Shown here piece after piece: positions 1 through 64,000 of a stretch of DNA of 64,000 nucleotides. This DNA comes from an uncultured Chroococcidiopsis sp. (GTDB lineage: Bacteria > Cyanobacteriota > Cyanobacteriia > Cyanobacteriales > Chroococcidiopsidaceae), in assembly GCA_964248365.1 (NCBI GenBank), contig CAXTYC010000019.1, forward strand, positions 1-64,000. Direction: 5' to 3'. How positions within the stretch are numbered: position 1 is the first letter of the stretch; every line of letters starts with the position of its first letter. The position numbers and the translations under genes were made by a program. Below the pieces are notes generated by a model, which was not told the DNA's origin, ran no database searches, and was given only the letters and a program-made list of their open reading frames with translations.

Positions 1-13
1 TTACTGCCTAAGC

Positions 14-54
14 GACTTTTCAAACAGCCTCTAACCCTTAACCAAGAAGTATTG
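14..54 (-). mobile_element. Probable IS/MITE terminal sequence(s) interrupting hsdM
   Basis: Minus strand reads CAATACTTCTTGGTTAAG-GGTTA-GAGGCTGTTTGAAAAGTC. TGTTTGAAAAGTC also opens the IS5 relic at 58603-58620. Confidence 0.45.
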
Positions 55-192
55 CGCCCTTTCCTGCTCCAAATCATCCAAATACTTCAAAAACAGCAGC
101 CAAGAGGTTTGCTCGGTATAATCTAACTCTGTAGTACAACCCGCCTCTTTCCAGAGAACATCATCGATATTTTTAAAAGTTTGCTCAAACAT
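31..192 (-). pseudogene. hsdM: Truncated type I restriction-modification methyltransferase subunit (HsdM N-terminus), transposon cargo
   Basis: Manual translation from ATG at 192 gives MFEQTFKNIDDVLWKEAGCTTELDYTEQTSWLLFLKYLDDLEQERAQ, a typical HsdM N-terminus. It then diverges to YFLVKG-stop in IS-end-like sequence. Not in the ORF track (<60 aa). Confidence 0.8.
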
Positions 193-287
193 TTAGCTTT
201 ACTGTGGGATTTTTAATATTAATGGCTTGGCTTATATGCACCTACAAGGTGAAATGAGCGTGCGATTCGTTGAGTGCTAAATCACGG

Positions 288-806
288 TTAAAAACTGTGA
301 CTGTTTCTTTTAGTCTTTTGCATTTGTCCCATTTCTGCAAAAGTTGTAAAACAACGTTGACACCATCCATCCGCCCACAAAGCAGGAATTTTAAACCTTG
401 CTCCACAGTTGGGACATTCTGAAAGTAAACTTAGCTGGTGGCGATCGCACCCTGTTGTTGTCTTAAAGTGCCATTCAATCTTGTGATAAGGCGACTGGGC
501 ATAACACGCCCCACACAAGCGAATCGGTTCATGCTTCATCCCAACTCCTTCAGGCGGTAACATTTCCTGCAAGCGATTGGCATCCACTTGAACCAACGCG
601 CGCTAATGCTTCCAACTCCATAAGTGACGGAAACGGATTGAGATAAAACTTTTCGATCGCGTGCTACAACGCCTCCAATTCCTGCCACTGTTCCTAAGCC
701 TGAAGCAGATAAATCATTTTCCCGTCGAAATCGTCCTTTGAAAATGACTTAAACTTTCTCCCTCTAGTGGTGCGATCGCAAATAGCCAAGGTTGAATTTC
801 ATCCAT
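288..806 (-). pseudogene. tniQ: TniQ family target-selector protein, frameshifted
   Basis: ATG at 806 gives MDEIQPWLFAIAPLEGESLSHF, then frameshifts. The ORF 288..596 holds the C-terminal Zn motifs (RLCGAC, CDRH, CPNCG, CQRC) typical of V-K CAST TniQ. Confidence 0.88.
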
Positions 807-1270
807 TACTTATACTCCAACGCCACCTCTTCCAAGGTTGCCCGATTGATCTTCGTCAATCCCTTCTCCAAAGCCCTAATTCCCGCTTCGCGCACTCATC
901 ATATCCATCAACCCAAATCTTGTATTTCAGATGCTCAATAATCACCCGAAATAACTCCCCTGAGCTACATTCTTGGGGAGGTTGAATATACACTACAGGC
1001 ACAATCGGGGGTTTTCCTACTTCTTGAATTGGTCTGTGCCTTAATCTGTAAGAATCACAAGCTACAGTTTTTCCCGTCCGCGAGCCTAGAACTCTACAAG
1101 ATTGACGCGATCGCCGCTTTCCTTCTAACCAATCATGGAAAAATGCAAACTTGCTCCAACTCCACAATATTTTTGTGCCGTAATCGTTCAATCTCTACTT
1201 GTAACTTTGCATCTAGAGACTTAATTTCTCCTAATTGTTCAGCGACAGCTTGAGCTTTATTTTCTGTCAT
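806..1270 (-). pseudogene. tnsC: TnsC/TniB AAA+ ATPase, frameshifted with large internal deletion
   Basis: Starts MTENKAQAVAEQLGEI. After a frameshift comes HDWLEGKRRSRQSCRVLGSRTGKT (Walker A). The C-terminus REAGIRALEKGLTKINRATLEEVALEYK-stop is joined directly after LKYKI, so Walker B is missing. Confidence 0.88.
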
Positions 1271-2936
1271 TATTGCCACCCATAATCCTCTTTTAATTGG
1301 TCATAATTCAACACCCTTGGTTTTCTTCTAGGTGCTGGTGTATCTTCAATTTCTGGTTCTGGTTCAACCTCAACAGGCTTATATTGCGGCACGACAGAAT
1401 GTAATTGTTTCTGTTCTTCCTTTTGCCGTTCCTTCTTCGTCTTCTTCTTAGAAACAAAAATATCTCGCTCTCGAACTTCTGACAAAATCGAAGAATTACT
1501 AATTGTTTTTCCCTTCTCCCGAATTTTCTGATTACTTGCCTTAACTTCTTCTAGCGATACTTGTTCCTTCTCTAATCCAGTTGCATAAGCCCTAGCTAAA
1601 AACACTTCCTTTTCTTTTTGCCGTTGATAAACCAGCACGCTGGTAATATCTCTAGGGTCATAACGCAAAACTACTTGCTCACCCGCATATCCCGCTAAAT
1701 GCTCCCCTTGATACATCAAATTCTCAAACCGGGTATAACCTTCTCGGTAAATCGAGCGATTGGTCTGCTTCATCAAACAAATATCCAAATCTCGCTCGCC
1801 GATTAAATCTGGCGTTGCTAATAAACCTGCTTCCCAACGTTGATAGCGCGTCTGATCTCCCATGCGCTTATCAATCCGTTGGTTGTAGTTATCTACGATG
1901 TAGCGAACAATTAACTTTTCCAATTCCCGCAGCGTTAAACACGCTTCCTTTTCTGCTTGTTCTGGACGTTGCTGCACATTTGACCCAACGTATCCAGGTA
2001 ATGCCGCAAATAACTCCGTGTTCAACGTCCCGAATGGACGCTCAACCACACCACCTTCACGCTCGTCGATCTCTTAAAACGCAAGTAAAACCTAACTGTA
2101 CGCCAATTTGTTTTAAATGTTCAGAGCGAAAATCTTTGCCCCCATCTGTAAATAAATATTCTGGTTTCCCATAGGTTCCCCACTGGCAATGCAACCCATA
2201 CTCAGTGCCATAATTTTTAGGCAACATTGCATGACGCAACGCTAACGCTACCACTTGAGAACTTGGCGCATCAAACCCGACGCGAAGCCCCATAATACAG
2301 CGTGAATAAGTATCAATTACCGTTGTCAACCAAGGACGACCAATAATTTCCCCTTCAATATCAACCACCAACACATCGACCCAAGTATGGTCACATTGCC
2401 ACAGATGATTGCTGTATTCCACTGCAATATCTTCACCTGTACGAGTTTTGACTGATAACTGCGAACCTCGCCAACCTGGTGTGCGAATCCCTTTCTTTTG
2501 CTCTAATTCTTCAATAAGGGGCTGTAGTACGCGATAAACTGTGCGGTAATTCGGATAATCTTCCTCTCCCAATTCCTTTGCTCTCGCTTCTACCCTTAAA
2601 GCAACCTGCTTGCGAGACATCCGCTTACTACCCTTGTTCCCTTCACGGTAGGTTTTGATAATAAAGTCTTGCCACTGTTGAGGAATGCGGTGCTTACCTT
2701 TATCTGCTGTCTCTGCCCCAGTCAGGGCTAATAAACCTTCTTCTTCCCACTTTTGCACCAATCGCTGCACCGTTCTCACTGACTTACCCAGCTTGTTTGC
2801 AGCATCGTTGAGGCGTTGTCCGTAGGAGGCGCGATCGCACGGCTCAAGTAAACTCAAGGGTAATTTCTAGCTTCAGTTTCGCCTCATGCGAGAGTTCCGT
2901 CACAATTGCAGAGGCATCAGGATTATCTGTCGCCAT
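1270..2936 (-). pseudogene. tnsB: TnsB Mu-like DDE transposase, split by two frameshifts (near 2860 and 2060)
   Basis: ATG at 2936 gives MATDNPDASAIVTELSHEAKLKLEI. ORFs 2057..2857 (WQCDHT, TDGGKDF) and 1270..2049 (VERPFGT, Mu C-terminal) are consecutive pieces of a V-K-type TnsB. Confidence 0.92.
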
Positions 2937-2984
2937 GTTTTAACAAAAATGTCTAATTGCAACACAATGTAATTCTAGTGAAAA

Positions 2985-3201
2985 TGACAAACAATCTGTC
3001 AAAAATGATAATAATCTTCATTTCCAAATTTCGACAGGTAATTTGACAATTTGCAGAGATTTGACACTTAATTTGTCAATCAGTTTCACATAAGGGTGAA
3101 GATATTAAAATAGCCTGTAACCTTTGTAGAGTAATGGTTACAAGCTAGAATTATTTGTGTCAATTAATTTGGCAACACGACAAATAATTAGTCAATCGAC
3201 A
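2985..3201 (-). mobile_element. Tn7-like transposon end with five TnsB-binding sites and terminal TGT
   Basis: 17-bp YGACA-N7-TGTCA-like repeats at 2985, 3032, 3062, 3158 and 3178. The end reads TGTCGATTGACTAATTATTTGTCG on the minus strand, with the terminal base at 3201. Confidence 0.85.
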
Positions 3202-3277
3202 TTAGAAAAAAGTTTGAGGTAGAACCTCCTATTTACTTTCAGGCTGAGCCTGGAAGTGAGGGGGAAGGTTGATCCCT

Positions 3278-3464
3278 TTTGAAAAGAAATGAATCAACGA
3301 GTTGATCAGGGGGATCTTCTTGTATTGTGGTGGGCAATGCCCACCCTACTTGTACTACTTATTGTACTGATCTCGTTTGAAAGGAAATGAATCAACGAGT
3401 TAAACAGGGGGGATCTTCTTGTATTGTGGTGGGCAATGCCCACCCTACTTGTACTACTTATTGT
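3278..3464. repeat. Tandem duplication of an ~88-bp unit containing REP-like GTGGGCAATGCCCACCCTAC
   Basis: Two near-identical copies at ~3278-3365 and ~3376-3464. Confidence 0.85.
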
Positions 3465-3486
3465 GGTAGGCATGGGTGGAATACAG

Positions 3487-5040
3487 TTAACCGCCGCTTT
3501 CCTGAAATCCCTTGACAATTCGGGATAATTCTGCTTTTTCATCCACACTAACTCTTGTGGGAGAACCGCTGATAATTCCTTCGTAGTTGCTGAAAGAATC
3601 AGTAATTTCGGGACCATCAACACTGATTGTATATTCGCGGATACCTTTATCATGCCAGGAACCACGCATTTTAAAGACGTTAATCGCCCTGGACATTTGC
3701 CCCCGAATTTCTACATACTGTAGCAATAAAATCGTATCTGTAATTGTAGAAATATGAGATTCTGTAATTGAATACGCTCCCATAAATTGATCGGTTGTGT
3801 TGGTGAAAAAGCCTGTTATCTCTTCTTGTTTAGCAAAGCCAGTCACACCAATCACAAACTGTCTAAATGCATTATTGCTCACTCCTCGTGTCAAAGCTGA
3901 AAGCGAATCAATGGCTATTCTGGCTGGCTTAAATTCGGCTATTTCTGATTTAATAATTTGCAAATGATCTTCCAATCCAGCAGATTCTGGATAAGCACAA
4001 ATAATTTTTAATAAACCTTTTTTTTCTAACTCTTCAAAATCAATTCCCCAAGAAGAGGCGTTACGGGATAATTGAGCGCGCGATTCTTCATAAGCAAATA
4101 AAATTGCGCGTTCGCCATTAAGACAGCCATTTTCTAGAAACTTGCTTACTAGCAATGTCTTACCTGTACCAGTTGCACCCGTTGCTAAAATAATCGAATC
4201 TCTGAAGAAACCACCGCCACACATCTGATCGAGTGTTTTAACTCCAGAAGATACTCGCACATTAGAAGAGCGTTGAGTTAGTTGCATTGCTCCCAATGGG
4301 AAGATATTTACACCGTCATTGGTAATGGTGAAAGGATACTCTCCTTTCATGTGAGTTGTACCGCGCAACTTCAAAATTTCTATCGTACGACGGCGGCGTT
4401 CGCCTTCCAAAACATTGCGGACGATCGCTACATTATCCGCTACAAACTCTTCTACCCCAAAAGACGCGATCGCTCCATACTCCTGTGTGCGCTCAGTGGT
4501 AATAATAGTAGTAACACCAATTTGTTTTAGCCTTGCCACTAGCCGAAAAATCTCTCGCCGTACAACCGCAGCAGCTTCATATTGTTGAAACACTGCTGTA
4601 ATTGAATCGATAGAAACACGCTTTGCCTTGTATTTATTAATCGCGTATTGCAGCCGCTCAATCAGAGCCGAAAGATCAAAATTACCAATAACTTCCTGTC
4701 CTTCGGGATCGGGAGAAGCGTCTAGAATAAATAACTTGCCTTCCTCTATTAATTTTTGCAAATTCCACCCAAAACTGTGAGCATTTTTGATAATATCAGA
4801 AGGTGATTCTTCAAAAGTTACAAATACTCCTGGTTCATCAAATAAAATTATTCCATTATAAAGAAACTGAATAGAAAATAAAGTTTTGCCAGTACCAGAA
4901 GTGCCGCTGAATAGGGTTGCTCTACCAAGCGGTAAGCCGCCATGACTAATATCATCGAATCCCTCAATCATCGTGCGAATTTTTTGCACACCTTCATAAG
5001 GGTGAATATTTGTTTGCTTACTAGAGATAATTTCACTCAT
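3487..5040 (-). CDS. kaiC: Circadian clock protein KaiC
   Basis: Two RecA-like domains (GTSGTGKT, GATGTGKT), phosphosite motif SHISTITD and C-terminal tail ISGSPTR. Confidence 0.98.
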   Translation of the reverse strand: MSEIISSKQTNIHPYEGVQKIRTMIEGFDDISHGGLPLGRATLFSGTSGTGKTLFSIQFLYNGIILFDEPGVFVTFEESPSDIIKNAHSFGWNLQKLIEEGKLFILDASPDPEGQEVIGNFDLSALIERLQYAINKYKAKRVSIDSITAVFQQYEAAAVVRREIFRLVARLKQIGVTTIITTERTQEYGAIASFGVEEFVADNVAIVRNVLEGERRRRTIEILKLRGTTHMKGEYPFTITNDGVNIFPLGAMQLTQRSSNVRVSSGVKTLDQMCGGGFFRDSIILATGATGTGKTLLVSKFLENGCLNGERAILFAYEESRAQLSRNASSWGIDFEELEKKGLLKIICAYPESAGLEDHLQIIKSEIAEFKPARIAIDSLSALTRGVSNNAFRQFVIGVTGFAKQEEITGFFTNTTDQFMGAYSITESHISTITDTILLLQYVEIRGQMSRAINVFKMRGSWHDKGIREYTISVDGPEITDSFSNYEGIISGSPTRVSVDEKAELSRIVKGFQESGG

Positions 5041-5132
5041 TGCTCGATATTAAAAAAGTTTATTTTCACTCAAAAACTGAATTTCTCAAATAATTTTACT
5101 AAAAAAGGTTGTAAAAACTCGCTCTAACTGGG

Positions 5133-5456
5133 CTACTGATCGAATAGCTTTGCTTCTGCTTCAATTAATTCTTCGTACAATAGATCCAATCCGATTAATA
5201 CCTTTTCTCGGTCTGACAGATCACCAATGATTTTGCGAACTGGCGGTGGTAGAATCTTTGATAGAGTTGGCGTTGCTAAAATTTTATCTTCCTCTGCCAA
5301 TTGAGGATTTTTTAGCACATCAATCACTTTTAGGGCATAAACACCCTGGAACTCCTGTTCTAGAATATTTCTGAGTGTTCTTAAAGCTCTAATCGAGTTG
5401 GGGGTATTTCCAGCTACGTAAAGCTTGAGAACATAAGTTTTTTGAGGCGCAGTCAT
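5133..5456 (-). CDS. kaiB: Circadian clock protein KaiB
   Basis: [15 protein letters not shown] ... [23 protein letters not shown]. Confidence 0.98.
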
Positions 5457-5525
5457 AAAAGCGCAGTATTTAAGTAGGTTAGTTTAACTATAGAGATGCT
5501 AACAAATTTCCCAGGTCAAAATTAT

Positions 5526-5870
5526 TTAGGATAGAGAGGAACGATAGATTTCGCATAAGTGTGCCAGTACATCGATCAAAGTTATGCGGTAATCTAGTAA
5601 AATTTCATCACTGCGTCCTTCTATTTTCAGTTTTTTGGAAAAATCATCAATTAATTCCATGTGAATCTCAATTATCTGCGGAATGGGAATTTTAGCATTA
5701 AAAACTTTATTAATAAATTTATCGATTTGTTGTTTAACTGTTGTGTCATTAGTAAAGTAGTTTAAAAGGATCTGACGGTAATCTGCTTTCAGTTGCTGCA
5801 AAAATTCCTCTTGTGTAGTACCTGGCATCGGCAAAGGATAATCTTTCGTGTTCTTGTTGATGGTGTCCAC
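5526..5870 (-). CDS. kaiA: Circadian clock protein KaiA, short form (C-terminal domain only)
   Basis: YRQILLNYF, IIEIHMELIDDFSKKLKIEGRSDEILLDYRITLIDVLAHLCEIYR. An in-frame TAG lies immediately upstream of the GTG start. Confidence 0.93.
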   Translation of the reverse strand: MDTINKNTKDYPLPMPGTTQEEFLQQLKADYRQILLNYFTNDTTVKQQIDKFINKVFNAKIPIPQIIEIHMELIDDFSKKLKIEGRSDEILLDYRITLIDVLAHLCEIYRSSLS

Positions 5871-6468
5871 CTATGCAGCTAATCAGTAGGTGGGAGGAGC
5901 AAAGGAAAATAATTTTTAAATCTATCTTTAGATAATTGCGCTTGTGAGTATACTTAACTCAACCTGACAGCAGGGGTAATTTATTAATTTGGGTTTTTGT
6001 TGTTTTGTTTTCAATTAGTTAAGTAAAGTAAATTTAGATTGCATTTTGGGCAATATTTGGCATTGCTAGGGAAAAAATTCTAGAGTAAATCAGATGCAGG
6101 CGTAATTAGCCAGAGATCAAGCAATCAAAAAGGTACTCCTCGTGCGGGCGATCGTGACCAAATGTTTTTTATCTTAAGAATATATACCGATAAGCTGTTG
6201 CTCTAACTCCTCAATAACTTTTTTAAACGAAATCAAAATATTATAGCGTTTTAATTCATTATAATTGCGACGCAATTATGTCTGACAGACGATAAATTGT
6301 ATATAACCGAATCAGGCAAACGACAGGAGAGTTATAACTGTAGCTGATTATTTCTTTGAAGCTTGTAATTTTAAACAAGAAAGTGCTATTGGGCTTCAAA
6401 ACTACCTGGTTCATTGTGAACTGCGGATGCACACTTTCTTACTGCCCCACTAACCACTCGCTCGCCTC

Positions 6469-9400
6469 ATGTCAAAAACCAAGTACATACTATGTGATTT
6501 TATAGCGACTGTACCCAGTTGTGTGCAGACGACAAGCCTAGCTGTCGTCCTAGAGATGTTAAGCCTTGGGCAAAGCGATCGCGTGGTAGTTTTAGATCAG
6601 CAGCAATACCCAATTGGAGTACTACAACTGCGGCGCTTGATGCCTCAGTTAATGCAGCTATCCAAAAATGGCATCAGTTTAGATTCGCCGCCGAACCTTA
6701 GCCAAATAGGTGTTGAGCTAGTCGAACCAGTGGGAACCCTACCAGCTTCTTTGAATGTAGAAAAATTTAAATCGTACCTAGACTCGCAACATACGCAAAT
6801 AAATACAGACTGCGAATGGGCGCTGATTGACTGTGACGGTAAATACGTAGGAATGCTTGAAAGTACCCGCCTGTGGAAATTTTTGGCATCGCAAGTCGCA
6901 GTTATAGATCAAGAACCGCCTGAACATTCGGTTCAAATGCCTCAAAACACTAGCATTGAACCATACAAAGTTGATTTGCTAGTACAACTGTTAGAAAGAT
7001 TGCCTATACCTTTAATGCTACAAACTGGTATAGGCGAGGTGATTACTCAAAATCCAGCTTGGTGTGAGGAATTTGGAGCATTAAGCGAACCAGAAGCAGT
7101 CAGACAAGAAGTAGAAGCAATACTGAAAACCCACGACGAGCAGGGAGCAGGGGAGCAGGGGAGCAGGGGAGCAGGGGAGGCTGGGGAGAGAACCCAATCC
7201 AAAATCCAAAATCCAAAATCCAAAATCCAAAATCCCCTCACCCCTGGCTTGGAAGATTCTACTACTGCTTTGAGTCACTGCCAGCTAGGGAATCAACCTG
7301 GGACGTGCATTTGTGTTTGGTCAGGACCCAATGGTGCAGAGAGAGTATGGCAGTTTATCAAAATTCCTTTACTGATGTCAGTAGTCAGTAATCAGCCAGA
7401 AAACCAGCAAATCTGGGTGTTATTGGCTAATGATGTCACTGAACAGCAGCAAATGGCATCGGAATTAGCAGCAAAAAATGCTGATTTAATTTTGTTAAAT
7501 CGCCTGAAAGATGAATTTTTAGCTTGTATTAGTCATGAGTTAAGAACGCCCCTGACTGCCATGATGGGATTGTCTACTTTGCTCAAAGATCAGGCATTGG
7601 GAAAGCTAAATGAGCGACAAGCTCGTTATGCACGGCTGATTCATGAAAATGGTCGCCATTTGATGAGCGTAGTCAATGACATTTTAGATTTGACGAGGAT
7701 GGAGACAGGACAGATCGAGCTGACACTAGAACCAGTTAAGATTCGTAAAGTGTGCGATCGCGCGATCGAGCAAGCAAGAGCTGCTATTGCACCCAAAACT
7801 GGAACAGCAACTTCAGGGGAAGCCAATAACTCAACTGTTCATCGCTTTTCCCTGGTGATTGAACCTGGCTTAGAAAGCATGGTAGCGGATGAATTGCGTT
7901 TGCGCCAGATGCTCGTTCACTTGCTTGCCAACGCCTTTAAGTTTACCGAGTGGGCAGGTGAAATTGGTCTACGGGTGAGTTATTGGGCTGGCTGGATTGC
8001 CTTTACTGTGTGGGATACTGGCATTGGCATCCCCGAACACAAACAGCACTTAATTTTTCAGAAATTCCAACAACTTGAAAATCCCCTCACGCGCCAGTTT
8101 GAAGGCACAGGACTTGGTTTAGTCTTAACCAGAGCGCTAGCTCGTATGCACGGCGGAGATGTCAGCTTTTTGTCCCAAGAAGGCAAAGGCAGCCAATTTA
8201 CCCTGTTATTGCCGCCTAGCCCTCCTAGTAAGAGAGCTGGGGGAGCTGGGGAGGCTGGGGAGGCTGGGGGAGAAAAACCACTCGCCCCTCGCCCCTCGCC
8301 CCTCACCTCTAGCCACTTAGTTTTGGTAGTGGAAGCAGGGCCCCGATTTATTGAAGATCTAGCCGATCAGCTAACTAGTATAGGATATTGGGTTGTAATT
8401 GCTCGGTCAGGAACAGAAGCGTTGGAAAAAGCTCGACGATTGCAGCCTGGAGCTATATTCTTAAATCCATTACTGCCTTTGCTGTCTGGTTGGGATGTGC
8501 TAACTCTACTCAAATCTGATGCAGTTACTAATCAGATCCCTGTAATTGTGACTACAACACGCGCCCAAAAAGATCAGGCTTTCTCTAACCGAGCCGATGA
8601 ATTTTTAAGCTTACCTGTTAAGCGGCAGGTGTTGCAAAAGTTGATGACACGCTTTTGCGGTTCACCATCAGTTTCTGGCTGGGGCAATTTACCTGTGCGT
8701 GTTAATAATAACAGCCAACTGACTATTTTGCGATTGACCAACCATCCTTCATCTGTGAGTGATTACTTGTCAAACGGTACAGGGGAACCGCTATTGGCGC
8801 TTGACTCCTCACCGCTCAATTACCGAGTTTTAGAAGCCGATGATTTAGAGCAAGCAGCACTGCTTGCCCGTATTTGGCAACCGGATGTAGTTTTACTTGA
8901 TGGAGCGATTTTAGATCCCCCCACTTACTTGCAACAACTAGCAGAGTATCCAAATCTAGCAGAGCTACCTATTGTTACTCTAGATGCCGCAACGGTGCAA
9001 GCAGCTAGACAAATAAATAAGCTTTCCGTCTTTCCTTGCCCCACAACAACGCCCCAACCGCCAATGCACGTATTATCATCTGTGCTGCAAATGGCAGCTG
9101 GTATTAGCTGCGAGTACAGTGTGTTAGTAGTCGATGTTGCACAAGAAGATTTGCAACAAGTTGATTTTGAAGCAGCGGCAAAACATTCCTCTTTACCCCA
9201 GGCGCAGTCGTATGTATGTAAGCGTGACACGCATACAGCAAATCGCGCCTACACAGACGCGCCAATACATCCTCACCCCTCACACACTCTCAGGGCTGAG
9301 TGGTTACAGGCTTTGATTCAATACCTTCATAGGGCAGGATTTAGAGGCGTGATGGCTCATTCTTGGGAGGAGGTGCAGCAGCAAATTCAACAACAGAATG

Positions 9401-9804
9401 TTGACTTAATACTGATTTGCTTAGGCGAGTCAAAGCAGGCTTTGAGTGTATTAACAGCACTGACTCTTTTGGAGCAGCAGTATAAATTACCGCCAGTTCT
9501 GGTAATGGAGCGACAATTTAGTCAAAGTGAAGTTAGAGAGCAATTTCCTCATTACTTAGAAGGAGATGGACAAGATTTTCCTAGTTCATACTTCTTTGCT
9601 GACGAATCCAGTAGTGATACCAAGACTCAAACAAATGATAGAGTTCATAACGTCTCTAATCTCGGCTTGGCTACCGCCGAAGCTGATAAATCAGAGTCAT
9701 TGGAAGTGCTGGGAGCGATCGCTACCAAAATTTTACCCTCTTGTGTGTCGATGGAAGAATTGTTAGATCATATCCATCAAACTTTAAAAGAGGGGTGCGT
9801 GTGA
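6469..9804 (+). CDS. Hybrid sensor histidine kinase (CBS-like N-terminus, PAS-like region, HisKA, HATPase, three receiver-like domains)
   Basis: H-box FLACISHELRTPL, N-box LLANAFKFT, G boxes DTGIGI and GTGLGL, and C-terminal receiver folds. Confidence 0.9.
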   Translation: MSKTKYILCDFIATVPSCVQTTSLAVVLEMLSLGQSDRVVVLDQQQYPIGVLQLRRLMPQLMQLSKNGISLDSPPNLSQIGVELVEPVGTLPASLNVEKFKSYLDSQHTQINTDCEWALIDCDGKYVGMLESTRLWKFLASQVAVIDQEPPEHSVQMPQNTSIEPYKVDLLVQLLERLPIPLMLQTGIGEVITQNPAWCEEFGALSEPEAVRQEVEAILKTHDEQGAGEQGSRGAGEAGERTQSKIQNPKSKIQNPLTPGLEDSTTALSHCQLGNQPGTCICVWSGPNGAERVWQFIKIPLLMSVVSNQPENQQIWVLLANDVTEQQQMASELAAKNADLILLNRLKDEFLACISHELRTPLTAMMGLSTLLKDQALGKLNERQARYARLIHENGRHLMSVVNDILDLTRMETGQIELTLEPVKIRKVCDRAIEQARAAIAPKTGTATSGEANNSTVHRFSLVIEPGLESMVADELRLRQMLVHLLANAFKFTEWAGEIGLRVSYWAGWIAFTVWDTGIGIPEHKQHLIFQKFQQLENPLTRQFEGTGLGLVLTRALARMHGGDVSFLSQEGKGSQFTLLLPPSPPSKRAGGAGEAGEAGGEKPLAPRPSPLTSSHLVLVVEAGPRFIEDLADQLTSIGYWVVIARSGTEALEKARRLQPGAIFLNPLLPLLSGWDVLTLLKSDAVTNQIPVIVTTTRAQKDQAFSNRADEFLSLPVKRQVLQKLMTRFCGSPSVSGWGNLPVRVNNNSQLTILRLTNHPSSVSDYLSNGTGEPLLALDSSPLNYRVLEADDLEQAALLARIWQPDVVLLDGAILDPPTYLQQLAEYPNLAELPIVTLDAATVQAARQINKLSVFPCPTTTPQPPMHVLSSVLQMAAGISCEYSVLVVDVAQEDLQQVDFEAAAKHSSLPQAQSYVCKRDTHTANRAYTDAPIHPHPSHTLRAEWLQALIQYLHRAGFRGVMAHSWEEVQQQIQQQNVDLILICLGESKQALSVLTALTLLEQQYKLPPVLVMERQFSQSEVREQFPHYLEGDGQDFPSSYFFADESSSDTKTQTNDRVHNVSNLGLATAEADKSESLEVLGAIATKILPSCVSMEELLDHIHQTLKEGCV
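7141..7232 (+). repeat. Short tandem repeats inserted in frame in the kinase gene
   Basis: CAGGGGAG-type repeats followed by (AATCCAA)n, translating as GAGEQGSRG...SKIQNPKSKIQNP. Confidence 0.85.
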
Positions 9805-9871
9805 GGGCAAGGGGGCAAGGGGGCGAGGGGGAGATAGAGACAATTACCAACTACCAACTACCAACTACCAA

Positions 9872-11494
9872 CTAACCATAAGGACGAGGATAGGGCTTGA
9901 GTAGCGTTTTTGCTTGGTAAACTTGAATTACTTCTATGACAACTTTGCCTCGCTCAATGGGTACACTGCCTATATTTTCGATTGTTTTGAAATAGGTTTT
10001 GTATTGATCCATCAGCTTTTTTTCACTAGCAAAGTGATTATTCGTTATATATAAAGCGTCTTTTCCTAACCATTGATCGGCTTTTGACCAAAAGGCAAAT
10101 CCTCGGAGATCTTGATCAAAGGTAGTAATCGGTGTTTTGGATATGGGGGCTAAAGCCATGCCAATTTGTCCAGCGAGATAATAGCGATTAGTGAATATGA
10201 AACTAGAGTTTTGCAAAGCAGAATTTAAAATCGGTGAAGAGGCAAATCCTTGACGCAGTTGTTGTATATCAAATAGCTGCGTTGAGGGATCGTCCTGGGG
10301 AGATATAAAGCCCCCGAATAAAGCATAACTACTAGGCTTTTGTAGGATTCCTGCTGCCATATGTAGCAGGGCAAAGAGTATAAGGCTAATGAGCGCGATC
10401 GCAGTTCCTCGTAACCACCGTTGCACACGACGAGGATATAATTTTTGCCAGCTTGCTACCTGCTTTCCTAGCAACAAGGTTGCTCCCCAAAATCCTGGCA
10501 TTGACCATGTTGGTAAAATTTGATGGTATCCTCCTAACCAGGTAAACCCGATAATCAGCGGTAAAGAAACCCAGAAAATTAGTAATTGCTTTTGCCCTTT
10601 TTCATTCTCCTTCAGGGATTTTTTACCTGCTTGAATAAGTTGAGCAAAACCTGCTTTTAAACTTACCCACCAAAGCGGTAATCCTAATGTGGGAAAAAGA
10701 TATGCTATACTACTTAAAAAAGTTGTAAATAAATCTAGATAATTATATTCATCTGTGGGAACTCCTCGCTTAGATTGAAAACGCAAGGATACCCAATCAT
10801 GCTGCATATTCCAAATTATTATAGGTGAAATTGTGACTAAAAATAAACCGAATCCTAGTAAAGCCCAAGGTGAAATTAAAGCAGACCGATAGCGTGACGT
10901 GAGACAAAAACCTATAATTCCCACTGCTAAAATAAAGCCATGATATTTTCCTAAACAAGCTAAACCTACAAGTAATCCCAAAAGCGCTAAACGATAAGTA
11001 GGGTGATATTTTCTAGATGCTTTTGGGTTGTGAGTGTTGGGAAAAAACTCAATTGCAGCACAGTATAAACTAGCACTCCAGAAAAAAATTAACCCATTAT
11101 CGGGTAAAGTTAAGACACCAAAAGCGACTAGAAAAATCGGAATATAAGTAGCGATCGCTAAGGTAAAAGTAGCAGCAACAGTTGAAAACAACCTGGCCGC
11201 TGTTAAATACAGCAAAACTAAAGCGCCTGTATGTAAAATTAAAGCTCCTATCCGAATCGTAAATTGAGATACTTCATGAGTTAGCCAAGGACCAAAACCA
11301 GTAGTCAGAGCAACTAACAGCGGATGATCGAAATAGCTTAAAGCTGGATGCAAAGTGTAGAGATAGTAATAAGCTTCATCAAAACCAGGGTAAAGCCAAA
11401 CAGCAATGACAACCCTAAACAGCAGCCCTCCTACTAATAATAAAATAACCGACTTGCTATTTTTGTCGAACCACCATTTACGAACTGTTTGCAT
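9872..11494 (-). CDS. Glycosyltransferase family 39 (PMT_2/ArnT-like) membrane protein
   Basis: DEAYY, YFDHP and GKY motifs; multiple transmembrane segments. Confidence 0.88.
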   Translation of the reverse strand: MQTVRKWWFDKNSKSVILLLVGGLLFRVVIAVWLYPGFDEAYYYLYTLHPALSYFDHPLLVALTTGFGPWLTHEVSQFTIRIGALILHTGALVLLYLTAARLFSTVAATFTLAIATYIPIFLVAFGVLTLPDNGLIFFWSASLYCAAIEFFPNTHNPKASRKYHPTYRLALLGLLVGLACLGKYHGFILAVGIIGFCLTSRYRSALISPWALLGFGLFLVTISPIIIWNMQHDWVSLRFQSKRGVPTDEYNYLDLFTTFLSSIAYLFPTLGLPLWWVSLKAGFAQLIQAGKKSLKENEKGQKQLLIFWVSLPLIIGFTWLGGYHQILPTWSMPGFWGATLLLGKQVASWQKLYPRRVQRWLRGTAIALISLILFALLHMAAGILQKPSSYALFGGFISPQDDPSTQLFDIQQLRQGFASSPILNSALQNSSFIFTNRYYLAGQIGMALAPISKTPITTFDQDLRGFAFWSKADQWLGKDALYITNNHFASEKKLMDQYKTYFKTIENIGSVPIERGKVVIEVIQVYQAKTLLKPYPRPYG

Positions 11495-11655
11495 TTATCA
11501 AATTCCTGTAAAGCTAGGGGCTAGGGGCTAGGGGCTAGAGAAACCAGAAGAGAGCAGGGGGATCAGGGGTGGCGCAGGCAGCTTGCCGGAGGGAAGGTGG
11601 GGGAGAATTCTCAATCCAAAATCCACGCATCCAAAATCCGCTCATTCCCTAGCCC

Positions 11656-13548
11656 CTAGCCCCCAGTCCCCAGCCCCTTAGAAACTCGGACTAATTGATA
11701 AATTCCTGAAGATTTGATTTGTTGATATTCATTTGGCGTTAAACCTGTATTGGAGAGCATTTCACTTGGGGCGATAATCAGGAGAGATTTGGGACTAGAT
11801 TGACTAAATATTTGCTGGATATAGGGTAACGCTTCTGAAGCCTTTAATAGATAAGTAACGTGCTGTCGGGTATAAAAAACTAAACTAGGCTTGGCAAAAC
11901 CCCTAGAGAGCATGATTAGTTCTTCCCTGGGCTGTTGGACTTGCACAGCACAAGCAGCAAGTTGTCGCAGTGGTAGTTGTCTTTCAATATCAACTAGATG
12001 AGAAACAGGTAGCACTACAAAAATCAAAAAGGCGGCAAATCCAGCTAAGTTGACGAGCCATAGCCGCCCAGTTTGGCGTTGTAGCACCAAAATTATGAAT
12101 GCGATCGCACTCACAAGCCAAATCACCGCCCCCAATACTGGTAAACTAGACTGTTGCATCCTTATTCCCAAATTGGGCATAGAAGGATCGTGAGTTAACC
12201 AATGGGGACTGTAAAAGCAAGTCGCTGCTAGGGCTAAAAATAAGACAATATTGCAAAATAAGGTAATATACAAACCCCACCCCAGTCGTCTATGATGGGT
12301 TTGGGCAATTTGTTCACTCCACCAAATAGCAACTAAAATACTTGCCGCAGGCATCAGAGGTAAGACATAGCTAAAGTATTTGGTAGCAGCGATGGTAAAA
12401 AACCCTAATACTACCACAAACCAAAAAAAAGCCAACAGTCCTAGATGTAACGAACGGGGCTGATTTTGCCAATGTCGTCGCCGCAAAATTTGCACATTTG
12501 CGATCGCCACAGGTAGATAAATCGACCAAGGGGCAAAACCCAATAAAACAATTAAAAAGTGAAAATACCAAGGTCCTTTATGCTGATTGACAACAGTGGT
12601 AAATCGCTCAAGATTGTGATAGCCAAAAAAAGAATTAATATAAGCTTCGCCATTAGCTAACGTCACCAAAATATACCAAGGCAAAGTTAAAGCTAAAACT
12701 AGCATTACGCCACGAAATAACTGCATTTCTCGCATTACTTCCCTAGCTTTACCCAGGTATAGCAGGAAAGCACCAATAATCAACCCAGGTAGGACAACTC
12801 CCACAGGTCCTTTTGTTAACACTGCTAAAGCGATTAAGATGTAAAAAGCCAAATACCAGCGATTTTGGACTGACGAGGGTTGTGGTTGAGCATAACCGAG
12901 GAAAAAAGCCAGCAGCGCCCCGCCAAAACAAGCACTCAGCAACATATCTGAGTATCCCAAGCGCCCAAAGAAAAAAGTAAGTGGATGTAGAGCAACCATT
13001 GTTGCCCCTAAAATTGCACTTAGCCAAAACTGACTTTTTAGAGGCACTGATTCTTGACGAGGCACAAAACTTGTGATGTTTTCTCTTATCGCCTTTGCGC
13101 CTTTGGGTCTTTGCGCGACATTATCCTCCTTACTTTGTGCAACACCTGATTCTTTACTTGCAGCAGTAATACCAAAACGCTTGAGGGCATAAAAGCAAAA
13201 ACCAATCAGGAATAACCCAGATAGGGCAGAAGGTAGTCGCGCCGCCCATTCATTTACGCCAAAAATTTGAAAAGCGATCGCTTGGCTCCAGTAAATTAGA
13301 GGTGGTTTATCAAAACGAGTCACGCCGTTGAAATACGGCGTGATCCAATCGCCTGTCACCGTCATTTGCCGAGAAGCTTCCACAAATAGCGGTTCTGTTT
13401 CATCCAGCAGCCCATTCTTGCCCAAATTCCAGAAGAAAGCCAGCCAGCCGAGCAAAAGTAACCATAGAATCGCCAGAATCGAAGCCATAGTTGAATTATG
13501 GTTGTTTTTCCACCAATGATCAAAGGTACGAGCCAAACTCAGTTTCAT
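11656..13548 (-). CDS. ArnT-like glycosyltransferase family 39 protein
   Basis: DETEPLF..M..TGDWITPYFNG..RFDKPPL.YW and LTKGPVG; polytopic. Confidence 0.9.
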   Translation of the reverse strand: MKLSLARTFDHWWKNNHNSTMASILAILWLLLLGWLAFFWNLGKNGLLDETEPLFVEASRQMTVTGDWITPYFNGVTRFDKPPLIYWSQAIAFQIFGVNEWAARLPSALSGLFLIGFCFYALKRFGITAASKESGVAQSKEDNVAQRPKGAKAIRENITSFVPRQESVPLKSQFWLSAILGATMVALHPLTFFFGRLGYSDMLLSACFGGALLAFFLGYAQPQPSSVQNRWYLAFYILIALAVLTKGPVGVVLPGLIIGAFLLYLGKAREVMREMQLFRGVMLVLALTLPWYILVTLANGEAYINSFFGYHNLERFTTVVNQHKGPWYFHFLIVLLGFAPWSIYLPVAIANVQILRRRHWQNQPRSLHLGLLAFFWFVVVLGFFTIAATKYFSYVLPLMPAASILVAIWWSEQIAQTHHRRLGWGLYITLFCNIVLFLALAATCFYSPHWLTHDPSMPNLGIRMQQSSLPVLGAVIWLVSAIAFIILVLQRQTGRLWLVNLAGFAAFLIFVVLPVSHLVDIERQLPLRQLAACAVQVQQPREELIMLSRGFAKPSLVFYTRQHVTYLLKASEALPYIQQIFSQSSPKSLLIIAPSEMLSNTGLTPNEYQQIKSSGIYQLVRVSKGLGTGG

Positions 13549-13754
13549 TAGCTAGTCAAAGAATGAAGAATGAAGTATAAAGGATAAAGGATGAAAAATA
13601 AATTTCACACTTCATACTTAGTGGATAGTGGCTAGTGGAATCAGTGGTTAGAGAAGTATAAAGTGTCAAGTGTGAAATTTTACCTTCATCATAATAATCG
13701 CCTTCAGCCTTTTGCCTTCTTCTAGTCACTAGCCACCAGCCACTAGTCACTAGC

Positions 13755-14375
13755 TTACGGTTGCAAAATCAGCTGCCATTCAGATGTTTTGCGATTCAAA
13801 ACTGGTGTATCTGTCTCACCCACAACATAAGGTCCCCAATAGCGACGCGAGCCGTCTTGGGCAAAAGCAACTAAAATATCTCCCTTTTTCAGTTTTAGAT
13901 TACCTTCAGGCAGAGAAAGAACCAATCCCTGACTACTGCCTTCCCCAGGCGCAAAATCCCAATGGACTGGTTCACCATACTTAGGCGAGCTAGTCCCAGT
14001 CGGCGCAGGCTGCCTTGCCAACAATGCCAGCCGCAAAGGATAATCAGTTTGATTGCTGACGCGCAAAGCTCCCGCAATAGCTGCTACCCCAGTTGGTGAC
14101 ACAGGACTAGACTCGGCTGGAGGAGGCTGTTTATCTGACTTTAGAGGTTGTTCTACTGAGCTTGGCACAGAAGAGGAAGCTAGAGTATCATCAGATAGAG
14201 ATTGCCTGTGTTGATCTGCTTTCTCTGGTAGCAGTGCAGTGTTTGATCCCATTGGTTCTATCGTGATGCCCAAATGTAGCCATAGCAGCAACAAAAACCC
14301 TGCCACTCCCAACACACAACCAAAAATTACAGCGGTGTAAAAAACTGAAGATCTCGCATTCATATTTTTTATCAA
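13755..14375 (-). CDS. Conserved hypothetical protein with N-terminal membrane anchor
   Basis: TM helix, low-complexity linker, and C-terminal domain HWDFAPGEG...FAQDGSRRYWGPY. Confidence 0.7.
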   Translation of the reverse strand: MIKNMNARSSVFYTAVIFGCVLGVAGFLLLLWLHLGITIEPMGSNTALLPEKADQHRQSLSDDTLASSSVPSSVEQPLKSDKQPPPAESSPVSPTGVAAIAGALRVSNQTDYPLRLALLARQPAPTGTSSPKYGEPVHWDFAPGEGSSQGLVLSLPEGNLKLKKGDILVAFAQDGSRRYWGPYVVGETDTPVLNRKTSEWQLILQP

Positions 14376-14431
14376 TAAGGCTTATTCTTTAGTTTGACTA
14401 GTAGGGTGTCATACATCTTGCACAAAACATA

Positions 14432-14548
14432 CATCTTGCACCAGTACAACCCTTGGCTCCGCCTCTACCTGGCTCGTTTCCAGACTGGTCTGGGAACGAG
14501 CGGGGGAACGCTCTGCCTACCTTAGTGGCAACAATCAGGTGCAAGATC
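14432..14548. mobile_element. MITE-like element, terminal inverted repeats CATCTTGCACC / GGTGCAAGATC
   Basis: Terminal inverted repeats with an internal palindrome; related ends at 39026-39142 and 62447-62609. Confidence 0.6.
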
Positions 14549-15154
14549 AGCAGGTGTAGCATTAGATAACCCATAAAAGCCTGCCCTATTTTCTCAGTCT
14601 TATCTCCCCAAAAATAAGCACAGGTTTAATATCCAACAGATTATCCATGATGCCATTGCTATAGTGTTACTAAATCCACCACTGCCTTTGCTTTTGAATG
14701 ATTTTGTAGCGCTCTGGGAGCTTTATTTTCATGCGATTCACCTACAATTGGGTAGGCGAGACATCGATTATTTTGACAAGCAAGCTTGCTCTATGTAATG
14801 TATATTTTGACACAGAATGAAAGCGTTGCTCAACTAAGGGAATCTGTCAGACTTCAACTTTAAATTTTCCCTAGTATGGATGACGAACTACCCGCAGATG
14901 ACTATTACCATAATAGATATAGATAGTCGTGATGTTACTACGGCTTAATACTATTTTGTTTTAAAACTGCAACAGTTAAAAGTCCCAAATCCTCTGGTGG
15001 TAGTAGTTTAATCATCCAAAATCCGTCTGGGAAAGTTTGGCGCGATAGCTACCGACACCCAGATCGCCAGTTCGTTCAACGCGCACCCCGCGCTTGCTCC
15101 AAAGCTCAACTTTCCGCAAAATCTATGGTTCCCAAAATGGTATAAGGACGAATC

Positions 15155-16645
15155 ATGACACAACAAAATCGCGCTCAATGGGATGCTGGTAGATTTTTCC
15201 AAACACTTAACTATTTTGAGGTGATCCCTGTCGTAAGCTGGTTACAACGGTTGCTCCAAGGTCGTGCTAACGATAATGAAAATATACCTGATGGAGACAA
15301 GAAAGTGGGAGTGGTATTGGTAGCAGGGGCGACAGGTGGTGTCGGTAGGCGAGTAGTGCAAAAACTCGTGGAACGTGGTTATCGAGTGCGATCGCTCGTG
15401 CGTGACATCGACAAAGCACAACAAATGTTTGACAAAAATGTAGAATTGTGCAAGGGTGATATTACCCTGCCAGAGACTTTGACTGATGAAATGATGGCAA
15501 ATATCCAATCTGTCGTATGTTGTACGGCGGTACGGGTGCAGCCAGTCGAGGGCGATACCCCAGAACGGGCAAAATACTATCAAGGAATTAAATTCTACCA
15601 ACCTGAAATTGTCGGAGATACCCCAGAAAGGGTGGAATACCAAGGTGTGAAAAATTTAGTCGATGCTGCTGCTAGACATTTGAAGAAAGCACCAGCTAGC
15701 GAAAGAATAATATTTGACTTTACCAACCCATCAGCAAACTTGAAATCTTCTTGGGGTGCGGTGGATGATGTGGTTATGGGTGGAGTGAGTGAGAGTAATA
15801 TCCAATTTGTCGAAGATACAGCTTTATTTGCAGGGAATGTATCAACTGCAAACTCTGGCGGTTTTGCTTCTGTCAGAACCAAAAATTTCGCTCCACCATT
15901 CAATTTATCCGGTTATGAAGGTGTAGAATTGCGCGTCAGAGGAGACGGTAAGCGTTATAAATTCCTCCTGCGTACAGAAACGCAATGGGATGGCGTTGCT
16001 TACAGCTATTCTTTCGACACAGTAGCTAACACTTGGATAGATGTTCGTATTCCATTTACCCAATTAGTTCCAGTATTTCGAGCCAAAAGTTTAAAGGAGT
16101 CGCCAACAATTGATGCAAGCAAAATTTGCTCGTTTCAACTAATGTTGAGCAAATTTGAATATGATGGGGCATTAAATCCTAAATTTACCCCTGGTGGCTT
16201 TGCTTTGCAAATCGAATCAATCAAGGCGTATGGCGGGAAAGCACTACCTCAATTTGTACTTGTTAGTTCAGCAGGGGTGACTCGTCCTGGTCGGACTGAT
16301 ATAAATTTAGAAGAAGAACCACCAGCAGTGCGATTGAACGATCAATTGGGGGGAATTCTCACCTGGAAGTTGCGGGGAGAGGAAAGTGTTAGGAAAGGTG
16401 GAATTCCTTACACTATTATTAGACCGTGTGCGTTGACCGAAGAACCAGGAGTTAAAGAGTTAATTTTTGACCAAGGCGACAATATCAAGGGTAAAGTTAG
16501 TCGGGATTCTATTGCACAACTTTGCCTAATGGTGCTTGAACAACCCAAAGCGTGTAATGTAACTTTTGAGGTAAAAGAAAAAGAAGGTAGCGATCAATCT
16601 AACGACTGGCAGAGTTTATTTGATTCCCTGCAACCCGATGATTGA
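15155..16645 (+). CDS. CIA30-domain NAD(P)-binding protein
   Basis: Rossmann VAGATGGVG, and CIA30 motifs WGAVDDVVMGGVS and NSGGFASVR. Confidence 0.92.
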   Translation: MTQQNRAQWDAGRFFQTLNYFEVIPVVSWLQRLLQGRANDNENIPDGDKKVGVVLVAGATGGVGRRVVQKLVERGYRVRSLVRDIDKAQQMFDKNVELCKGDITLPETLTDEMMANIQSVVCCTAVRVQPVEGDTPERAKYYQGIKFYQPEIVGDTPERVEYQGVKNLVDAAARHLKKAPASERIIFDFTNPSANLKSSWGAVDDVVMGGVSESNIQFVEDTALFAGNVSTANSGGFASVRTKNFAPPFNLSGYEGVELRVRGDGKRYKFLLRTETQWDGVAYSYSFDTVANTWIDVRIPFTQLVPVFRAKSLKESPTIDASKICSFQLMLSKFEYDGALNPKFTPGGFALQIESIKAYGGKALPQFVLVSSAGVTRPGRTDINLEEEPPAVRLNDQLGGILTWKLRGEESVRKGGIPYTIIRPCALTEEPGVKELIFDQGDNIKGKVSRDSIAQLCLMVLEQPKACNVTFEVKEKEGSDQSNDWQSLFDSLQPDD

Positions 16646-16669
16646 AGTATTGCTTACACGCCTTCAGCC

Positions 16670-17050
16670 ATGCGAAAAAACCTATTTAACAAAACAGCAA
16701 TGCTTGCTATCGCTATGCTGTTGGTAATTCTTGCCTTGATTAGCTTAACTCCTGAAATTGCTTCATCCCAGCAAGATGAATCACGTATTTATAACTTGGA
16801 ATTCGATCTGAGAAACATTGAATCACGACTCAACGCTATCGAGTCTCAGTTAAGCCAACGTGGTATTGTGTCTCCCAAAACGCCTGCTACCTCAAATTTG
16901 AATAATAGAGGACGAAATCGCCAATTGGCGCGCTCGCAAACGTTCGAGAACCTAGCTAACCTGGTGATTGAAACAAGACAAGACGTTAAGCAATTACAAA
17001 CGCGTGTGTCTAAGCTAGAGTCACAACTAGCACCACGTAACACCCGTTGA
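16670..17050 (+). CDS. Hypothetical exported coiled-coil protein
   Basis: Signal-peptide-like N-terminus; FENLANLVIE coiled coil. Confidence 0.7.
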   Translation: MRKNLFNKTAMLAIAMLLVILALISLTPEIASSQQDESRIYNLEFDLRNIESRLNAIESQLSQRGIVSPKTPATSNLNNRGRNRQLARSQTFENLANLVIETRQDVKQLQTRVSKLESQLAPRNTR

Positions 17051-17064
17051 TTAAATATTTCTAA

Positions 17065-17901
17065 ATGGATGCAATTGAGCCACGTCAGAGTCTTGTAAGG
17101 TGGGCGAAGCTGTGGTATTACACCACAGCGGAGGGAATGCCCACCCTACGATCAATATTACGTACAGCATTTAGTATTTGCCTAATTTTATCCTGCCTAA
17201 TGCTAAATGCTTGTGGAGCGTTGTCAGCAAGGGAAGTTGTAAATACTAACAATACTAACGATATTTACCAGTATCGCTCGAATCACAGCCCAGATGGAAT
17301 CGGCAAGTTCTATATGGGTCGAGAAATTGCCCAAGTGATGGGACATACAGCAGCCATGTGGCTAGAACGCCCCAGCCGTGAAGGGGAAGAACAGCCTACT
17401 AAACTGGTAAATGCTCTCGATCTCAAACCTACTAATGTTGTAGCAGATATTGGAGCCGGAACGGGATACTTTAGCTTTCGGATCGCTCAAAAAGTCCCTC
17501 AAGGAAAAGTGCTGGCTGTGGATATTCAGCCAGAAATGCTGGAGATGATTGAATTTCTGAAGAAGGAAAATAACATCAATAATGTAGAGCCAATTTTAGG
17601 AACTATCACTAATCCTAACTTGCCTGAAAACAGTGTTGATTTAGTACTAATGGTAGATGCTTATCATGAATTTTCTTATCCTTATGAAATGATGCAAGGC
17701 ATTGTCAAGGGGCTAAAGAAAGGTGGACGGGTAGTACTGGTTGAATACCGGAAGGAAAATCCCTTTATTATGATTAAACCACTGCACAAGATGAGTGTGC
17801 AGCAAGCACGTAAAGAAATGCAAGCGGTAGGTTTGCAGTGGCTAGAAACAAAGGATTTTTTACCGACACAGCACGTAATGGTATTTGAGAAGAGAAGTTA
17901 G
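17065..17901 (+). CDS. Class I SAM-dependent methyltransferase (start may be downstream, e.g. ATG ~17137)
   Basis: VADIGAGTGYFS, YMGREIAQVMGH and DAYHEF. Confidence 0.88.
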   Translation: MDAIEPRQSLVRWAKLWYYTTAEGMPTLRSILRTAFSICLILSCLMLNACGALSAREVVNTNNTNDIYQYRSNHSPDGIGKFYMGREIAQVMGHTAAMWLERPSREGEEQPTKLVNALDLKPTNVVADIGAGTGYFSFRIAQKVPQGKVLAVDIQPEMLEMIEFLKKENNINNVEPILGTITNPNLPENSVDLVLMVDAYHEFSYPYEMMQGIVKGLKKGGRVVLVEYRKENPFIMIKPLHKMSVQQARKEMQAVGLQWLETKDFLPTQHVMVFEKRS

Positions 17902-18603
17902 TTGTAAATGCGCGATCGCAAGGTATGATACAAGCGATCGCCATCAGCTACGTTTACTGTCAAAATGTCTTAAGGAAACTTCTTGCATCAATCCAATTTA
18001 ATTGGTTGAACTATCAAGGCTGAACTTTCTAATGCATAAATAGCTTGGTTATTTGTGAGGGCGATCGCATTTCAAAAGCTTTGGCTAACAAAACGTTTAC
18101 GAACATTTGTTCTGCTGTTCGTTAATCTAACTAGGATCACTTTCACCGTTCATTGTTGAAGATTTTACTACCACAGTAGCTCAATTTGAGCTTGATGAAG
18201 GGGCGATCGCATCTACTCCTTTACAAGCCCCCTCGTAATGAATTGTTCTTACTGTTATTCAACTGTGACGTGTTATTAATTCCTTTCTCTGTTTGTTAAC
18301 TACAAAAATCTAGCTAATAATCTTTAGGGTTCAGGGCTTGGAATAATGCCAAAAATTTACAAATATTTAAACTAAGCTGATAGGCTTTACTTCAAGCACT
18401 GATTCTCAAACTAACAAGACAGATTTAGTAGTTGTGTAAGTATTTAAGATCGCACAAATGTTTAATTATTGTGTTGCAACAAATAAAGTAGATGAAGTGA
18501 ACCTCTGCTAGTGATAACTGACAACTGGTAATTGGTAGTTGGTAGTTGGTAGTTGGGAGTTGGTAACTGGTAACTGATAACTGATAACTGATAATTGGTT
18601 CCT

Positions 18604-19521
18604 TTACACAATTTCTGCGAGTGCTTGCTTGAGTGTAGAATATTGATAGTTAAAGCCAGAGGCAAGAGTGCGCTTGGGTAAAACTTGTTGACCTTCAAGC
18701 ACTACCATCGCGCCTTCTCCCAAAAGAGTTTCTAAGGCAAAGCTAGGTACTGGCAACCATGAGGGGCGCTGCAAGACTTGCCCTATTGTTTGAGCTAATT
18801 CTGTCATGCGGACTGGGTTGGGGGCTGTGGCGTTGTAAACTCCCGACATATCGGGTCTAGTTAGAGCGAGTATAATCAAGTTAACTACGTCGTCGCGGTG
18901 TATCCACGAGAACCACTGACGACCGCTGCCGATGGGACCTCCTGCGAAGAGTTTGAAGGGAGTGAGCATTTTAGCGATCGCCCCACCATTACCCAAAACA
19001 ATCCCTAGTCGCAGAATTACAAGTCTTACACCTGCTTGTTTCACCTTTTGCGCCTCGGCTTCCCAAGCGAGGCAAACCTCGCTCAAAAAATCGTTACCAG
19101 ACTCACTAGATTCATCAAAACTGGCAGTTTCACTAGTACCGTAGTAGCCAATAGCACTAGCGTTGACTAAAACACTCGGTTTGGGGTTAGCTTGCGCGAT
19201 CGCTTCTACAATTTTTTGCGTTACTAGAATGCGACTGTTGAGAATTTCCTGCTTTTGCTCAGGTGTCCAGCGTTTTTCTGCAATTGGTTCTCCGGCTAAG
19301 TTGACTACACCATCACAATGGGCAAGCGCATCAGTCCAAGCACCGGAAAGAGTTGGTGTAATGCCAACGATTTCTAAATTAGGAAAAGCTGATTTGGGAA
19401 AAATCTTCTCACCAGCTGAGGGATTACGAGTTAAAACTAATACCTGATGACCTTCAGCAGATAGTCGTTCTACCAAGCGACTACCCACAAATCCAGTTGC
19501 TCCAGTAATTGCTACTTTCAT
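18604..19521 (-). CDS. thyD: TIGR01777-family NAD-dependent epimerase/oxidoreductase (ThyD-like)
   Basis: ITGATGFVG, VNLAGEPI, SAIGYYG and SWIHRDD. Confidence 0.85.
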   Translation of the reverse strand: MKVAITGATGFVGSRLVERLSAEGHQVLVLTRNPSAGEKIFPKSAFPNLEIVGITPTLSGAWTDALAHCDGVVNLAGEPIAEKRWTPEQKQEILNSRILVTQKIVEAIAQANPKPSVLVNASAIGYYGTSETASFDESSESGNDFLSEVCLAWEAEAQKVKQAGVRLVILRLGIVLGNGGAIAKMLTPFKLFAGGPIGSGRQWFSWIHRDDVVNLIILALTRPDMSGVYNATAPNPVRMTELAQTIGQVLQRPSWLPVPSFALETLLGEGAMVVLEGQQVLPKRTLASGFNYQYSTLKQALAEIV

Positions 19522-19637
19522 TTGCTCACGAAATTAGGTCGGGGGTTTTGCAGTAGGGGCGGGTTTTTGGATATTATCGCATCTTCCATAGGTATGTATG
19601 GTAAACCCGTACAGACAGCACAACGATTCATAAATCG

Positions 19638-20365
19638 CTAGTGCGAACCCAAAACATCTTGTAGCACAGCTACCAAATGAGCGCGACAAGAAACGTCAAG
19701 CTTGCGGAATATCCGTTTGAGGGCTTGCTTGACAGAATTTTCTGTAATCCATAGCAATGCCCCTATTTCTGCATTAGTTAGTCCCTGTGCTACTAAATGG
19801 GCAATTTGTAACTCGCGTGGTGTCAAGCGACTTGCTCTAGAGACGCGATCGCCAATGTCTCTACTTTTTGGTTGCGCCCGTAGGGTTGCTAGTTTTGCTG
19901 AAAAATGAGTGCAGACAGCACCTAGATCGGCAATATCGTCGACATTAAAACTAGGAGTTCCACTCACGCGCGCAAAGTTAATCGTGCCGATGAGACGACC
20001 ATCCCCTACAATTGGTCCGGTCATGACATGGGCATGATCGTATTGAGAACAGCAACGTTGGTAGAGTTCGCACTGCTGCCAACCTCCAGGTGGTAAGACT
20101 AATTCCTCATGAACTGGAGCTGACGCTTTAACACATATTGTCTCAATGGATCGACTTGCCGACCTACTTCTATGTAGCGTTCTACAAAAGCATCGGGCAA
20201 GCCGTAAACATCAGACTCAGCTATACGGGAGTACTTATCGAGTAAATGAATGCCCCAACGTTGAACGCCAAAATGTTCTCCAACTGTATCCATAACAGCT
20301 AGACGCAATTCGCGCTCATCACGAGCATCCGCGATCGCCCCAAACAAATATTGCAATTTAGCCAT
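19638..20365 (-). pseudogene. GAF + LuxR-HTH transcriptional regulator with a single frameshift near 20122
   Basis: ATG at 20365 gives MAKLQYLF...YVLKR. A second frame continues APVHEELVLPPGGWQQCELYQRCC into ORF 19638..20024 (LTPRELQIAHLVAQGLTNAEIG HTH). Confidence 0.8.
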
Positions 20366-20453
20366 CTTCTTGGGAAAGAGTACCCGTTCGAGGACTAGGC
20401 ACGATTTAATTTCAAATTTACCATGTGCCTTACACATACAAAATAAGAACAGG

Positions 20454-21101
20454 ATGCATAGTATGCCAGCATTCAACCATCCCGAAATTTCTATTCCAGA
20501 TAGCGAACTATGTAAAAAAGCTACACAATTAGTTGCAGAAGTATCGGACATATCTCTATACAACCACTGCATCCGCACCTACTTATTTGGAGAAATTCTA
20601 GGGGAACGAGATGGACTTAAATATGACCGTGAGTTACTGTATTTAGGTGCGGTGATGCACGATCTTGGTTTCACAGAACGATTTGATGGCAACGCGCGGT
20701 TTGAGGTAGACGGTGCTGATGCTGCTTGGGCATTTCTGATGGAACACGGATTACCCCAAGAAAAGGCTGAGATTGTTTGGGATGCGATCGCCTTACATAC
20801 TTCGATAGGTATTGCATCACGCAAACAACCAGAAATTGCCTTAGTTCATTTGGGTGCAGGGATGGATGTATTTGGGCTTCGTGCAAAAGATATTGCCCCC
20901 CAAACCCTAGAGAGGGTAATCGAAGCATATCCCCGCAAGGGTTGGAATAAAGCTTGTCTTGAATTATTGATATCACAAGTTAAACGCAAACCCCAAGCAG
21001 CAGCATTCACATGGATGGCTGAAGTTGGTAGAACTCACGTTCACGGTTTTGCTTGTCCCACTTTTGACGATGCGATTCGCAATAGTCCTTTTGATGAGTA
21101 A
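20454..21101 (+). CDS. HD-domain metal-dependent hydrolase (cyanamide hydratase-like family)
   Basis: YNHCIRTY, MHDLG, FEVDGADAA and WDAIALHT. ATG at 20454 or 20463 is more plausible than TTG at 20370. Confidence 0.85.
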   Translation: MHSMPAFNHPEISIPDSELCKKATQLVAEVSDISLYNHCIRTYLFGEILGERDGLKYDRELLYLGAVMHDLGFTERFDGNARFEVDGADAAWAFLMEHGLPQEKAEIVWDAIALHTSIGIASRKQPEIALVHLGAGMDVFGLRAKDIAPQTLERVIEAYPRKGWNKACLELLISQVKRKPQAAAFTWMAEVGRTHVHGFACPTFDDAIRNSPFDE

Positions 21102-21444
21102 TACACAGTCCTTAATTATTTTTTAGTCTAAGTGCGTCAAGGCGAGCGCGATCGCGTGTTTGTTCTAAAGCAGCTACAATGCTATGAACGTGAGGGAGGC
21201 AAGAGAAATCCAACACCAGGGATAGCCAGGTTAATGATTGCCAAGGATGGTTTCATGCCTTGGCTTTTTGTGTTGGTTCCATCGCTTTCAAACCCTGTAC
21301 AGTGAAATGATTAAGCAGCTCGTCTTATAGATCTATGACAAGTCAATTTACTTATAGTAAATTGTTGTAAAACTTTTTACCCTACTCCCTACTCCAAAAC
21401 GAACTACTCCCTCCTATAATTATGCACGTAGTCAAATCGTAATA

Positions 21445-23439
21445 ATGATATCCCTCTACTGCACCCAAGCGCACGAAAATCCCCCTGGAAGTCGTTTTTG
21501 TCTGCATTGTGGCGAAAAGCTAGCGCTGCCACTCAACGGCATTTATCCAGGGCAGATATTGGGCGATCGCTATTTGATGGTCTGTCAACTAGGATCTGGT
21601 GGGTTTGGACGCACTTATTTAGCCGAGGATACTAATCGATTTAATGAACTTTGTGTACTAAAGGAATTCGCTCCCCAAACACAAAGCAATACTTTGTTAC
21701 AAAAAGCAGAAGAACTGTTTGAGCGCGAGGCGGGTGTGCTGTACAAGCTGGAACATCCACAAATTCCCCGCTTCCGCGAACTATTTCGAGTAAATCTAGA
21801 CGGTAAGGTACACCTGTTTTTAGTACAGGATTATGTGGAAGGGGAAACCTACCGCACTCTGTTAGAAAGTCGTATGCAGCAGGGGAAGCGATTTAGCGAG
21901 GCAGAGGTAATTTATCTGATGCTCCAGATTCTGCCTGTTTTAGACTATATCCATGCTGTAGGGGTAATTCATCGGGACATTTCGCCCGAAAACTTAATTC
22001 TGCGGCGTAGCGATCGCCTACCAATGCTAATTGATTTTGGTGGCGTTAAACAAGTAGCCTTAACTGTTGCCTCGCAATTCAAACAGCCTGTAGGTAAAGG
22101 ATCGCCAGCAACTTTACTAGGTAAGGTAGGATATGCCCCCTATGAACAAATCCAAACAGGGATGGTGTATCCCCATAGTGATTTGTATGCTCTAGCCGCA
22201 ACCGTCCTAGTGTTACTCACAGGTAAGGAACCGCAAGAACTAATTGACGAACGTACATTGACTTGGCATTGGCGGCGGGAAGTAGATGTTAATCCCATGC
22301 TAGGGACTTTATTGGATAGAATGTTATCTCCTCGCCCCACTGACCGCCCAGCGTCTGCTCATCAAGTCCTACAAGTTCTCACTAGCAACAACGCTGCAAA
22401 TCAACCTTCTACACCGCAAACAGTGGCAACTGTTGCGATCGCCCCGTCTAAGGCTCCACCAGCTAAAATTTTACCCTCCATTCCTTCCCCAGCTGGTATA
22501 GCTAGTAACGTTTTATCAACTTGGGGAAAAAACTGGCTGGTGTTTCCCATATTTGTTGTTGCAGCGGGTGTAGGCTGGCTAGTTGTCAACAGTTGGTTTC
22601 AATTTCAATCGGCTTTTATATCAGGTAAGAAAACGCCCGATCTACAAAAGCCGTCTACCATTCCCACTCCCCCGTTGTCAGCAGCAGAACAGCAACGTAA
22701 AAATATATTGCGCGATCGCCGTCAACAGTTAGGTATTAACTATAAGTACTACATTGCCCTAGTAGATCAAGCTTTTTGGGAAAAATACCCCAATCAACGA
22801 GGACAGCGACTTAGCCTTAACCCGCAAGATGAGGCTTTGCGAACAAAGTGGGACGAAGTAGCACAGCAAATGTTAGATCGACTGCAGCCACTCAATCCTC
22901 AAGCGCGAAAACAGTTAGGTTATTATACCACAAAAGATCGCTCTCGCTGGCGCAGAGAACTTTACAAATTACACCTTAGTAGCCGTGCTTTGTACGATCT
23001 TGCCGATGCTACCTTTTTGGTGCTGTTTCCTCAGCAACGCGGGAACAATTACATGAATCAGCCCATTAGTCAAGTTTGGTATGCCTTGGCTGATGAAAAA
23101 TTTCAGGCGTTACTAGCTGGTACTGCTTACGAACAGATTAGTTTCGATTGGGGAACTAGTGAAAAACAAGTCTCAGGTTCGCTTAAACCAGGAGAGGGTA
23201 AAGCTTATGTGGCTGAGCTTAACCAAGATCAATTGATGAAACTCCAGTTGCAAGCAAATCCGCAAGTTTTGATTTCTGTCTATTCTCCCACAGGTAAGAT
23301 CAAACTTATGGAAGGCTCAAGCGATCGCACTTGGTCGGGTAAATTACCAGAATCGGGCTTTTATGAATTTGTCGTGGTTTCGACAGGATCTCAACCAATG
23401 GATTACCAACTCAAAATTACTGCTATGACTGGTAATTGA
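21445..23439 (+). CDS. Membrane-anchored Ser/Thr protein kinase with N-terminal zinc ribbon
   Basis: LGSGGFGRTY, IHRDISPEN, LIDFG and GYAPYEQ; TM helix near residue 370. Confidence 0.93.
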   Translation: MISLYCTQAHENPPGSRFCLHCGEKLALPLNGIYPGQILGDRYLMVCQLGSGGFGRTYLAEDTNRFNELCVLKEFAPQTQSNTLLQKAEELFEREAGVLYKLEHPQIPRFRELFRVNLDGKVHLFLVQDYVEGETYRTLLESRMQQGKRFSEAEVIYLMLQILPVLDYIHAVGVIHRDISPENLILRRSDRLPMLIDFGGVKQVALTVASQFKQPVGKGSPATLLGKVGYAPYEQIQTGMVYPHSDLYALAATVLVLLTGKEPQELIDERTLTWHWRREVDVNPMLGTLLDRMLSPRPTDRPASAHQVLQVLTSNNAANQPSTPQTVATVAIAPSKAPPAKILPSIPSPAGIASNVLSTWGKNWLVFPIFVVAAGVGWLVVNSWFQFQSAFISGKKTPDLQKPSTIPTPPLSAAEQQRKNILRDRRQQLGINYKYYIALVDQAFWEKYPNQRGQRLSLNPQDEALRTKWDEVAQQMLDRLQPLNPQARKQLGYYTTKDRSRWRRELYKLHLSSRALYDLADATFLVLFPQQRGNNYMNQPISQVWYALADEKFQALLAGTAYEQISFDWGTSEKQVSGSLKPGEGKAYVAELNQDQLMKLQLQANPQVLISVYSPTGKIKLMEGSSDRTWSGKLPESGFYEFVVVSTGSQPMDYQLKITAMTGN

Positions 23440-23520
23440 TAATTGGTAATTGGTAATTGGTAAAGAGTAATTGGAGAAAACGTCACCCATTACGCCGCAA
23501 TCTTGATGTTAAGGAAGCTC

Positions 23521-24138
23521 TTAATCGAAATCTGTGGGTAAATTTGGATTACGGTAGTGCTGGAAAAGTCGCTTGATTTGAGTGGGTAAAACTCGTCCTA
23601 GAGACAGTTCAGGAATTTCATTTTCGCCAAAGAAAGCCACTTCCATTGTTTCTATGCTTGGTGATGGTGAACCGCTAAGCAATTCGCATTGAAAAAATAG
23701 CTTATAAATGTAATGAGCTAGGGGTGGATGCCCTTGACGATCGCGATCGTATACAGCCAGCAATTTGACTGCACGGGTGAGATAACCTGATTCTTCCTGT
23801 ACTTCTCGCACAGCTACCTCACTGGGGGAATCACCTACATCAGCCCAACCACCTGGTAATGTCCAACAGCCGTCTTCTCGTTCCTTGACAAATAATAAAG
23901 TATCACCGCGAAACACTGCGCCACGCACATCAACTTTAGGTGTTGCGTAGCCTATTTCTTGGTTAAACAAATCGAGGACGTAGCTGGGTTCTTGGTTTGA
24001 GTAGGTAGCCATCATTTCGGCAGTAATAGCCTGTAGGGATTTGTATCGCTCTACATCAAAAGGATTTTGAGTGTAGGTAAGACCATTTTGAGCGATCGCT
24101 TGCAACTTTTTTGCCCATTCTAGCCACTTGGTATTCAC
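23521..24138 (-). CDS. NUDIX hydrolase with Nudix_N domain
   Basis: Nudix box PGGWADVGDSPSEVAVREVQEESG and GYATPKVDVRG. Confidence 0.92.
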   Translation of the reverse strand: MNTKWLEWAKKLQAIAQNGLTYTQNPFDVERYKSLQAITAEMMATYSNQEPSYVLDLFNQEIGYATPKVDVRGAVFRGDTLLFVKEREDGCWTLPGGWADVGDSPSEVAVREVQEESGYLTRAVKLLAVYDRDRQGHPPLAHYIYKLFFQCELLSGSPSPSIETMEVAFFGENEIPELSLGRVLPTQIKRLFQHYRNPNLPTDFD

Positions 24139-24279
24139 TATTTTCTCCTAATTGGTAATTGGTAATTGGTAATTAATAAAAAATGAGGGTAAACAAATGT
24201 TCACCCCCAGAGGCTTGAAAGACTAAAAAGTTAATTTTTGGCAATAGTAACTATGCGAATAATACTTAGTATTACTCTA

Positions 24280-24630
24280 TTATTTGCCTGTTACCTTATT
24301 AACCAGTTCTTCCGTTTTCTCTATTGCTTTTTCTACTAAGCCCTCACCTGGGTTAGCTTGTTTTTCTTTTTTGAGATTTTCTCGGTAAACTTTATCAGGA
24401 TCTTTTTCTGCTTTTATTTGCTCTTCGTAAGCCTGTTCTGGATCAATAGCATCTCCCTCAACTACTGCACTCTGTTTGTCCATTTTTTCAAACTGAGTTA
24501 GCTTTTGATTTTGTGTTACTGCATAGCTTGGCTGAGTGAATAATAAACTTGAAATCAACAAACCAAGCATAGCCACTAGCAAAATACTCCGCCGAAATAC
24601 TTGCTTTACGCTTGCGAAAATTTGGTGCAT
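24280..24630 (-). CDS. Hypothetical exported protein
   Basis: Signal peptide ending PSYA; charged C-terminus. Confidence 0.7.
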   Translation of the reverse strand: MHQIFASVKQVFRRSILLVAMLGLLISSLLFTQPSYAVTQNQKLTQFEKMDKQSAVVEGDAIDPEQAYEEQIKAEKDPDKVYRENLKKEKQANPGEGLVEKAIEKTEELVNKVTGK

Positions 24631-24948
24631 ATAAAATCCCTCCTTGTTGTTTTTATTACAGCTTTGTCAGGTATGAGGAAATATAATCACTCACAACCTG
24701 TGCAAATCCAAAGCAGCAAAGGCATCCTACGCGCTTATACTGGGCAATGCCTTCTACCGCAAGGTATATTGCAAAGGCGAGGGAAAAGGTAAAAGGACAA
24801 AGTATGAAGGATAAAGGGAAAGGGGAAAGGGGAAAAGGGAAAAGGGAAATCAATGATCAATGAACAATAAACAATTATCAATGAACAATAAACAATTGAT
24901 AATTGTTTATTGTTTCTAGCCCCAAGCCCCAAGCCCCTAGCCCCTTAA

Positions 24949-26151
24949 TTAGGCATCATCTAGCGCTGCGATACCTGGGAGTTCTTTACCCTCTAGTAGC
25001 TCTAGGCTAGCGCCGCCGCCTGTAGAGATGTGGCTCATTTGTTCAGCCACACCTACCTTCTCAACAGCAGCTACAGAGTCGCCACCGCCGATTATAGTGG
25101 TAACGCCTTGGTGGGTAAGTTCGGCAAGAGTACGGGCGATCGCTTCGGTTCCCACAGCAAACTTGTCAAACTCAAACACGCCCATTGGTCCATTCCAAAT
25201 CACTGACTTGCACTCGGCGAGAGCATTTTGGAACATCTTGACTGAATCAGGACCAATATCTAAACCCATTCCATCAGAGGGAATGTTGTCAACGCTGACT
25301 GTTTGTGCATTGGCATCAGCTGCAAACTTATCAGCAACCACCACATCTGTAGGTAATAGTAGGTCAACGCCGCGCTCTTTCGCTTTGGCTTCCAGCGACG
25401 AGGCTAGTTCCAGCTTGTCTTCTTCCACCAGCGACTTACCGACATTTAGACCACGAGCTTTGTAGAAGGTGAAAATCATTCCACCGCCTAGCAGCAGCTT
25501 GTCGCATTTATCCAACAGAGTTTCAATCACGCCAATCTTACTGGAAACCTTCGAGCCTCCAATAATTGCTGCTAAAGGACGCTGAGGATTTTCAATCGCA
25601 CTTTGCAGGTACTGCAATTCCTTCTCAATCAAATACCCAGCGACATTTGGACTGAGGTAGTGAGTTACGCCCTCAGTGGAAGCATGGGCGCGATGTGCTG
25701 TACCAAAAGCATCATTTACATACAAATCTGCATTTGCAGCTAGCTTTTGAGCAAATTCTGAATTATTTTTCTCCTCATCTGGGTAGAAGCGGACATTTTC
25801 TAGTAACAAAACTTGACCATTTTGCATTGCTGCTACTTTATTGGCGACTTCCTCACCAATGCAGTCATCGCACTTAACCACCTCTTGACCCAGCGATTCA
25901 CTAAGGCGCTTAGCAACGGGAGTTAGACGCAGTTTATCATCTACACCTTTGGGACGACCAAAGTGGCTGACTAGGATGACTTTTGCCCCCTTCTGCATTA
26001 AATCCTGAATCGTGGGAATTGCCGCCCGGATACGAGTATCATCTGTAATGTTACCTCCTTCATCCAGCGGCACGTTAAAATCTACCCGCACCAACGCTCG
26101 TTTACCTGCTAAGTCTGATGAGGATAAATTTGCTAGAGTTTTTTTGGACAC
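24949..26151 (-). CDS. pgk: Phosphoglycerate kinase
   Basis: [20 protein letters not shown] and [11 protein letters not shown]. Confidence 0.99.
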
Positions 26152-26241
26152 AGCGCCAACCTCCTAATCGCGTTTTATTCAAGTTCATCTTATTAGTGCC
26201 GTCCACATTTTACCGGAGCGAGGGTATCCTAGTTGCCTGAA

Positions 26242-26652
26242 ATGTTTAACACTGTTTTGTTTCCGATTGATCAAAGCCGAGAAGCACGAGAAGCAGCCGA
26301 GGTTGTTGTCAATATTGTGCAGAAGTACGGTAGTCGCTTAGTGCTGCTATCAGTAGTAGAAACTGCCGACTCAGAGCAATCACCCGATGTTGAACTAATG
26401 GCTTCACCTGATAAAGTTGCACAGCTGCTTGAAAATGCCCAATCTGTTTTCACTGGACAAGGTATCGAGGCTGAAACTATTGAACGCGAAGGGAAACCCG
26501 CGTTTGTAATTTGTGATGTTGCCGATGAAATTGGCGCAAATTTAATCATCATGGGCTGTCGAGGAATAGGATTAACTGACGAAGGTATAGCCCAAAGCGT
26601 TACCTACCGCGTCATTAATCTTTCCCCTTGTCCAGTTCTGATTGTCCCTTAA
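26242..26652 (+). CDS. Universal stress protein
   Basis: MFNTVLFPID ... IIMGCRG ... SVTYRVINLSPCPVLIVP. Confidence 0.92.
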   Translation: MFNTVLFPIDQSREAREAAEVVVNIVQKYGSRLVLLSVVETADSEQSPDVELMASPDKVAQLLENAQSVFTGQGIEAETIEREGKPAFVICDVADEIGANLIIMGCRGIGLTDEGIAQSVTYRVINLSPCPVLIVP

Positions 26653-26879
26653 TGAGGGGCTAGGGGCTAGGGAAAGGCAAAAAGGATAAAGGTTGAAGGA
26701 TGAAGGTGTTAAAGGGTAAAGAGGTATTGCGGTAATTCTCAATTCGTGGGTCTCAATTCTCCTTCATCGTTCATACTTCACACTTCATACTTCATCCTTC
26801 TTGGCAGAGGCAATATATTGCGTCTCTACACATTTCACACTTCATCCTTCATACTTCATACTTCTCCTATCTCCTGACT

Positions 26880-27746
26880 ATGACAACTCCTCCGATTCAA
26901 TGGTATCCAGGTCATATCGCCAAGGCTGAGAAGGCGCTAAAAGAACAGCTGGGGCTTGTAGATGTGGTGCTGGAAGTGCGAGATACGCGGATTCCTCTAG
27001 CAACCCACCATCCGAAAGTAAAAGAGTGGGTTGGCAGCAAAGCGCGTGTGTTAGTGCTAAACCGAGTAGATATGATTTTGCCCGCAGCTAGGCAGCTGTG
27101 GCTGAAGTGGTTTAAGGAACAAGGAGAAAAGGTTTATTTCACTAATGCTCAAGATGGTAAGGGTGTGCCAGATGTGACGAAGGTAATGCAAAAAGCAGGA
27201 ATCGAGATTAATCAAAGGCGGAAAAATCGGGGAATGTTACCCCGTCCAGTTCGTGCTTGTGTGATTGGGTTTCCCAATGTGGGCAAATCAGCACTGATTA
27301 ATCGGTTGGTGAAGCGGCGAGTAGTCGAAAGTGCTGCTCGTCCTGGTGTAACTCGCCAACTGCGTTGGGTACGAATTTCAGAGCAAATAGAGCTATTAGA
27401 CGCGCCTGGTGTAATTCCGGCAAAGTTGGAAAATCAATTAGCAGCGGTGAAACTAGCTATCTGTGACGATATTGGGGATGCATCCTACGATAACCAAAGG
27501 ATAGCAGCTGCCCTAGTTGATTTGCTTAAAAACTTGGCGGCGAATTCACTACCTGATGTTTTGCCCGAAAATCCTTTACTAGCCCGCTACGAACTCGACC
27601 CTATAATCGTGACAGGTGAAGAATACCTGCATACTTTAGCCCAACTGCGCTATCAAGGCGATGTGGAGCGTACAGCAAGGCAGCTATTGACGGATTTTCG
27701 CAAAGGTTTTCTGGGTGCAATTCCCCTAGAGTTACCACCTGGCTAA
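26880..27746 (+). CDS. ylqF: Ribosome biogenesis GTPase YlqF/RbgA
   Basis: IQWYPGHIAK, GFPNVGKS, PGVTR and LLDAPG. Confidence 0.95.
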   Translation: MTTPPIQWYPGHIAKAEKALKEQLGLVDVVLEVRDTRIPLATHHPKVKEWVGSKARVLVLNRVDMILPAARQLWLKWFKEQGEKVYFTNAQDGKGVPDVTKVMQKAGIEINQRRKNRGMLPRPVRACVIGFPNVGKSALINRLVKRRVVESAARPGVTRQLRWVRISEQIELLDAPGVIPAKLENQLAAVKLAICDDIGDASYDNQRIAAALVDLLKNLAANSLPDVLPENPLLARYELDPIIVTGEEYLHTLAQLRYQGDVERTARQLLTDFRKGFLGAIPLELPPG

Positions 27747-27944
27747 AGCGAATTTATAGTGTTTTTCGGCAAGATAAACTATGCTTGAATACCGCCCTAA
27801 AAGTTGGTGGGTTAAAAGTAGGTGGGCATGGGTGGCATACTACGTCCGATTCAACGGACTTGATATGACTCAAGATGGGACAATAAAAACAAGTTGGTTG
27901 ATTTTTTCAGCTCTAATTGAGTGTGCAGCCCAAAGGGGTTAGAG

Positions 27945-28487
27945 ATGTTGAAAAGAATTGTAGCAATTGTGCTAGTGGTGTTGAGCTTGAGCCTGTCGGG
28001 TTGTGCTTCAGCTGTCTCTGGATTGAAAAGTTATGTAGATAGCACTGATGGCTATGAGTTTTTTTATCCTAACGGCTGGCTTCCAGTGAAAGTCTCAGAT
28101 GGTCCCGATGTAGTTTTACACGATTTGATTGAGACAACTGAGAATGTTTCTGTGGTAATTAGTCCTGTAGCCGAAGGCAAAACTTTGGCTGAATTGGGAA
28201 CTCCAGGGGAAATAGGTTATAAGTTAGGAAAAAGCGCGATCGCACCAGAGGATTCAGGGCGGGAAGCTGAATTAGTCGCCGCCGGTCAGTTCGATCGTCA
28301 AGGCAAAACCTACTATCTTCTAGAATATGCCGTTAAACTCCCGTTGGGGCAACAACGACACAATCTAGCCAGTGTTGCCGTTAGTCGTGGTAAACTGTTT
28401 ACCTTCAACGCCTCTACCCCCGAAAGGCGATGGCAGAAAGTACACAATGTACTTGAGGCAGTAGTTAAGTCTTTTACAGTCTCTTAA
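27945..28487 (+). CDS. psbP: Photosystem II lipoprotein PsbP (CyanoP)
   Basis: Lipobox LSGC; DGYEFFYPNGW, ENVSVVIS and RGKLFTF. Confidence 0.92.
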   Translation: MLKRIVAIVLVVLSLSLSGCASAVSGLKSYVDSTDGYEFFYPNGWLPVKVSDGPDVVLHDLIETTENVSVVISPVAEGKTLAELGTPGEIGYKLGKSAIAPEDSGREAELVAAGQFDRQGKTYYLLEYAVKLPLGQQRHNLASVAVSRGKLFTFNASTPERRWQKVHNVLEAVVKSFTVS

Positions 28488-28653
28488 TCAGCGGCGATCG
28501 GCGATCTAAGTACTAAGTATGAAGGATTAAGTATGAAGTATGAAGTGTGAAGTATGAAGTTTAAACCTTTACACTTTAGCCTACCCTTGGGAAACGCTTC
28601 GCGTACAACCTTCACACTTTACTGCAATACCTCTTTACCCTTTACCCTTTCAG

Positions 28654-29250
28654 ATGGGCGTTCCTAGATTTGTTCTTGCTTCTGCTTCTCCAGCTCGACG
28701 GCGTTTGTTGCAAAGCGCTGGGATTGAACCAATTGTTCGTGTTAGTAATTTTGATGAATCTACAATTCAATGCCGTGATCCAAAGCAGCTGGTAGAAACT
28801 TTAGCTCAGTCTAAGGCTACTACTGTTGCCGATCAGTTTGAATCAGAGTTGATTATGGGTTGTGATTCAGTTTTATTCGTCAATGGTGAAATTTATGGCA
28901 AACCAGCACACTCAAATGAGGCGATCACTCGTTGGCATAAAATGAGTGGTCAAATCGGCGATCTTTACACTGGTCACGCTTTAATTGATCTGAGCCAACA
29001 CCAAACTTTGGTACGCTGCCAGGTAACAAGAGTTTACTTTGCGGTTTTGAGCGATCGCGCTATTCAGGCTTATGTCGCTACGGGTGAACCCCTCAAATGC
29101 GCTGGCTGTTTTGCTTTGGAAGGTCGCGGTGGTCTTTTTGTAGAAAAACTCGAAGGTTGTCACTCTAACGTAATTGGTTTGAGTTTACCTCTACTGCGCC
29201 AAATGTTATCCCAGCTAGGATACGATGTCATTGATTTTTGGCAAAGCTAG
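28654..29250 (+). CDS. maf: Maf nucleoside triphosphate pyrophosphatase
   Basis: [19 protein letters not shown] and NVIGLSL. Confidence 0.94.
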
Positions 29251-29510
29251 GATATAGCACAAAATTGGCTTTTTGTTAACACTGCTTCGCCATGATCTGG
29301 AATCCACGTTACCCACTCATCTGCTGACAACTGACACAAAAGCAGTGCTTCTGCAAAACTATAGCTGCTTGGAAGTTCTAGCAACTGTACCCAAGTATTT
29401 GGCTCAAATTCCTGCTGCGTCGAAGGTGTGAAATTAAACTTGTTCGACCAGCCCTGATTCTGCCGTGACGGTTGAATAACGTTATCTAGCTGATAGGACT
29501 TCAGTTGCAT
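29247..29510 (-). CDS. Conserved hypothetical cyanobacterial protein
   Basis: [21 protein letters not shown]...[13 protein letters not shown]. Confidence 0.7.
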
Positions 29511-29871
29511 GGTTTTTTCCTTTGCTTTTGGTAGCGCCTCGTCCTGAACAGGTGTTCGGGGATGTACAGATGCAATTAATTGGGTTTCTACTAGGAGCCT
29601 GGAAAAGTATTTCCAGGCGGGTAATGGGGCTGATGCAACATCTGAATGCTACAATCGAGCCTTGTTACATCTAAATCAAATAATTTCTGTAACTTATGCT
29701 ACTAAATTTTTAATTCGTGTTGCTAGCAATTGTTGAATATCTTTACGTTGACGGGGAAGGGGCGCTGGCGCAGGGGTAATAAAATGGTGAATTATGAACT
29801 ATGAATGATAGAGTTTTCAAAATTTAGCATTCAGTATTCATCATTTATCATTTATCAATTAAGATTCCTGC

Positions 29872-30633
29872 ATGAAATCCACTTCTACATCCTCGCTGCG
29901 ATCGCAACAGCATACGCTAATTCGTCAGTTGGCTGATTGTATTGAAAACACTTGGTCGCGCTACCTGGAACTTAGCCCTTACCCCATGCCAGCCGAATTG
30001 GGTTATGTCGAAGGTAGACTTGAGGGAGAAAAACTGACAATTGAAAACCGTTGCTACCAAACCCCCCAGTTCCGCAAACTGCATCTAGAACTGGCAAAAG
30101 TGGGAACGACGTTGGATATTTTGCATTGCGTCATGTTTCCTCGGATTGAATATGCCCTGCCGATGTTTGGTTGCGACTTGGTGGGAGGAAGAGGGCAAAT
30201 TAGTGCCGCGATCGCCGATTTGTCACCTCTTAGTTGCGATCGCACTTTACCCAGCCACTACACTTCAAATCTTCAAGCACTACCAAAACTGGATTTTTCT
30301 CAACCCCGTGAATTACCAGCTTGGGGAGATATCTTTTCCCCATTCTGCTTTTTCATTCGTCCTGGTTCACCCCAAGAAGAAACAATGTTTCTAGAACGGG
30401 TGCAAGCGTTTCTGGAAATTCATTGTACGGCGGCGATCGCCTCTCAACCCGTATCATCAGCACAACAGGCGGAAATTTTGGCGGAACAGCACTACTACTG
30501 CACCAAACAGCAGCAAAACGATAAAACCCGTCGAGTGCTAGAAAAAGCCTTTGGTGCTGATTGGGCAGAACATTACATGACAACCGTTCTGTTTGATTTG
30601 CCCAATCAAGAGGGGCTAGAGGCTGGAGGCTAG
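29872..30633 (+). CDS. pcyA: Phycocyanobilin:ferredoxin oxidoreductase
   Basis: [19 protein letters not shown] and [20 protein letters not shown]. Confidence 0.97.
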
Positions 30634-30712
30634 GGGCTAGGAAGGGGAAAGGGAAAAGGGAAAAGGTGAAAGGGTAAAGAGGTATTGCGGTAAAGGTAAT
30701 TCGTAATTCTCA

Positions 30713-30776
30713 CCTTGTCCCCTTGTCCCCTTGTCCCCTTGTCCCCTTGTCCCCTTGTCCCCTTGTCCCCTTGTCC
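30713..30776. repeat. Perfect tandem repeat (CCTTGTCC)x8
   Basis: Eight consecutive copies between the convergent pcyA and TetR genes. Confidence 0.9.
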
Positions 30777-30823
30777 CACTCTCCCCTGATTCCCCCTCTT
30801 TTCATCTCCCTAGCCCCTCTGCC

Positions 30824-31480
30824 TTAACAAATATTCTTGGAGTGCGAACAAAGTAGCCCTTCCATCAGTAAGCCAGTGGTGACACGAAACAGAGACTCGT
30901 AGACATCTGGAGTCTGTTCGTTAGACATCTCTCCAATTTGCTTGTATGTCAGCTGACCATCAATCAGTAGCATTGCCAACCCATGAGATAATGCCCAGGC
31001 AGCCTGCGCTAGTTGTTCTGGGTTCCCTGGGCGAATTGTTCCCATATTTTGTCCTTGGGCGATCGTATTGACGAACTGCATAAAGGCAAGTTTAATTGCA
31101 GTTGCTAAGGACGGATACGTTTTTTCTACATTCGCTCCATAAGCCCCAAACAAAATCCGATAGTGGGACGGATTTTCAATTGCATAGCGTACATAGGCAA
31201 TGAAACCCGCTTCTAATCGCTCCAATGGGTTGGAGATATGCTCGGTTGCCTCTTCAAGTGCGTCATTAAACATCCCAAACCCCTGCTCCGCGACGGCAGC
31301 CAGTAGCGCTTCTTTATCTTCAAAGTGCCGATAGGGGGCAGCATGAGACACTCCTGCTTTACGGGCAACTTCCCGCAATGACAGGCTACTAACATCTTTT
31401 TCCGCCACCAGTTCTAACGCGGCCTCAATCAGGGCTTGGTGCAAGTCTCCGTGATGATAGGTTTCTCTTTCTACGATCAT
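30824..31480 (-). CDS. TetR/AcrR-family regulator (WHG-type C-terminus)
   Basis: YHHGDL, SLREVARKAGVSHAAPYRHF and WALSHGLA. Confidence 0.93.
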   Translation of the reverse strand: MIVERETYHHGDLHQALIEAALELVAEKDVSSLSLREVARKAGVSHAAPYRHFEDKEALLAAVAEQGFGMFNDALEEATEHISNPLERLEAGFIAYVRYAIENPSHYRILFGAYGANVEKTYPSLATAIKLAFMQFVNTIAQGQNMGTIRPGNPEQLAQAAWALSHGLAMLLIDGQLTYKQIGEMSNEQTPDVYESLFRVTTGLLMEGLLCSHSKNIC

Positions 31481-31517
31481 TGCCTAGACATTTTTTTTAT
31501 GTTATTCGGGCTGGAAT

Positions 31518-31569
31518 ATGTTTACAATGTCAACATATTAAGTTAAACTCATGTTAACACTGTAAACAT
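31518..31569. promoter_or_regulatory. Two candidate TetR operators, consensus ATGTTTACA-N-TGTAAACAT
   Basis: ATGTTTACAATGTCAACAT (31518-31536) and ATGTTAACACTGTAAACAT (31551-31569), between divergent tetR and devB-like genes. Confidence 0.75.
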
Positions 31570-31774
31570 AAAAAGCAATTAGCTTTTAGCTTTTAGCAAT
31601 TAGCTTTTAGTAACTGATTGACTAATGAGTATCAAAAACACTCGAAAGCTAGAAACTGTGCAGCAGGGCGCTCCTCGCGCCTGGTAACTGGTGACTGATA
31701 ACTGGTAACTGGTAACAGCACTCCAGCTAATAGCTAACAGCACTCCAGCTAAGAAAATAAACGGTCAAGCTACC

Positions 31775-32989
31775 ATGTCAATCGTCAGCGAAAGGGAATA
31801 TTCCGGCTTCAAGAAAGAGCAAGACTTAAAACCCAAAGGTTGGTGGAAGTTTGCTTTAGCTTTTGCGGTGGGGTTCGGTTTGGGTGGGGTGGCTGTCAAT
31901 CGTTTCGGGCAGACTCACAATCAAGCTACCGACCAAAAACCAGTAATTAGTAAGCCAGTGCCAACTAGTATTAGTGCTTTGGGGCGCTTAGAACCCAGAG
32001 GGGAAGTGATTAAGCTATCAGCCCCTAGTTCTGCCTTTGGAGTGCGGGTTGATCAGTTGCTGGTGAACGAGGGAAAAAGAGTACGTGCGGGTGACGTGGT
32101 GGCGATTTTAGATAGCCGCGATCGCGCCCTTGCAGCTTTGGAAAAGGCAAAACAAGAAGTCAAAGTTGCCCGTGCGAATTTAGCAAAGGTTGAAGCAGGG
32201 GCGCAAACAGGGGAGATTGAAGCTCAAAACGCAACGATCGCACGACTCGAAGCCGAACTGCAAGGGCAAAAGCAAACTCTACAAGCAACGGTGGCACGAA
32301 TCGAAGCAGAACAACGCAATGCCTTCGTTGACTTTGAAAGATACGAAAAGTTATATCAAGACGGTGTGATCTCCGCCCAGCAGTTAGACAGTAGAAGGCT
32401 GAGTGCCAAAACCGCAGCCGAACAGTTGAACGAAAGCCAATCTACTCGATCACAGACGATCGCCACTTTAGAAAAGCAGATTGCTGAGGCAAAAGCTACT
32501 TTGAATAAGATCAAAGAAGTGCGTCCGACTGATGTGAGACTGGCACAAGCTGAAGTTGATCGCGCGATCGCAGGAGTGAAACAAGCGCAAGCCGACTTAG
32601 CCGTAGCATCTGTAAAAGCGCCAATTAGTGGTGAAATTATCAAAGTTCACACGCGCTCAGGAGAAATAATTAGTTCCGATGGCATTGTTGAGGTTGGTAG
32701 AACCGAGCAAATGATCGTAGTTGCAGAAGTTCTAGAAGAAGATATCGGCAAAGTACGTTTAGGACAACGAGCAAGCATCAGCAGCGAAAACCAAGCTTTT
32801 CCTGGCGAACTACACGGAACTGTAATTGAAGTTGGCAGGAAAATTGGCAAACAAGATGTATTGAATAATGATCCGGCGGCGGACGTGGATTCGAGAGTCG
32901 TAGAAGTCAAAATTGGTCTATCTCCAGAAGTCAGCCAGCGAGTGTCCGGTTTAACCTACGCCAAAGTAGTGACGAAAATTAAAATTTAA
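31775..32989 (+). CDS. devB: DevB-family ABC exporter membrane fusion protein
   Basis: ALGRLEPRGEVI and PAADVDSRVVEVKI. Family-level call; may be a paralog. Confidence 0.85.
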   Translation: MSIVSEREYSGFKKEQDLKPKGWWKFALAFAVGFGLGGVAVNRFGQTHNQATDQKPVISKPVPTSISALGRLEPRGEVIKLSAPSSAFGVRVDQLLVNEGKRVRAGDVVAILDSRDRALAALEKAKQEVKVARANLAKVEAGAQTGEIEAQNATIARLEAELQGQKQTLQATVARIEAEQRNAFVDFERYEKLYQDGVISAQQLDSRRLSAKTAAEQLNESQSTRSQTIATLEKQIAEAKATLNKIKEVRPTDVRLAQAEVDRAIAGVKQAQADLAVASVKAPISGEIIKVHTRSGEIISSDGIVEVGRTEQMIVVAEVLEEDIGKVRLGQRASISSENQAFPGELHGTVIEVGRKIGKQDVLNNDPAADVDSRVVEVKIGLSPEVSQRVSGLTYAKVVTKIKI

Positions 32990-33100
32990 TATTAAATGCG
33001 TTGAATGGCTTCGTTTTTTGCTAATAGCTAATGGTTAATGGTTAATAGCAATGAACAATTAGCAATTAACAAATAACATGAATAATCAACCTGAAATCAT

Positions 33101-34255
33101 ATGATACGCAAAATACCTCTAGCGTGGCTACAGCTTACTAGAGAAAAACCTCGCCTTCTTGTGGCATTAGCTGGAATTGCATTTGCTGATTTTCTAATGT
33201 TTATGCAATTAGCTTTTCGGGAAGCTTTGTTTGAGAGTAACGTGCGGTTGCACAATAGTCTAGAGGGTGAAGTTGTTTTAATTAATCCTCAGTCTAACGC
33301 TGTAAATTCTCTAAAAAGCTTTTCTCAACGCCGCTTGTATCAAGCTTTAGAGTTTAAGGAAGTGGCATCGGTACATCCTATATATGTAGGCTTGAGTTCC
33401 TGGAAAAATCCCCAAACTCGTCGGTTGAGCCAAGTCCAAGTCATTGGCGCTAATCCTAGAGAACTGGTATTTAACTTGCCTGGAATGCAGCAGAATCTAG
33501 AGAGAATTAAAATGCCTGATGTGGTGCTATTCGATCGCGGTTCTAGACCGGAGTTTGGCTCAATTGCTGCTCAGTTTGAGCAAGGAAAAACTATCAAAAC
33601 AGAAGTGGGAGGGCGGCAAATTAAGGTAGGAGGAATAGTAGAGCTAGGAGCATCATTTGGTTCTGATGGCAATTTAGTTACGAGCGATTTAAACTTTTTA
33701 CGTTTATTTAAACAGCGAAAGGCTGGATTAATTGATATAGGATTAATTAAATTAAAACCTGGCGCAAATAGCCAAGTGGTTATTGAAAGTCTTAGGCAAG
33801 TCTTACCTAAAGATATCCAAGTTTTGTCCAAGCAGCAATTTATTGAAAAAGAGACAGCTTTCTGGGCAACTAGTACACCAATTGGATTTATTTTTGCTTT
33901 GGGTACAGCTATGGGCTTTATTGTAGGAACTGTGATTGTTTATCAAATTCTCTATAGTGAAGTTTCCGATCACCTGGCTGAGTATGCTACCCTCAAAGCA
34001 ATGGGATATACACAAACTTATTTATTGTTAGTCGTTCTTCAAGAAGCTTTAATTTTAGCAAGTTTAGGTTATCTCCCTGGATTTGGTTTAGCTCTGTTTA
34101 TGTATAATTTAGCAAAAAATGCTACACTTTTACCAATTGTCATGACTTATTACAGAGCAGTTTTAGTACTAATTTTAACAATTTTAATGTGCTTTATTTC
34201 AGGAGCGTTCGCTGTGCGCAAACTGCGCTCAGCAGATCCAGCAGATATTTTTTAG
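33101..34255 (+). CDS. devC: DevC-family ABC transporter permease
   Basis: IPLAWLQL, YQILYSEVSDHLAEYATLKAMGY and ADPADIF. Confidence 0.88.
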   Translation: MIRKIPLAWLQLTREKPRLLVALAGIAFADFLMFMQLAFREALFESNVRLHNSLEGEVVLINPQSNAVNSLKSFSQRRLYQALEFKEVASVHPIYVGLSSWKNPQTRRLSQVQVIGANPRELVFNLPGMQQNLERIKMPDVVLFDRGSRPEFGSIAAQFEQGKTIKTEVGGRQIKVGGIVELGASFGSDGNLVTSDLNFLRLFKQRKAGLIDIGLIKLKPGANSQVVIESLRQVLPKDIQVLSKQQFIEKETAFWATSTPIGFIFALGTAMGFIVGTVIVYQILYSEVSDHLAEYATLKAMGYTQTYLLLVVLQEALILASLGYLPGFGLALFMYNLAKNATLLPIVMTYYRAVLVLILTILMCFISGAFAVRKLRSADPADIF

Positions 34256-34274
34256 TTAACTAAATATCCCTTTT

Positions 34275-34979
34275 TTGCTGATGTTAGAACCAGTGATAGC
34301 AATAGAAGCTCTGAATCATTACTACGGCAAAGGCGCACTGAAAAAACAGATTTTGTTTGATATCAATCTGGAAATATTTGCCGGAGAAATTGTAATTATG
34401 ACTGGACCATCAGGTTCAGGTAAAACAACTTTACTGAGCTTGATGGGCGGATTGCGCTCTGTACAAAAGGGTAGTTTAAAACTTTTGGGCGATGAGCTAT
34501 GTGGAGCCAGCGAAAAAGAATTGGTACGATTTCGTAGAAAGATTGGATATATTTTTCAAGCACACAATTTGCTAGGATTTTTATCAGCACGACAAAATGT
34601 ACAAATGTCGGTGGAACTGAATAAAAATGTTTCGCAGCAAGAAGCTATTAAGAAATCCGTTGCTATGCTGCAAGAAGTCGGTTTAGGCGAACGCCTTGAT
34701 TACTACCCAGAGAATCTTTCGGGAGGACAAAAACAACGCATAGCGATCGCGCGTGCATTGGTAAATCATCCTAAACTAGTATTAGCAGACGAACCCACAG
34801 CCGCTTTGGATAAAAAATCAGGTCGTGATGTAGTTGAATTGATGCAACGTCTGGCTAAAGAGCAAGGCTCTACCATCTTAATGGTGACTCACGATAACCG
34901 GATTTTAGATATTGCTGATCGCATTGTCAGTATGGAAGACGGTCGTTTAATTAGCAGTGATTTGGCAAAAACCTCGTAG
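34275..34979 (+). CDS. devA: DevA-family ABC transporter ATP-binding protein
   Basis: GPSGSGKTT, LSGGQKQR and VTHDNRIL. Confidence 0.88.
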   Translation: MLMLEPVIAIEALNHYYGKGALKKQILFDINLEIFAGEIVIMTGPSGSGKTTLLSLMGGLRSVQKGSLKLLGDELCGASEKELVRFRRKIGYIFQAHNLLGFLSARQNVQMSVELNKNVSQQEAIKKSVAMLQEVGLGERLDYYPENLSGGQKQRIAIARALVNHPKLVLADEPTAALDKKSGRDVVELMQRLAKEQGSTILMVTHDNRILDIADRIVSMEDGRLISSDLAKTS

Positions 34980-35027
34980 GGTGGGCATTGCCCACCAAAT
35001 TGTTGATGGTGGGCATGGGTGGTATAT
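34977..35027. repeat. REP-like palindrome pair (GTAGGGTGGGCATTGCCCACC plus variant)
   Basis: Same family at ~3330, ~3428, ~17135 and 61301-61418. Confidence 0.75.
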
Positions 35028-35593
35028 CAGAAAATTTCCGAAAGATCTAGCGTAAAACCTGGCAGTACATTTTCCCCTGACAAAAGGGTAATATTTTCTA
35101 ACGCCTCAACTTCTTGTCCTGGTCGGTAAATTTCTACTGTTTTACGTTGGGGGTCAATCAGCCAACCTAAACGAACACCGTTATCACGGTATTCTTCCAT
35201 CTTAGTTTGAAGGATTTTAAGCCTGTCAGAACTCGAACGCAATTCTATCACAAAGTCGGGTGCAAGAGGCAAAAACTTATCAGGGTCGGGGTTAATTGCT
35301 TCAATTCTTTCTCGTCTAACCCAAGCCGCGTCTGGGGAACGCTCTGCACCGTTGGGTAAAGTAAAACCAGTAGAGGAGTCAAAAGCAATACCCTCTTTAT
35401 TTTGGCGACTCCAAGCTTTGAGCTGATAGATTAATTCGGCGTTGCGTTCCCCTGTTCCCCAACCTGCTGGAGGCATAATAATTAAATTTCCTTCTTTATC
35501 CCGTTCTAAACGTAAATCTCTATTGGCAGCCGCAAGTTGTTGAAACTGTTCTGAGGTAAGTTTTGTGATTGGGGACAAGTTTAATGTAAGCAT
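35027..35593 (-). CDS. Uma2-family (DUF820) putative endonuclease
   Basis: FDSSTGFTLPNGAERSPDAAW, PDFVIELRS and LGWLIDP. Confidence 0.93.
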   Translation of the reverse strand: MLTLNLSPITKLTSEQFQQLAAANRDLRLERDKEGNLIIMPPAGWGTGERNAELIYQLKAWSRQNKEGIAFDSSTGFTLPNGAERSPDAAWVRRERIEAINPDPDKFLPLAPDFVIELRSSSDRLKILQTKMEEYRDNGVRLGWLIDPQRKTVEIYRPGQEVEALENITLLSGENVLPGFTLDLSEIF

Positions 35594-35645
35594 AGTTTTT
35601 GCTGGGGTGAACAGCTAGGATTTGTTTATCTTCAACCGATGAGTT

Positions 35646-35885
35646 GCACCCCCGCGCGTATCGGGGGATGAATCACGGGCAAGAACTTGACTTCACAACC
35701 CGTTGTATGAGAATATACTCCTAAACTATCCCTGGAAGTGGGGAAAGTTACGCCTGCGGGAGATACACGTTAAGTGGAGGCTATCCGAAAGATAGTGCTT
35801 CGTGTATGCATGACGAATAAGACCGGAGGATACTAACGGCAAGTCAGCCCAGGAAACCCCCGCGCGTATCGGTGGGTACTTCACC
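35646..35885 (+). mobile_element. Non-autonomous IS200/IS605-derived mini-element (left end + omega-RNA-like right end, no ORF)
   Basis: Paired subterminal hairpins CCCCGCGCGTATCGGGGG and CCCCGCGCGTATCGGTGGG; internal AAGTTACGCCTGCGGGAGA and CAGGAAACCCCC resemble tnpB 3' ends. Confidence 0.65.
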
Positions 35886-35906
35886 CAAGTAGGGTAGAGA
35901 AGCACC

Positions 35907-36218
35907 TCACGCCCTTACTTTCATCAGCAATTCGGAAACGATGTGTTCCCATTCTGAATCTAAGCTAGCTGTAAACTCTGGCTTTCCGCTGCGCTTATAC
36001 CAGTAATGGGCATTAACTAAGTCACCTTCCTTGCGGTGCAAATAAGCATGAACCCAAGCACTATCGGCATCATTGCTACTTTGCGATATTTCGTGCGCCA
36101 TGTCCCAATCGCCTTTTTTGGCGTACCATAGTGCTTGTAGTGGTTTTGTCAGCGACGACGGACATTGTTCGTGTTGTGCGATCGCTTGTATAAATTCGTC
36201 TTTAGTCATGTTCTCCAC
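35907..36218 (-). CDS. Conserved hypothetical protein
   Basis: ALWY..KGDWDMAH and WVHAYLHRKEGDLVNAHYWY. Confidence 0.8.
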   Translation of the reverse strand: MENMTKDEFIQAIAQHEQCPSSLTKPLQALWYAKKGDWDMAHEISQSSNDADSAWVHAYLHRKEGDLVNAHYWYKRSGKPEFTASLDSEWEHIVSELLMKVRA

Positions 36219-36225
36219 TCAACCT

Positions 36226-37254
36226 TTATATATCTGGATGGATGGCGACTTTAATTACTCGCCGCTGCTTCATATCTTCAAACACCTGCTCTAAATCTTG
36301 CAACGGTCGGTGTTGGCTAATCAATAATTCAAAAGGAATGACTCGACTTGCTAACAAAGATAACGCGGCGCGTACATATTCTGGAGTGTTGTGAAATACT
36401 CCCTTAAGAGTGAGTTCACTGTAGTGCAGTTGTTCTGTATCTATGGTAATTGTCGTATCTCTGGGACAACCGCCAAATAGATTTACTGTTGCACCTGGAC
36501 GCGCACAGGCGATCGCAATTTCCCAAACTGAAGGTACACCAGTTGCTTCAATCACCACATCTGCACCCCAGCCCTCTGTATATGCTTTGACAAGGGCGGG
36601 GATATCTGTATGCTGATGATAATTATAAGTCCGATCTGCACCCAATTTTTCCCCCATTTGCAACCGCCGATCATTCCCACCAAATAATAATACTTGAGTA
36701 GATTGGTGGGCTAATACTGCCACAAACATCAACCCGATCGCACCATCTCCTAGCACCACAACCCTATCTGCTGGCTGCACATTTGACCGTGCTACCCCAT
36801 GCAGCACACAAGCTAGGGGTTCAGTCATAGCTGCTACCTCATCCGGCACAGCGCCAATGGGTAACAAATTGTGTTGCACAATCGGGGCAGGAATTTTTAG
36901 GTATTGGGCAAAAGTACCATTATTCCAGGTCAAATTTGGGCAGAGAGAATATTCACAACGTTGACAAAAAAAACATTTCATGCATGGAGCAGAATTATTC
37001 GCTACCACGCGATCGCCTATCTGCCAACCCTGCACACCTTCCCCCACAGCCACAATTTGCCCAGCTGCCTCATGACCAAACAAAGTAGGGGGTTGAAGCA
37101 TTTTTGCATGACCCCCCCGCCGCCATACTTTGAGATCTGTACCACAAGTCGTTGCTGCTACGACTTTTATCACCACCTCACCCATAGCTGGCGTGGGATC
37201 AATAACTTGTTCTAAACGTAAGTCTTCTTGCCCATAAAGTAGTGCAGCAAGCAT
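36226..37254 (-). CDS. Zinc-dependent alcohol dehydrogenase (MDR family)
   Basis: CGTDLK, GHEAAG, CxxCxxC...C structural Zn site and GDGAIG. Confidence 0.92.
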   Translation of the reverse strand: MLAALLYGQEDLRLEQVIDPTPAMGEVVIKVVAATTCGTDLKVWRRGGHAKMLQPPTLFGHEAAGQIVAVGEGVQGWQIGDRVVANNSAPCMKCFFCQRCEYSLCPNLTWNNGTFAQYLKIPAPIVQHNLLPIGAVPDEVAAMTEPLACVLHGVARSNVQPADRVVVLGDGAIGLMFVAVLAHQSTQVLLFGGNDRRLQMGEKLGADRTYNYHQHTDIPALVKAYTEGWGADVVIEATGVPSVWEIAIACARPGATVNLFGGCPRDTTITIDTEQLHYSELTLKGVFHNTPEYVRAALSLLASRVIPFELLISQHRPLQDLEQVFEDMKQRRVIKVAIHPDI

Positions 37255-37488
37255 TGTTTAACTAGTTCCTAACCATTCCCCGATGATTGTACCAGGTGAA
37301 GGGGCTAGGGGTTGGGGACTAGGGGCTAGGGGAAGAGGAACCAGAGGAACCAGAAAAACCAGGGAATTTTGGATCCATAGATTTTGGATAAGAGATTGGG
37401 TTTTCTCCTTTGCCCCTTATCCCCAAGTCCCCAAGTCCCCTGCGTCTTTTTCCCTAGCCCCTAGCCCCTAGCCCCTAGCCCCTAGCCC

Positions 37489-37659
37489 TTAAAGCTTTAC
37501 AGGTTGTTCGCGTACGTTGGCCGCTTCTGTACGAGGCGTTTGACTGACTGCAAACAGTGGCACTTCTTGCCAGCAAGAGGTACAGAACCAATAAACTCCA
37601 CCTTGGCGGATATGACGCAACAAAGAATCACCGCAACAAGGACAACTGTTAGTTCTCAT
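37489..37659 (-). CDS. Small (56 aa) zinc-ribbon-like protein, absent from the ORF track
   Basis: MRTNSCPCCGDSLLRHIRQGGVYWFCTSCWQEVPLFAVSQTPRTEAANVREQPVKL. Alternative ATG at 37665; lies directly downstream of the GT4 gene. Confidence 0.75.
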   Translation of the reverse strand: MRTNSCPCCGDSLLRHIRQGGVYWFCTSCWQEVPLFAVSQTPRTEAANVREQPVKL

Positions 37660-37694
37660 AGTCATGTTTTTATGTCCAAATTCAAAAAAGTTGA

Positions 37695-38765
37695 TTAAAA
37701 CGAAACTTTGGCTGAAATAAGATGCCCGTTTGAAGCTATTCGACTTTTGAGCAACTGTTGATAAGCTGCCTCGTATCCGTCTACCATTTGCGTAACACTA
37801 AAGTTGTTTTTTACATATTCTCGACAAGTCCGACGATCCAATTCCAAAGCAGCTGGAATCATGGTTGCCATTTCTTCGTAACTGTTGCAGATAAACCCAC
37901 TCTTGCCATGATCGATTACCTCTGGTACAGAACCTATATTCATCCCCAGCACTGGTGTGCCTGTTGCCATTGACTCGATCATCACTAAGCCAAACGGTTC
38001 ATTCCAGTTAATCGGAAACAATGTGAGTGCAGCATTACCCAGTAATTCAACTTTCTGCTCGTGGTTGACTTCACCCAGGTATTCAATTTGCTTACCATCT
38101 ATGTGGGGGGCAATTTCTGTCTCAAAGAACTGCCGTTCGACTGCGTCAATTTTGCCTGCCATCTTCAAATGCCAACCTGTCTGCTTGGCAATGGCGATCG
38201 CGTGTTGTGGTCCTTTTTCCGGTGATAGACGACCTAAGAAGGCAAGATATGGTGGCTGTGCTTGGGGAGAAGCACAGAAGCTATAATTTTCTAAATCAAT
38301 GCCGTTATAAACAGTACGCAGATAATTTAGATCTAGTTGCCGCTGAGCATTACTAATACTGATATATGGCTGTTTGCGATGTAACTGAAATACTTTGCTA
38401 GTATCTGCTTTAAAGTTATTGTGCAGCGTGTGGATTGTTGGCGTTTTTACCAATTCTGCTATTGTCAGCGGTGCTATACCTATGTGAGAATGGATAATGT
38501 CAAATTCCGCTGCTTGTTTGTATACCTGACTTACTTCCAGCGTTTCGTAGACCGAATAATCTTTGATCTGCTGGTCTAACCGGATAGCACGGGGATATAC
38601 TGCTTCTAAGCGAGCTAGAGTTTGAGAGTCGCCAGAAGCAAACAAAGTTACTTCGTGACCCCGACGCACTAGTTCATCAGTTAAATGACTGACAACTAAT
38701 TCAATGCCGCCGTAAGTTGGTGGAGGAACTCGCTCCCATAAGGGCGCAACTTGAGCAATTTTCAT
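37695..38765 (-). CDS. Glycosyltransferase family 4 protein
   Basis: VPPPTYGGIE, GRLSPEKG and EPFGLVMIESMATGTPV. Confidence 0.93.
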   Translation of the reverse strand: MKIAQVAPLWERVPPPTYGGIELVVSHLTDELVRRGHEVTLFASGDSQTLARLEAVYPRAIRLDQQIKDYSVYETLEVSQVYKQAAEFDIIHSHIGIAPLTIAELVKTPTIHTLHNNFKADTSKVFQLHRKQPYISISNAQRQLDLNYLRTVYNGIDLENYSFCASPQAQPPYLAFLGRLSPEKGPQHAIAIAKQTGWHLKMAGKIDAVERQFFETEIAPHIDGKQIEYLGEVNHEQKVELLGNAALTLFPINWNEPFGLVMIESMATGTPVLGMNIGSVPEVIDHGKSGFICNSYEEMATMIPAALELDRRTCREYVKNNFSVTQMVDGYEAAYQQLLKSRIASNGHLISAKVSF

Positions 38766-39025
38766 CTTGTTTTTGTTGGTTCAGTAGATAAAATAGTAGA
38801 AACTAGTGTTTAACACCTGGTAACACCTGCTTCAGCCAAAGGCTAAGGTATGTATACCTAAATTGAAAAACACTAAATTAACCTTAACTCCTGAAACAGC
38901 AGTAGTTTGGTTAACCGTACTACTATCAACCCATCAGATTTATAATCTATAACTTGTTCTTATGTAGCCTCATCTATCCTGGGGATCATCTACAGGTGGG
39001 GCTTGTAGGGATTTTCATCAGCTCC

Positions 39026-39142
39026 AGATCTTGCATCTGCGTTTGTTGTCAGAAGGCTCTTGCCTCCTACGCCTCGTTCCCTAGCCCCTCCTGGGAACCA
39101 AAAGATAGAGAAGAGCCTCTTTTAAATACTGGTGCAAGATAT
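39026..39142. mobile_element. MITE-like element, ends AGATCTTGCATC / GGTGCAAGATAT
   Basis: Terminal inverted repeats shared with the elements at 14432 and 62447. Confidence 0.55.
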
Positions 39143-39307
39143 GAGACAAGCAAAGGTGTATGCCTAGTGACAAACCGCAACAACAAAAGCGATCGCACCC
39201 CGAATTGCTGCCCTAAGGGGTGCGATCGCTTTTGTTGACATCCTGTGCGTCTTATGCAATTTATCTGAGCAAAATCACCAAGACACAAAAATTATTCCAG
39301 GTAATAC

Positions 39308-40480
39308 TTAATACTCAGGCACAGACGAATCAACTTGTTGACTCCAGGCAGTAATTCCTCCCTTCACATTCGTACCTTCAATTCCCGCTTGCTTCAAAAT
39401 ACTCAAAGCCTTCGCCGATCGCCCACCTAGCTTACAATGAGCAATTAGGCGATGACCGTTGAGAATTTCCTTCACCTTGGCTACACCTTCACCATTTTCA
39501 ATATCTGGTAAAGGCACTAAAACAGAACCAGGAATCTTGGCAATTTCATACTCATTCGGGTTACGCACATCTAGCAGCACAAAATCATTCGCACCGCTAT
39601 CAATCAATTCCTTCAATTCCTGCACAGTCATTTCGGACATTTCCATCTGTCGTTTTGCCTCCTCTGCCTTAGCTTGGGGAATACCACAGAAAAATTCGTA
39701 GTCGATTAACTTCTCAATGACAGGACGTACCGGATTAGGACGTAATTTCAATTCACGGAACTTCATTTCTAGAGCATTGTATAACAACAACCGCCCGCTT
39801 AACGTCGTCCCTTGTCCTAAAATAATTTTGACAGCTTCCGTAGCCTGGATTGTGCCGATAATGCCGCACAGCACACCTAGTACACCACCTTCAGCACAAG
39901 AAGGAACCATCCCAGGTGGTGGTGGTTCTGGATATAAATCGCGGTAATTGGGACCACCTTCGTAGTTAAATACTGTTGCTTGCCCTTCAAATCGGAAAAT
40001 CGAACCGTAGACATTGGGCTTGTTTAACAACACGCAGGCATCATTAACTAGATACCTAGTAGGAAAATTGTCTGTGCCATCTACAATCACATCGTAAGGT
40101 TCCATGAGAGAGAGGGCATTTTCAGAAGTTATCCGAGTTTCATAAAGATCCACCTGACAATCAGGATTAATCTCTAAAACCCGATTTTTAGCAGATTCAA
40201 TCTTGGGCTTGCCTATCCAAGAAGTACTGTGGATAATTTGACGATGCAGATTAGAATTATCTACAACATCAAAATCTACAATTCCAATACGTCCTACTCC
40301 GGCTGCTGCTAAATATAACAGCAAGGGAGAACCTAGCCCACCTGTACCAATACAAAGGACGCTGGCAGCTTTCAGGCGTTTCTGCCCTTCTAGCCCTACC
40401 TCTGGCAAAATGATGTGGCGGGAATACCGTGCGTATTCTTCTTTAGTTAATTGGATTTCATCCAAATTGGGATTGAGCAT
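39308..40480 (-). CDS. moeB: MoeB/MoeZ adenylyltransferase with C-terminal rhodanese domain
   Basis: RYSRH, GTGGLGSP, SNLHRQ, DGTDNF, PSCAEGGVLG and rhodanese HCKLGGRS. Confidence 0.93.
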   Translation of the reverse strand: MLNPNLDEIQLTKEEYARYSRHIILPEVGLEGQKRLKAASVLCIGTGGLGSPLLLYLAAAGVGRIGIVDFDVVDNSNLHRQIIHSTSWIGKPKIESAKNRVLEINPDCQVDLYETRITSENALSLMEPYDVIVDGTDNFPTRYLVNDACVLLNKPNVYGSIFRFEGQATVFNYEGGPNYRDLYPEPPPPGMVPSCAEGGVLGVLCGIIGTIQATEAVKIILGQGTTLSGRLLLYNALEMKFRELKLRPNPVRPVIEKLIDYEFFCGIPQAKAEEAKRQMEMSEMTVQELKELIDSGANDFVLLDVRNPNEYEIAKIPGSVLVPLPDIENGEGVAKVKEILNGHRLIAHCKLGGRSAKALSILKQAGIEGTNVKGGITAWSQQVDSSVPEY

Positions 40481-40571
40481 AGCAGTTTGATGGGAGGGAG
40501 CGGATTTAATATCCTAAGCTAAAAACAAGATCCTTTTGTAAGAGAGTTTTAAATAATTTAATTTAAATTAT

Positions 40572-41051
40572 TTAAATTAGCTTTTCCACAATAATTTCTT
40601 CTGGTTGGAACTGGTGGTTATCATCAAGACTCCAGCTCTTCAGTTCCCCAGCTTTGCCTTGTGGTACAGAAACAATGATATATGAATAGGTTTGCCAAGC
40701 ACACACTCGATCAAAATGAGATGGTATTGCCGGATGATCTGGGTGAGAATGATAAATTCCAATTATATCAAGCTGGCGATCGCGTGCTTGTTTTTGTACT
40801 TGCAATATTACCTCTGGGGCGATCGTGTAATGGCTGTTTTTATCCGCACCCGAATCGATTGATGCATCAATTTGGGCAAAAGACTCAACCGCCTCGCCAC
40901 TCCAAGCGTTTTCGGTTGCTATCACTTCCACCAACATTTTCCCATTCTGACTGTTTTTACCCAACAACAACCCACAGCACTCATGAGGATAAGTACTTTC
41001 GGCATGGGCGCAAATCGCCCTAAGATGTTCGACAGCAAGTTTAAGAGTCAC
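40572..41051 (-). CDS. JAB/Mov34 (M67) metallopeptidase
   Basis: YPHECCGLL and YHSHPDHPAIPSHFD (JAMM motif). Confidence 0.92.
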   Translation of the reverse strand: MTLKLAVEHLRAICAHAESTYPHECCGLLLGKNSQNGKMLVEVIATENAWSGEAVESFAQIDASIDSGADKNSHYTIAPEVILQVQKQARDRQLDIIGIYHSHPDHPAIPSHFDRVCAWQTYSYIIVSVPQGKAGELKSWSLDDNHQFQPEEIIVEKLI

Positions 41052-41179
41052 AATTTAATGAGGGGCTAGGGGCTAGGGGCTGGAGGAAAGCTGGGGGGGA
41101 AAATACCCTCTTCCCTTAACTGGTAACTGGTAACTGGTAACTGATCTTTACCCTTTCCCTAGCCCCTAGTCTCTAACCC

Positions 41180-41914
41180 CTAGCCCCTCTCTTTAAGCGC
41201 ACCGAGATATAATTCTGCTACTTTGGGATCGTTGAGTAGTTCATTGCCTGCACCGGAAAAGCGATCGCGTCCAGTATCCAAAACATAAGCTCGATGTGCC
41301 ATTGCTAAGGCTTTACGGGCATTCTGTTCTACCAAGACAATTGCACATCCCCCCTGGTTTATTTGTTGAATTTGTTCAAATACACCATTTACCAACAGGG
41401 GGGACAACGCTGCACTCGGTTCATCTAGTAGCAATAAGTTCGGTTCAAGCATCAAAGCTTTGCCCATTGCCAACATCTGACGTTCACCACCCGAAAGAGT
41501 GCCTGCCTTTTGACTGCGTCGATTAGCTAGGGCAGGAAAAGTTGTGTATATTTTATCTTTAAGGGGAGTTAAAGCACAATTGCGAATATAAGCTCCCATT
41601 TCCAAATTCTCTTCTACACTTAGGGATGGGAAGACGTTAGATATTTGCGGTACATAGCACATCCCCCGTTGAACAATTTGGTTCGACTTTAATTTGATAA
41701 TATTCTCACCTTTGAACGTAATTCTACCTTTGTGAGGAGTGAGTAACCCAAAGATAGTTTTGGCGAGGGTGGACTTACCAGCACCATTGGGACCAATTAC
41801 TGCTACTAGTTCTCCTGGTACAATGCGAAAATTCACGCCTTGGAGGATGTCTAGGTCTTTGATGTATCCAGCCCAGACATCTTCAACTTCTAATAATGGA
41901 GGGCGATCGTTCAT
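41180..41914 (-). CDS. Branched-chain/neutral amino-acid ABC transporter ATP-binding subunit (LivF/NatE-like)
   Basis: GPNGAGKST, LSGGERQMLAMG and VEQNA. Confidence 0.9.
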   Translation of the reverse strand: MNDRPPLLEVEDVWAGYIKDLDILQGVNFRIVPGELVAVIGPNGAGKSTLAKTIFGLLTPHKGRITFKGENIIKLKSNQIVQRGMCYVPQISNVFPSLSVEENLEMGAYIRNCALTPLKDKIYTTFPALANRRSQKAGTLSGGERQMLAMGKALMLEPNLLLLDEPSAALSPLLVNGVFEQIQQINQGGCAIVLVEQNARKALAMAHRAYVLDTGRDRFSGAGNELLNDPKVAELYLGALKERG

Positions 41915-41986
41915 AGTCAGCTTTCAGCTTGAGAGCAATCAGCATTTAGCTTATCCTATACACGAAAGCTACTAAACCTATTACTT

Positions 41987-42214
41987 TCATTTTGGTGTCT
42001 TTTGTAGATCGGGTCTCTCTTCTGGTACTATAGCCTCTTCTACTGGGCAGACTTGTAGACAAATGCCGCAGTCTATGCAAGTGGTAAAATCAATCCAGTA
42101 CCAGTCATTACCCTTAACATTTTTCCCAGGACCTGGGTGAATGCAAGCTACGGGGCAGGCATCAACGCAATCAGCAACGCCTTCGCAAATCTCGGTAACA
42201 ATTGTGTGTGGCAT
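41987..42214 (-). CDS. Bacterial-type 4Fe-4S dicluster ferredoxin
   Basis: CEGVADCVDACPVACI and CIDCGICLQVCP. Confidence 0.93.
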   Translation of the reverse strand: MPHTIVTEICEGVADCVDACPVACIHPGPGKNVKGNDWYWIDFTTCIDCGICLQVCPVEEAIVPEERPDLQKTPK

Positions 42215-42508
42215 ATTGTATCTCTTGGAATCTTTTTGACAGTAGCGTTAATGCATTTTTTCTAGTTTAGCTAAAAATACTGGGCTATTTAGGTACGCTG
42301 AAAATCTACCTATCAAATGTGTTAAAATATCCTATTTTAAATCTAATTCTTGGCTTTTTTACTGTTTACCTAACTCCACTTATGTGTATTATGAGTTGAA
42401 ATTTTCCTTGTAGGATTGAATACACATAAACCCCTTTTTTAGGTTTTATCATAAACTTTACTGTTCACTGATAACTGATAACTGATCGAAGCACTCTAAA
42501 AATGGAAA

Positions 42509-42751
42509 TTAGGAAAATTTCTGCATAACCGTTTTCTGTAGATCCGGTCTTGCTTCTGGAACAATTGCCCCTTCAGTTGGACAAACTTGTAGACAAATAC
42601 CGCAATCTATACAGGTAGAGAAGTCAATCCAGTTCCAATCATCACTACCCTTGGCGTTTTTACCTGAACCTGGATGAATGCAGGCAACAGGACAGGCAAC
42701 AATGCAATCAGCAACGCCTTCGCACATATCAGTAATAATTGTGTACGGCAT
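42509..42751 (-). CDS. Second 4Fe-4S dicluster ferredoxin (tandem paralog)
   Basis: CEGVADCIVACPVACI and CIDCGICLQVCP. Confidence 0.9.
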   Translation of the reverse strand: MPYTIITDMCEGVADCIVACPVACIHPGSGKNAKGSDDWNWIDFSTCIDCGICLQVCPTEGAIVPEARPDLQKTVMQKFS

Positions 42752-43030
42752 AGGTTGTTTTCACATTTTTGCAGGATTTAATTACTTTTCCCAGAATATA
42801 ATCTTGTTACTATGTCGCTATCTACCTACGGTGTGAGCCAAATGTTAAGTTAGTTGGTGTTAATGAGAACAAGAAGGAATTCAAAATTCCAATTAGGAAT
42901 TAAACAGCAGCTATAAATTACCTTTTGTAGGTAATTTATTCAATTGTTATTTATACCAATAAGATATCATTATTTTGTGTTTCATATTATCCATCTGGTT
43001 AATTACGAATTACGAATTATGAATAACGAA

Positions 43031-44266
43031 TTATTTCGTTAATGGTTCAATTGCTGGTAAACCTTCTGCTGTAATCCAAGCAATTTGTTGGATGCGGCGA
43101 CTACGGGCGTAGTCACGGATAGCATCGGGTTGGCGATCGCCTAAATCCATTTCCACCCGCACTAGATGATGAGAATTTCTCAATTTCTCAGCATAGGCGA
43201 AGGCTGCGGTATAAGCGCCAGCTAATGGTACAACAAGCCAGTTAATCACTGGTGTAACTTGTGGTAGCTGATTGGTAGATAACAGAACTTGTTGTAAATC
43301 TTCGATATTGAGGACAAAGCCAATACCAGGAATAGTTTGAGCTTGGGGATGATAGAGGGCAAGCAGTTGATCGTAGCGACCGCCTTGCCCTAATATACGT
43401 GGTTGATGCTCATTGCTTACGACTTCAAACACGATGCCAGTGTAGTAGTCAAAGGTTTGGAGCAAGCTAAAGTCTAGGATCAAAGGGAAATTTTTAGCAC
43501 AACCCGATACAGCTAAGGATTGATCTAGTAATTCAATCAGTGATTTGAGATGATTGAGCGCATCTTGCTGAGATTTGTCAAGATCAAAGCTAGCAACTTT
43601 TTGTAATACATCAGCAGGGTGTCCACGCAAATCGAGCATCAGCAGCGCTCTAGAGCGTAATTCATCACCAAGAGGCAGAGTTTCCAGGGTAACACGGTCA
43701 AGATGAGCGATCGCAGTTCGCACCTGGTTTTGTAAATGGGGGGGAAACGGCGATAAAAGCGATCGAGCAATTCCAGCCTCTCCTAGAATCAAACACCATT
43801 GATTCAAACCCAGTTGATTTAGACACTCGGCGAGCAACAGCAGTACCTCAGCATCAGCCAGCCAGCCACCACCACCCAGTAACTCTACCCCAGCTTGATA
43901 AAACTCCAGCTGACGATTATAACTGTCAGTGTCAGATATACGGCGAAACACATTGGCATTGTAGTAGAGACGTTGGGGGTAGGTAGCTCCCGCCATGCGG
44001 GTGACAGCTGTTCGTGCAATAGAGGCTGTCAACTCTGGACGTAGCCCTAATTCTTCCTCTTGTGCATCGTCAATTCTAATTACAGTTGAGCGCCCAATAG
44101 CTCCGCCAGCCATTAGCGTATCTAATCGTTCTAAAGTGGAAGTGATAATCTGGTGATAACCCCAGCGCTCGAACACTTGCTGTAATCGCTCTTCAACAGT
44201 GCGTTTTTGAGCCACATCCAGGGGTAATAAATCTCTTGCACCAGCAGGCGGTTGATAAACCATCAA
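43031..44266 (-). CDS. hisZ: ATP phosphoribosyltransferase regulatory subunit
   Basis: PPAGARDLLP, LRPELTASIAR, FYQAGVEL, YYTGIVF and GGRYD. Confidence 0.95.
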   Translation of the reverse strand: MMVYQPPAGARDLLPLDVAQKRTVEERLQQVFERWGYHQIITSTLERLDTLMAGGAIGRSTVIRIDDAQEEELGLRPELTASIARTAVTRMAGATYPQRLYYNANVFRRISDTDSYNRQLEFYQAGVELLGGGGWLADAEVLLLLAECLNQLGLNQWCLILGEAGIARSLLSPFPPHLQNQVRTAIAHLDRVTLETLPLGDELRSRALLMLDLRGHPADVLQKVASFDLDKSQQDALNHLKSLIELLDQSLAVSGCAKNFPLILDFSLLQTFDYYTGIVFEVVSNEHQPRILGQGGRYDQLLALYHPQAQTIPGIGFVLNIEDLQQVLLSTNQLPQVTPVINWLVVPLAGAYTAAFAYAEKLRNSHHLVRVEMDLGDRQPDAIRDYARSRRIQQIAWITAEGLPAIEPLTK

Positions 44267-44352
44267 ATGTAGAAAAGTAGGGAGTAGGGAGTAGTGAATA
44301 CTTAATACTTCCCACTAAAGTACAACAAAAGTGATTAATTTAAAGAGTCTAT

Positions 44353-45360
44353 TTATTTTTTATTCCCACCAAATAAACCACCAAACAAACCGCCACTCTT
44401 AGGCACAGATGATTGTTGACTTGTAGTAGTCTTAGTTGAAGTGGTTGACACACCAGCAGATGTTTGAGTTGACTTGTCTAATTGCTGTTTAATTTTTGTG
44501 GCGATCGCATCAGTAGGATCTAATTGCAGAGCTTTATTAATATGCACCTTAGCCATAGTGGTCTGATTTTGTTTTAAATAAACTACTCCAATTAAACTAT
44601 GACAGCGACCGTTGTTTGGTTCAAGTTTCAGAGCATCTTGTAACTCTACCCTAGCCCCAGCATAATTGTTTTTCTCAATCAAAGCTTGGGCGCGACGAAG
44701 ATATGGCTGGGCTGCTGACTCTGGTTCTGGTTGGGAGGGTGGTGGCTGTTGGTTGCCCTTATCTGAAGTTTGGACAGCGGTTGACGGAGGTGATGAAACT
44801 TGTAACCCACTAGCCCCCTTATGCATCAAGTAAACCACATTCAACTCGCTGATTTGGGCAATTAGTGGTAGCACTTGCTCTAGAGATTGGTATTGTCTTA
44901 GAGCCAGAGAGTTAATTGAAGTTCTGTAGGCATGATCGATATTCTTGCTTTGTTTTAGCTGCTGTGCCAGTTCACTTTTGAGTTGAATCGAAGCGGATTG
45001 CCCACTCAAGCGCTTACTCATCTCCCTTAGCAATACCATATATTCGGCACGACTGCGCTCAAGCGAGAATTTTTCGTAAGCTGGGTTAACAAGCTTGGAC
45101 AACAGCACACTTGCCTGTTGTTTATCAGCAGCACTTGCAGCCTTACAGGTATCAGGATGTAGACAACGGGCAATTTGCAGATAGCGTTTGCGTATTTCCT
45201 TAAAATCTGCATCGAGGGGAACACCTAAAACGGCATGGTGATCGATAAAATCAAATAGGAACAATCCACTATCAATGTTAAAAAACATAAAACCCTGACC
45301 CAGCTGCTTTTGACTTTTGTTGTTTGAGGGAATCACTACCAATTGAACTAGTAACCCCAA
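44353..45360 (-). CDS. J-domain/TPR protein (start probably ~45288, MFFNID)
   Basis: J-domain LHPD motif and C-terminal TPR repeats. Confidence 0.85.
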   Translation of the reverse strand: MGLLVQLVVIPSNNKSQKQLGQGFMFFNIDSGLFLFDFIDHHAVLGVPLDADFKEIRKRYLQIARCLHPDTCKAASAADKQQASVLLSKLVNPAYEKFSLERSRAEYMVLLREMSKRLSGQSASIQLKSELAQQLKQSKNIDHAYRTSINSLALRQYQSLEQVLPLIAQISELNVVYLMHKGASGLQVSSPPSTAVQTSDKGNQQPPPSQPEPESAAQPYLRRAQALIEKNNYAGARVELQDALKLEPNNGRCHSLIGVVYLKQNQTTMAKVHINKALQLDPTDAIATKIKQQLDKSTQTSAGVSTTSTKTTTSQQSSVPKSGGLFGGLFGGNKK

Positions 45361-45396
45361 TGGTTATTATTCCCAACAGCTGCTCAGGGATTATAA

Positions 45397-46218
45397 TTAC
45401 CCCAAGTCCGATAGTGGAACTTGCATTAGCTCATGACTGAGGCTGGCATGAATGTGACCATTTGTAGCCAAGATTCTGCCCGAATCAATGCATAAAGGAC
45501 TGCCATCGTAGGCTGTTACCTTGCCTCCGGCTGCTTCTAACAGTACTATGCCGGATGTAATATCCCAAGGGGCAATTCCCCGTTCCCAATAGCCATCTAC
45601 ACGCCCACAAGCAACATGAGCTAAATCTAGGGCGGCGGAACCACTACGCCGCACTCCCTGTGTTAGGTGGGTGAGGTGACAAAATTCGGCATAGTTATTG
45701 TCAGATGTTTCGCGGCGATCGTAGGCAAAGCCTGTAACTAAAAGACTTTTACCCAACTCGGACGTAGTGGAAACTTGAATTTGTTGGCGGTTACAGGTAG
45801 CAGGCGATCCTTTGGCAGCACGAAATAGTTCATTGTGGAAAGGGTCATAAATCACTCCCACTTGGGGTACAGTGGCAATTTGTAACCCAATCGAAACAGC
45901 AAAAAACGGGTACTGGTGAGCATAATTTGTAGTACCATCCAATGGATCGATCACCCAGCAAAACTCACTGTCTGTATTACCGAGTTTGCCTGATTCTTCA
46001 GATAGGATGGCATGACTGGGAAAGTGTCGCTGTAAAACTTCCAAAACTACAGCCTCAGACGCTTTATCAGCAACAGTAACTAAATCTCCAGAACGTCCTT
46101 TTTCTTGAATTGCGTCTAACTTACCCCAATAACTTTGTAAAATCGCACCACTCGCCAGCGCCGCCTCGGTAGCAATATCCAAAAAAATTTGTAGCTGTTG
46201 GGATGAAGTGGGTAGCAT
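45397..46218 (-). CDS. suhB: Inositol monophosphatase family protein
   Basis: WVIDPLDGTTNY, RSGSAALDL and PWDI. Confidence 0.88.
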   Translation of the reverse strand: MLPTSSQQLQIFLDIATEAALASGAILQSYWGKLDAIQEKGRSGDLVTVADKASEAVVLEVLQRHFPSHAILSEESGKLGNTDSEFCWVIDPLDGTTNYAHQYPFFAVSIGLQIATVPQVGVIYDPFHNELFRAAKGSPATCNRQQIQVSTTSELGKSLLVTGFAYDRRETSDNNYAEFCHLTHLTQGVRRSGSAALDLAHVACGRVDGYWERGIAPWDITSGIVLLEAAGGKVTAYDGSPLCIDSGRILATNGHIHASLSHELMQVPLSDLG

Positions 46219-46422
46219 TTTAATTCATAATTGGTAGTTGGTAGGGGCGTTCTTTAAACCAAGTAGGGGCGCACTTTAAATGAGTTATCTTGCGCCTCAC
46301 AAGTATGTCTGATAAACCCGCCCGTACTGAAGGTTCACAAGTATGTCTGATAAACCCGCGCGTACGGTAGTTGGTGAAAGGGTAAAGGCGGGCATGGTAA
46401 AGGCGGGCATGGTAAAGGCAAT

Positions 46423-47067
46423 TCATAATTTCTCCCCCAGCCTCCCCTGCTCTCTTCTAGCCTCTAATTTACGAAACTCAGCTGGAGTTAGACGCATAGG
46501 TTTATCCCAATTCCAAATCCCCTGCCCCATAAGTTTAGCCCATGCTTGGGCATTCTCAAGTCGCTGGTCGTATTTATGATTAGGCGATCGCGCTACCCAC
46601 AGCACGTATCCCTCTTTCACCAGTTGTTCATTCAACAACACACCATTTTGCCATACATAAGCCAGATGTCGCCCAAAAGCATCTTTCTGTTGTCTGTCAT
46701 ACTCTAGCAAAACAGGAGTACCATTAATCATCGCCTCCAGCCGCTGTTTGGCGGCAAATCCCCAAGGCTGTTGCTGCAAATCAGGTGCATCAATTCCCAC
46801 TAGCCGCACCTTTAAGGAGGAGTGAGGGAAGCTTGAAGTCAGCTTCGTCGAGCCAGCTATGTCTTCCACTTCCAAAGTTTGCCCACTTAACACACGGGCA
46901 ACTCTGACCTGCATTCCTTGAGGTATAGTTTTAGATTGACATCCTTGTATCCAAAAGGAAAGCATCAGGATTAGCAAAAGCAGCACGAATAGAGACAAAG
47001 ATTTTCTAGTTCTTTTCTCTTGCGTCGATCCTCTTGCCCTTTGCCTCTTGCCTGCCCTATTCTTCAT
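46423..47067 (-). CDS. Thermonuclease (SNase) family protein, probable lipoprotein
   Basis: VRLVGIDAPD, DAFGRHLAYVW and NEQLVKEG; IQGC lipobox-like. Confidence 0.87.
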   Translation of the reverse strand: MKNRAGKRQRARGSTQEKRTRKSLSLFVLLLLILMLSFWIQGCQSKTIPQGMQVRVARVLSGQTLEVEDIAGSTKLTSSFPHSSLKVRLVGIDAPDLQQQPWGFAAKQRLEAMINGTPVLLEYDRQQKDAFGRHLAYVWQNGVLLNEQLVKEGYVLWVARSPNHKYDQRLENAQAWAKLMGQGIWNWDKPMRLTPAEFRKLEARREQGRLGEKL

Positions 47068-47425
47068 CTAAAGGCAAACCCACGCTAACTTTACCCTTAC
47101 CAAAGTAGCGACCAAACTGAAGTTCATAGACTTCATCTTCGTCTTGGGTTTCTACCTTCAGATTGGAACGGGGATAACTCACACATAATAGAGCATAGCC
47201 TTGCCGACGTAACTCTAACGACAATCCCATTGCTTCTGGCTGATAGATTTCTCCGCTCAGTACCCGTACAGCACAGGTAGTACAAGCACCATTCCTACAA
47301 GAAAAGGGTAGTTCTACGCCTTGGTTTTCTGCACTAGTAAGAATGTAACGGTCTGAAGGTACTTGTATAGTATGGGTTTTACCCCTTTTGCGATCCCAAA
47401 TCTCGATAGTGTAATCACAAGTCAT
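47057..47425 (-). CDS. 2Fe-2S plant-type ferredoxin (Fed2/FdC2-like)
   Basis: LPFSCRNGACTTC, LLCVSYP and C-terminal EDEVYELQFGRYF. Confidence 0.92.
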   Translation of the reverse strand: MTCDYTIEIWDRKRGKTHTIQVPSDRYILTSAENQGVELPFSCRNGACTTCAVRVLSGEIYQPEAMGLSLELRRQGYALLCVSYPRSNLKVETQDEDEVYELQFGRYFGKGKVSVGLPLDEE

Positions 47426-47503
47426 GAGTTTTTTAAGGTTTTAAATTAAATTTCAAATTCCCATCTGAATGATTCTATTGTATAATCGTAGATCGTGACA
47501 CCT

Positions 47504-47588
47504 GGAGAGGTGGCCGAGTGGTTGAAGGCGCAGCACTGGAAATGCTGTTTAGGGAAACCTAACGTGGGTTCGAATCCCACCCTCTCCG
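47504..47588 (+). tRNA. tRNA-Ser(GGA)
   Basis: Acceptor GGAGAGG/CCTCTCC, anticodon arm CAGCA-CTGGAAA-TGCTG, long variable arm and T-loop GTTCGAATC. Confidence 0.96.
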
Positions 47589-47931
47589 TTGAATCAGTTA
47601 TCAGTTATCAGGCGCGCAGTTATCAGTTATTTTCTAGTTTTTGCGTTGGAAGTGAGAGTTATCCACTTGTCCTATAAATTGGTTGATTTCAATTAGGTTT
47701 AAATATCCATCTGACACTTTTGGTAACTGGTAACTGATATCTGTTAACTGACAAAAGGCATCTAAATAATTTATCGTAGGTAATTCATCAGTATTTTTAC
47801 GTGAAATCTTCATTCTTTTAGGAAATTTAATGAAGATTGTATAAACACCTATAGGAATGGTTAGACAACTACCTAGCTGTTCTTGTATGTTTTTATACAT
47901 ACAGTCAACATTATTAGAATCAATAACTACT

Positions 47932-48936
47932 ATGGATGTTCAAGAAATTAAAAGTGCAGTTAGAATTCATGAATATATTGGACAATTAGAAAGATTAACT
48001 AAATTATCACTTAAAGACTCTCCAATAATCTTAGGTTCTCCCACTAGAAAAATTGTATATGATATACCTATTTCAAGCAAACCTTGCTCGGAGTATGTAG
48101 AACAGCTATATGAAGATATTAGTGAGCATGATTTATTGCTTCAAGCATTAAGAACAGGCTGGCATTATATAAATTCAAACCAAAATATCATTCCAACTAC
48201 TAAAGAAAAATATTTTCAGCAATTGAATTCATCTCAGGCTTTTACAAAAGCCAAACAATTGGGCTACCAACTGCCAGCAAATTGTTTAAAAGCAAAACAA
48301 TTCTGTTATGGACAGTATGAAGCTTATTCTGCTATTCATGAACTCTTGCAGGGCAGAGCTCTGGGAGTTTGGTCGTCCAACTGTAAGAGCAATTTTATGC
48401 ATAGCTATGCCGAATTTTACAAAACAGTTAAACTAATAACTTCTCAATTTATAGTTCCTAGCTCAGGTTATCAATTTTCCATTCCTTATATTTTTGACCA
48501 GTTATGGGTAATTTCTCATGGAATAAATCAAGTGAGATTGCTAGGATTAGAGGTAGCAGGTGAACAGCATTTCCTTAACGGAGGACAAAGTAAAACTTTA
48601 GGTAATGAAAGATATTTAGAAGAATTAGGTTATGAAACGTATCATGTAGCAAGTTGGTGGTGCAGGGTAGATCCTTATCGTGTCATCAGCGAATTTTTAA
48701 CTGAATCGGGTATTTTTCCCCAAGCAAGCGATTATTTAATCGGGGCAGAACTAGATAGTATTGATAAATATGTGTGTGGAATTTGTCATGCACCTATGGT
48801 AAGATTGGGTTGGGATTGGATACAAAAATGTCAGATGGGCGGTGAGACAATATTCGCTCATAAACACTGTGTCAGTCGTAAAATGACTGAGGCAAATCAG
48901 ATTAGAGGAATAGCCTTGCGATCGCAAAGATGCTAG
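47932..48936 (+). CDS. Hypothetical protein with possible DUF559/Vsr-like nuclease fold and C-terminal Cys/His motif
   Basis: AT-rich ORF (track start 47857). LEVAGEQH...ERYLEELGYETYHV resembles the ExDGxxH...L...G pattern; CGIC...HKHC near the C-terminus. Confidence 0.55.
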   Translation: MDVQEIKSAVRIHEYIGQLERLTKLSLKDSPIILGSPTRKIVYDIPISSKPCSEYVEQLYEDISEHDLLLQALRTGWHYINSNQNIIPTTKEKYFQQLNSSQAFTKAKQLGYQLPANCLKAKQFCYGQYEAYSAIHELLQGRALGVWSSNCKSNFMHSYAEFYKTVKLITSQFIVPSSGYQFSIPYIFDQLWVISHGINQVRLLGLEVAGEQHFLNGGQSKTLGNERYLEELGYETYHVASWWCRVDPYRVISEFLTESGIFPQASDYLIGAELDSIDKYVCGICHAPMVRLGWDWIQKCQMGGETIFAHKHCVSRKMTEANQIRGIALRSQRC

Positions 48937-50224
48937 CACTTAGCACAGCACTGATGGGAACTGTAATTAGCCATGCCCCTGCGATTCCTTGCAAAGTTTT
49001 AAATTGAATTGATTTTATATTTTGAACTAAACCAATTCCAACTACACCACCTACAAGGGCGTGGGATGTGGAGACAGGTAAACCGAGTCTGGAAGCAAGC
49101 AAAATTGTAGTAGCAGTTGCTAATTCAGCGCAGAAACCGCCACTTGGTTGCAGGGGAATAATCCCAGATCCAATTGTAGCAATAACTTTTTTGCCCCACA
49201 TGGCTAAACCTGTGACGATGCCAGCGCCCCCAAGTACTAAAATCCACAAAGGAATGGTAATGCCATTTAAGGGAACGTCGCCTGTGCGACTAATGTACAC
49301 AATCGCCGCTAAGGGAGCGATCGCATTTCCCACATCATTAGAACCATGAGCAAAAGCGACAAAGCAAGCACTCAGTAGTTGGTATCGTGCCATGATTTGC
49401 TCTACGAGTGAATGAGGGGCTAGGGGCTGGGGGCTAGGGGCTAGAGGATTTTGGATTTTGGATTTTGGATTTTGGATTATATCTCCTCTGCCCCCCTGCC
49501 CCTTTGCCCCTCTGCCTTCCAACTGTCTCCAGCTAGTAAGAGTGAGCGCAACGGCGGCGATCGCCCCTAAGATTAACGGTACATCGTGGGCTGGAAGATG
49601 AAAGCCCCAACGTTCTGCTAATAAAGCATATATTGGCTGACTTACAAAAGGCAGCACAATTACACCAAACACACTTATCAGTGCTGTACTTAACCAAGGA
49701 ATCCACTGGGCAAGTTGCCCCAGTGGATTTTGCTCTTCTAAAATCCAACGCTTTACCAAACTGTATAATAAAGCCGAAATTATACCACTTACTACTGGTG
49801 TAATGATCCAGGCAAAAGTTATTTTACTAATCGATGACCAGTCAATTGCCTCGAAACCAATAGCCTCCGCACCAATACCAGCGATCGCACCTACAACAGC
49901 ATGAGATGAGGATACTGGCAACCCCCTAAATGTAGCAATTTGTAACCACACTCCCCCAGCCAACAGCACACAAACCATACCAACTAACAATAGCTGGGGG
50001 GTGGTTGCGAATAAAGCCGGATTCACAATTTCTGTTGCCAGCGTTTGGGAAACCTCTTGCCCAAACAGCACAGCGCCTGTAAATTCTAATATTCCTGCAA
50101 TAATCAGCGCTTGCCGCAGGGTGAGTGCCTTAGAACCTACTGACGTTCCCATTGCATTAGCAACGTCGTTTGCCCCTAAATTCCAGGCTACATAGAACGA
50201 TAAAAGGGCTACTAGAAATATCAT
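48902..50224 (-). CDS. PiT-family inorganic phosphate transporter
   Basis: GANDVANAMGTSVGS, HGSNDVGNA and LPVSTSH; in-frame tandem-repeat insert in the central loop. Confidence 0.93.
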   Translation of the reverse strand: MIFLVALLSFYVAWNLGANDVANAMGTSVGSKALTLRQALIIAGILEFTGAVLFGQEVSQTLATEIVNPALFATTPQLLLVGMVCVLLAGGVWLQIATFRGLPVSSSHAVVGAIAGIGAEAIGFEAIDWSSISKITFAWIITPVVSGIISALLYSLVKRWILEEQNPLGQLAQWIPWLSTALISVFGVIVLPFVSQPIYALLAERWGFHLPAHDVPLILGAIAAVALTLTSWRQLEGRGAKGQGGRGDIIQNPKSKIQNPLAPSPQPLAPHSLVEQIMARYQLLSACFVAFAHGSNDVGNAIAPLAAIVYISRTGDVPLNGITIPLWILVLGGAGIVTGLAMWGKKVIATIGSGIIPLQPSGGFCAELATATTILLASRLGLPVSTSHALVGGVVGIGLVQNIKSIQFKTLQGIAGAWLITVPISAVLSASIFAIARLFL

Positions 50225-50350
50225 TCAGGGAGTAGGGAGTAGGGGGGACAAGGGGACAAGGGGACAAGGGTACAAGGGGAGAATTGTTAATTACGAATTA
50301 CGAATTACGAATTATCATGACTTGTTCTAATCTATCTACTGGCTGCTATA

Positions 50351-50519
50351 AATTTTAAGTTTTATCAAATTTATCAGAAATTCTTATGCTTACCATTGAA
50401 TATCTTAATTTAAGATTTATAAACAATCTTAGGAGTTTTTGTCCTCACGACTGTACGTAAAGCCACTTAAATTTTAAGTTTTATAAAAAATTTCGGGAAT
50501 TTCTGTACTGACGATTGAA
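50351..50519. repeat. Three imperfect ~50-bp direct repeats upstream of the exporter operon
   Basis: Units start AATTT(T)AAG(T/A)TTTAT at 50351, 50407 and 50470 and end in ACCATTGAA, ACGACTGTA and ACGATTGAA respectively. Confidence 0.6.
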
Positions 50520-50724
50520 GAAATCTTTATTAAGCGCAAGTAAATCGAGGTAAAGCTTTGATGAAGACATTTGTAATATCTTGACAACGACTAGGGTAAT
50601 TGATTATTCGGTAAATTCTATGAGGGTTCTATACTCACTAATAAGTTGGAAAACAACTTGCTTTTTTAAAAAAACCTCCCGATTCGGAGAGAAAAAGGTC
50701 TTGGGAAACATTGGGTTTTTCCCA

Positions 50725-50753
50725 TTATCTGTAGTAAATCTGATTACAGATAA
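50725..50753. promoter_or_regulatory. Inverted repeat TTATCTGTA-N11-TACAGATAA with nested GTA-N8-TAC (NtcA-like) core; candidate operator
   Basis: Perfect 9-bp arms; TAGAAT (-10-like) at 50775; ~90 bp upstream of the exporter ATG. Confidence 0.5.
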
Positions 50754-50842
50754 ATAATTGGCTTGGCTTAAAGCTAGAATAGCCTTTTGTTAAAGAAAAT
50801 TAAATCTGAAAATTTAGTAAAGTAATTTTGAGAGGCTGAGCA

Positions 50843-53800
50843 ATGAATCAAAGCTTGGACAGTTATAGTCTGCATCCATCAGGAACATTGCCCAACGCAT
50901 CCCCAAGTAGTGAGGCTATCCTCAGCTTTTTAAGGAGCATTCAAGCAGACAATAGCGGGGCTTTAGCCTTTAGTCAGGCATTTGAGATTCTAGATTTTCA
51001 AATCGGTGATGAGCTTGCTGATTATACTAGTACCGCTATAGCACAAAATTCCGTTCAATCTGAACAAAGTACAAGATACTACTACATAATTTGCACAGGT
51101 AGGGTACGGCTGCTGGGATTCGATTTGCAACAGCAGCGGCAAGTTTCGGCGATCGTGCTGGAGGCTGGGGAGACATTTGGCGCAGAACATTTATTTAGCA
51201 ATCAGCCAGGATTAACCCTAGCGATCGCAGCTAGTACAGGGCAAGTTGCCCGTATCCCCATTGGTGAGTTAAAGCGATGGTTGGAGAGAGTGCCGAATCT
51301 AGGAGAATATTTACTTCAACAAGCCAGAGAGCGGCAATGCCTGGTATTCTTTAAAACTGCTACCCTTTTGCGATCGCTTTCAAGCCATGAACTGCGGCAA
51401 CTGTTACCTTACTTAAACGAAAAACGCATCGAGCGAGGCGAGTCAATAATTGCCGCAACTGAGCCTGGTAGTGGTTGCTTTTGGCTAGCAAGTGGGCAGA
51501 TTCAGAGTCAGTCGAGCGCATTATTACCACCAACTATAGGACAGAGTTGGGGAGAGCCAGCACCCATCGGGACAGATTGGGTTGCCGAAACAGACTTATT
51601 GGCTTACCAACTAAAGAGAGAAAATTGGCTAGATGCTAAAGCGATCGCGCCAATGTTGCCAGATTTATCTGCCCACGAAGGCAATGGAGTTCTAGATAGC
51701 AATGGCAACGGACACAAAAGGAGGTCCGCTACTTCAGCCAGAAATTATTCTCCACCAGTCCAATTAAGAGTCAATCAAAAGCAACAACCCCAACCTGAAC
51801 AAAAGGTTCCTTTCTCCCAGTCTGAACCTGCAAAAATTGATTTTCCTAAACCAGTCATCCAAATCATCAGTAAAGGGATTTGGCAAGCTCTACCCTACAT
51901 TGAGCAGCAAAGTTCATCTGATTGTGGTGCTGCGTGTTTAGCCATGATCAGCAAATACTGGGGAAAAAACTTTACCATCAACACTTTACGCTCTTTGGCT
52001 GATGTAGACAGATCTGGTGCTTCCCTCAAAGGAATAGCCCAAGCGGCCGAAACCTTGGGATTTCACGCCCGTCCAGTCCGAGCAAGCTTGAGTCGCTTGG
52101 AGTCACTGAGCAATCCTTGGGTTGCTCACTGGGAAGGAAATCACTACATCGTTGTCTACCGAGTAGGGGGCGATCGCGTTTTGGTTGCTGATCCAGCTAT
52201 TAGCAAGCGGTGGCTGTCGCGCCAACAGTTCATCGATGGCTGGACTGGTTATGCCCTACTCCTCGACCCTACCTCGCGTTTGCAAGCCACCCCAAACGAG
52301 AAAGTTTCCCTGGGTCAATTCTGGAATGCGGTTTTGCCCTATCGCTCCCTGATCTGGCAAATCGTCGGTATGTCCCTCCTGCTTCAGGTTTTTGGCGTTC
52401 TTACCCCCTTGTTCACCCAGATCATTCTCGATCAGGTAGTGGTGCAAAAAAGCTATGTCACCCTGAATGTATTTGCGATCGGGCTACTATTATTTAGTGT
52501 CTGGCGCATTGGCTTGACAGCAACGCGCCAGTATATGCTTGACTACTTTTCCAATCGCTTTGACCTGACGCTGATCAGTGGCTTTATCAACCATACCTTG
52601 CTGCTGCCGCTGAAGTTTTTTGAATCCCGTCGCGTGGGGGATATTATTACCCGCGTGCAGGAAAACCAAAAGGTACAAGTATTTATCACTCGTCAGGCAA
52701 TATTGTCTTGGTTAGATGCTTTTACGGCAGTTGTTTACATAGGACTAATGTTCTACTACAACTGGCGGCTTGCTTTTCTGGTAATAGGCTTAATTCCCCC
52801 AATTGTCATCTTGACTTTGGTAGCTACTCCTTGGTTGCGACGAGTATCAAGGGAAATTTTTAATGCATCGGCGGCGGAAAACTCCTTGCTGGTAGAAATG
52901 CTAACTGGCGTAGCTACCGTTAAAGCAGTGGCGGCTGAACGAGAAATTCGCTGGCGTTGGGAAGACCGCTTTACCAGCGCTCTAAACGCGCAATTCCGAG
53001 GTCAGAAGCTGGCAAATGGCTTACAAGCAATTGGTGGATTAATTAATACCTTGGGTAGTACAGCCTTGCTATGGTATGGCGCGACGCTGGTGATTCAAAA
53101 CCAGCTAAGTATTGGGCAGTTTGTAGCTTTCAACATGATGATTGGTAATGTCATCAACCCAGTTTTGTCTGTCGTGGGTCTTTGGGATGAGTTGCAAGAA
53201 GTGCTGATCTCGGTTGAAAGGCTCAATGATGTCTTTAGCGCGCAAACCGAAGAAACCCCTGGACAACCAATGCTAGTTTTGCCTCGCCTAGGGGGAGAGG
53301 TGCGATTTGAGAATGTTACGTTTAAATACGATCCAGACTCTGAACGTAACACGCTGCAAAACATTTCTTTTGATGCAACAATCGGGCAAACCGTTGCTAT
53401 TGTTGGGCGCAGCGGTTCTGGTAAGAGTACCTTGGTAAGTTTATTACAAGGACTTTATCACCCTACCAGTGGTCGAATTTTGATCGATGGGCATGATATT
53501 CGGCATATTTCTCCCTCTTCGCTACGTAGTCAATTAGGGGTAGTGCCACAAGAGTGTTTCTTGTTCTCCGGTACTATCCAAGAAAACATTACCTTGTATC
53601 GATCTAATTACACCCTAGAAGAAGTGACAGAGGTTGCCAAATTGGCAGAAGCTAATGCTTTTATTCAAGATATGCCTTTGGGATATAACACACCAGTGGG
53701 GGAACGGGGAACATCGCTGTCTGGGGGACAACGGCAAAGAATTGCGATCGCCCGTGCTTTGTTGGGCGATCCGCGCATTCTCGTGTTGGACGAAGCAACT

Positions 53801-54025
53801 AGTTCCCTTGATACCGAATCCGAACGCCGCTTTCAGCAAAATCTCAATCGGATCAGCCGCGATCGCACTACTTTCATCATTGCTCATCGCCTATCAACGG
53901 TACGTCATGCTGACTGCATTCTAGTCTTAGATCGAGGTATTTTGGCTGAATCCGGCACTCATGAGCAACTGATGGCTCTCGAAGGTATTTACTACCACCT
54001 AGCCCAACAGCAGCTCGATCTCTAA
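50843..54025 (+). CDS. Peptidase-containing ABC transporter (cNMP-like domains + C39 peptidase + TMD + NBD), HetC/HlyB-like
   Basis: C39 QQSSSDCGAAC, HWEGNHY and VADP (catalytic C/H/D present). NBD GRSGSGKST, LSGGQRQR, LDEATS and IAHRLST. Confidence 0.95.
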   Translation: MNQSLDSYSLHPSGTLPNASPSSEAILSFLRSIQADNSGALAFSQAFEILDFQIGDELADYTSTAIAQNSVQSEQSTRYYYIICTGRVRLLGFDLQQQRQVSAIVLEAGETFGAEHLFSNQPGLTLAIAASTGQVARIPIGELKRWLERVPNLGEYLLQQARERQCLVFFKTATLLRSLSSHELRQLLPYLNEKRIERGESIIAATEPGSGCFWLASGQIQSQSSALLPPTIGQSWGEPAPIGTDWVAETDLLAYQLKRENWLDAKAIAPMLPDLSAHEGNGVLDSNGNGHKRRSATSARNYSPPVQLRVNQKQQPQPEQKVPFSQSEPAKIDFPKPVIQIISKGIWQALPYIEQQSSSDCGAACLAMISKYWGKNFTINTLRSLADVDRSGASLKGIAQAAETLGFHARPVRASLSRLESLSNPWVAHWEGNHYIVVYRVGGDRVLVADPAISKRWLSRQQFIDGWTGYALLLDPTSRLQATPNEKVSLGQFWNAVLPYRSLIWQIVGMSLLLQVFGVLTPLFTQIILDQVVVQKSYVTLNVFAIGLLLFSVWRIGLTATRQYMLDYFSNRFDLTLISGFINHTLLLPLKFFESRRVGDIITRVQENQKVQVFITRQAILSWLDAFTAVVYIGLMFYYNWRLAFLVIGLIPPIVILTLVATPWLRRVSREIFNASAAENSLLVEMLTGVATVKAVAAEREIRWRWEDRFTSALNAQFRGQKLANGLQAIGGLINTLGSTALLWYGATLVIQNQLSIGQFVAFNMMIGNVINPVLSVVGLWDELQEVLISVERLNDVFSAQTEETPGQPMLVLPRLGGEVRFENVTFKYDPDSERNTLQNISFDATIGQTVAIVGRSGSGKSTLVSLLQGLYHPTSGRILIDGHDIRHISPSSLRSQLGVVPQECFLFSGTIQENITLYRSNYTLEEVTEVAKLAEANAFIQDMPLGYNTPVGERGTSLSGGQRQRIAIARALLGDPRILVLDEATSSLDTESERRFQQNLNRISRDRTTFIIAHRLSTVRHADCILVLDRGILAESGTHEQLMALEGIYYHLAQQQLDL

Positions 54026-54480
54026 CTTACCCTCCCAGCTTGCCAGATCCTCTGGCAAGCTATCCATCAACTACAAACTGTAATTCGATAACAGAAACTC
54101 GCCCAAAAAAAAATTGCCCATATAGCAATTTAAACCTAATGTCAACTCTGGTAGAACCACTGAAACTTAGACAAGTTATAGTGAAAATGCAACTTATTAA
54201 ACTTATGGAAATTAACGTAATTGAGTTGTGAATTTATGTGTAAGTTTATACAACCTAACCGCTGATTATTGATTTGTCTGAATTGGGCAAATGTGGTAGG
54301 GTGAATTGAATATAGATGAAAAGCTAATTCATAGAAATTACTGAAAGAATTTGTGCAAACAATAATAATGTTTATAACTTACCTATATAGAATAGAAATA
54401 CTTAATCTAAGTAACAATTTATGCTAGTTTATCGAAGAGTTGGATTGCTAGATCAAATGTATTAAATTGGGGTCACTGTT

Positions 54481-56070
54481 ATGCCAAAGCAAACTGTACC
54501 ACTGCCGATCGCTCGCACTAAAGTTGATTCTCACCCAGCTAATCCAAGCTCGAAAAGAGAAATTAACTCACAGCCAGTTACAGAGTTACCAAATAAAGCA
54601 AGTGCTGGCTTGTCATCGGTTAAATCTGAAAGCAATTGGTCGCCCGCTGTACAGAATGTCTTAGAACAGCCGCCCGCATCCTTTCCAAGACAGTTACTCA
54701 TGGGAGGATTGATTTTCTGTCTTGCATTTATTGGTTGGGCTTGGCTGGGGAAAATTGAGGAAGTAGGTCATGCCCAGGGGCGGCTAGTACCGCGAGGAGA
54801 AGCATACAAAGTCAACCCTCTTGATCTGGGCAAGATCATGCGAATCAATGTTAAAGAAGGTGACACAGTTAAAGCTGGACAGGTACTGGTTGAACTGGAT
54901 ACTCAAATAGCCACTAGTGAAGTCGATCGCCTCAAGCAAACGCTTGCTGGGTATCAAGATCAGTTAAAGCAGAAGCAAGCACTAATTGAAAAAAACCGTC
55001 AGGAAGCTAATAGCCGTTCCTTGTTAGCTAAAACTAATCTACAGATACAAGATGCCCTGATCAATGCTGCCAAGTCAAAGGCTGCAACTAGCCAGGAATT
55101 GCTGGCACAAATGCAAACAGAGAAAGCTGCTAGTCAAACGAGAATCCAAAGGCTAAAACCACTTACATCTGTGCGTCAAGAGCGACTAGCACAACTAAAA
55201 TCAGATGTGGCGGCGCATCAGGAAAGAGTTAATCGGCTGAAAAAACTAGTAGCAGATGGGGCGCTTTCTAAGGAATATTTATTTAGAGCGCAGCAAGATC
55301 TAAGCGCTAGTCAAGCAGCAATTACCCAAACTAAATTACAAGAAGGTGCGAACACTGACGATCGCCTGTATGAAGCCGAAAAAAACCAGCGCGATCGTAC
55401 CTCAACTATTACCCAACAACAAGGGGAACTAAAACAAGCCTTGGTAGAAATTCAAAGTCTCCAAGCACAGTTAAACCAAAAAATAGCTGAATCAAATATC
55501 GATCAGCTAGAAGCACAGCAGCGAATACAGCAATTAGAAGTCGAAAAAACTCAGCTAAAATCCCAAATTGCTGAAACGCAAAATCTACTAAACAGAGCGA
55601 GAACGCAATTAGTACAAAAGTTTCTCTATGCTCCAGTTGACGGCGTAGTATCATCGCTCAACGTTCGCAACGTAGGTGAAGTCGTACAGCAAGGACAAAC
55701 AATTGCAGAAGTAGCTCCCACAACCGCACCTCTGGTTCTATCTGCTAGCTTACCTAATTCCGAAGCTGGTTTTATCAAACCAGGTCTGCCAGTGCAAGTT
55801 AAATTAGACGCTTTTCCCTATCAGGATTTCGGTATCGTTAGTGGCAAAGTCACTTCTATCTCTCCTGATACTAAACAAGATGAGAAGCAAGGTCTAGTCT
55901 ATAAAGTTGAAGTAGCGCTTGATCGTAATTATGTCAATACTAATGGGCAAACCATCCAATTTAAGGCTGGTCAAACTGCTACGGCAGACATTATTATCCG
56001 TCACCGTAGCATTGCTGATGTATTGCTCGATCCACTCAAGCAGCTGCAAAAAGGCGGTATGAATTTATAA
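54481..56070 (+). CDS. HlyD-family type I secretion membrane fusion protein
   Basis: TM helix, VKEGDTVKAGQVL, long coiled coil, APVDGVV and KLDAFPYQDFG. Confidence 0.94.
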   Translation: MPKQTVPLPIARTKVDSHPANPSSKREINSQPVTELPNKASAGLSSVKSESNWSPAVQNVLEQPPASFPRQLLMGGLIFCLAFIGWAWLGKIEEVGHAQGRLVPRGEAYKVNPLDLGKIMRINVKEGDTVKAGQVLVELDTQIATSEVDRLKQTLAGYQDQLKQKQALIEKNRQEANSRSLLAKTNLQIQDALINAAKSKAATSQELLAQMQTEKAASQTRIQRLKPLTSVRQERLAQLKSDVAAHQERVNRLKKLVADGALSKEYLFRAQQDLSASQAAITQTKLQEGANTDDRLYEAEKNQRDRTSTITQQQGELKQALVEIQSLQAQLNQKIAESNIDQLEAQQRIQQLEVEKTQLKSQIAETQNLLNRARTQLVQKFLYAPVDGVVSSLNVRNVGEVVQQGQTIAEVAPTTAPLVLSASLPNSEAGFIKPGLPVQVKLDAFPYQDFGIVSGKVTSISPDTKQDEKQGLVYKVEVALDRNYVNTNGQTIQFKAGQTATADIIIRHRSIADVLLDPLKQLQKGGMNL

Positions 56071-56144
56071 AACTCAATTTTTCTGTGCAGCGATATAGCA
56101 TCTACCCAATGAAATCGACTTTTTAAATCAAAAGGGTGAAACTT

Positions 56145-56549
56145 ATGACTGGGCGAATTCCTTTTTCAGATACCAGAGTTAACAAAACTATTCACGACGA
56201 GCAACTAAATCAGATCATTGAAGCAATTTTGGCTGGAAAGTATTCCTGGGCTTGTTTTTTACTCCTACGCTGTACTGGTTACGATCCATTACATTACATA
56301 CCCTATCGCACATACAACCGATTGTTGAAAGAAAACTGCCAACATGGCAAATCAAGGATACAAACAACCGATAAGATCAAACTTGATAACCAACGTGAAG
56401 TTAATAATAGTAGATCTTCACAAGGATGTTTAAGCAAGATTAAAGACCTGGGTTACTTAGAGGTTGTTGGTAAGCAAAAAGCACAGGTGCGCGGTGGTAT
56501 TCTAAGTCAGTATCCGCTGTTTAACAAAGTCTTCACAGCACTCAAGTAA
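56145..56549 (+). CDS. hetP: HetP-family protein
   Basis: [46 protein letters not shown]. Family-level call; alternative GTG start at 56136. Confidence 0.85.
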
Positions 56550-56730
56550 ACTAGATTTAGAGCTACCATTGATTGTTTTCTAAAAGCTACAACAAACAGG
56601 CTCAATCTAATTATTAATAGATTGAGTCAACTTTTTTATAGCAACCTAACTCCTACCTAGTTCATTTGGATAGGTTTTTATATTGACTAAATCTGAAGTT
56701 ATCTTACAAAAGTACTGGAATTAAAAATAC

Positions 56731-56743
56731 TGCCAAAATGGCA
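56731..56743. promoter_or_regulatory. Palindrome TGCCA-AAA-TGGCA upstream of precursor 1
   Basis: Identical 13-mer at 58964-58976 upstream of precursor 6; TATAGT lies 22 nt downstream here. Confidence 0.55.
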
Positions 56744-56841
56744 ACATACCTCTAAAGCAGTTAGTTATAGTTTAAACATAGCAACTAACAAATGTTGTTT
56801 CAGGCAAACAAATTCTTTCTAGTTATTGTAGGAGACAAACA

Positions 56842-57060
56842 ATGATTATTTCTGATTTGAATCATCTAGAAGTTGTATCGGAAGCATCCAGCGTTGTCGG
56901 TGGCGGAAACAATTCTCTCGATTTCTACCTAAAAATTACCAAACAGGCTAATGTTTCCGTAATCAAACAGGAAGCTAATGCTGCTGCTGTCACTTTTAAG
57001 GGAAATGCAACAGCTACAGCAACCAATAAAGCAACAGTAGTGCAGCTTAACCAAGCTTAA
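56842..57060 (+). CDS. Double-glycine-leader secreted peptide 1 (curlin-like core)
   Basis: Leader MIISDLNHLEVVSEASSVVGG; RBS AGGAG. Confidence 0.88.
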   Translation: MIISDLNHLEVVSEASSVVGGGNNSLDFYLKITKQANVSVIKQEANAAAVTFKGNATATATNKATVVQLNQA

Positions 57061-57204
57061 CGATTGCTGTAAGTATCATCTAGATATGTTTAGCAATAAT
57101 ATTGCTGCCTGGGCAACATTATTGCCAGGAGCAATTAAGGTGTTGCTCACAACAACCAAGACAAATTGCCGTAAACACACAAACTATTTTGTAGGAGACA
57201 AACA

Positions 57205-57423
57205 ATGATTATTTCTGATTTGAATCATCTAGAAGTTGTGTCGGAAGCATCCAGCGTTGTCGGTGGCGGAAACAATTCTCTCGATTTCTACCTAAAATTT
57301 ACCAAACAGTCTAATGTCTCCGTAATTACCCAGGTAGCCAATGCCGCTGCTATCTCCACTAAGGGAAATGCAAAAGCTACAGCAACCAATACAGCAACAG
57401 TAGTGCAGCTTAACCAAGCTTAA
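57205..57423 (+). CDS. Double-glycine-leader secreted peptide 2
   Basis: Same leader; core is a variant of peptide 1. Confidence 0.88.
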   Translation: MIISDLNHLEVVSEASSVVGGGNNSLDFYLKFTKQSNVSVITQVANAAAISTKGNAKATATNTATVVQLNQA

Positions 57424-57567
57424 CGATTGCTGTGAGCAGCATCTAGATATGTTTAGCAATAATATTGCTGCCAGTCTAGCAAGATTATTGCCGGAGCAAT
57501 TAAGGTGTTGCTCATAACAACCAAGACAAATTGCGGTAAACACAAACTATTTTGTAGGAACAAGACA

Positions 57568-57804
57568 ATGATTATTTCTGATTTGAATCATCTAGAAGTT
57601 GTGTCGGAAGCATCCAGCGTTGTCGGCGGCGGCGGAAACAAAAATAACAAATACAAACCTGTCAAAATCGACCTAAAAATTACCGATCAGTCTAATGTCT
57701 CCGTAATCTATCAGGAAGCTAATGCTGCTGCTGTCACTTCTAAGGGAAATGCAACAGCTACAGCAACCAATACAGCAACAGTAGTGCAGGTTAACAAAGC
57801 TTAA
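57568..57804 (+). CDS. Double-glycine-leader secreted peptide 3
   Basis: ATG at 57568 by alignment with the other copies; Lys/Asn-rich insert after GG. Confidence 0.88.
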   Translation: MIISDLNHLEVVSEASSVVGGGGNKNNKYKPVKIDLKITDQSNVSVIYQEANAAAVTSKGNATATATNTATVVQVNKA

Positions 57805-57948
57805 CGATTGCTGTAAGCAGCATCTAGATATGTTTAGCAATAATATTGCTGCCAGTCTAGCAAGATTATTGCCGGAGCAATTAAGGTGTTGCTCATAACA
57901 ACCAAGACAAATTGCGGTAAACACAAACTATTTTGTAGGAACAAGACA

Positions 57949-58185
57949 ATGATTATTTCTGATTTGAATCATCTAGAAGTTGTGTCGGAAGCATCCAGCG
58001 TTGTCGGCGGCGGCGGAAACAAAAATAACAAATACAAACCTGTCAAAATCGACCTAAAAATTACCGATCAGTCTAATGTCTCCGTAATCTATCAGGAAGC
58101 TAATGCTGCTGCTGTCACTTCTAAGGGAAATGCAACAGCTACAGCAACCAATACAGCAACAGTAGTGCAGGTTAACCGAGCTTAA
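57949..58185 (+). CDS. Double-glycine-leader secreted peptide 4
   Basis: Identical to peptide 3 except K>R at the penultimate residue. Confidence 0.88.
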   Translation: MIISDLNHLEVVSEASSVVGGGGNKNNKYKPVKIDLKITDQSNVSVIYQEANAAAVTSKGNATATATNTATVVQVNRA

Positions 58186-58332
58186 CGATTGCTGTGAGCA
58201 ACATCTAGATATGTTTAGCAATAATATTGCTGCCTGGGCAGCAATATTATTGTCAAACTTAGTAATTTGATTGCTCACAACAACCAAGAGAAATTGCAGC
58301 AAACAAGCAATCTATTTTGTAGGAAGAAAACA

Positions 58333-58560
58333 ATGGTTATTTCTGATTTGAATCATCTAGAAGTTGTGTCGAAAGCGTCTAGCGTTGTCGGCGGAAAAGT
58401 AGGTATCGACCTAGATTTAAAGCAGAAGCAGAATCAAAAGCTGAGTATCAAAGGAGCCAATATTGGCATTATCAATCAAGTTGGTATTGCTACTGCTGTA
58501 GCTGTAAACTTGAATGGTAAAGCAGTTGCAAAAGCAGATGTTGAAAATAACATTAACTAA
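58333..58560 (+). CDS. Double-glycine-leader secreted peptide 5 (divergent core)
   Basis: Leader MVISDLNHLEVVSKASSVVGG; N/Q/I/V/A-rich core. Confidence 0.85.
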   Translation: MVISDLNHLEVVSKASSVVGGKVGIDLDLKQKQNQKLSIKGANIGIINQVGIATAVAVNLNGKAVAKADVENNIN

Positions 58561-58600
58561 TATTGGTTCCTACAGTAGGTAACAGCAACGGTAATCCTCA

Positions 58601-58830
58601 TAGGCTATGTTTGAAAAGTCAGTTTGCTGGGCTTGAAGGTATGAAGATTCAATAGAGGTATAACCTGACTTGTTAATCCGACCTCACCGATGCCCAATGG
58701 CGCGAGTTGGAACCCCTCATTGATTCCCTTGGTACTACGTGGGGGGTGAGCGCTTGAACATTAACAACAGAAGTTCAACAGTACTGTTTTCTATACGATC
58801 CCATGACTTACCTCCTTGGCAGACCGGAGA
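58601..58830 (+). mobile_element. Degenerate IS5-family relic
   Basis: End GGCTATGTTTGAAAAGTC; transposase fragments SDLTDAQWRELEPLI (58677-58721) and HDLPPWQT (58802-58825). Confidence 0.7.
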
Positions 58831-59060
58831 TTATTGGTTTTGCTGTTAGCAACAACATGGGGCTAAAGATTACCAAAATTTGCTTAAACGTTGCTTTCCC
58901 CTGTTTTTTAACCTTGCGAAGATAAGCATATTTATTATATTTATCGGTTTAAACGAAAGTATCTGCCAAAATGGCAATAAAAGTTGGATTATACTGGTTT
59001 AATTTAGGCTAGTTAGATCTCACACTAAAAACGAACTATTTGAATGGAGAGAGCAATCAA

Positions 59061-59294
59061 ATGATTATCATTTCAGACTTGAGCTATGTAGAAGTAGTTT
59101 CTGCATCTAGTATTGTAGGTGGAGCCAGCCAAGTTAATTCGGCAGAGTTTAGCACCACCACTAACACTAATGACTCGTCGGTTACAACAGGAGGAGCTTT
59201 TAATCTAAGTCCGTCTCACTCCACGCCCACACCCCTAGCAAACAGCACGATTTTACCTAATAACATCAAGCTCGAACAAGCGTTAGCTTTATGA
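59061..59294 (+). CDS. Double-glycine-leader peptide 6 (Ser/Thr/Asn-rich core)
   Basis: Leader MIIISDLSYVEVVSASSIVGG; RBS GGAGA. Confidence 0.78.
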   Translation: MIIISDLSYVEVVSASSIVGGASQVNSAEFSTTTNTNDSSVTTGGAFNLSPSHSTPTPLANSTILPNNIKLEQALAL

Positions 59295-59747
59295 ACAAAC
59301 GATCTGCGTGCTGACTCAAAAGGCTTCAAAGAGCTAGATGTAAATTTTAAGGTTTGGAATGTAGTAGCCGCTGGTAAGTTAAGAAGCTTTCAGCGGTTTT
59401 ATTCTTGCAACAAGATTCTGATTCACAGCTTTCGCAAATATAATAATAGTTAATTTATCTAGTAAAAGTATACCATTTGTATCAAATTATCCTCCAGCAA
59501 ATGTCTTGCCACCAGCAATAAGTATCAATTCACGATTAATTGAACATTATTTTTAGAGAGCTTTCTAAGTAGTTAGAGATAAAAATATTACATAAATAAC
59601 TATAATTTACTAAACTAAGTTACAATTTATTTTTGTTAAAATAGAGAGAAAAATTGAAATATAGATACTATATTTGTAATTACAGGGAACTAAAATTGTC
59701 CTGCTCTATCTCGCTTACAAAAATTAATTGCACCGAGGGAGAAACCT

Positions 59748-60011
59748 ATGATTATCTCCGATCTCAACTATTTGGAAGATGTTTTTGAAGCAACCACTAT
59801 TGGAGGAGGATTAAACTATAACATTGACTCGCTTATTACATGGGCTAACAACCTTGTCGAGGACGTTGACAAAAATCTAAAACTTAATAATGCTTCAGTC
59901 AATCAGGAGAAACCAGCTTTAAAAGTTGGAAAAGTTGAAAAGAAAGTTGAAAACAAAGCCTCTGGTAGTTATGCCATAGCTTATTCTAGCGTGACCTACT
60001 CTACAACTTAG
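59748..60011 (+). CDS. Double-glycine-leader peptide 7
   Basis: Leader MIISDLNYLEDVFEATTIGG; RBS GAGGGAG. Confidence 0.82.
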   Translation: MIISDLNYLEDVFEATTIGGGLNYNIDSLITWANNLVEDVDKNLKLNNASVNQEKPALKVGKVEKKVENKASGSYAIAYSSVTYSTT

Positions 60012-60272
60012 TAGAGTAGCCAAGGTATCAAAATTTAGCATTATCTTGAAACAAGAGCAGTAACTTTGCACGTCAATATTAACTTCCGATTGAAGTTACT
60101 GCTTACATTTATTGAGCTTTTTGATTGAGGTTATTTCATTTAGGTGGAGTATATTTTTTATTTACTTAGTCTTTCTATAGAGCAAGACGTTTATTAGAAG
60201 CTCAATAATTTAAGTAGCTTGTTTTTAGTATACTTATAGTGGTTTGCCACTTGCAAAACAAAGGCTATACGA

Positions 60273-61013
60273 ATGTCCAGCTTGCAAAATATACAGGTTC
60301 AGCCAGAGCAAATTATAGAATTTTTGCAGAAAAATATACGTTACAAAGAAATATATCAAGAAACTTTGTATCAGCAAGTGATTACTCAAGCTGCTGGGGA
60401 GAGAGGGATAACTGTCACTGATGAAGAAATTCAGGCAGAAGCAGATCGCCAACGTCTTGAAAAGCGGCTAGAGAAAGCTGCGGATACGTTGGCATGGCTA
60501 ACAGAGCAGATGATAACTCCAGATGATTGGGAGGCAGGAATTCGTGATAAAATTTTGGCTAAGAAACTAGCTAACCATTTATTTGCCCAAGAAGTAGAAA
60601 AATTTTTTAATCAAAATAGGCTTGATTTTGATCGAGTCTTACTCTATTCTTTTGTTGTTACCGATCAACAGCTTGCTCAAGAAATTTTCTATCAAATTGA
60701 AGACAAGGAAATCACCTTTTACGAAGCTGCTCATTTGTATGACATTGACAAGAAGCGCAGACTTCAATGCGGTTACGAGGGAGAGCTTTATCGTTGGAGC
60801 TTAAAGCCAGATATAGCAGCAGTTGTATTTAGTGGCAGACTAGGAGAAGTGTTTGGTCCCTTTAGTACCGAGCAAGGATTCCATCTGTTGATGGTTGAAG
60901 AGTTTATTCCGGCTGAATTAACACCCCAAAGGTATCAAGAAATTCTTGATAGGGTATTTCAAGAATGGCTGGTTAATGAACTCAACTATTTACTCTATAA
61001 TCAAGTCAGTTGA
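60273..61013 (+). CDS. PpiC/SurA-type peptidyl-prolyl isomerase-like protein associated with peptide-export clusters
   Basis: ITVTDEEIQAEAD, AQEIFYQIED.EITFYEAAHLY and GPFSTEQGFHLLMV. Confidence 0.87.
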   Translation: MSSLQNIQVQPEQIIEFLQKNIRYKEIYQETLYQQVITQAAGERGITVTDEEIQAEADRQRLEKRLEKAADTLAWLTEQMITPDDWEAGIRDKILAKKLANHLFAQEVEKFFNQNRLDFDRVLLYSFVVTDQQLAQEIFYQIEDKEITFYEAAHLYDIDKKRRLQCGYEGELYRWSLKPDIAAVVFSGRLGEVFGPFSTEQGFHLLMVEEFIPAELTPQRYQEILDRVFQEWLVNELNYLLYNQVS

Positions 61014-61103
61014 TATAATTTTTTAAATAGTCGTCTATTAGTGCGATCGTAGGAGCGGTTATATATATTGCGATCGCACAAGAGTTAAGGGAGAATCTTA
61101 GTA

Positions 61104-61289
61104 ATGAACTACTCTAAAGTCTTTGTCAAACGCACATCACAAGATGGAGAGGTTGTTACACAAGCAAAAAGTGTGGTAGTTACTTCTGGTAACTCACAAT
61201 GCACAGTGAGTCAAACCGTTACTGTTGAATCCTCGGAAAATAGTTATAGCAGTAGCTCAACATCTAGCTCTACTACTGTAAGTATATAG
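61104..61289 (+). CDS. Small Ser/Thr/Val-rich hypothetical protein (61 aa)
   Basis: RBS AAGGGAG; VSQTVTVESS and a poly-Ser tail; no GG leader. Confidence 0.65.
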   Translation: MNYSKVFVKRTSQDGEVVTQAKSVVVTSGNSQCTVSQTVTVESSENSYSSSSTSSSTTVSI

Positions 61290-61300
61290 TAGATAATTTA

Positions 61301-61418
61301 GTAGGGTGGGCATTGCCCACCATGATCAAAAGGAGTAGGCAATGCCCTAAATCATTGGTGAACAGTGAGCATTGCCCACCATTATCAAATATCAAATTGG
61401 TGGGCATGGGTGGCATAC
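61301..61418. repeat. Cluster of REP-like GTAGGGTGGGCATTGCCCAC palindromes
   Basis: Four degenerate copies between convergent genes. Confidence 0.75.
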
Positions 61419-61435
61419 TAGGGTAATCTTTCAGC

Positions 61436-62278
61436 TCACCTTGAGCTAAAACCTTTTCTTTTCATTTTATACCCCATACCCATTACCCATAAGAGTGAAC
61501 CTAAGATAGTTGAAGGTTCAGGAACACTAGCGCTTTCCTGTGCATTAACTTCGGCATAATTTGTCTTAACTTCTACTAAAGTTAGATTGGTTAAGACATC
61601 AAAAGTACGTGAAAAAATCCCCCCTGTTGATGCTTGAGCAATTTCTTGCTGATTTCCAAAACTAGTTTCTAAAGTAGTTTTCCTTAGATTCAAGGTGAAG
61701 CCGTTACTAGTTTTGTAATTAAGATAATCATTGTTACCCATAGTGGCTAAATTACCCTTGAGGGTAAAGGAATCCAAGTAAATCCAATTATCCTGATTAG
61801 AGGTTTCATACAACTTTAAAGAGATATCACCAGTAGCATTTGCAGCTTCAAATTTGGGGTTGTCTATTGATGTAGCTAGGTTTAAGCCAGCGTTGAAGTT
61901 GAAAGAGAAAGTTTCACCACTATTTACACGAAAGTTATAGCCTACAACGGCGGCTTTACTTTGTGCTAAACCAGAGTATTCGCTACCATTTCCATTAGTT
62001 CTACTAAAGGATGAATTGTCAGCATAAAATGGAGTGTCTACGACGATTAAATCATTTACTGCTGAAGCCGTAACCGTTCCATTACTAGCAAATGTGTCAG
62101 CATAAGTCTCAGCCAGAATCAAAACATCTGAAGGATCGTGACTAAAGTTACCAATTTGTACTATTGACTGGGAATTACCTAAAGTAGCAGCTAGAAGGGG
62201 TGAAGTAGTTAAACCTAAAGCAAGCGGTGCTATAGGAGTAATTAGTAATAAAAAACTCTTAGCATTGATATTTTGCAC
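61436..62278 (-). CDS. PEP-CTERM sorting-domain surface protein
   Basis: Signal peptide; C-terminal VPEPSTILG, then a TM segment and KMKRK. Confidence 0.9.
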   Translation of the reverse strand: MQNINAKSFLLLITPIAPLALGLTTSPLLAATLGNSQSIVQIGNFSHDPSDVLILAETYADTFASNGTVTASAVNDLIVVDTPFYADNSSFSRTNGNGSEYSGLAQSKAAVVGYNFRVNSGETFSFNFNAGLNLATSIDNPKFEAANATGDISLKLYETSNQDNWIYLDSFTLKGNLATMGNNDYLNYKTSNGFTLNLRKTTLETSFGNQQEIAQASTGGIFSRTFDVLTNLTLVEVKTNYAEVNAQESASVPEPSTILGSLLWVMGMGYKMKRKGFSSR

Positions 62279-62446
62279 TACAAAAATTCTCCTTGTATTT
62301 ATTTATAAGCCAGTCTGGCTAATTAGCTTCAACTATTAGCTCAAAGAAAGCAACTTAAAGGTTGCATGATTATTAACCCAACTCTTTTTTTGAGCAAGTG
62401 TCTTTAAAAATTAAGGCTGTAAAATTATGTATTAAAAATAAATTCA

Positions 62447-62609
62447 CATATTGCACCAGTTTCAATAACCGCCCCTTACTCCTTTTTTGGGCTAATAGCT
62501 CAAGTCCATTGAAATGGACTGCAACCCAATGTTAGTCTTTTTAAGAAGACTTTGGCTTGAGAGCCTGTTAATTAATTAGCAGGCGGACTAAGGAATAGGT
62601 GCAAGATCT
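62447..62609. mobile_element. MITE-like element, ends CATATTGCACC / GGTGCAAGATCT, with internal hairpins
   Basis: Terminal inverted repeats; internal AGTCCATTGAAATGGACT, AGTCTTTTTAAGAAGACT and GCCTG...CAGGC hairpins. Confidence 0.6.
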
Positions 62610-62942
62610 AAGATAAATAGATGGTGCAAATGTTGGCAGTGTAGCTCCACTACCAAGTGATTAATTATACGAAACACATAAATATCAATATATAAGACCT
62701 GAGAAGATACTTGCAGATCTATACTTTTAAAATCTGCAAACACGATGGTTACAACGCACGGTATACAATGTATATCTTAGGGTAAATTTGATAACTTTTA
62801 GTTTACGACCACTTTCAGGTTATTCAGTATTAAACTACTTAATAAAGATTTATCGTTACAAACTATTTTATGTTAAAAATAACACTATTAACATAAAAAA
62901 TACGTAAATTTACTGATATTTATTGGAAGGATTTATGAAGCT

Positions 62943-62981
62943 TGCAAGGTAGGGTGCGGTTATTAACACACCCTACCTTGC
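62943..62981 (-). terminator. Hairpin right after the HAD gene stop (terminator or REP-like)
   Basis: GCAAGGTAGGGTG...CACCCTACCTTGC, 13-bp stem. Confidence 0.55.
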
Positions 62982-63668
62982 TTATGCTTTGGCAATGGCT
63001 GATTTTGCTAGGGGTGAATTGTCATACTGAGCTAGCAGATCTGCTGGATCGTCATAGATAGCGATCGCATCCTTCAGTTGACTATCATCAAAGCCACCAC
63101 AACGAACAGCAATTACACCAACTCCAGCCTTGGCAGCCGACTCGATATCATAAGGCGTATCACCCAGCATCAGCACCTCGTCGGGTTGCAGCCCAATCTT
63201 GCCTAATGCAGCTTCTACCAAATCCGGTTCTGGTTTCGATTTTTCGGCATCGCTGGAGGTGGTTGCATCATCCTGACTCAGCAGATCGTCAACAGAGGCG
63301 GCTTTTAGCAACACTGAAAGTTCTTGACTCGTCGCTGAACTGGCAATGAGCAACCGTAACCCCTCACCCTGCATCTTCTGTATCAATTCCCGTGCGCCCT
63401 TTGCTGGGGCTAGATTTGAGCCAAATTTGTTGATAATCAATTCTTTGCGGCGATCAGCAATTTCTTTGCCCTTCCCTTCGTTACCAGAAAGTCCAGGCGC
63501 GAACTTAGGCACAATCTGATCGCCCCCCATACCAATCAAAGATCGCACATCTTCAAACTTAACCTCGTAGCCAAATGCTGCAAATGCTTCTACCCAAGCT
63601 TGGGCGTGGGCATCATTGCTCAAAACAAGTGTCCCATCTACATCCAAAAGCACACCCTGTAATGCCAT
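62982..63668 (-). CDS. HAD-superfamily hydrolase
   Basis: DVDGTL, ASS, KPEPD and GDTPYD motifs I-IV. Confidence 0.93.
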   Translation of the reverse strand: MALQGVLLDVDGTLVLSNDAHAQAWVEAFAAFGYEVKFEDVRSLIGMGGDQIVPKFAPGLSGNEGKGKEIADRRKELIINKFGSNLAPAKGARELIQKMQGEGLRLLIASSATSQELSVLLKAASVDDLLSQDDATTSSDAEKSKPEPDLVEAALGKIGLQPDEVLMLGDTPYDIESAAKAGVGVIAVRCGGFDDSQLKDAIAIYDDPADLLAQYDNSPLAKSAIAKA

Positions 63669-64000
63669 TAAAAACCCCTGTAGCTCAGTTTTATTGACAA
63701 TTAATAATTCGGAATTCCAAATTATTATTCATTACTCTACCCTACCCAGAAGCTGATGTAATTACCTCTTCCGCAGTTGTTATTTCTAATGGCAGAATTC
63801 TTGTAAAAGACAATAGGGGCAGGTTATGCGAAATCTTCAATTTCAACAAATATCCCTGCAAAACCCGCCCCTATTTTAATATTTTCAATTTTGAGCATTT
63901 ATTTATAAAAGTTTATTTATAAAAAATTAAGGCTCACTCCAAAAGAAAGTGAGCCTTATTACCTATGGCTGAATAGCACCATTATTTGCTACCACCAAAC

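Follow-up and report, generated by a model that had tools for sequence, protein, structure and literature searches.

The central finding of this study is that, in an uncultured Chroococcidiopsis sp., a long-type exporter of the HetC clade, an HlyD adaptor and a family of small double-glycine (GG) peptides form one locus with a HetP-family protein that appears, from its sequence, to bear an internal copy of the peptides' own leader, which is new here. We propose, as an evenly balanced proposition, that the peptide cores would be β-strand subunits exported to build a matrix or fibre at the surface. This reading draws on the genes themselves, the unbroken catalytic residues of the exporter, the leader common to the peptides, the conserved set of genes and a two-residue periodicity in the cores, and we favor it because that periodicity coincides with a tandem array with spacer hairpins, with surface companions and with precedents among EbfG peptides, microcins and PEP-CTERM proteins.

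The locus, its exporter and HetP

The window is the whole 64,000-nucleotide stretch analyzed (contig CAXTYC010000019.1), in which the features are as follows.

50843..54025, +: exporter, a long-type peptidase-containing ABC exporter (cNMP-C39-TMD-NBD) of the HetC clade (Pfam, catalytic residues, trees)
54481..56070, +: HlyD periplasmic adaptor (TIGR01843, above cut-off)
56136..56549, +: HetP-family protein (NF037966, above cut-off), with a leader-like motif inside it that closes with GG, and a 16-aa tail
56439..56498 (aa 102-121), +: HetP internal leader-like motif (leader versus HetP-tail profile comparison)
56599..56628, +: terminator-like hairpin 3' of hetP, weak (scan count 11 versus 10 by chance)
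56842..57060, +: precursor 1, 72 aa (21-aa leader and 51-aa core)
57205..57423, +: precursor 2, 72 aa
57568..57804, +: precursor 3, 78 aa
57949..58185, +: precursor 4, 78 aa, 99% identical to precursor 3
58333..58560, +: precursor 5, 75 aa, divergent core
59061..59294, +: precursor 6, 77 aa, different core with 4 Pro
59748..60011, +: precursor 7, 87 aa, different core
57061..58332, +: spacers between precursors, with long RNA hairpins (folding z and inverted repeats)
60273..61013, +: SurA/parvulin-like gene (Pfam Rotamase and SurA_N)
61104..61289, +: ORF61, a leaderless 61-aa Ser/Thr/Val-rich protein conserved in other precursor loci
61436..62278, −: surface partner, with a signal-like N-terminus, a ~220-aa β-sandwich domain and a PEP-CTERM tail (TIGR04155, above cut-off)

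The exporter (1060 aa) has Pfam cNMP (75-148) and C39 (351-478) domains followed by TMD and NBD. It had been described as active-site intact, which holds: C361, H434 and D450 are all kept, and so are Walker A (at 855), the signature (at 959), Walker B E984 and the H-loop. The same description spoke of several N-terminal cNMP-like domains, of which one is recognized by Pfam and a second is unsupported (hhalign probability 0.7 versus 0.55 for the reversed control). The HlyD and HetP assignments are borne out by scores of 253 (TIGR01843 cut-off, 209) and 112 (NF037966 cut-off, 45), respectively, HetP being single copy in the genome. Likewise, modification enzymes are absent, as had been stated, from the 16 ORFs scanned with NCBIfam/Pfam profiles between 47857 and 63668, among which neither an M16 peptidase nor any further modification gene turned up. 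Each of the 10 hydrophobic small ORFs of the cluster either is a frame overlapping a real gene or is without relatives in the compared loci, and none is a small membrane immunity-type ORF conserved as a gene of its own. A promoter scan gave matches at chance level, and matches to exosortase and TolC in the window genome were below cut-off only. The genomes compared throughout are related, not independent of one another.

In quick trees, window-type and HetC-like exporters, the latter recognized by synteny and residue numbers and not via a named sequence, lie on one side of a branch with an SH-aLRT of 99.9. Grouping of the HetC-like proteins with the paralogue is rejected (p-AU 0.033), while neither a nested nor a sister position relative to the window-type exporters is excluded (p-AU 0.26). 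The window exporter thus groups with HetC-like proteins, a finding that is also new here, in a genome that lacks HetR, for which the same search was positive in 4/4 named heterocyst-formers, and has no NifH match over cut-off. These two absences rule out a heterocyst role in this organism, and therefore HetP of the window cannot act in heterocyst commitment. What HetP does have is the leader-like motif: profiles of the precursor leader and the HetP tail match with a probability of 95 (E 2e-8), and the GG is retained in 40/40 cases adjoining this exporter type, whereas it is frequently missing once the exporter has been lost.

Precursor peptides and their cores

The claim that seven ORFs share a common GG leader is confirmed genome-wide. 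A leader HMM run on the 32,503 frames of the genome recovers all seven of them at E ≤ 1.7e-7, with the following match only at E 3.9, a gap that argues against chance, and a leader regex returns the same seven ORFs. They are not independent, since precursors 1 to 5 are tandem duplications at the DNA level, spaced by 363-384 nt. Precursors 1, 2 and 4 are each followed by a spacer with a long hairpin, a possible 3' stabilizer (folding z −2.4, −4.3 and −5.8), and the spacer after precursor 3 repeats that after precursor 2. None of the seven was matched by NCBIfam or Pfam, including the CTB (cyanobacterial tandem bacteriocin), NHLP and Nif11 families; ESM Atlas similarity of a precursor to CTB (0.81) is at chance level. 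The single-chain precursor model, which is of low confidence, has a pTM of 0.29 and no assigned secondary structure, and a fold search with it returned nothing at Z ≥ 2.

Another significant observation, also new here, is that the cores of this family have a two-residue (β) periodicity and are Cys-free. Among 101 non-redundant cores (of 166 across the family), same-class residues recur at lag 2 with a frequency of 0.361, versus 0.269±0.005 after shuffling; 180-degree hydrophobic periodicity is significant in 43/101 cores versus 8/101 control pieces, and helical periodicity in only 5/101. Cys is absent from 97/101 cores, S, T, N, A, Y and F are enriched, and net charge spans −17 to +11, most cores being neutral or acidic, Cys-free and non-helical. 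In the window, 5/7 cores are cationic (+3 to +4), which would also suit antimicrobial hairpins; β periodicity is weak in cores 6 and 7, and core 7 scores helical (z 2.4). Among homologues of the window cores (65 hand-picked of 86), Q49 never varies, and conservation is at least 90% at both G60 and N68. The short window cores have no detectable homology to the longer cores of other loci (reversed controls equal or barely lower), and therefore the family-wide inference rests on leader and periodicity. Homology of the cores to ORF61 or the surface partner was rejected, since reversed controls scored as well or only slightly worse.

Conserved companions of the cluster

The preliminary description proposed a PPIase acting as a pre-export chaperone. 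The gene does match Pfam Rotamase (39 versus a cut-off of 21.7) and SurA_N, TIGR04500 being below cut-off, and its product lacks a hydrophobic signal or membrane segment. However, PPIase catalysis is doubtful on sequence grounds: at what we take to be the two active-site His positions of parvulins, mapped by eye, the first is Tyr in 59/59 homologues and the second His is kept in 39/59. A cytoplasmic chaperone is the likely role.

ORF61, the surface partner and the HetC/HetP link were all missing from that description, and both genes belong to the system. ORF61 and the PEP-CTERM/RTX β-sandwich protein travel with the cluster, and both are new here. ORF61 is found in 14/77 loci, and its genome matches all fall within 10 kb of precursors (7/7). 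Whole-domain homologues of the partner, ending in either a PEP-CTERM or an RTX tail, occur in 30/77 loci; with 12 candidates scored per genome, the domain is present in 14/18 precursor-positive versus 2/132 precursor-negative genomes, lies <20 kb from precursors in 9 of those 14, has no match in the remaining 4/18, and is unlinked in one genus (5 genomes). The ~220-aa β-sandwich domain belongs to no named family and has no clear structural match. Its AlphaFold model is all-β (pLDDT 95.7), and a fold search gave nothing at Z ≥ 8, the best row (8okh, Z 7.9, rmsd 3.1, 122 aligned) and the others being generic β-sandwich/CBM-like; there was no PDB sequence match, and ESM Atlas matches are hypothetical proteins only. 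The cluster class gains two conserved components that had no name. Ser/Ala/Thr-rich RTX proteins occur in 18/77 loci, 14 of which are closely related Microcoleus-like records. GT41, GNAT and ATP-grasp enzymes are found at some loci. PEP-CTERM proteins have been linked to polysaccharide adhesion and biofilm (PMC12188702).

Proposed function and comparison with known systems

How might such a system work? Peptidase-containing exporters (PCAT) cut their substrates behind the GG and pass them out via HlyD and a TolC-like channel. By this route, the HetC-clade type I system would likely remove the 21-residue leader, and small unmodified β-strand peptides would be exported and then polymerize extracellularly into a fibre or matrix attached to the surface. 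The parvulin-like protein may keep aggregation-prone precursors soluble before export, the PEP-CTERM/RTX β-sandwich protein could anchor or decorate the polymer or tie it to polysaccharide, the cNMP domain might gate export, and HetP may engage the same peptidase via its internal leader copy, as substrate or regulator. Periodicity, array and companions favor the structural matrix/fibre subunits proposed earlier, for which amyloid is at most a candidate form. We counted against the fibre the low-confidence precursor model, the cationic window cores, the weak periodicity of cores 6 and 7, the missing homology between short and longer cores, the potentially core-modifying enzymes at some loci, the relatedness of the compared genomes, the 4/18 genomes without a partner match, the unlinked partner and the sub-cut-off exosortase and TolC.

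Killing of competitors by the cores as unmodified class II bacteriocins or microcins, possibly fibre-forming too, is fairly unlikely in our view. Such clusters are usually read in this way (PMC3140520), and the reading would suit the five cationic window cores, which are amphipathic in β geometry; moreover, Acinetobacter microcins are both amyloid and antibacterial, with an immunity ORF that was unannotated (PMC13188072), so the earlier wording "rather than bacteriocins" was too strong. However, the neutral or acidic, non-helical character of most family cores, the co-occurrence of surface-anchored and RTX partners and the lack of a conserved small membrane ORF in the cluster (immunity could be unlinked or soluble) speak for a different role. 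We hold it similarly improbable that the cores diffuse as signals in development or in communication between cells, with HetP relaying exporter state inside the cell. HetC, the closest characterized exporter, is a developmental regulator requiring its peptidase, ATPase and cNMP domain (PMC10986499), and HetP acts in the same pathway (PMC4133259), but neighbors recurring in 5 or more loci include no receptor kinase or regulator, and 50-90-residue cores in near-identical tandem copies would fit bulk production better. Finally, the peptides might be modified by enzymes encoded elsewhere, since some loci hold ATP-grasp, GNAT or GT41 genes, or be soluble, non-polymerizing proteins that bind surfaces of mineral, ice or polysaccharide, as the flat Ser/Thr/Ala alternation of cores would allow; this is very unlikely, those enzymes being absent from the window cluster and none of them being general to the family.

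Returning to the matrix or fibre, the layout has been published as a putative "group II bacteriocin cluster" (PMC3140520; Ava_4372-4382, asl1930-asl1938, cce_2673-2677), and none of the papers found put the function of these clusters to a test. The window has the long cNMP-C39 exporter, HlyD and SurA/rotamase of that group, its HetP with KIxDLxYLEx10GG and its arrayed 70-100-aa precursors. It lacks the extra modification genes, such as the M16 peptidase, that separate groups II and I; M16 was found in only two genomes by PMC4558948. The parts of PMC3140520 available to us ascribe the HetP motif to an M16 peptidase, whereas in the window it sits in HetP, and do not mention ORF61 or the surface partner; "IISDL" is absent from its supplements, where precursors stand without sequences. 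This common "bacteriocin" class may make fibres at the surface of cyanobacteria that form mats, crusts and biofilms.

Cyanobacterial GG peptides have been proposed before to act as amyloids (PMC9981879, PMC12267927). In PteB/EbfG1-4 of Synechococcus elongatus (PMC4997328, PMC9981879) and Anabaena asr5139-alr5148 (PMC12267927), a C39 exporter with HlyD secretes a small GG-peptide array, as proposed for the window, and a matrix/amyloid role has been shown for EbfG1-3 (PMC9981879). The analogy drawn earlier stands for mechanism but not membership: PteB/EbfG is group III, with a short exporter and without SurA or HetP, while the window has both and a long exporter of the HetC clade. Membership is ruled out by comparison with Alr7014, the best PteB homologue in Anabaena (30% identity, separate tree branch), and by the published EbfG hotspot motif A(F/I/Q)NI(G/S) (PMC9981879), found in 0/166 cores. 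MccAB1 of Acinetobacter, an amyloid-forming class II microcin and PCAT-exported GG peptide (PMC13188072), kills and has a two-helix membrane immunity protein, of which no counterpart was seen in the window cluster.

The closest parallel is HetC of Nostoc PCC 7120 (PMC10986499, PMC4133259), which has the same domain order and catalytic spacing (C347/H420/E970 versus C361/H434/E984). HetC-like proteins share 54-60% identity with the window exporter across 730 aa and are placed within or next to its clade, with hetP adjacent as in the window; these identities, the spacing, the trees and the HetP GG retention underlie the link. HetC acts in heterocyst differentiation, a role that the window lacks. 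The hetC-like loci have no HlyD or GG precursors (5/5 examined) and no adjoining leader-bearing gene, whereas the window has HlyD next to the exporter, and precursors. HepA, positive in 5 non-f5 genomes, is no clean heterocyst marker, so that genome family f5 is only tentatively read as the heterocyst-formers. Heterocyst-forming lineages likely lost HlyD and the peptides and kept exporter and HetP as hetC-hetP. A double-glycine gene near hetC was reported absent, and the HetC substrate is a stated open question (PMC10986499), on which a HetP that carries the putative recognition sequence of the exporter clade, with GG kept where the exporter is kept, has a bearing. Tentatively, the locus could be the complete, ancestral form of hetC-hetP: a widespread cyanobacterial type I-secreted surface fibre system built from β-hairpin subunits, with a chaperone in the cytoplasm, an accessory subunit that lacks a leader, a PEP-CTERM/RTX β-sandwich anchor and HetP control via the internal leader, whose exporter-HetP switch heterocyst-formers would have co-opted, HetP being HetC's missing substrate. 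Complete loci supply a putative recognition sequence for the HetC exporter clade, and HetP carries that sequence.

The cluster and its precursors

The cluster in the window is real and is a variant of a class, the group II "bacteriocin" clusters (long exporter, HlyD, SurA/rotamase and HetP), whose architecture has been published (PMC3140520, PMC4558948). The worth of the present finding lies in the HetC/HetP link and in two added components. A literature search with little subscription content, limited to accessible text, found no publication testing group II cluster function, naming the two added genes or linking the HetP motif to the HetC peptidase. Each part named in the preliminary description (C39 exporter, HlyD, HetP, seven GG-leader peptides and a PPIase gene) was found. 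The exporter indeed has intact ABC motifs and an intact active site in its C39 domain (C361/H434/D450), but it carries one cNMP domain, not several as described. Searched against 32,503 frames of the window genome, a leader HMM matched the seven GG-leader ORFs at E ≤ 1.7e-7, the next-best match having E 3.9, so that this genome holds no further ORFs of the type. None of the seven has a Pfam or NCBIfam match. Precursors 1–5 arose by tandem duplication, and folding of three spacers between tandem precursors gave a long hairpin in each (z −2.4, −4.3 and −5.8). The cluster is flanked by a PiT phosphate transporter (48902-50224) and a HAD hydrolase (62982-63668), neither of which recurs in related loci; 47446-48936 is occupied by a stretch that looks tRNA-like from its ORF shadows and then by a 359-aa ORF without Pfam or NCBIfam match.

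Two added components and their conservation

Two genes were missed by the preliminary description:
61104-61289 (+), ORF61, a Ser/Thr/Val-rich, leaderless protein of 61 aa
61436-62278 (−), the "partner", a beta-sandwich surface protein with a domain of ~220 aa

Between these convergent genes (61290-61435) lie two short palindromic repeats that together make a hairpin (z −2.9). Judged by sequence comparison, the partner domain is a discrete family, with 493 representatives at E ≤ 0.001 and 464 at 1e-10. It occurs in two forms: in one, the N-terminus is signal-like and the tail is of the PEP-CTERM type (for such tails, see PMC12188702); in the other, the tail is RTX. Its AlphaFold model is all-beta and confident (pLDDT 95.7), and the top match in a structure search reached only Z 7.9. 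A second, fragmented copy of the domain lies elsewhere in the genome (G000:C5:172060-173033), with no precursors nearby.

Components at loci from a leader-based scan of named genomes (77 loci kept, from the 80 top-ranking of 151 confirmed matches; second count, loci of at least 18 kb)
Exporter C39 domain: 52/77; 37/42
HlyD: 55/77; 37/42
HetP: 42/77; 24/42
Parvulin: 57/77; 39/42
ORF61: 14/77; 12/42
Partner domain: 30/77; 24/42

Among the same 77 loci (best 80 of 151 matches), 18 encode RTX proteins rich in Ser, Ala and Thr; most of these loci come from records that are close relatives of one another. The proteins (L002:11522-13069, L016:5148-6638 and 16 more loci) have Ser/Ala/Thr-rich N-terminal repeats and Pro-Ala/Thr stalks, and their genes mostly sit downstream of or beside the precursors, with the parvulin gene on the other side; a few of the 77 loci have ATP-grasp, GNAT-TPR or GT41 genes. 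In 150 other genomes sampled evenly from the phylum, where relatives are not independent data points and a single family supplies 57 of the negatives, precursors occur in 18 genomes and the partner in 16, 14 of them shared. The two lie within 20 kb in nine of these 14, the remaining five all being of one genus, while ORF61 (7/150) is each time within 10 kb of precursors. Outside f5, a family that we read as heterocyst-formers, 12 of 128 genomes yielded HetP; these are the very 12 that have precursors, and in 11 the two are no more than 5 kb apart.

The link to HetC and HetP

Across its C-terminal 730 aa, the exporter shows 65–88% identity to window-type exporters, 54–60% to five HetC-like proteins, 47–55% to a paralogue with HlyD-SurA downstream and 30% to Alr7014, the Anabaena protein that has been ranked as the best homologue of PteB (57.7%; PMC12267927). 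HetC-like rows were assigned by synteny (exporter then HetP, without HlyD or precursors) and by catalytic positions (C346-359, H419-432; C347/H420/E970 in HetC). A quick tree, built from 44 of the 63 rows after those of 19 near-duplicate loci had been left out, placed window-type and HetC-like exporters together (SH-aLRT 99.9). Grouping HetC-like proteins with the paralogue was rejected (p-AU 0.033, 30 rows); the test did not discriminate between nesting them within the window type and placing them as its sister (p-AU 0.26, 30 rows). One f5 locus, L083, resembles a stage in the decay of the full cluster to hetC-hetP: its exporter is split, HlyD is reduced to a 157-aa remnant, and HetP and parvulin are present. 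In the window genome (99.97% complete), with a control run, HetR was not found and no NifH scored over the cut-off. Two short-type C39 exporters lie elsewhere in this genome, on C12 near 49255, at a locus that also encodes a small GG peptide whose core is rich in Cys, Gly and Lys, and on C48 near 18745, the latter grouping with Alr7014. Three HlyB-type exporters (C46, C5, C54) have weak C39 matches and each adjoins a parvulin-like gene; the catalytic Cys motif is absent in both of those checked.

The HetP C-terminal motif, published as KIxDLxYLEx10GG and attributed to an M16 peptidase (PMC3140520), matched the precursor leader in a single profile comparison (probability 95, E 2e-8). Lone HetP tails matched the leader HMM modestly, at least 10 bits being reached by 7/40 vs 0/800 shuffles. 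Among 65 HetP rows, six of which lack a motif match under the pattern used, GG is kept wherever the motif occurs next to an exporter of the window clade (40 of 40); the 14 f5 HetPs that have no such exporter next to them have GG (three), GS (three) or neither (eight). GS is also a permitted cut site. Three predictions fixed in advance all held: GG at L099, next to a full cluster, and none at L100 and L101. HetP might be taken for a simple substrate of the exporter/HetC peptidase, and HetP-derived peptides have been raised as a possibility (PMC10986499; see also PMC9045159). However, a C-terminal HetP-GFP fusion works and its over-expression circumvents a lost HetC peptidase (PMC4133259); moreover, a window-clade exporter is missing in 15 of 22 f5 genomes, the other seven giving a full-length N-terminal match to the clade. 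HetP may possibly bind the exporter peptidase without being cleaved.

Possible roles of the cores and comparison with known systems

PCATs cut after GG and export via HlyD and a TolC-like channel. Here too, the leader would be cut after GG and the core exported by that route; one TolC-like gene and two exosortase-like genes were detected in the window genome, all below cut-off. A further gene bears on the steps before export:
60273-61013 (+), SurA/parvulin-like gene

Its product has no hydrophobic segment and is therefore probably cytoplasmic. At the position that we take for the first catalytic His, 59/59 homologues have Tyr; 39/59 retain the second His, and Pro is absent from three of the seven window cores. 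The pre-export chaperone of the preliminary description thus survives best as a holdase, which would fit better than isomerisation.

Once exported, the cores would polymerise into a surface matrix or fibre, a reading for which we see the chances as evenly balanced. From 168 precursors, 166 usable cores were reduced to 101 non-redundant ones, in which residue classes recur at lag 2 (0.361 vs 0.269±0.005). Hydrophobic periodicity of 180 degrees is found in 43/101 vs 8/101 in the control, and helical periodicity in five; 97 lack Cys, and net charge runs from −17 to +11. Among 65 of 86 window-core homologues, which we picked for the similarity of their cores, Q49 never varies and G60 and N68 are almost invariant. 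Against a fibre count the poor fit of cores 6 and 7 to beta-periodicity, the absence of clear homology between the short window cores and longer cores at other loci, a weak single-chain precursor model (pTM 0.29) and the charge of five window cores (+3 or +4). The same charge would also suit antimicrobial cores, which we nevertheless consider rather improbable, as we do a signalling function; some other role is less probable still. The preliminary description made the cores matrix subunits "rather than bacteriocins"; the matrix or amyloid half is plausible, but the exclusion goes too far, since a microcin amyloid indicates that fibre formation and killing may coexist (PMC13188072).

An amyloid is a plausible candidate role, but not a new idea. 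The Alr7014 cluster, put forward as an EbfG-like candidate (PMC12267927), is at L078:5798-12119 an annotated microviridin cluster (MvdC, MvdD, precursor). A matrix/amyloid role has been demonstrated for EbfG (PMC4997328, PMC9981879) and proposed for the Anabaena group III clusters (PMC12267927), but both systems use an exporter of a clade other than that of the window exporter.

Follow-up and report, generated by a model that had tools for sequence, protein, structure and literature searches.

A double-glycine leader motif near the C terminus of HetP as a candidate target of the HetC-type exporter peptidase

The window analysed here is a stretch of 64,000 nucleotides from an uncultured Chroococcidiopsis sp. 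(contig CAXTYC010000019.1, positions 1 to 64,000). It contains a HetP-family gene that follows the genes of a peptidase-containing exporter and precedes an array of small peptide genes:

50843 to 54025, plus strand: HetC-type long peptidase-containing ABC exporter, 1060 aa (PF00027, PF03412, PF00664, PF00005)
54481 to 56070, plus strand: HlyD-family membrane fusion protein, 529 aa (TIGR01843 above cut-off)
56145 to 56549, plus strand: HetP-family protein, 134 aa (NF037966), modeled by AlphaFold as a folded three-helix core, a disordered linker, a leader-like motif and a 16-aa tail
56196 to 56348, plus strand: HetP core domain, three helices (mean pLDDT 89 when the core is folded alone)
56436 to 56498, plus strand: internal double-glycine leader motif KIxDLxYLE-x10-GG, a predicted C39 recognition and cleavage site (motif published in PMC3140520)
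56499 to 56549, plus strand: C-terminal tail of 16 aa (56499-56546), a low-confidence predicted amphipathic helix, and stop codon (56547-56549)
56731 to 56771, plus strand: candidate activated promoter of the peptide array, with the palindrome TGCCA-N3-TGGCA (56731-56743), 22 nt, and TATAGT (56766-56771)
56842 to 57060, plus strand: leader peptide gene 1, 72 aa
57205 to 57423, plus strand: leader peptide gene 2, 72 aa
57568 to 57804, plus strand: leader peptide gene 3, 78 aa
57949 to 58185, plus strand: leader peptide gene 4, 78 aa, near-identical to gene 3 at a spacing of 381 bp
58333 to 58560, plus strand: leader peptide gene 5, 75 aa
58964 to 58976, plus strand: second copy of the palindrome, 97 nt before leader peptide gene 6
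59061 to 59294, plus strand: leader peptide gene 6, 77 aa
59748 to 60011, plus strand: leader peptide gene 7, 87 aa
60273 to 61013, plus strand: SurA/PpiC-type rotamase, 246 aa (PF00639 and PF13145 above cut-off)

The exporter is composed of cNMP-binding, C39 peptidase, ABC membrane and ATPase domains, and its catalytic triad is intact (Q355/C361/H434/D450). In a FastTree phylogeny of 75 exporter rows it groups with the exporters found upstream of hetP in heterocyst-formers (99% SH-like support) and apart from a second long paralogue. The HetC-side clade comprises 35 rows (support 99) and includes, besides the window protein, the 1044-aa exporter of locus L074, where HetP differs by eye from published alr2818 at one position. 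Judged by this tree, the window exporter is orthologous to HetC and not to the second long paralogue. The HetP reading frame starts at an ATG at 56145 and scores 111.6 bits against the NF037966 HetP_family model (cut-off 45), identifying the protein as a family member; hetP is present in a single copy in the source genome, and HetP matches were found in 85 of 401 sampled genomes. Neither a HetR match nor an above-cut-off nifH was found in the source genome (the HetR control was positive in four of five genomes), which indicates a non-heterocyst context. The long C39 exporter, HlyD and SurA that characterize the group II bacteriocin clusters of Wang et al. are all present in the window cluster. 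The gene patC (asr2819) was not located in any locus.

Several further features flank the cluster. A 359-aa open reading frame at 47857-48936 matches nothing in Pfam or NCBIfam, three imperfect 52-nt direct repeats lie upstream of the exporter gene (50349-50519), and a 61-aa Ser/Val-rich open reading frame after SurA (61104-61289) has relatives at the same place in loci L005, L084 and L172 (39-41% identity). A PEP-CTERM protein is encoded beside the cluster on the minus strand (61436-62278; TIGR04155 above cut-off).

The initial annotation had noted that the C-terminal segment of HetP resembles the leaders of the neighboring peptide genes and is followed by a 16-residue tail, and this is confirmed from the sequence at 56436-56546. 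The segment spans 21 residues (98-118 of 134) and matches exactly, near the C terminus, the pattern KIxDLxYLEx10GG reported in HetP proteins including alr2818 by Wang, Fewer and Sivonen in 2011 (PMC3140520) and repeated, in the accessible text, by Micallef et al. in 2015 (PMC4558948). All seven open reading frames 3' of hetP begin M(I/V)(I)ISDLx(H/Y)(L/V)E...GG. What the segment and the leaders share is the motif; they are not colinear, since the spacer lengths differ (10 residues in HetP, mostly 9 in the leaders). A loose regular expression for the motif finds only 11 matches in the six frames of the genome (11.16 M residues), of which eight are HetP and the seven cargo open reading frames, so that the sharing of the motif within one cluster exceeds chance. 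Among the closest HetP homologues the IxDL-type box is present in 120 of 120 and is followed by GG or GA in 118 of 120. AlphaFold predicts the three-helix HetP core with confidence and the motif region as disordered, as one would expect if the site took on its fold in contact with a partner.

A profile HMM built from the HetP C-terminal motifs only was searched at E<=10 against 44,192 frames (2.68 M aa) from 183 loci and part of the window. It returned 94 non-HetP domain rows, 88 of which are N-terminal leaders located 1-6 residues from the Met of small open reading frames; of the remaining six, one is a truncated HetP, one is a likely leader that has no Met, and four are stray rows. Although no hydrophobic residue was demanded at position -4, it is I, L or V in 79 of 82 distinct leaders and in 37 of 39 distinct HetP motifs. 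The classical double-glycine leader, M(R/K)ELX3E(I/L)X2(I/V)XG(G/A) as quoted in PMC3140520, agrees with both sets in its GG/GA and hydrophobic -4 position. Its -7 Leu/Ile (2 of 82 leaders, 1 of 39 HetP motifs) and its -12 Leu (13 of 82 and 0 of 39) are scarce or absent, and HetP and cargo thus constitute a distinct leader subtype. The seven cargo genes have short N-terminal leaders of the usual kind and HetP, with its motif at residues 98-118, does not. The two sets also differ in the spacer from the Glu to the GG, which is 10 residues long in 132 of 137 HetP proteins and ranges from 7 to 11 in the leaders, most often 9 (10 in just 3 of 109). It is fixed and basic in HetP (K+R 0.30) and variable and acidic in the cargo, and Arg occupies position -3 in 64% of HetP motifs where the cargo has Val or Glu. 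Co-variation of the HetP box with the leaders of its own cluster, which had been put forward as a test, did not reach significance (p=0.13 over 44 loci, with the four second-cluster loci L007, L038, L048 and L120 omitted), and the one column with p=0.004 apparently owes its signal to a single genus. On sequence grounds, the C-terminal segment of HetP is a genuine cargo-type leader that is under selection.

No NCBIfam family was above cut-off for the 19 cargo peptides checked. Genes 1 to 5 (56842-58560) form a tandem array with a spacing of 363-384 bp, and the cargo cores are Cys-free, rich in Ala, Thr, Val and Asn and of beta-forming appearance, closer to matrix proteins than to bacteriocins. 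The second, paralogous long exporter of heterocyst-formers is accompanied by cargo with the same leader type (L007:20065-20358, L038:18430-18774, L120), without the palindrome within 300 bp, and a short HetP paralogue that has no motif faces this second exporter in L073, L115 and L116.

The surroundings of the exporter differ between lineages. At loci with an intact exporter outside the heterocyst-formers, a full HlyD is present in 39 of 39 and leaders lie within 5 kb in 30 of 39; in heterocyst-formers, HlyD is absent or partial in 55 of 55 and leaders lie within 5 kb in 1 of 55, both sets of counts including some short loci. This distribution supports the descent of hetC-hetP from an export module.

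If HetP is a target of the exporter peptidase, its motif would be expected to depend on hetC, and the pattern of conservation across homologues is consistent with this. The comparison drew on 170 distinct HetP rows, 37 of which were dropped as coming from loci too short to call the exporter. In a first sample of 91 proteins (89 with the heterocyst-former-type motif, the window protein and that of L001), the motif is canonical in 56 of the 57 proteins whose neighboring exporter is intact and catalytic; of the 34 whose exporter is absent, broken or Cys>Ser, 14 have a canonical motif. A second, partly overlapping sample comprised all 46 genomes of one family (f5), taken as heterocyst-formers from their HetP type and with hetC called genome-wide; here, 8 of the 9 genomes with intact hetC retain GG or GA, against 8 of the 37 that have no intact hetC. 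An intact catalytic hetC adjoins the main hetP in only 9 of these 46 genomes, most having none and one clade carrying the Cys>Ser change. On a merged tree of 122 HetP rows, built from core and linker with the motif columns excluded, the eight leader-defining positions changed 59 times on hetC-less branches (4.29 substitutions per site) and 5 times on hetC-bearing branches (5.85 substitutions per site), parsimony counts that are inflated by weakly resolved nodes. The GG is the most decayed part, with 31 of the 59 hetC-less changes. The HetP core changed 79 times without hetC and 112 times with it, which fits the branch-length share of 0.42 and indicates an unchanged rate.

Motif decay is seen in 6 of 10 separate hetC-less clades. 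The motif is kept in the other four, and three of these exceptions (L009, L072, L021) still hold hetC remnants. Within the Cys>Ser exporter clade the canonical motif is lost in 4 of 6, which points to catalysis rather than docking alone. In genome G161 the GG is kept in the HetP that lies beside the intact exporter and not in the other HetP copy. The full-length long exporters taken from 10 hetC-less genomes all fall in the paralogous clade. One genome, G237, was suspected of carrying hetC elsewhere (a rerun with it recoded gave 22:4), a suspicion rejected once the tree had placed both its exporters as paralogues. The absences of hetC reported in accessible parts of the literature for Cylindrospermopsis raciborskii and Nodularia spumigena (PMC2821919, PMC3610870) fit repeated loss. 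Tests on independent pairs (6 and 4 supported pairs) were of low power and not significant (median p 0.5), with almost no pairings in the opposite direction. The association also has exceptions: an intact exporter lies beside a motif-less HetP in L085, L086, L106 and L245, genome G279 has Gly-Arg in place of GG despite an intact exporter, and outside the heterocyst-formers GG or GA is kept in only 33 of 39. The Tyr and Glu of the box and the Val that follows never change, even without hetC, indicating that the motif segment has a second role. The initial annotation had linked the HetP motif to the C39 domain, and the decay of the motif where hetC is lost or Cys>Ser lends this link support. It likewise makes HetP a likely substrate of HetC.

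This result bears on what has been published on the two proteins. The HetC peptidase is active and essential, and its substrate is described as unknown, with no leader gene near hetC, in the accessible text of Rachedi 2024 (PMC10986499), which leaves the export of HetP-derived peptides as a question. Corrales-Guerrero 2014 (PMC4133259) reports, in the portion available, that 3-4-fold overexpression of hetP rescues a deletion of the hetC peptidase, which places HetP downstream of HetC. According to the same source, a C-terminal HetP-GFP fusion is functional and fluorescent in the cytoplasm and at the poles, with the same localization when HetC has no peptidase domain; at least part of HetP therefore stays uncut and unexported. 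We found no title or abstract reporting cleavage of HetP in the literature searched, outside which most subscription papers lie. From the sequence comparisons, HetP is likely to be the long-sought protein cut by HetC.

A second line of evidence comes from the DNA of the peptide array. A repeat search found the palindrome TGCCA-N3-TGGCA twice in the array; strict copies number only six in the whole genome, four of them in this cluster. In 45 of 55 loci the palindrome stands in front of leader genes, the background rate being 0.03 per 300 bp, and in 151 of 178 spacings found it lies 21-22 nt before a TAnAnT box. This spacing is that of an activator site such as NtcA's. In L268 the palindrome marks a distant pair of leader genes. 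Palindrome and -10 box occur together in 32 of 40 hetP-positive genomes and in 1 of 20 hetP-negative genomes (2 of 60 for a reversed-pattern control), the strict form being absent from eight of the 40. They are present in all seven tested genomes that keep hetP without an intact hetC gene, and the palindrome persists where HetP has no C-terminal motif (L085, L086, L106), so that the element tracks the HetP core better than the exporter. No relevant report on the TGCCA-N3-TGGCA element was found in the literature searched.

In 78 of 91 heterocyst-former loci a palindrome promoter lies 130-1200 bp downstream of hetP; L025 and L074, which are closest to PCC 7120, are without such a site. The promoter is followed by a ribosome-binding site, a relic of a leader start and a relic of the GG codons (57 of 78) in broken frames (for example L013:4349-4768 and L057:7510-7929). 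The relic is a fossil cargo gene that has been conserved as DNA and may now give a non-coding RNA. A profile of the relic has as its sole match in the source genome the start of cargo gene 2, a weak hit (E 3.8). Behind the same promoter, heterocyst-formers also have a structured RNA of about 330 nt with a terminator (L249:531-900, L263:439-805 and, in three tandem copies, L267), in which 15 of 41 pairs have compensatory changes, a level that none of 500 shuffles attained. Neither the relic nor the structured RNA matched anything in Rfam. The PMC4734099 supplements contain none of four probe strings; sRNAs of 340-344 nt are listed there, and the structured RNA may be one of them. The proposal of the initial annotation that hetC-hetP derives from a peptide-export module is thus supported by the orthologous exporter, by an HlyD that is lost or partial in 55 of 55 heterocyst-former loci and by a frame-broken cargo gene behind the same promoter.

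We think it reasonably probable, from the leader subtype and its decay, that HetC-type peptidases bind the HetP motif and cut it after the Gly-Gly, so controlling the HetP core. The C39 peptidase of the adjacent HetC-type exporter would bind the leader copy in HetP, and the cut would free the folded core from a short disposable tail. The released core may be the active form. Videau et al. in 2016 reportedly found an N-terminal part of HetP to be enough for function, a result on which the present reading does not draw. With less support, the core could be the activator that acts at TGCCA-N3-TGGCA before the cargo genes, in which case these genes would be on only while the exporter works. No other small soluble protein of the module is a candidate regulator, and we hold it possible, if doubtful, that the HetP core activates the palindrome promoters; the palindrome could just as well be the binding site of a general transcription factor. 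Searches of the HetP core against Pfam and PDB sequences gave nothing above noise, a Foldseek search gave no match at E<=0.001, and a protein atlas search with HetP returned HetP clusters only. Its resemblance to helix-turn-helix folds is weak and within the noise (best VIA Z 4.7-4.8, where Z <5 is noise), the matches being RPC62 (Z 4.7, rmsd 2.8, 54 aligned) and Spo0J (Z 4.8, rmsd 4.7, 57 aligned). The heterocyst-forming lineages would have lost HlyD and the cargo peptides and retained HetC and HetP as a proteolytic switch. More speculative still is the full scheme, in which HetP would be an activator for TGCCA-N3-TGGCA promoters that is released by the C39 domain of its own exporter, giving an export-coupled feedback switch. 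Heterocyst-formers would have co-opted it so that the HetC cut of HetP became the commitment step, with secreted peptides giving way in the regulon to non-coding RNAs, among them the cargo relic and the structured RNA.

Other readings of the motif have to be weighed against cleavage by HetC. HetP might dock on the C39 domain through its motif and be cut slowly or never; it would then serve as a gate or pseudo-substrate, or be kept at the membrane until cargo takes its place. The systematic differences between HetP and cargo in their spacers and at position -3 would suit such a role, as would the HetP-GFP fusion that stays fluorescent inside the cell and is reported to be partly membrane-associated (PMC4133259, accessible text). 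It is nonetheless the GG that decays most, also where the exporter is Cys>Ser, and heterocyst-formers have almost no cargo to gate (leaders near the exporter in one of 55 loci); we regard docking without efficient cleavage as unlikely. Decay of the motif after loss of the catalytic Cys alone, as read from these sequences, favours cleavage over a decoy or gate. A less likely account sees in the motif what is left of an old fusion to a cargo gene, now retained for a different partner or processed by a different protease such as M16, with the link to hetC reflecting shared history. It draws on the persistence of the YxEV part without hetC, on the small number of independent contrasts and on the suggestion of an M16 peptidase in Wang 2011 (PMC3140520, accessible text). 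An M16-like HxxEH open reading frame does lie about 10 kb from hetP, on the same contig and just outside the window. The disparity in key-position changes between hetC-bearing and hetC-less branches speaks against shared history as the explanation. No M16 peptidase is found among the open reading frames at 46-64 kb of the window, and of 72 loci that have an intact exporter and measure 15 kb or more, only 1 has an M16-like one nearby, as recognized by the simple HxxEH pattern; M16 was accordingly set aside as the likely protease.

Most improbable to us is that HetP is a long-leader precursor, as in the reading of Wang et al. (PMC3140520), whose accessible text terms HetP proteins possible precursors, with the exported tail as the product, a bacteriocin or a short signal. 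Its layout of a conserved N-terminal domain, a GG and a hypervariable end is that of the NHLP/N11P precursors (PMC2887384), and the tails are conserved within lineages and contain Trp in 72 of 87. Across homologues, however, the tails range from 6 to 55 aa without shared sequence and are unlike the Ser/Ala/Thr/Gly-rich cargo in composition. The core is kept in short paralogues that have no motif and evolves at the same rate without hetC, and full HlyD is absent from all 55 heterocyst-former loci. A conserved short signalling peptide, as the tail had at first been suggested to be, is not borne out; with neither length nor sequence conserved, such a role is unlikely.

Comparison with known systems places the cluster more precisely. 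The HetC and HetP of Anabaena/Nostoc PCC 7120, as far as the accessible texts describe them (PMC10986499, PMC4133259), have an orthologous exporter with cNMP and active C39 domains and the same HetP family and motif, and hetP adjoins the exporter genes there as in the window. The source genome differs in having no HetR match or nifH above cut-off and in keeping the full HlyD and seven intact cargo genes, and on these grounds shows the ancestral, non-heterocyst setting. The group I/II bacteriocin clusters (PMC3140520, PMC4558948, accessible parts) likewise combine a long-type C39 exporter, HlyD, SurA and small precursors beside HetP. In the accessible text of PMC3140520, the motif is ascribed to M16 and not equated with the neighboring peptide leaders, and no link to hetC loss, promoter element or relic gene is described. 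HetP resembles the NHLP/N11P long-leader precursors (Haft 2010, PMC2887384) in its folded N-terminal domain, a GG far from the N terminus and a hypervariable C terminus. It differs from them in having no ELSDEEL-type motif before the GG, no hydrophobic -7 residue, a single copy and an N-terminal domain that is a known regulator, and the window cluster has no modifying enzyme among its open reading frames at 46-64 kb. The EbfG1-4 proteins of Synechococcus elongatus, small GG-leader proteins cut and secreted by the C39 exporter PteB (PMC4997328, PMC9981879), are a precedent for a matrix role of the cargo; HetP is not mentioned in these papers (0 occurrences).

The HetP motif and the cluster type are already known; what appears to be new is the correlated loss of motif and hetC, the leader subtype common to HetP and cargo, the promoter element and the relic. 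The present analysis addresses two questions of heterocyst development, which substrate HetC has and how HetP acts at the molecular level. It names HetP as a candidate HetC substrate with an exact predicted cut site, backed by the repeated loss of that site on loss of hetC, and offers TGCCA-N3-TGGCA as a candidate DNA target. The question of the HetC substrate thereby becomes directly testable, and the locus indicates how a developmental checkpoint may have arisen from a peptide secretion module.
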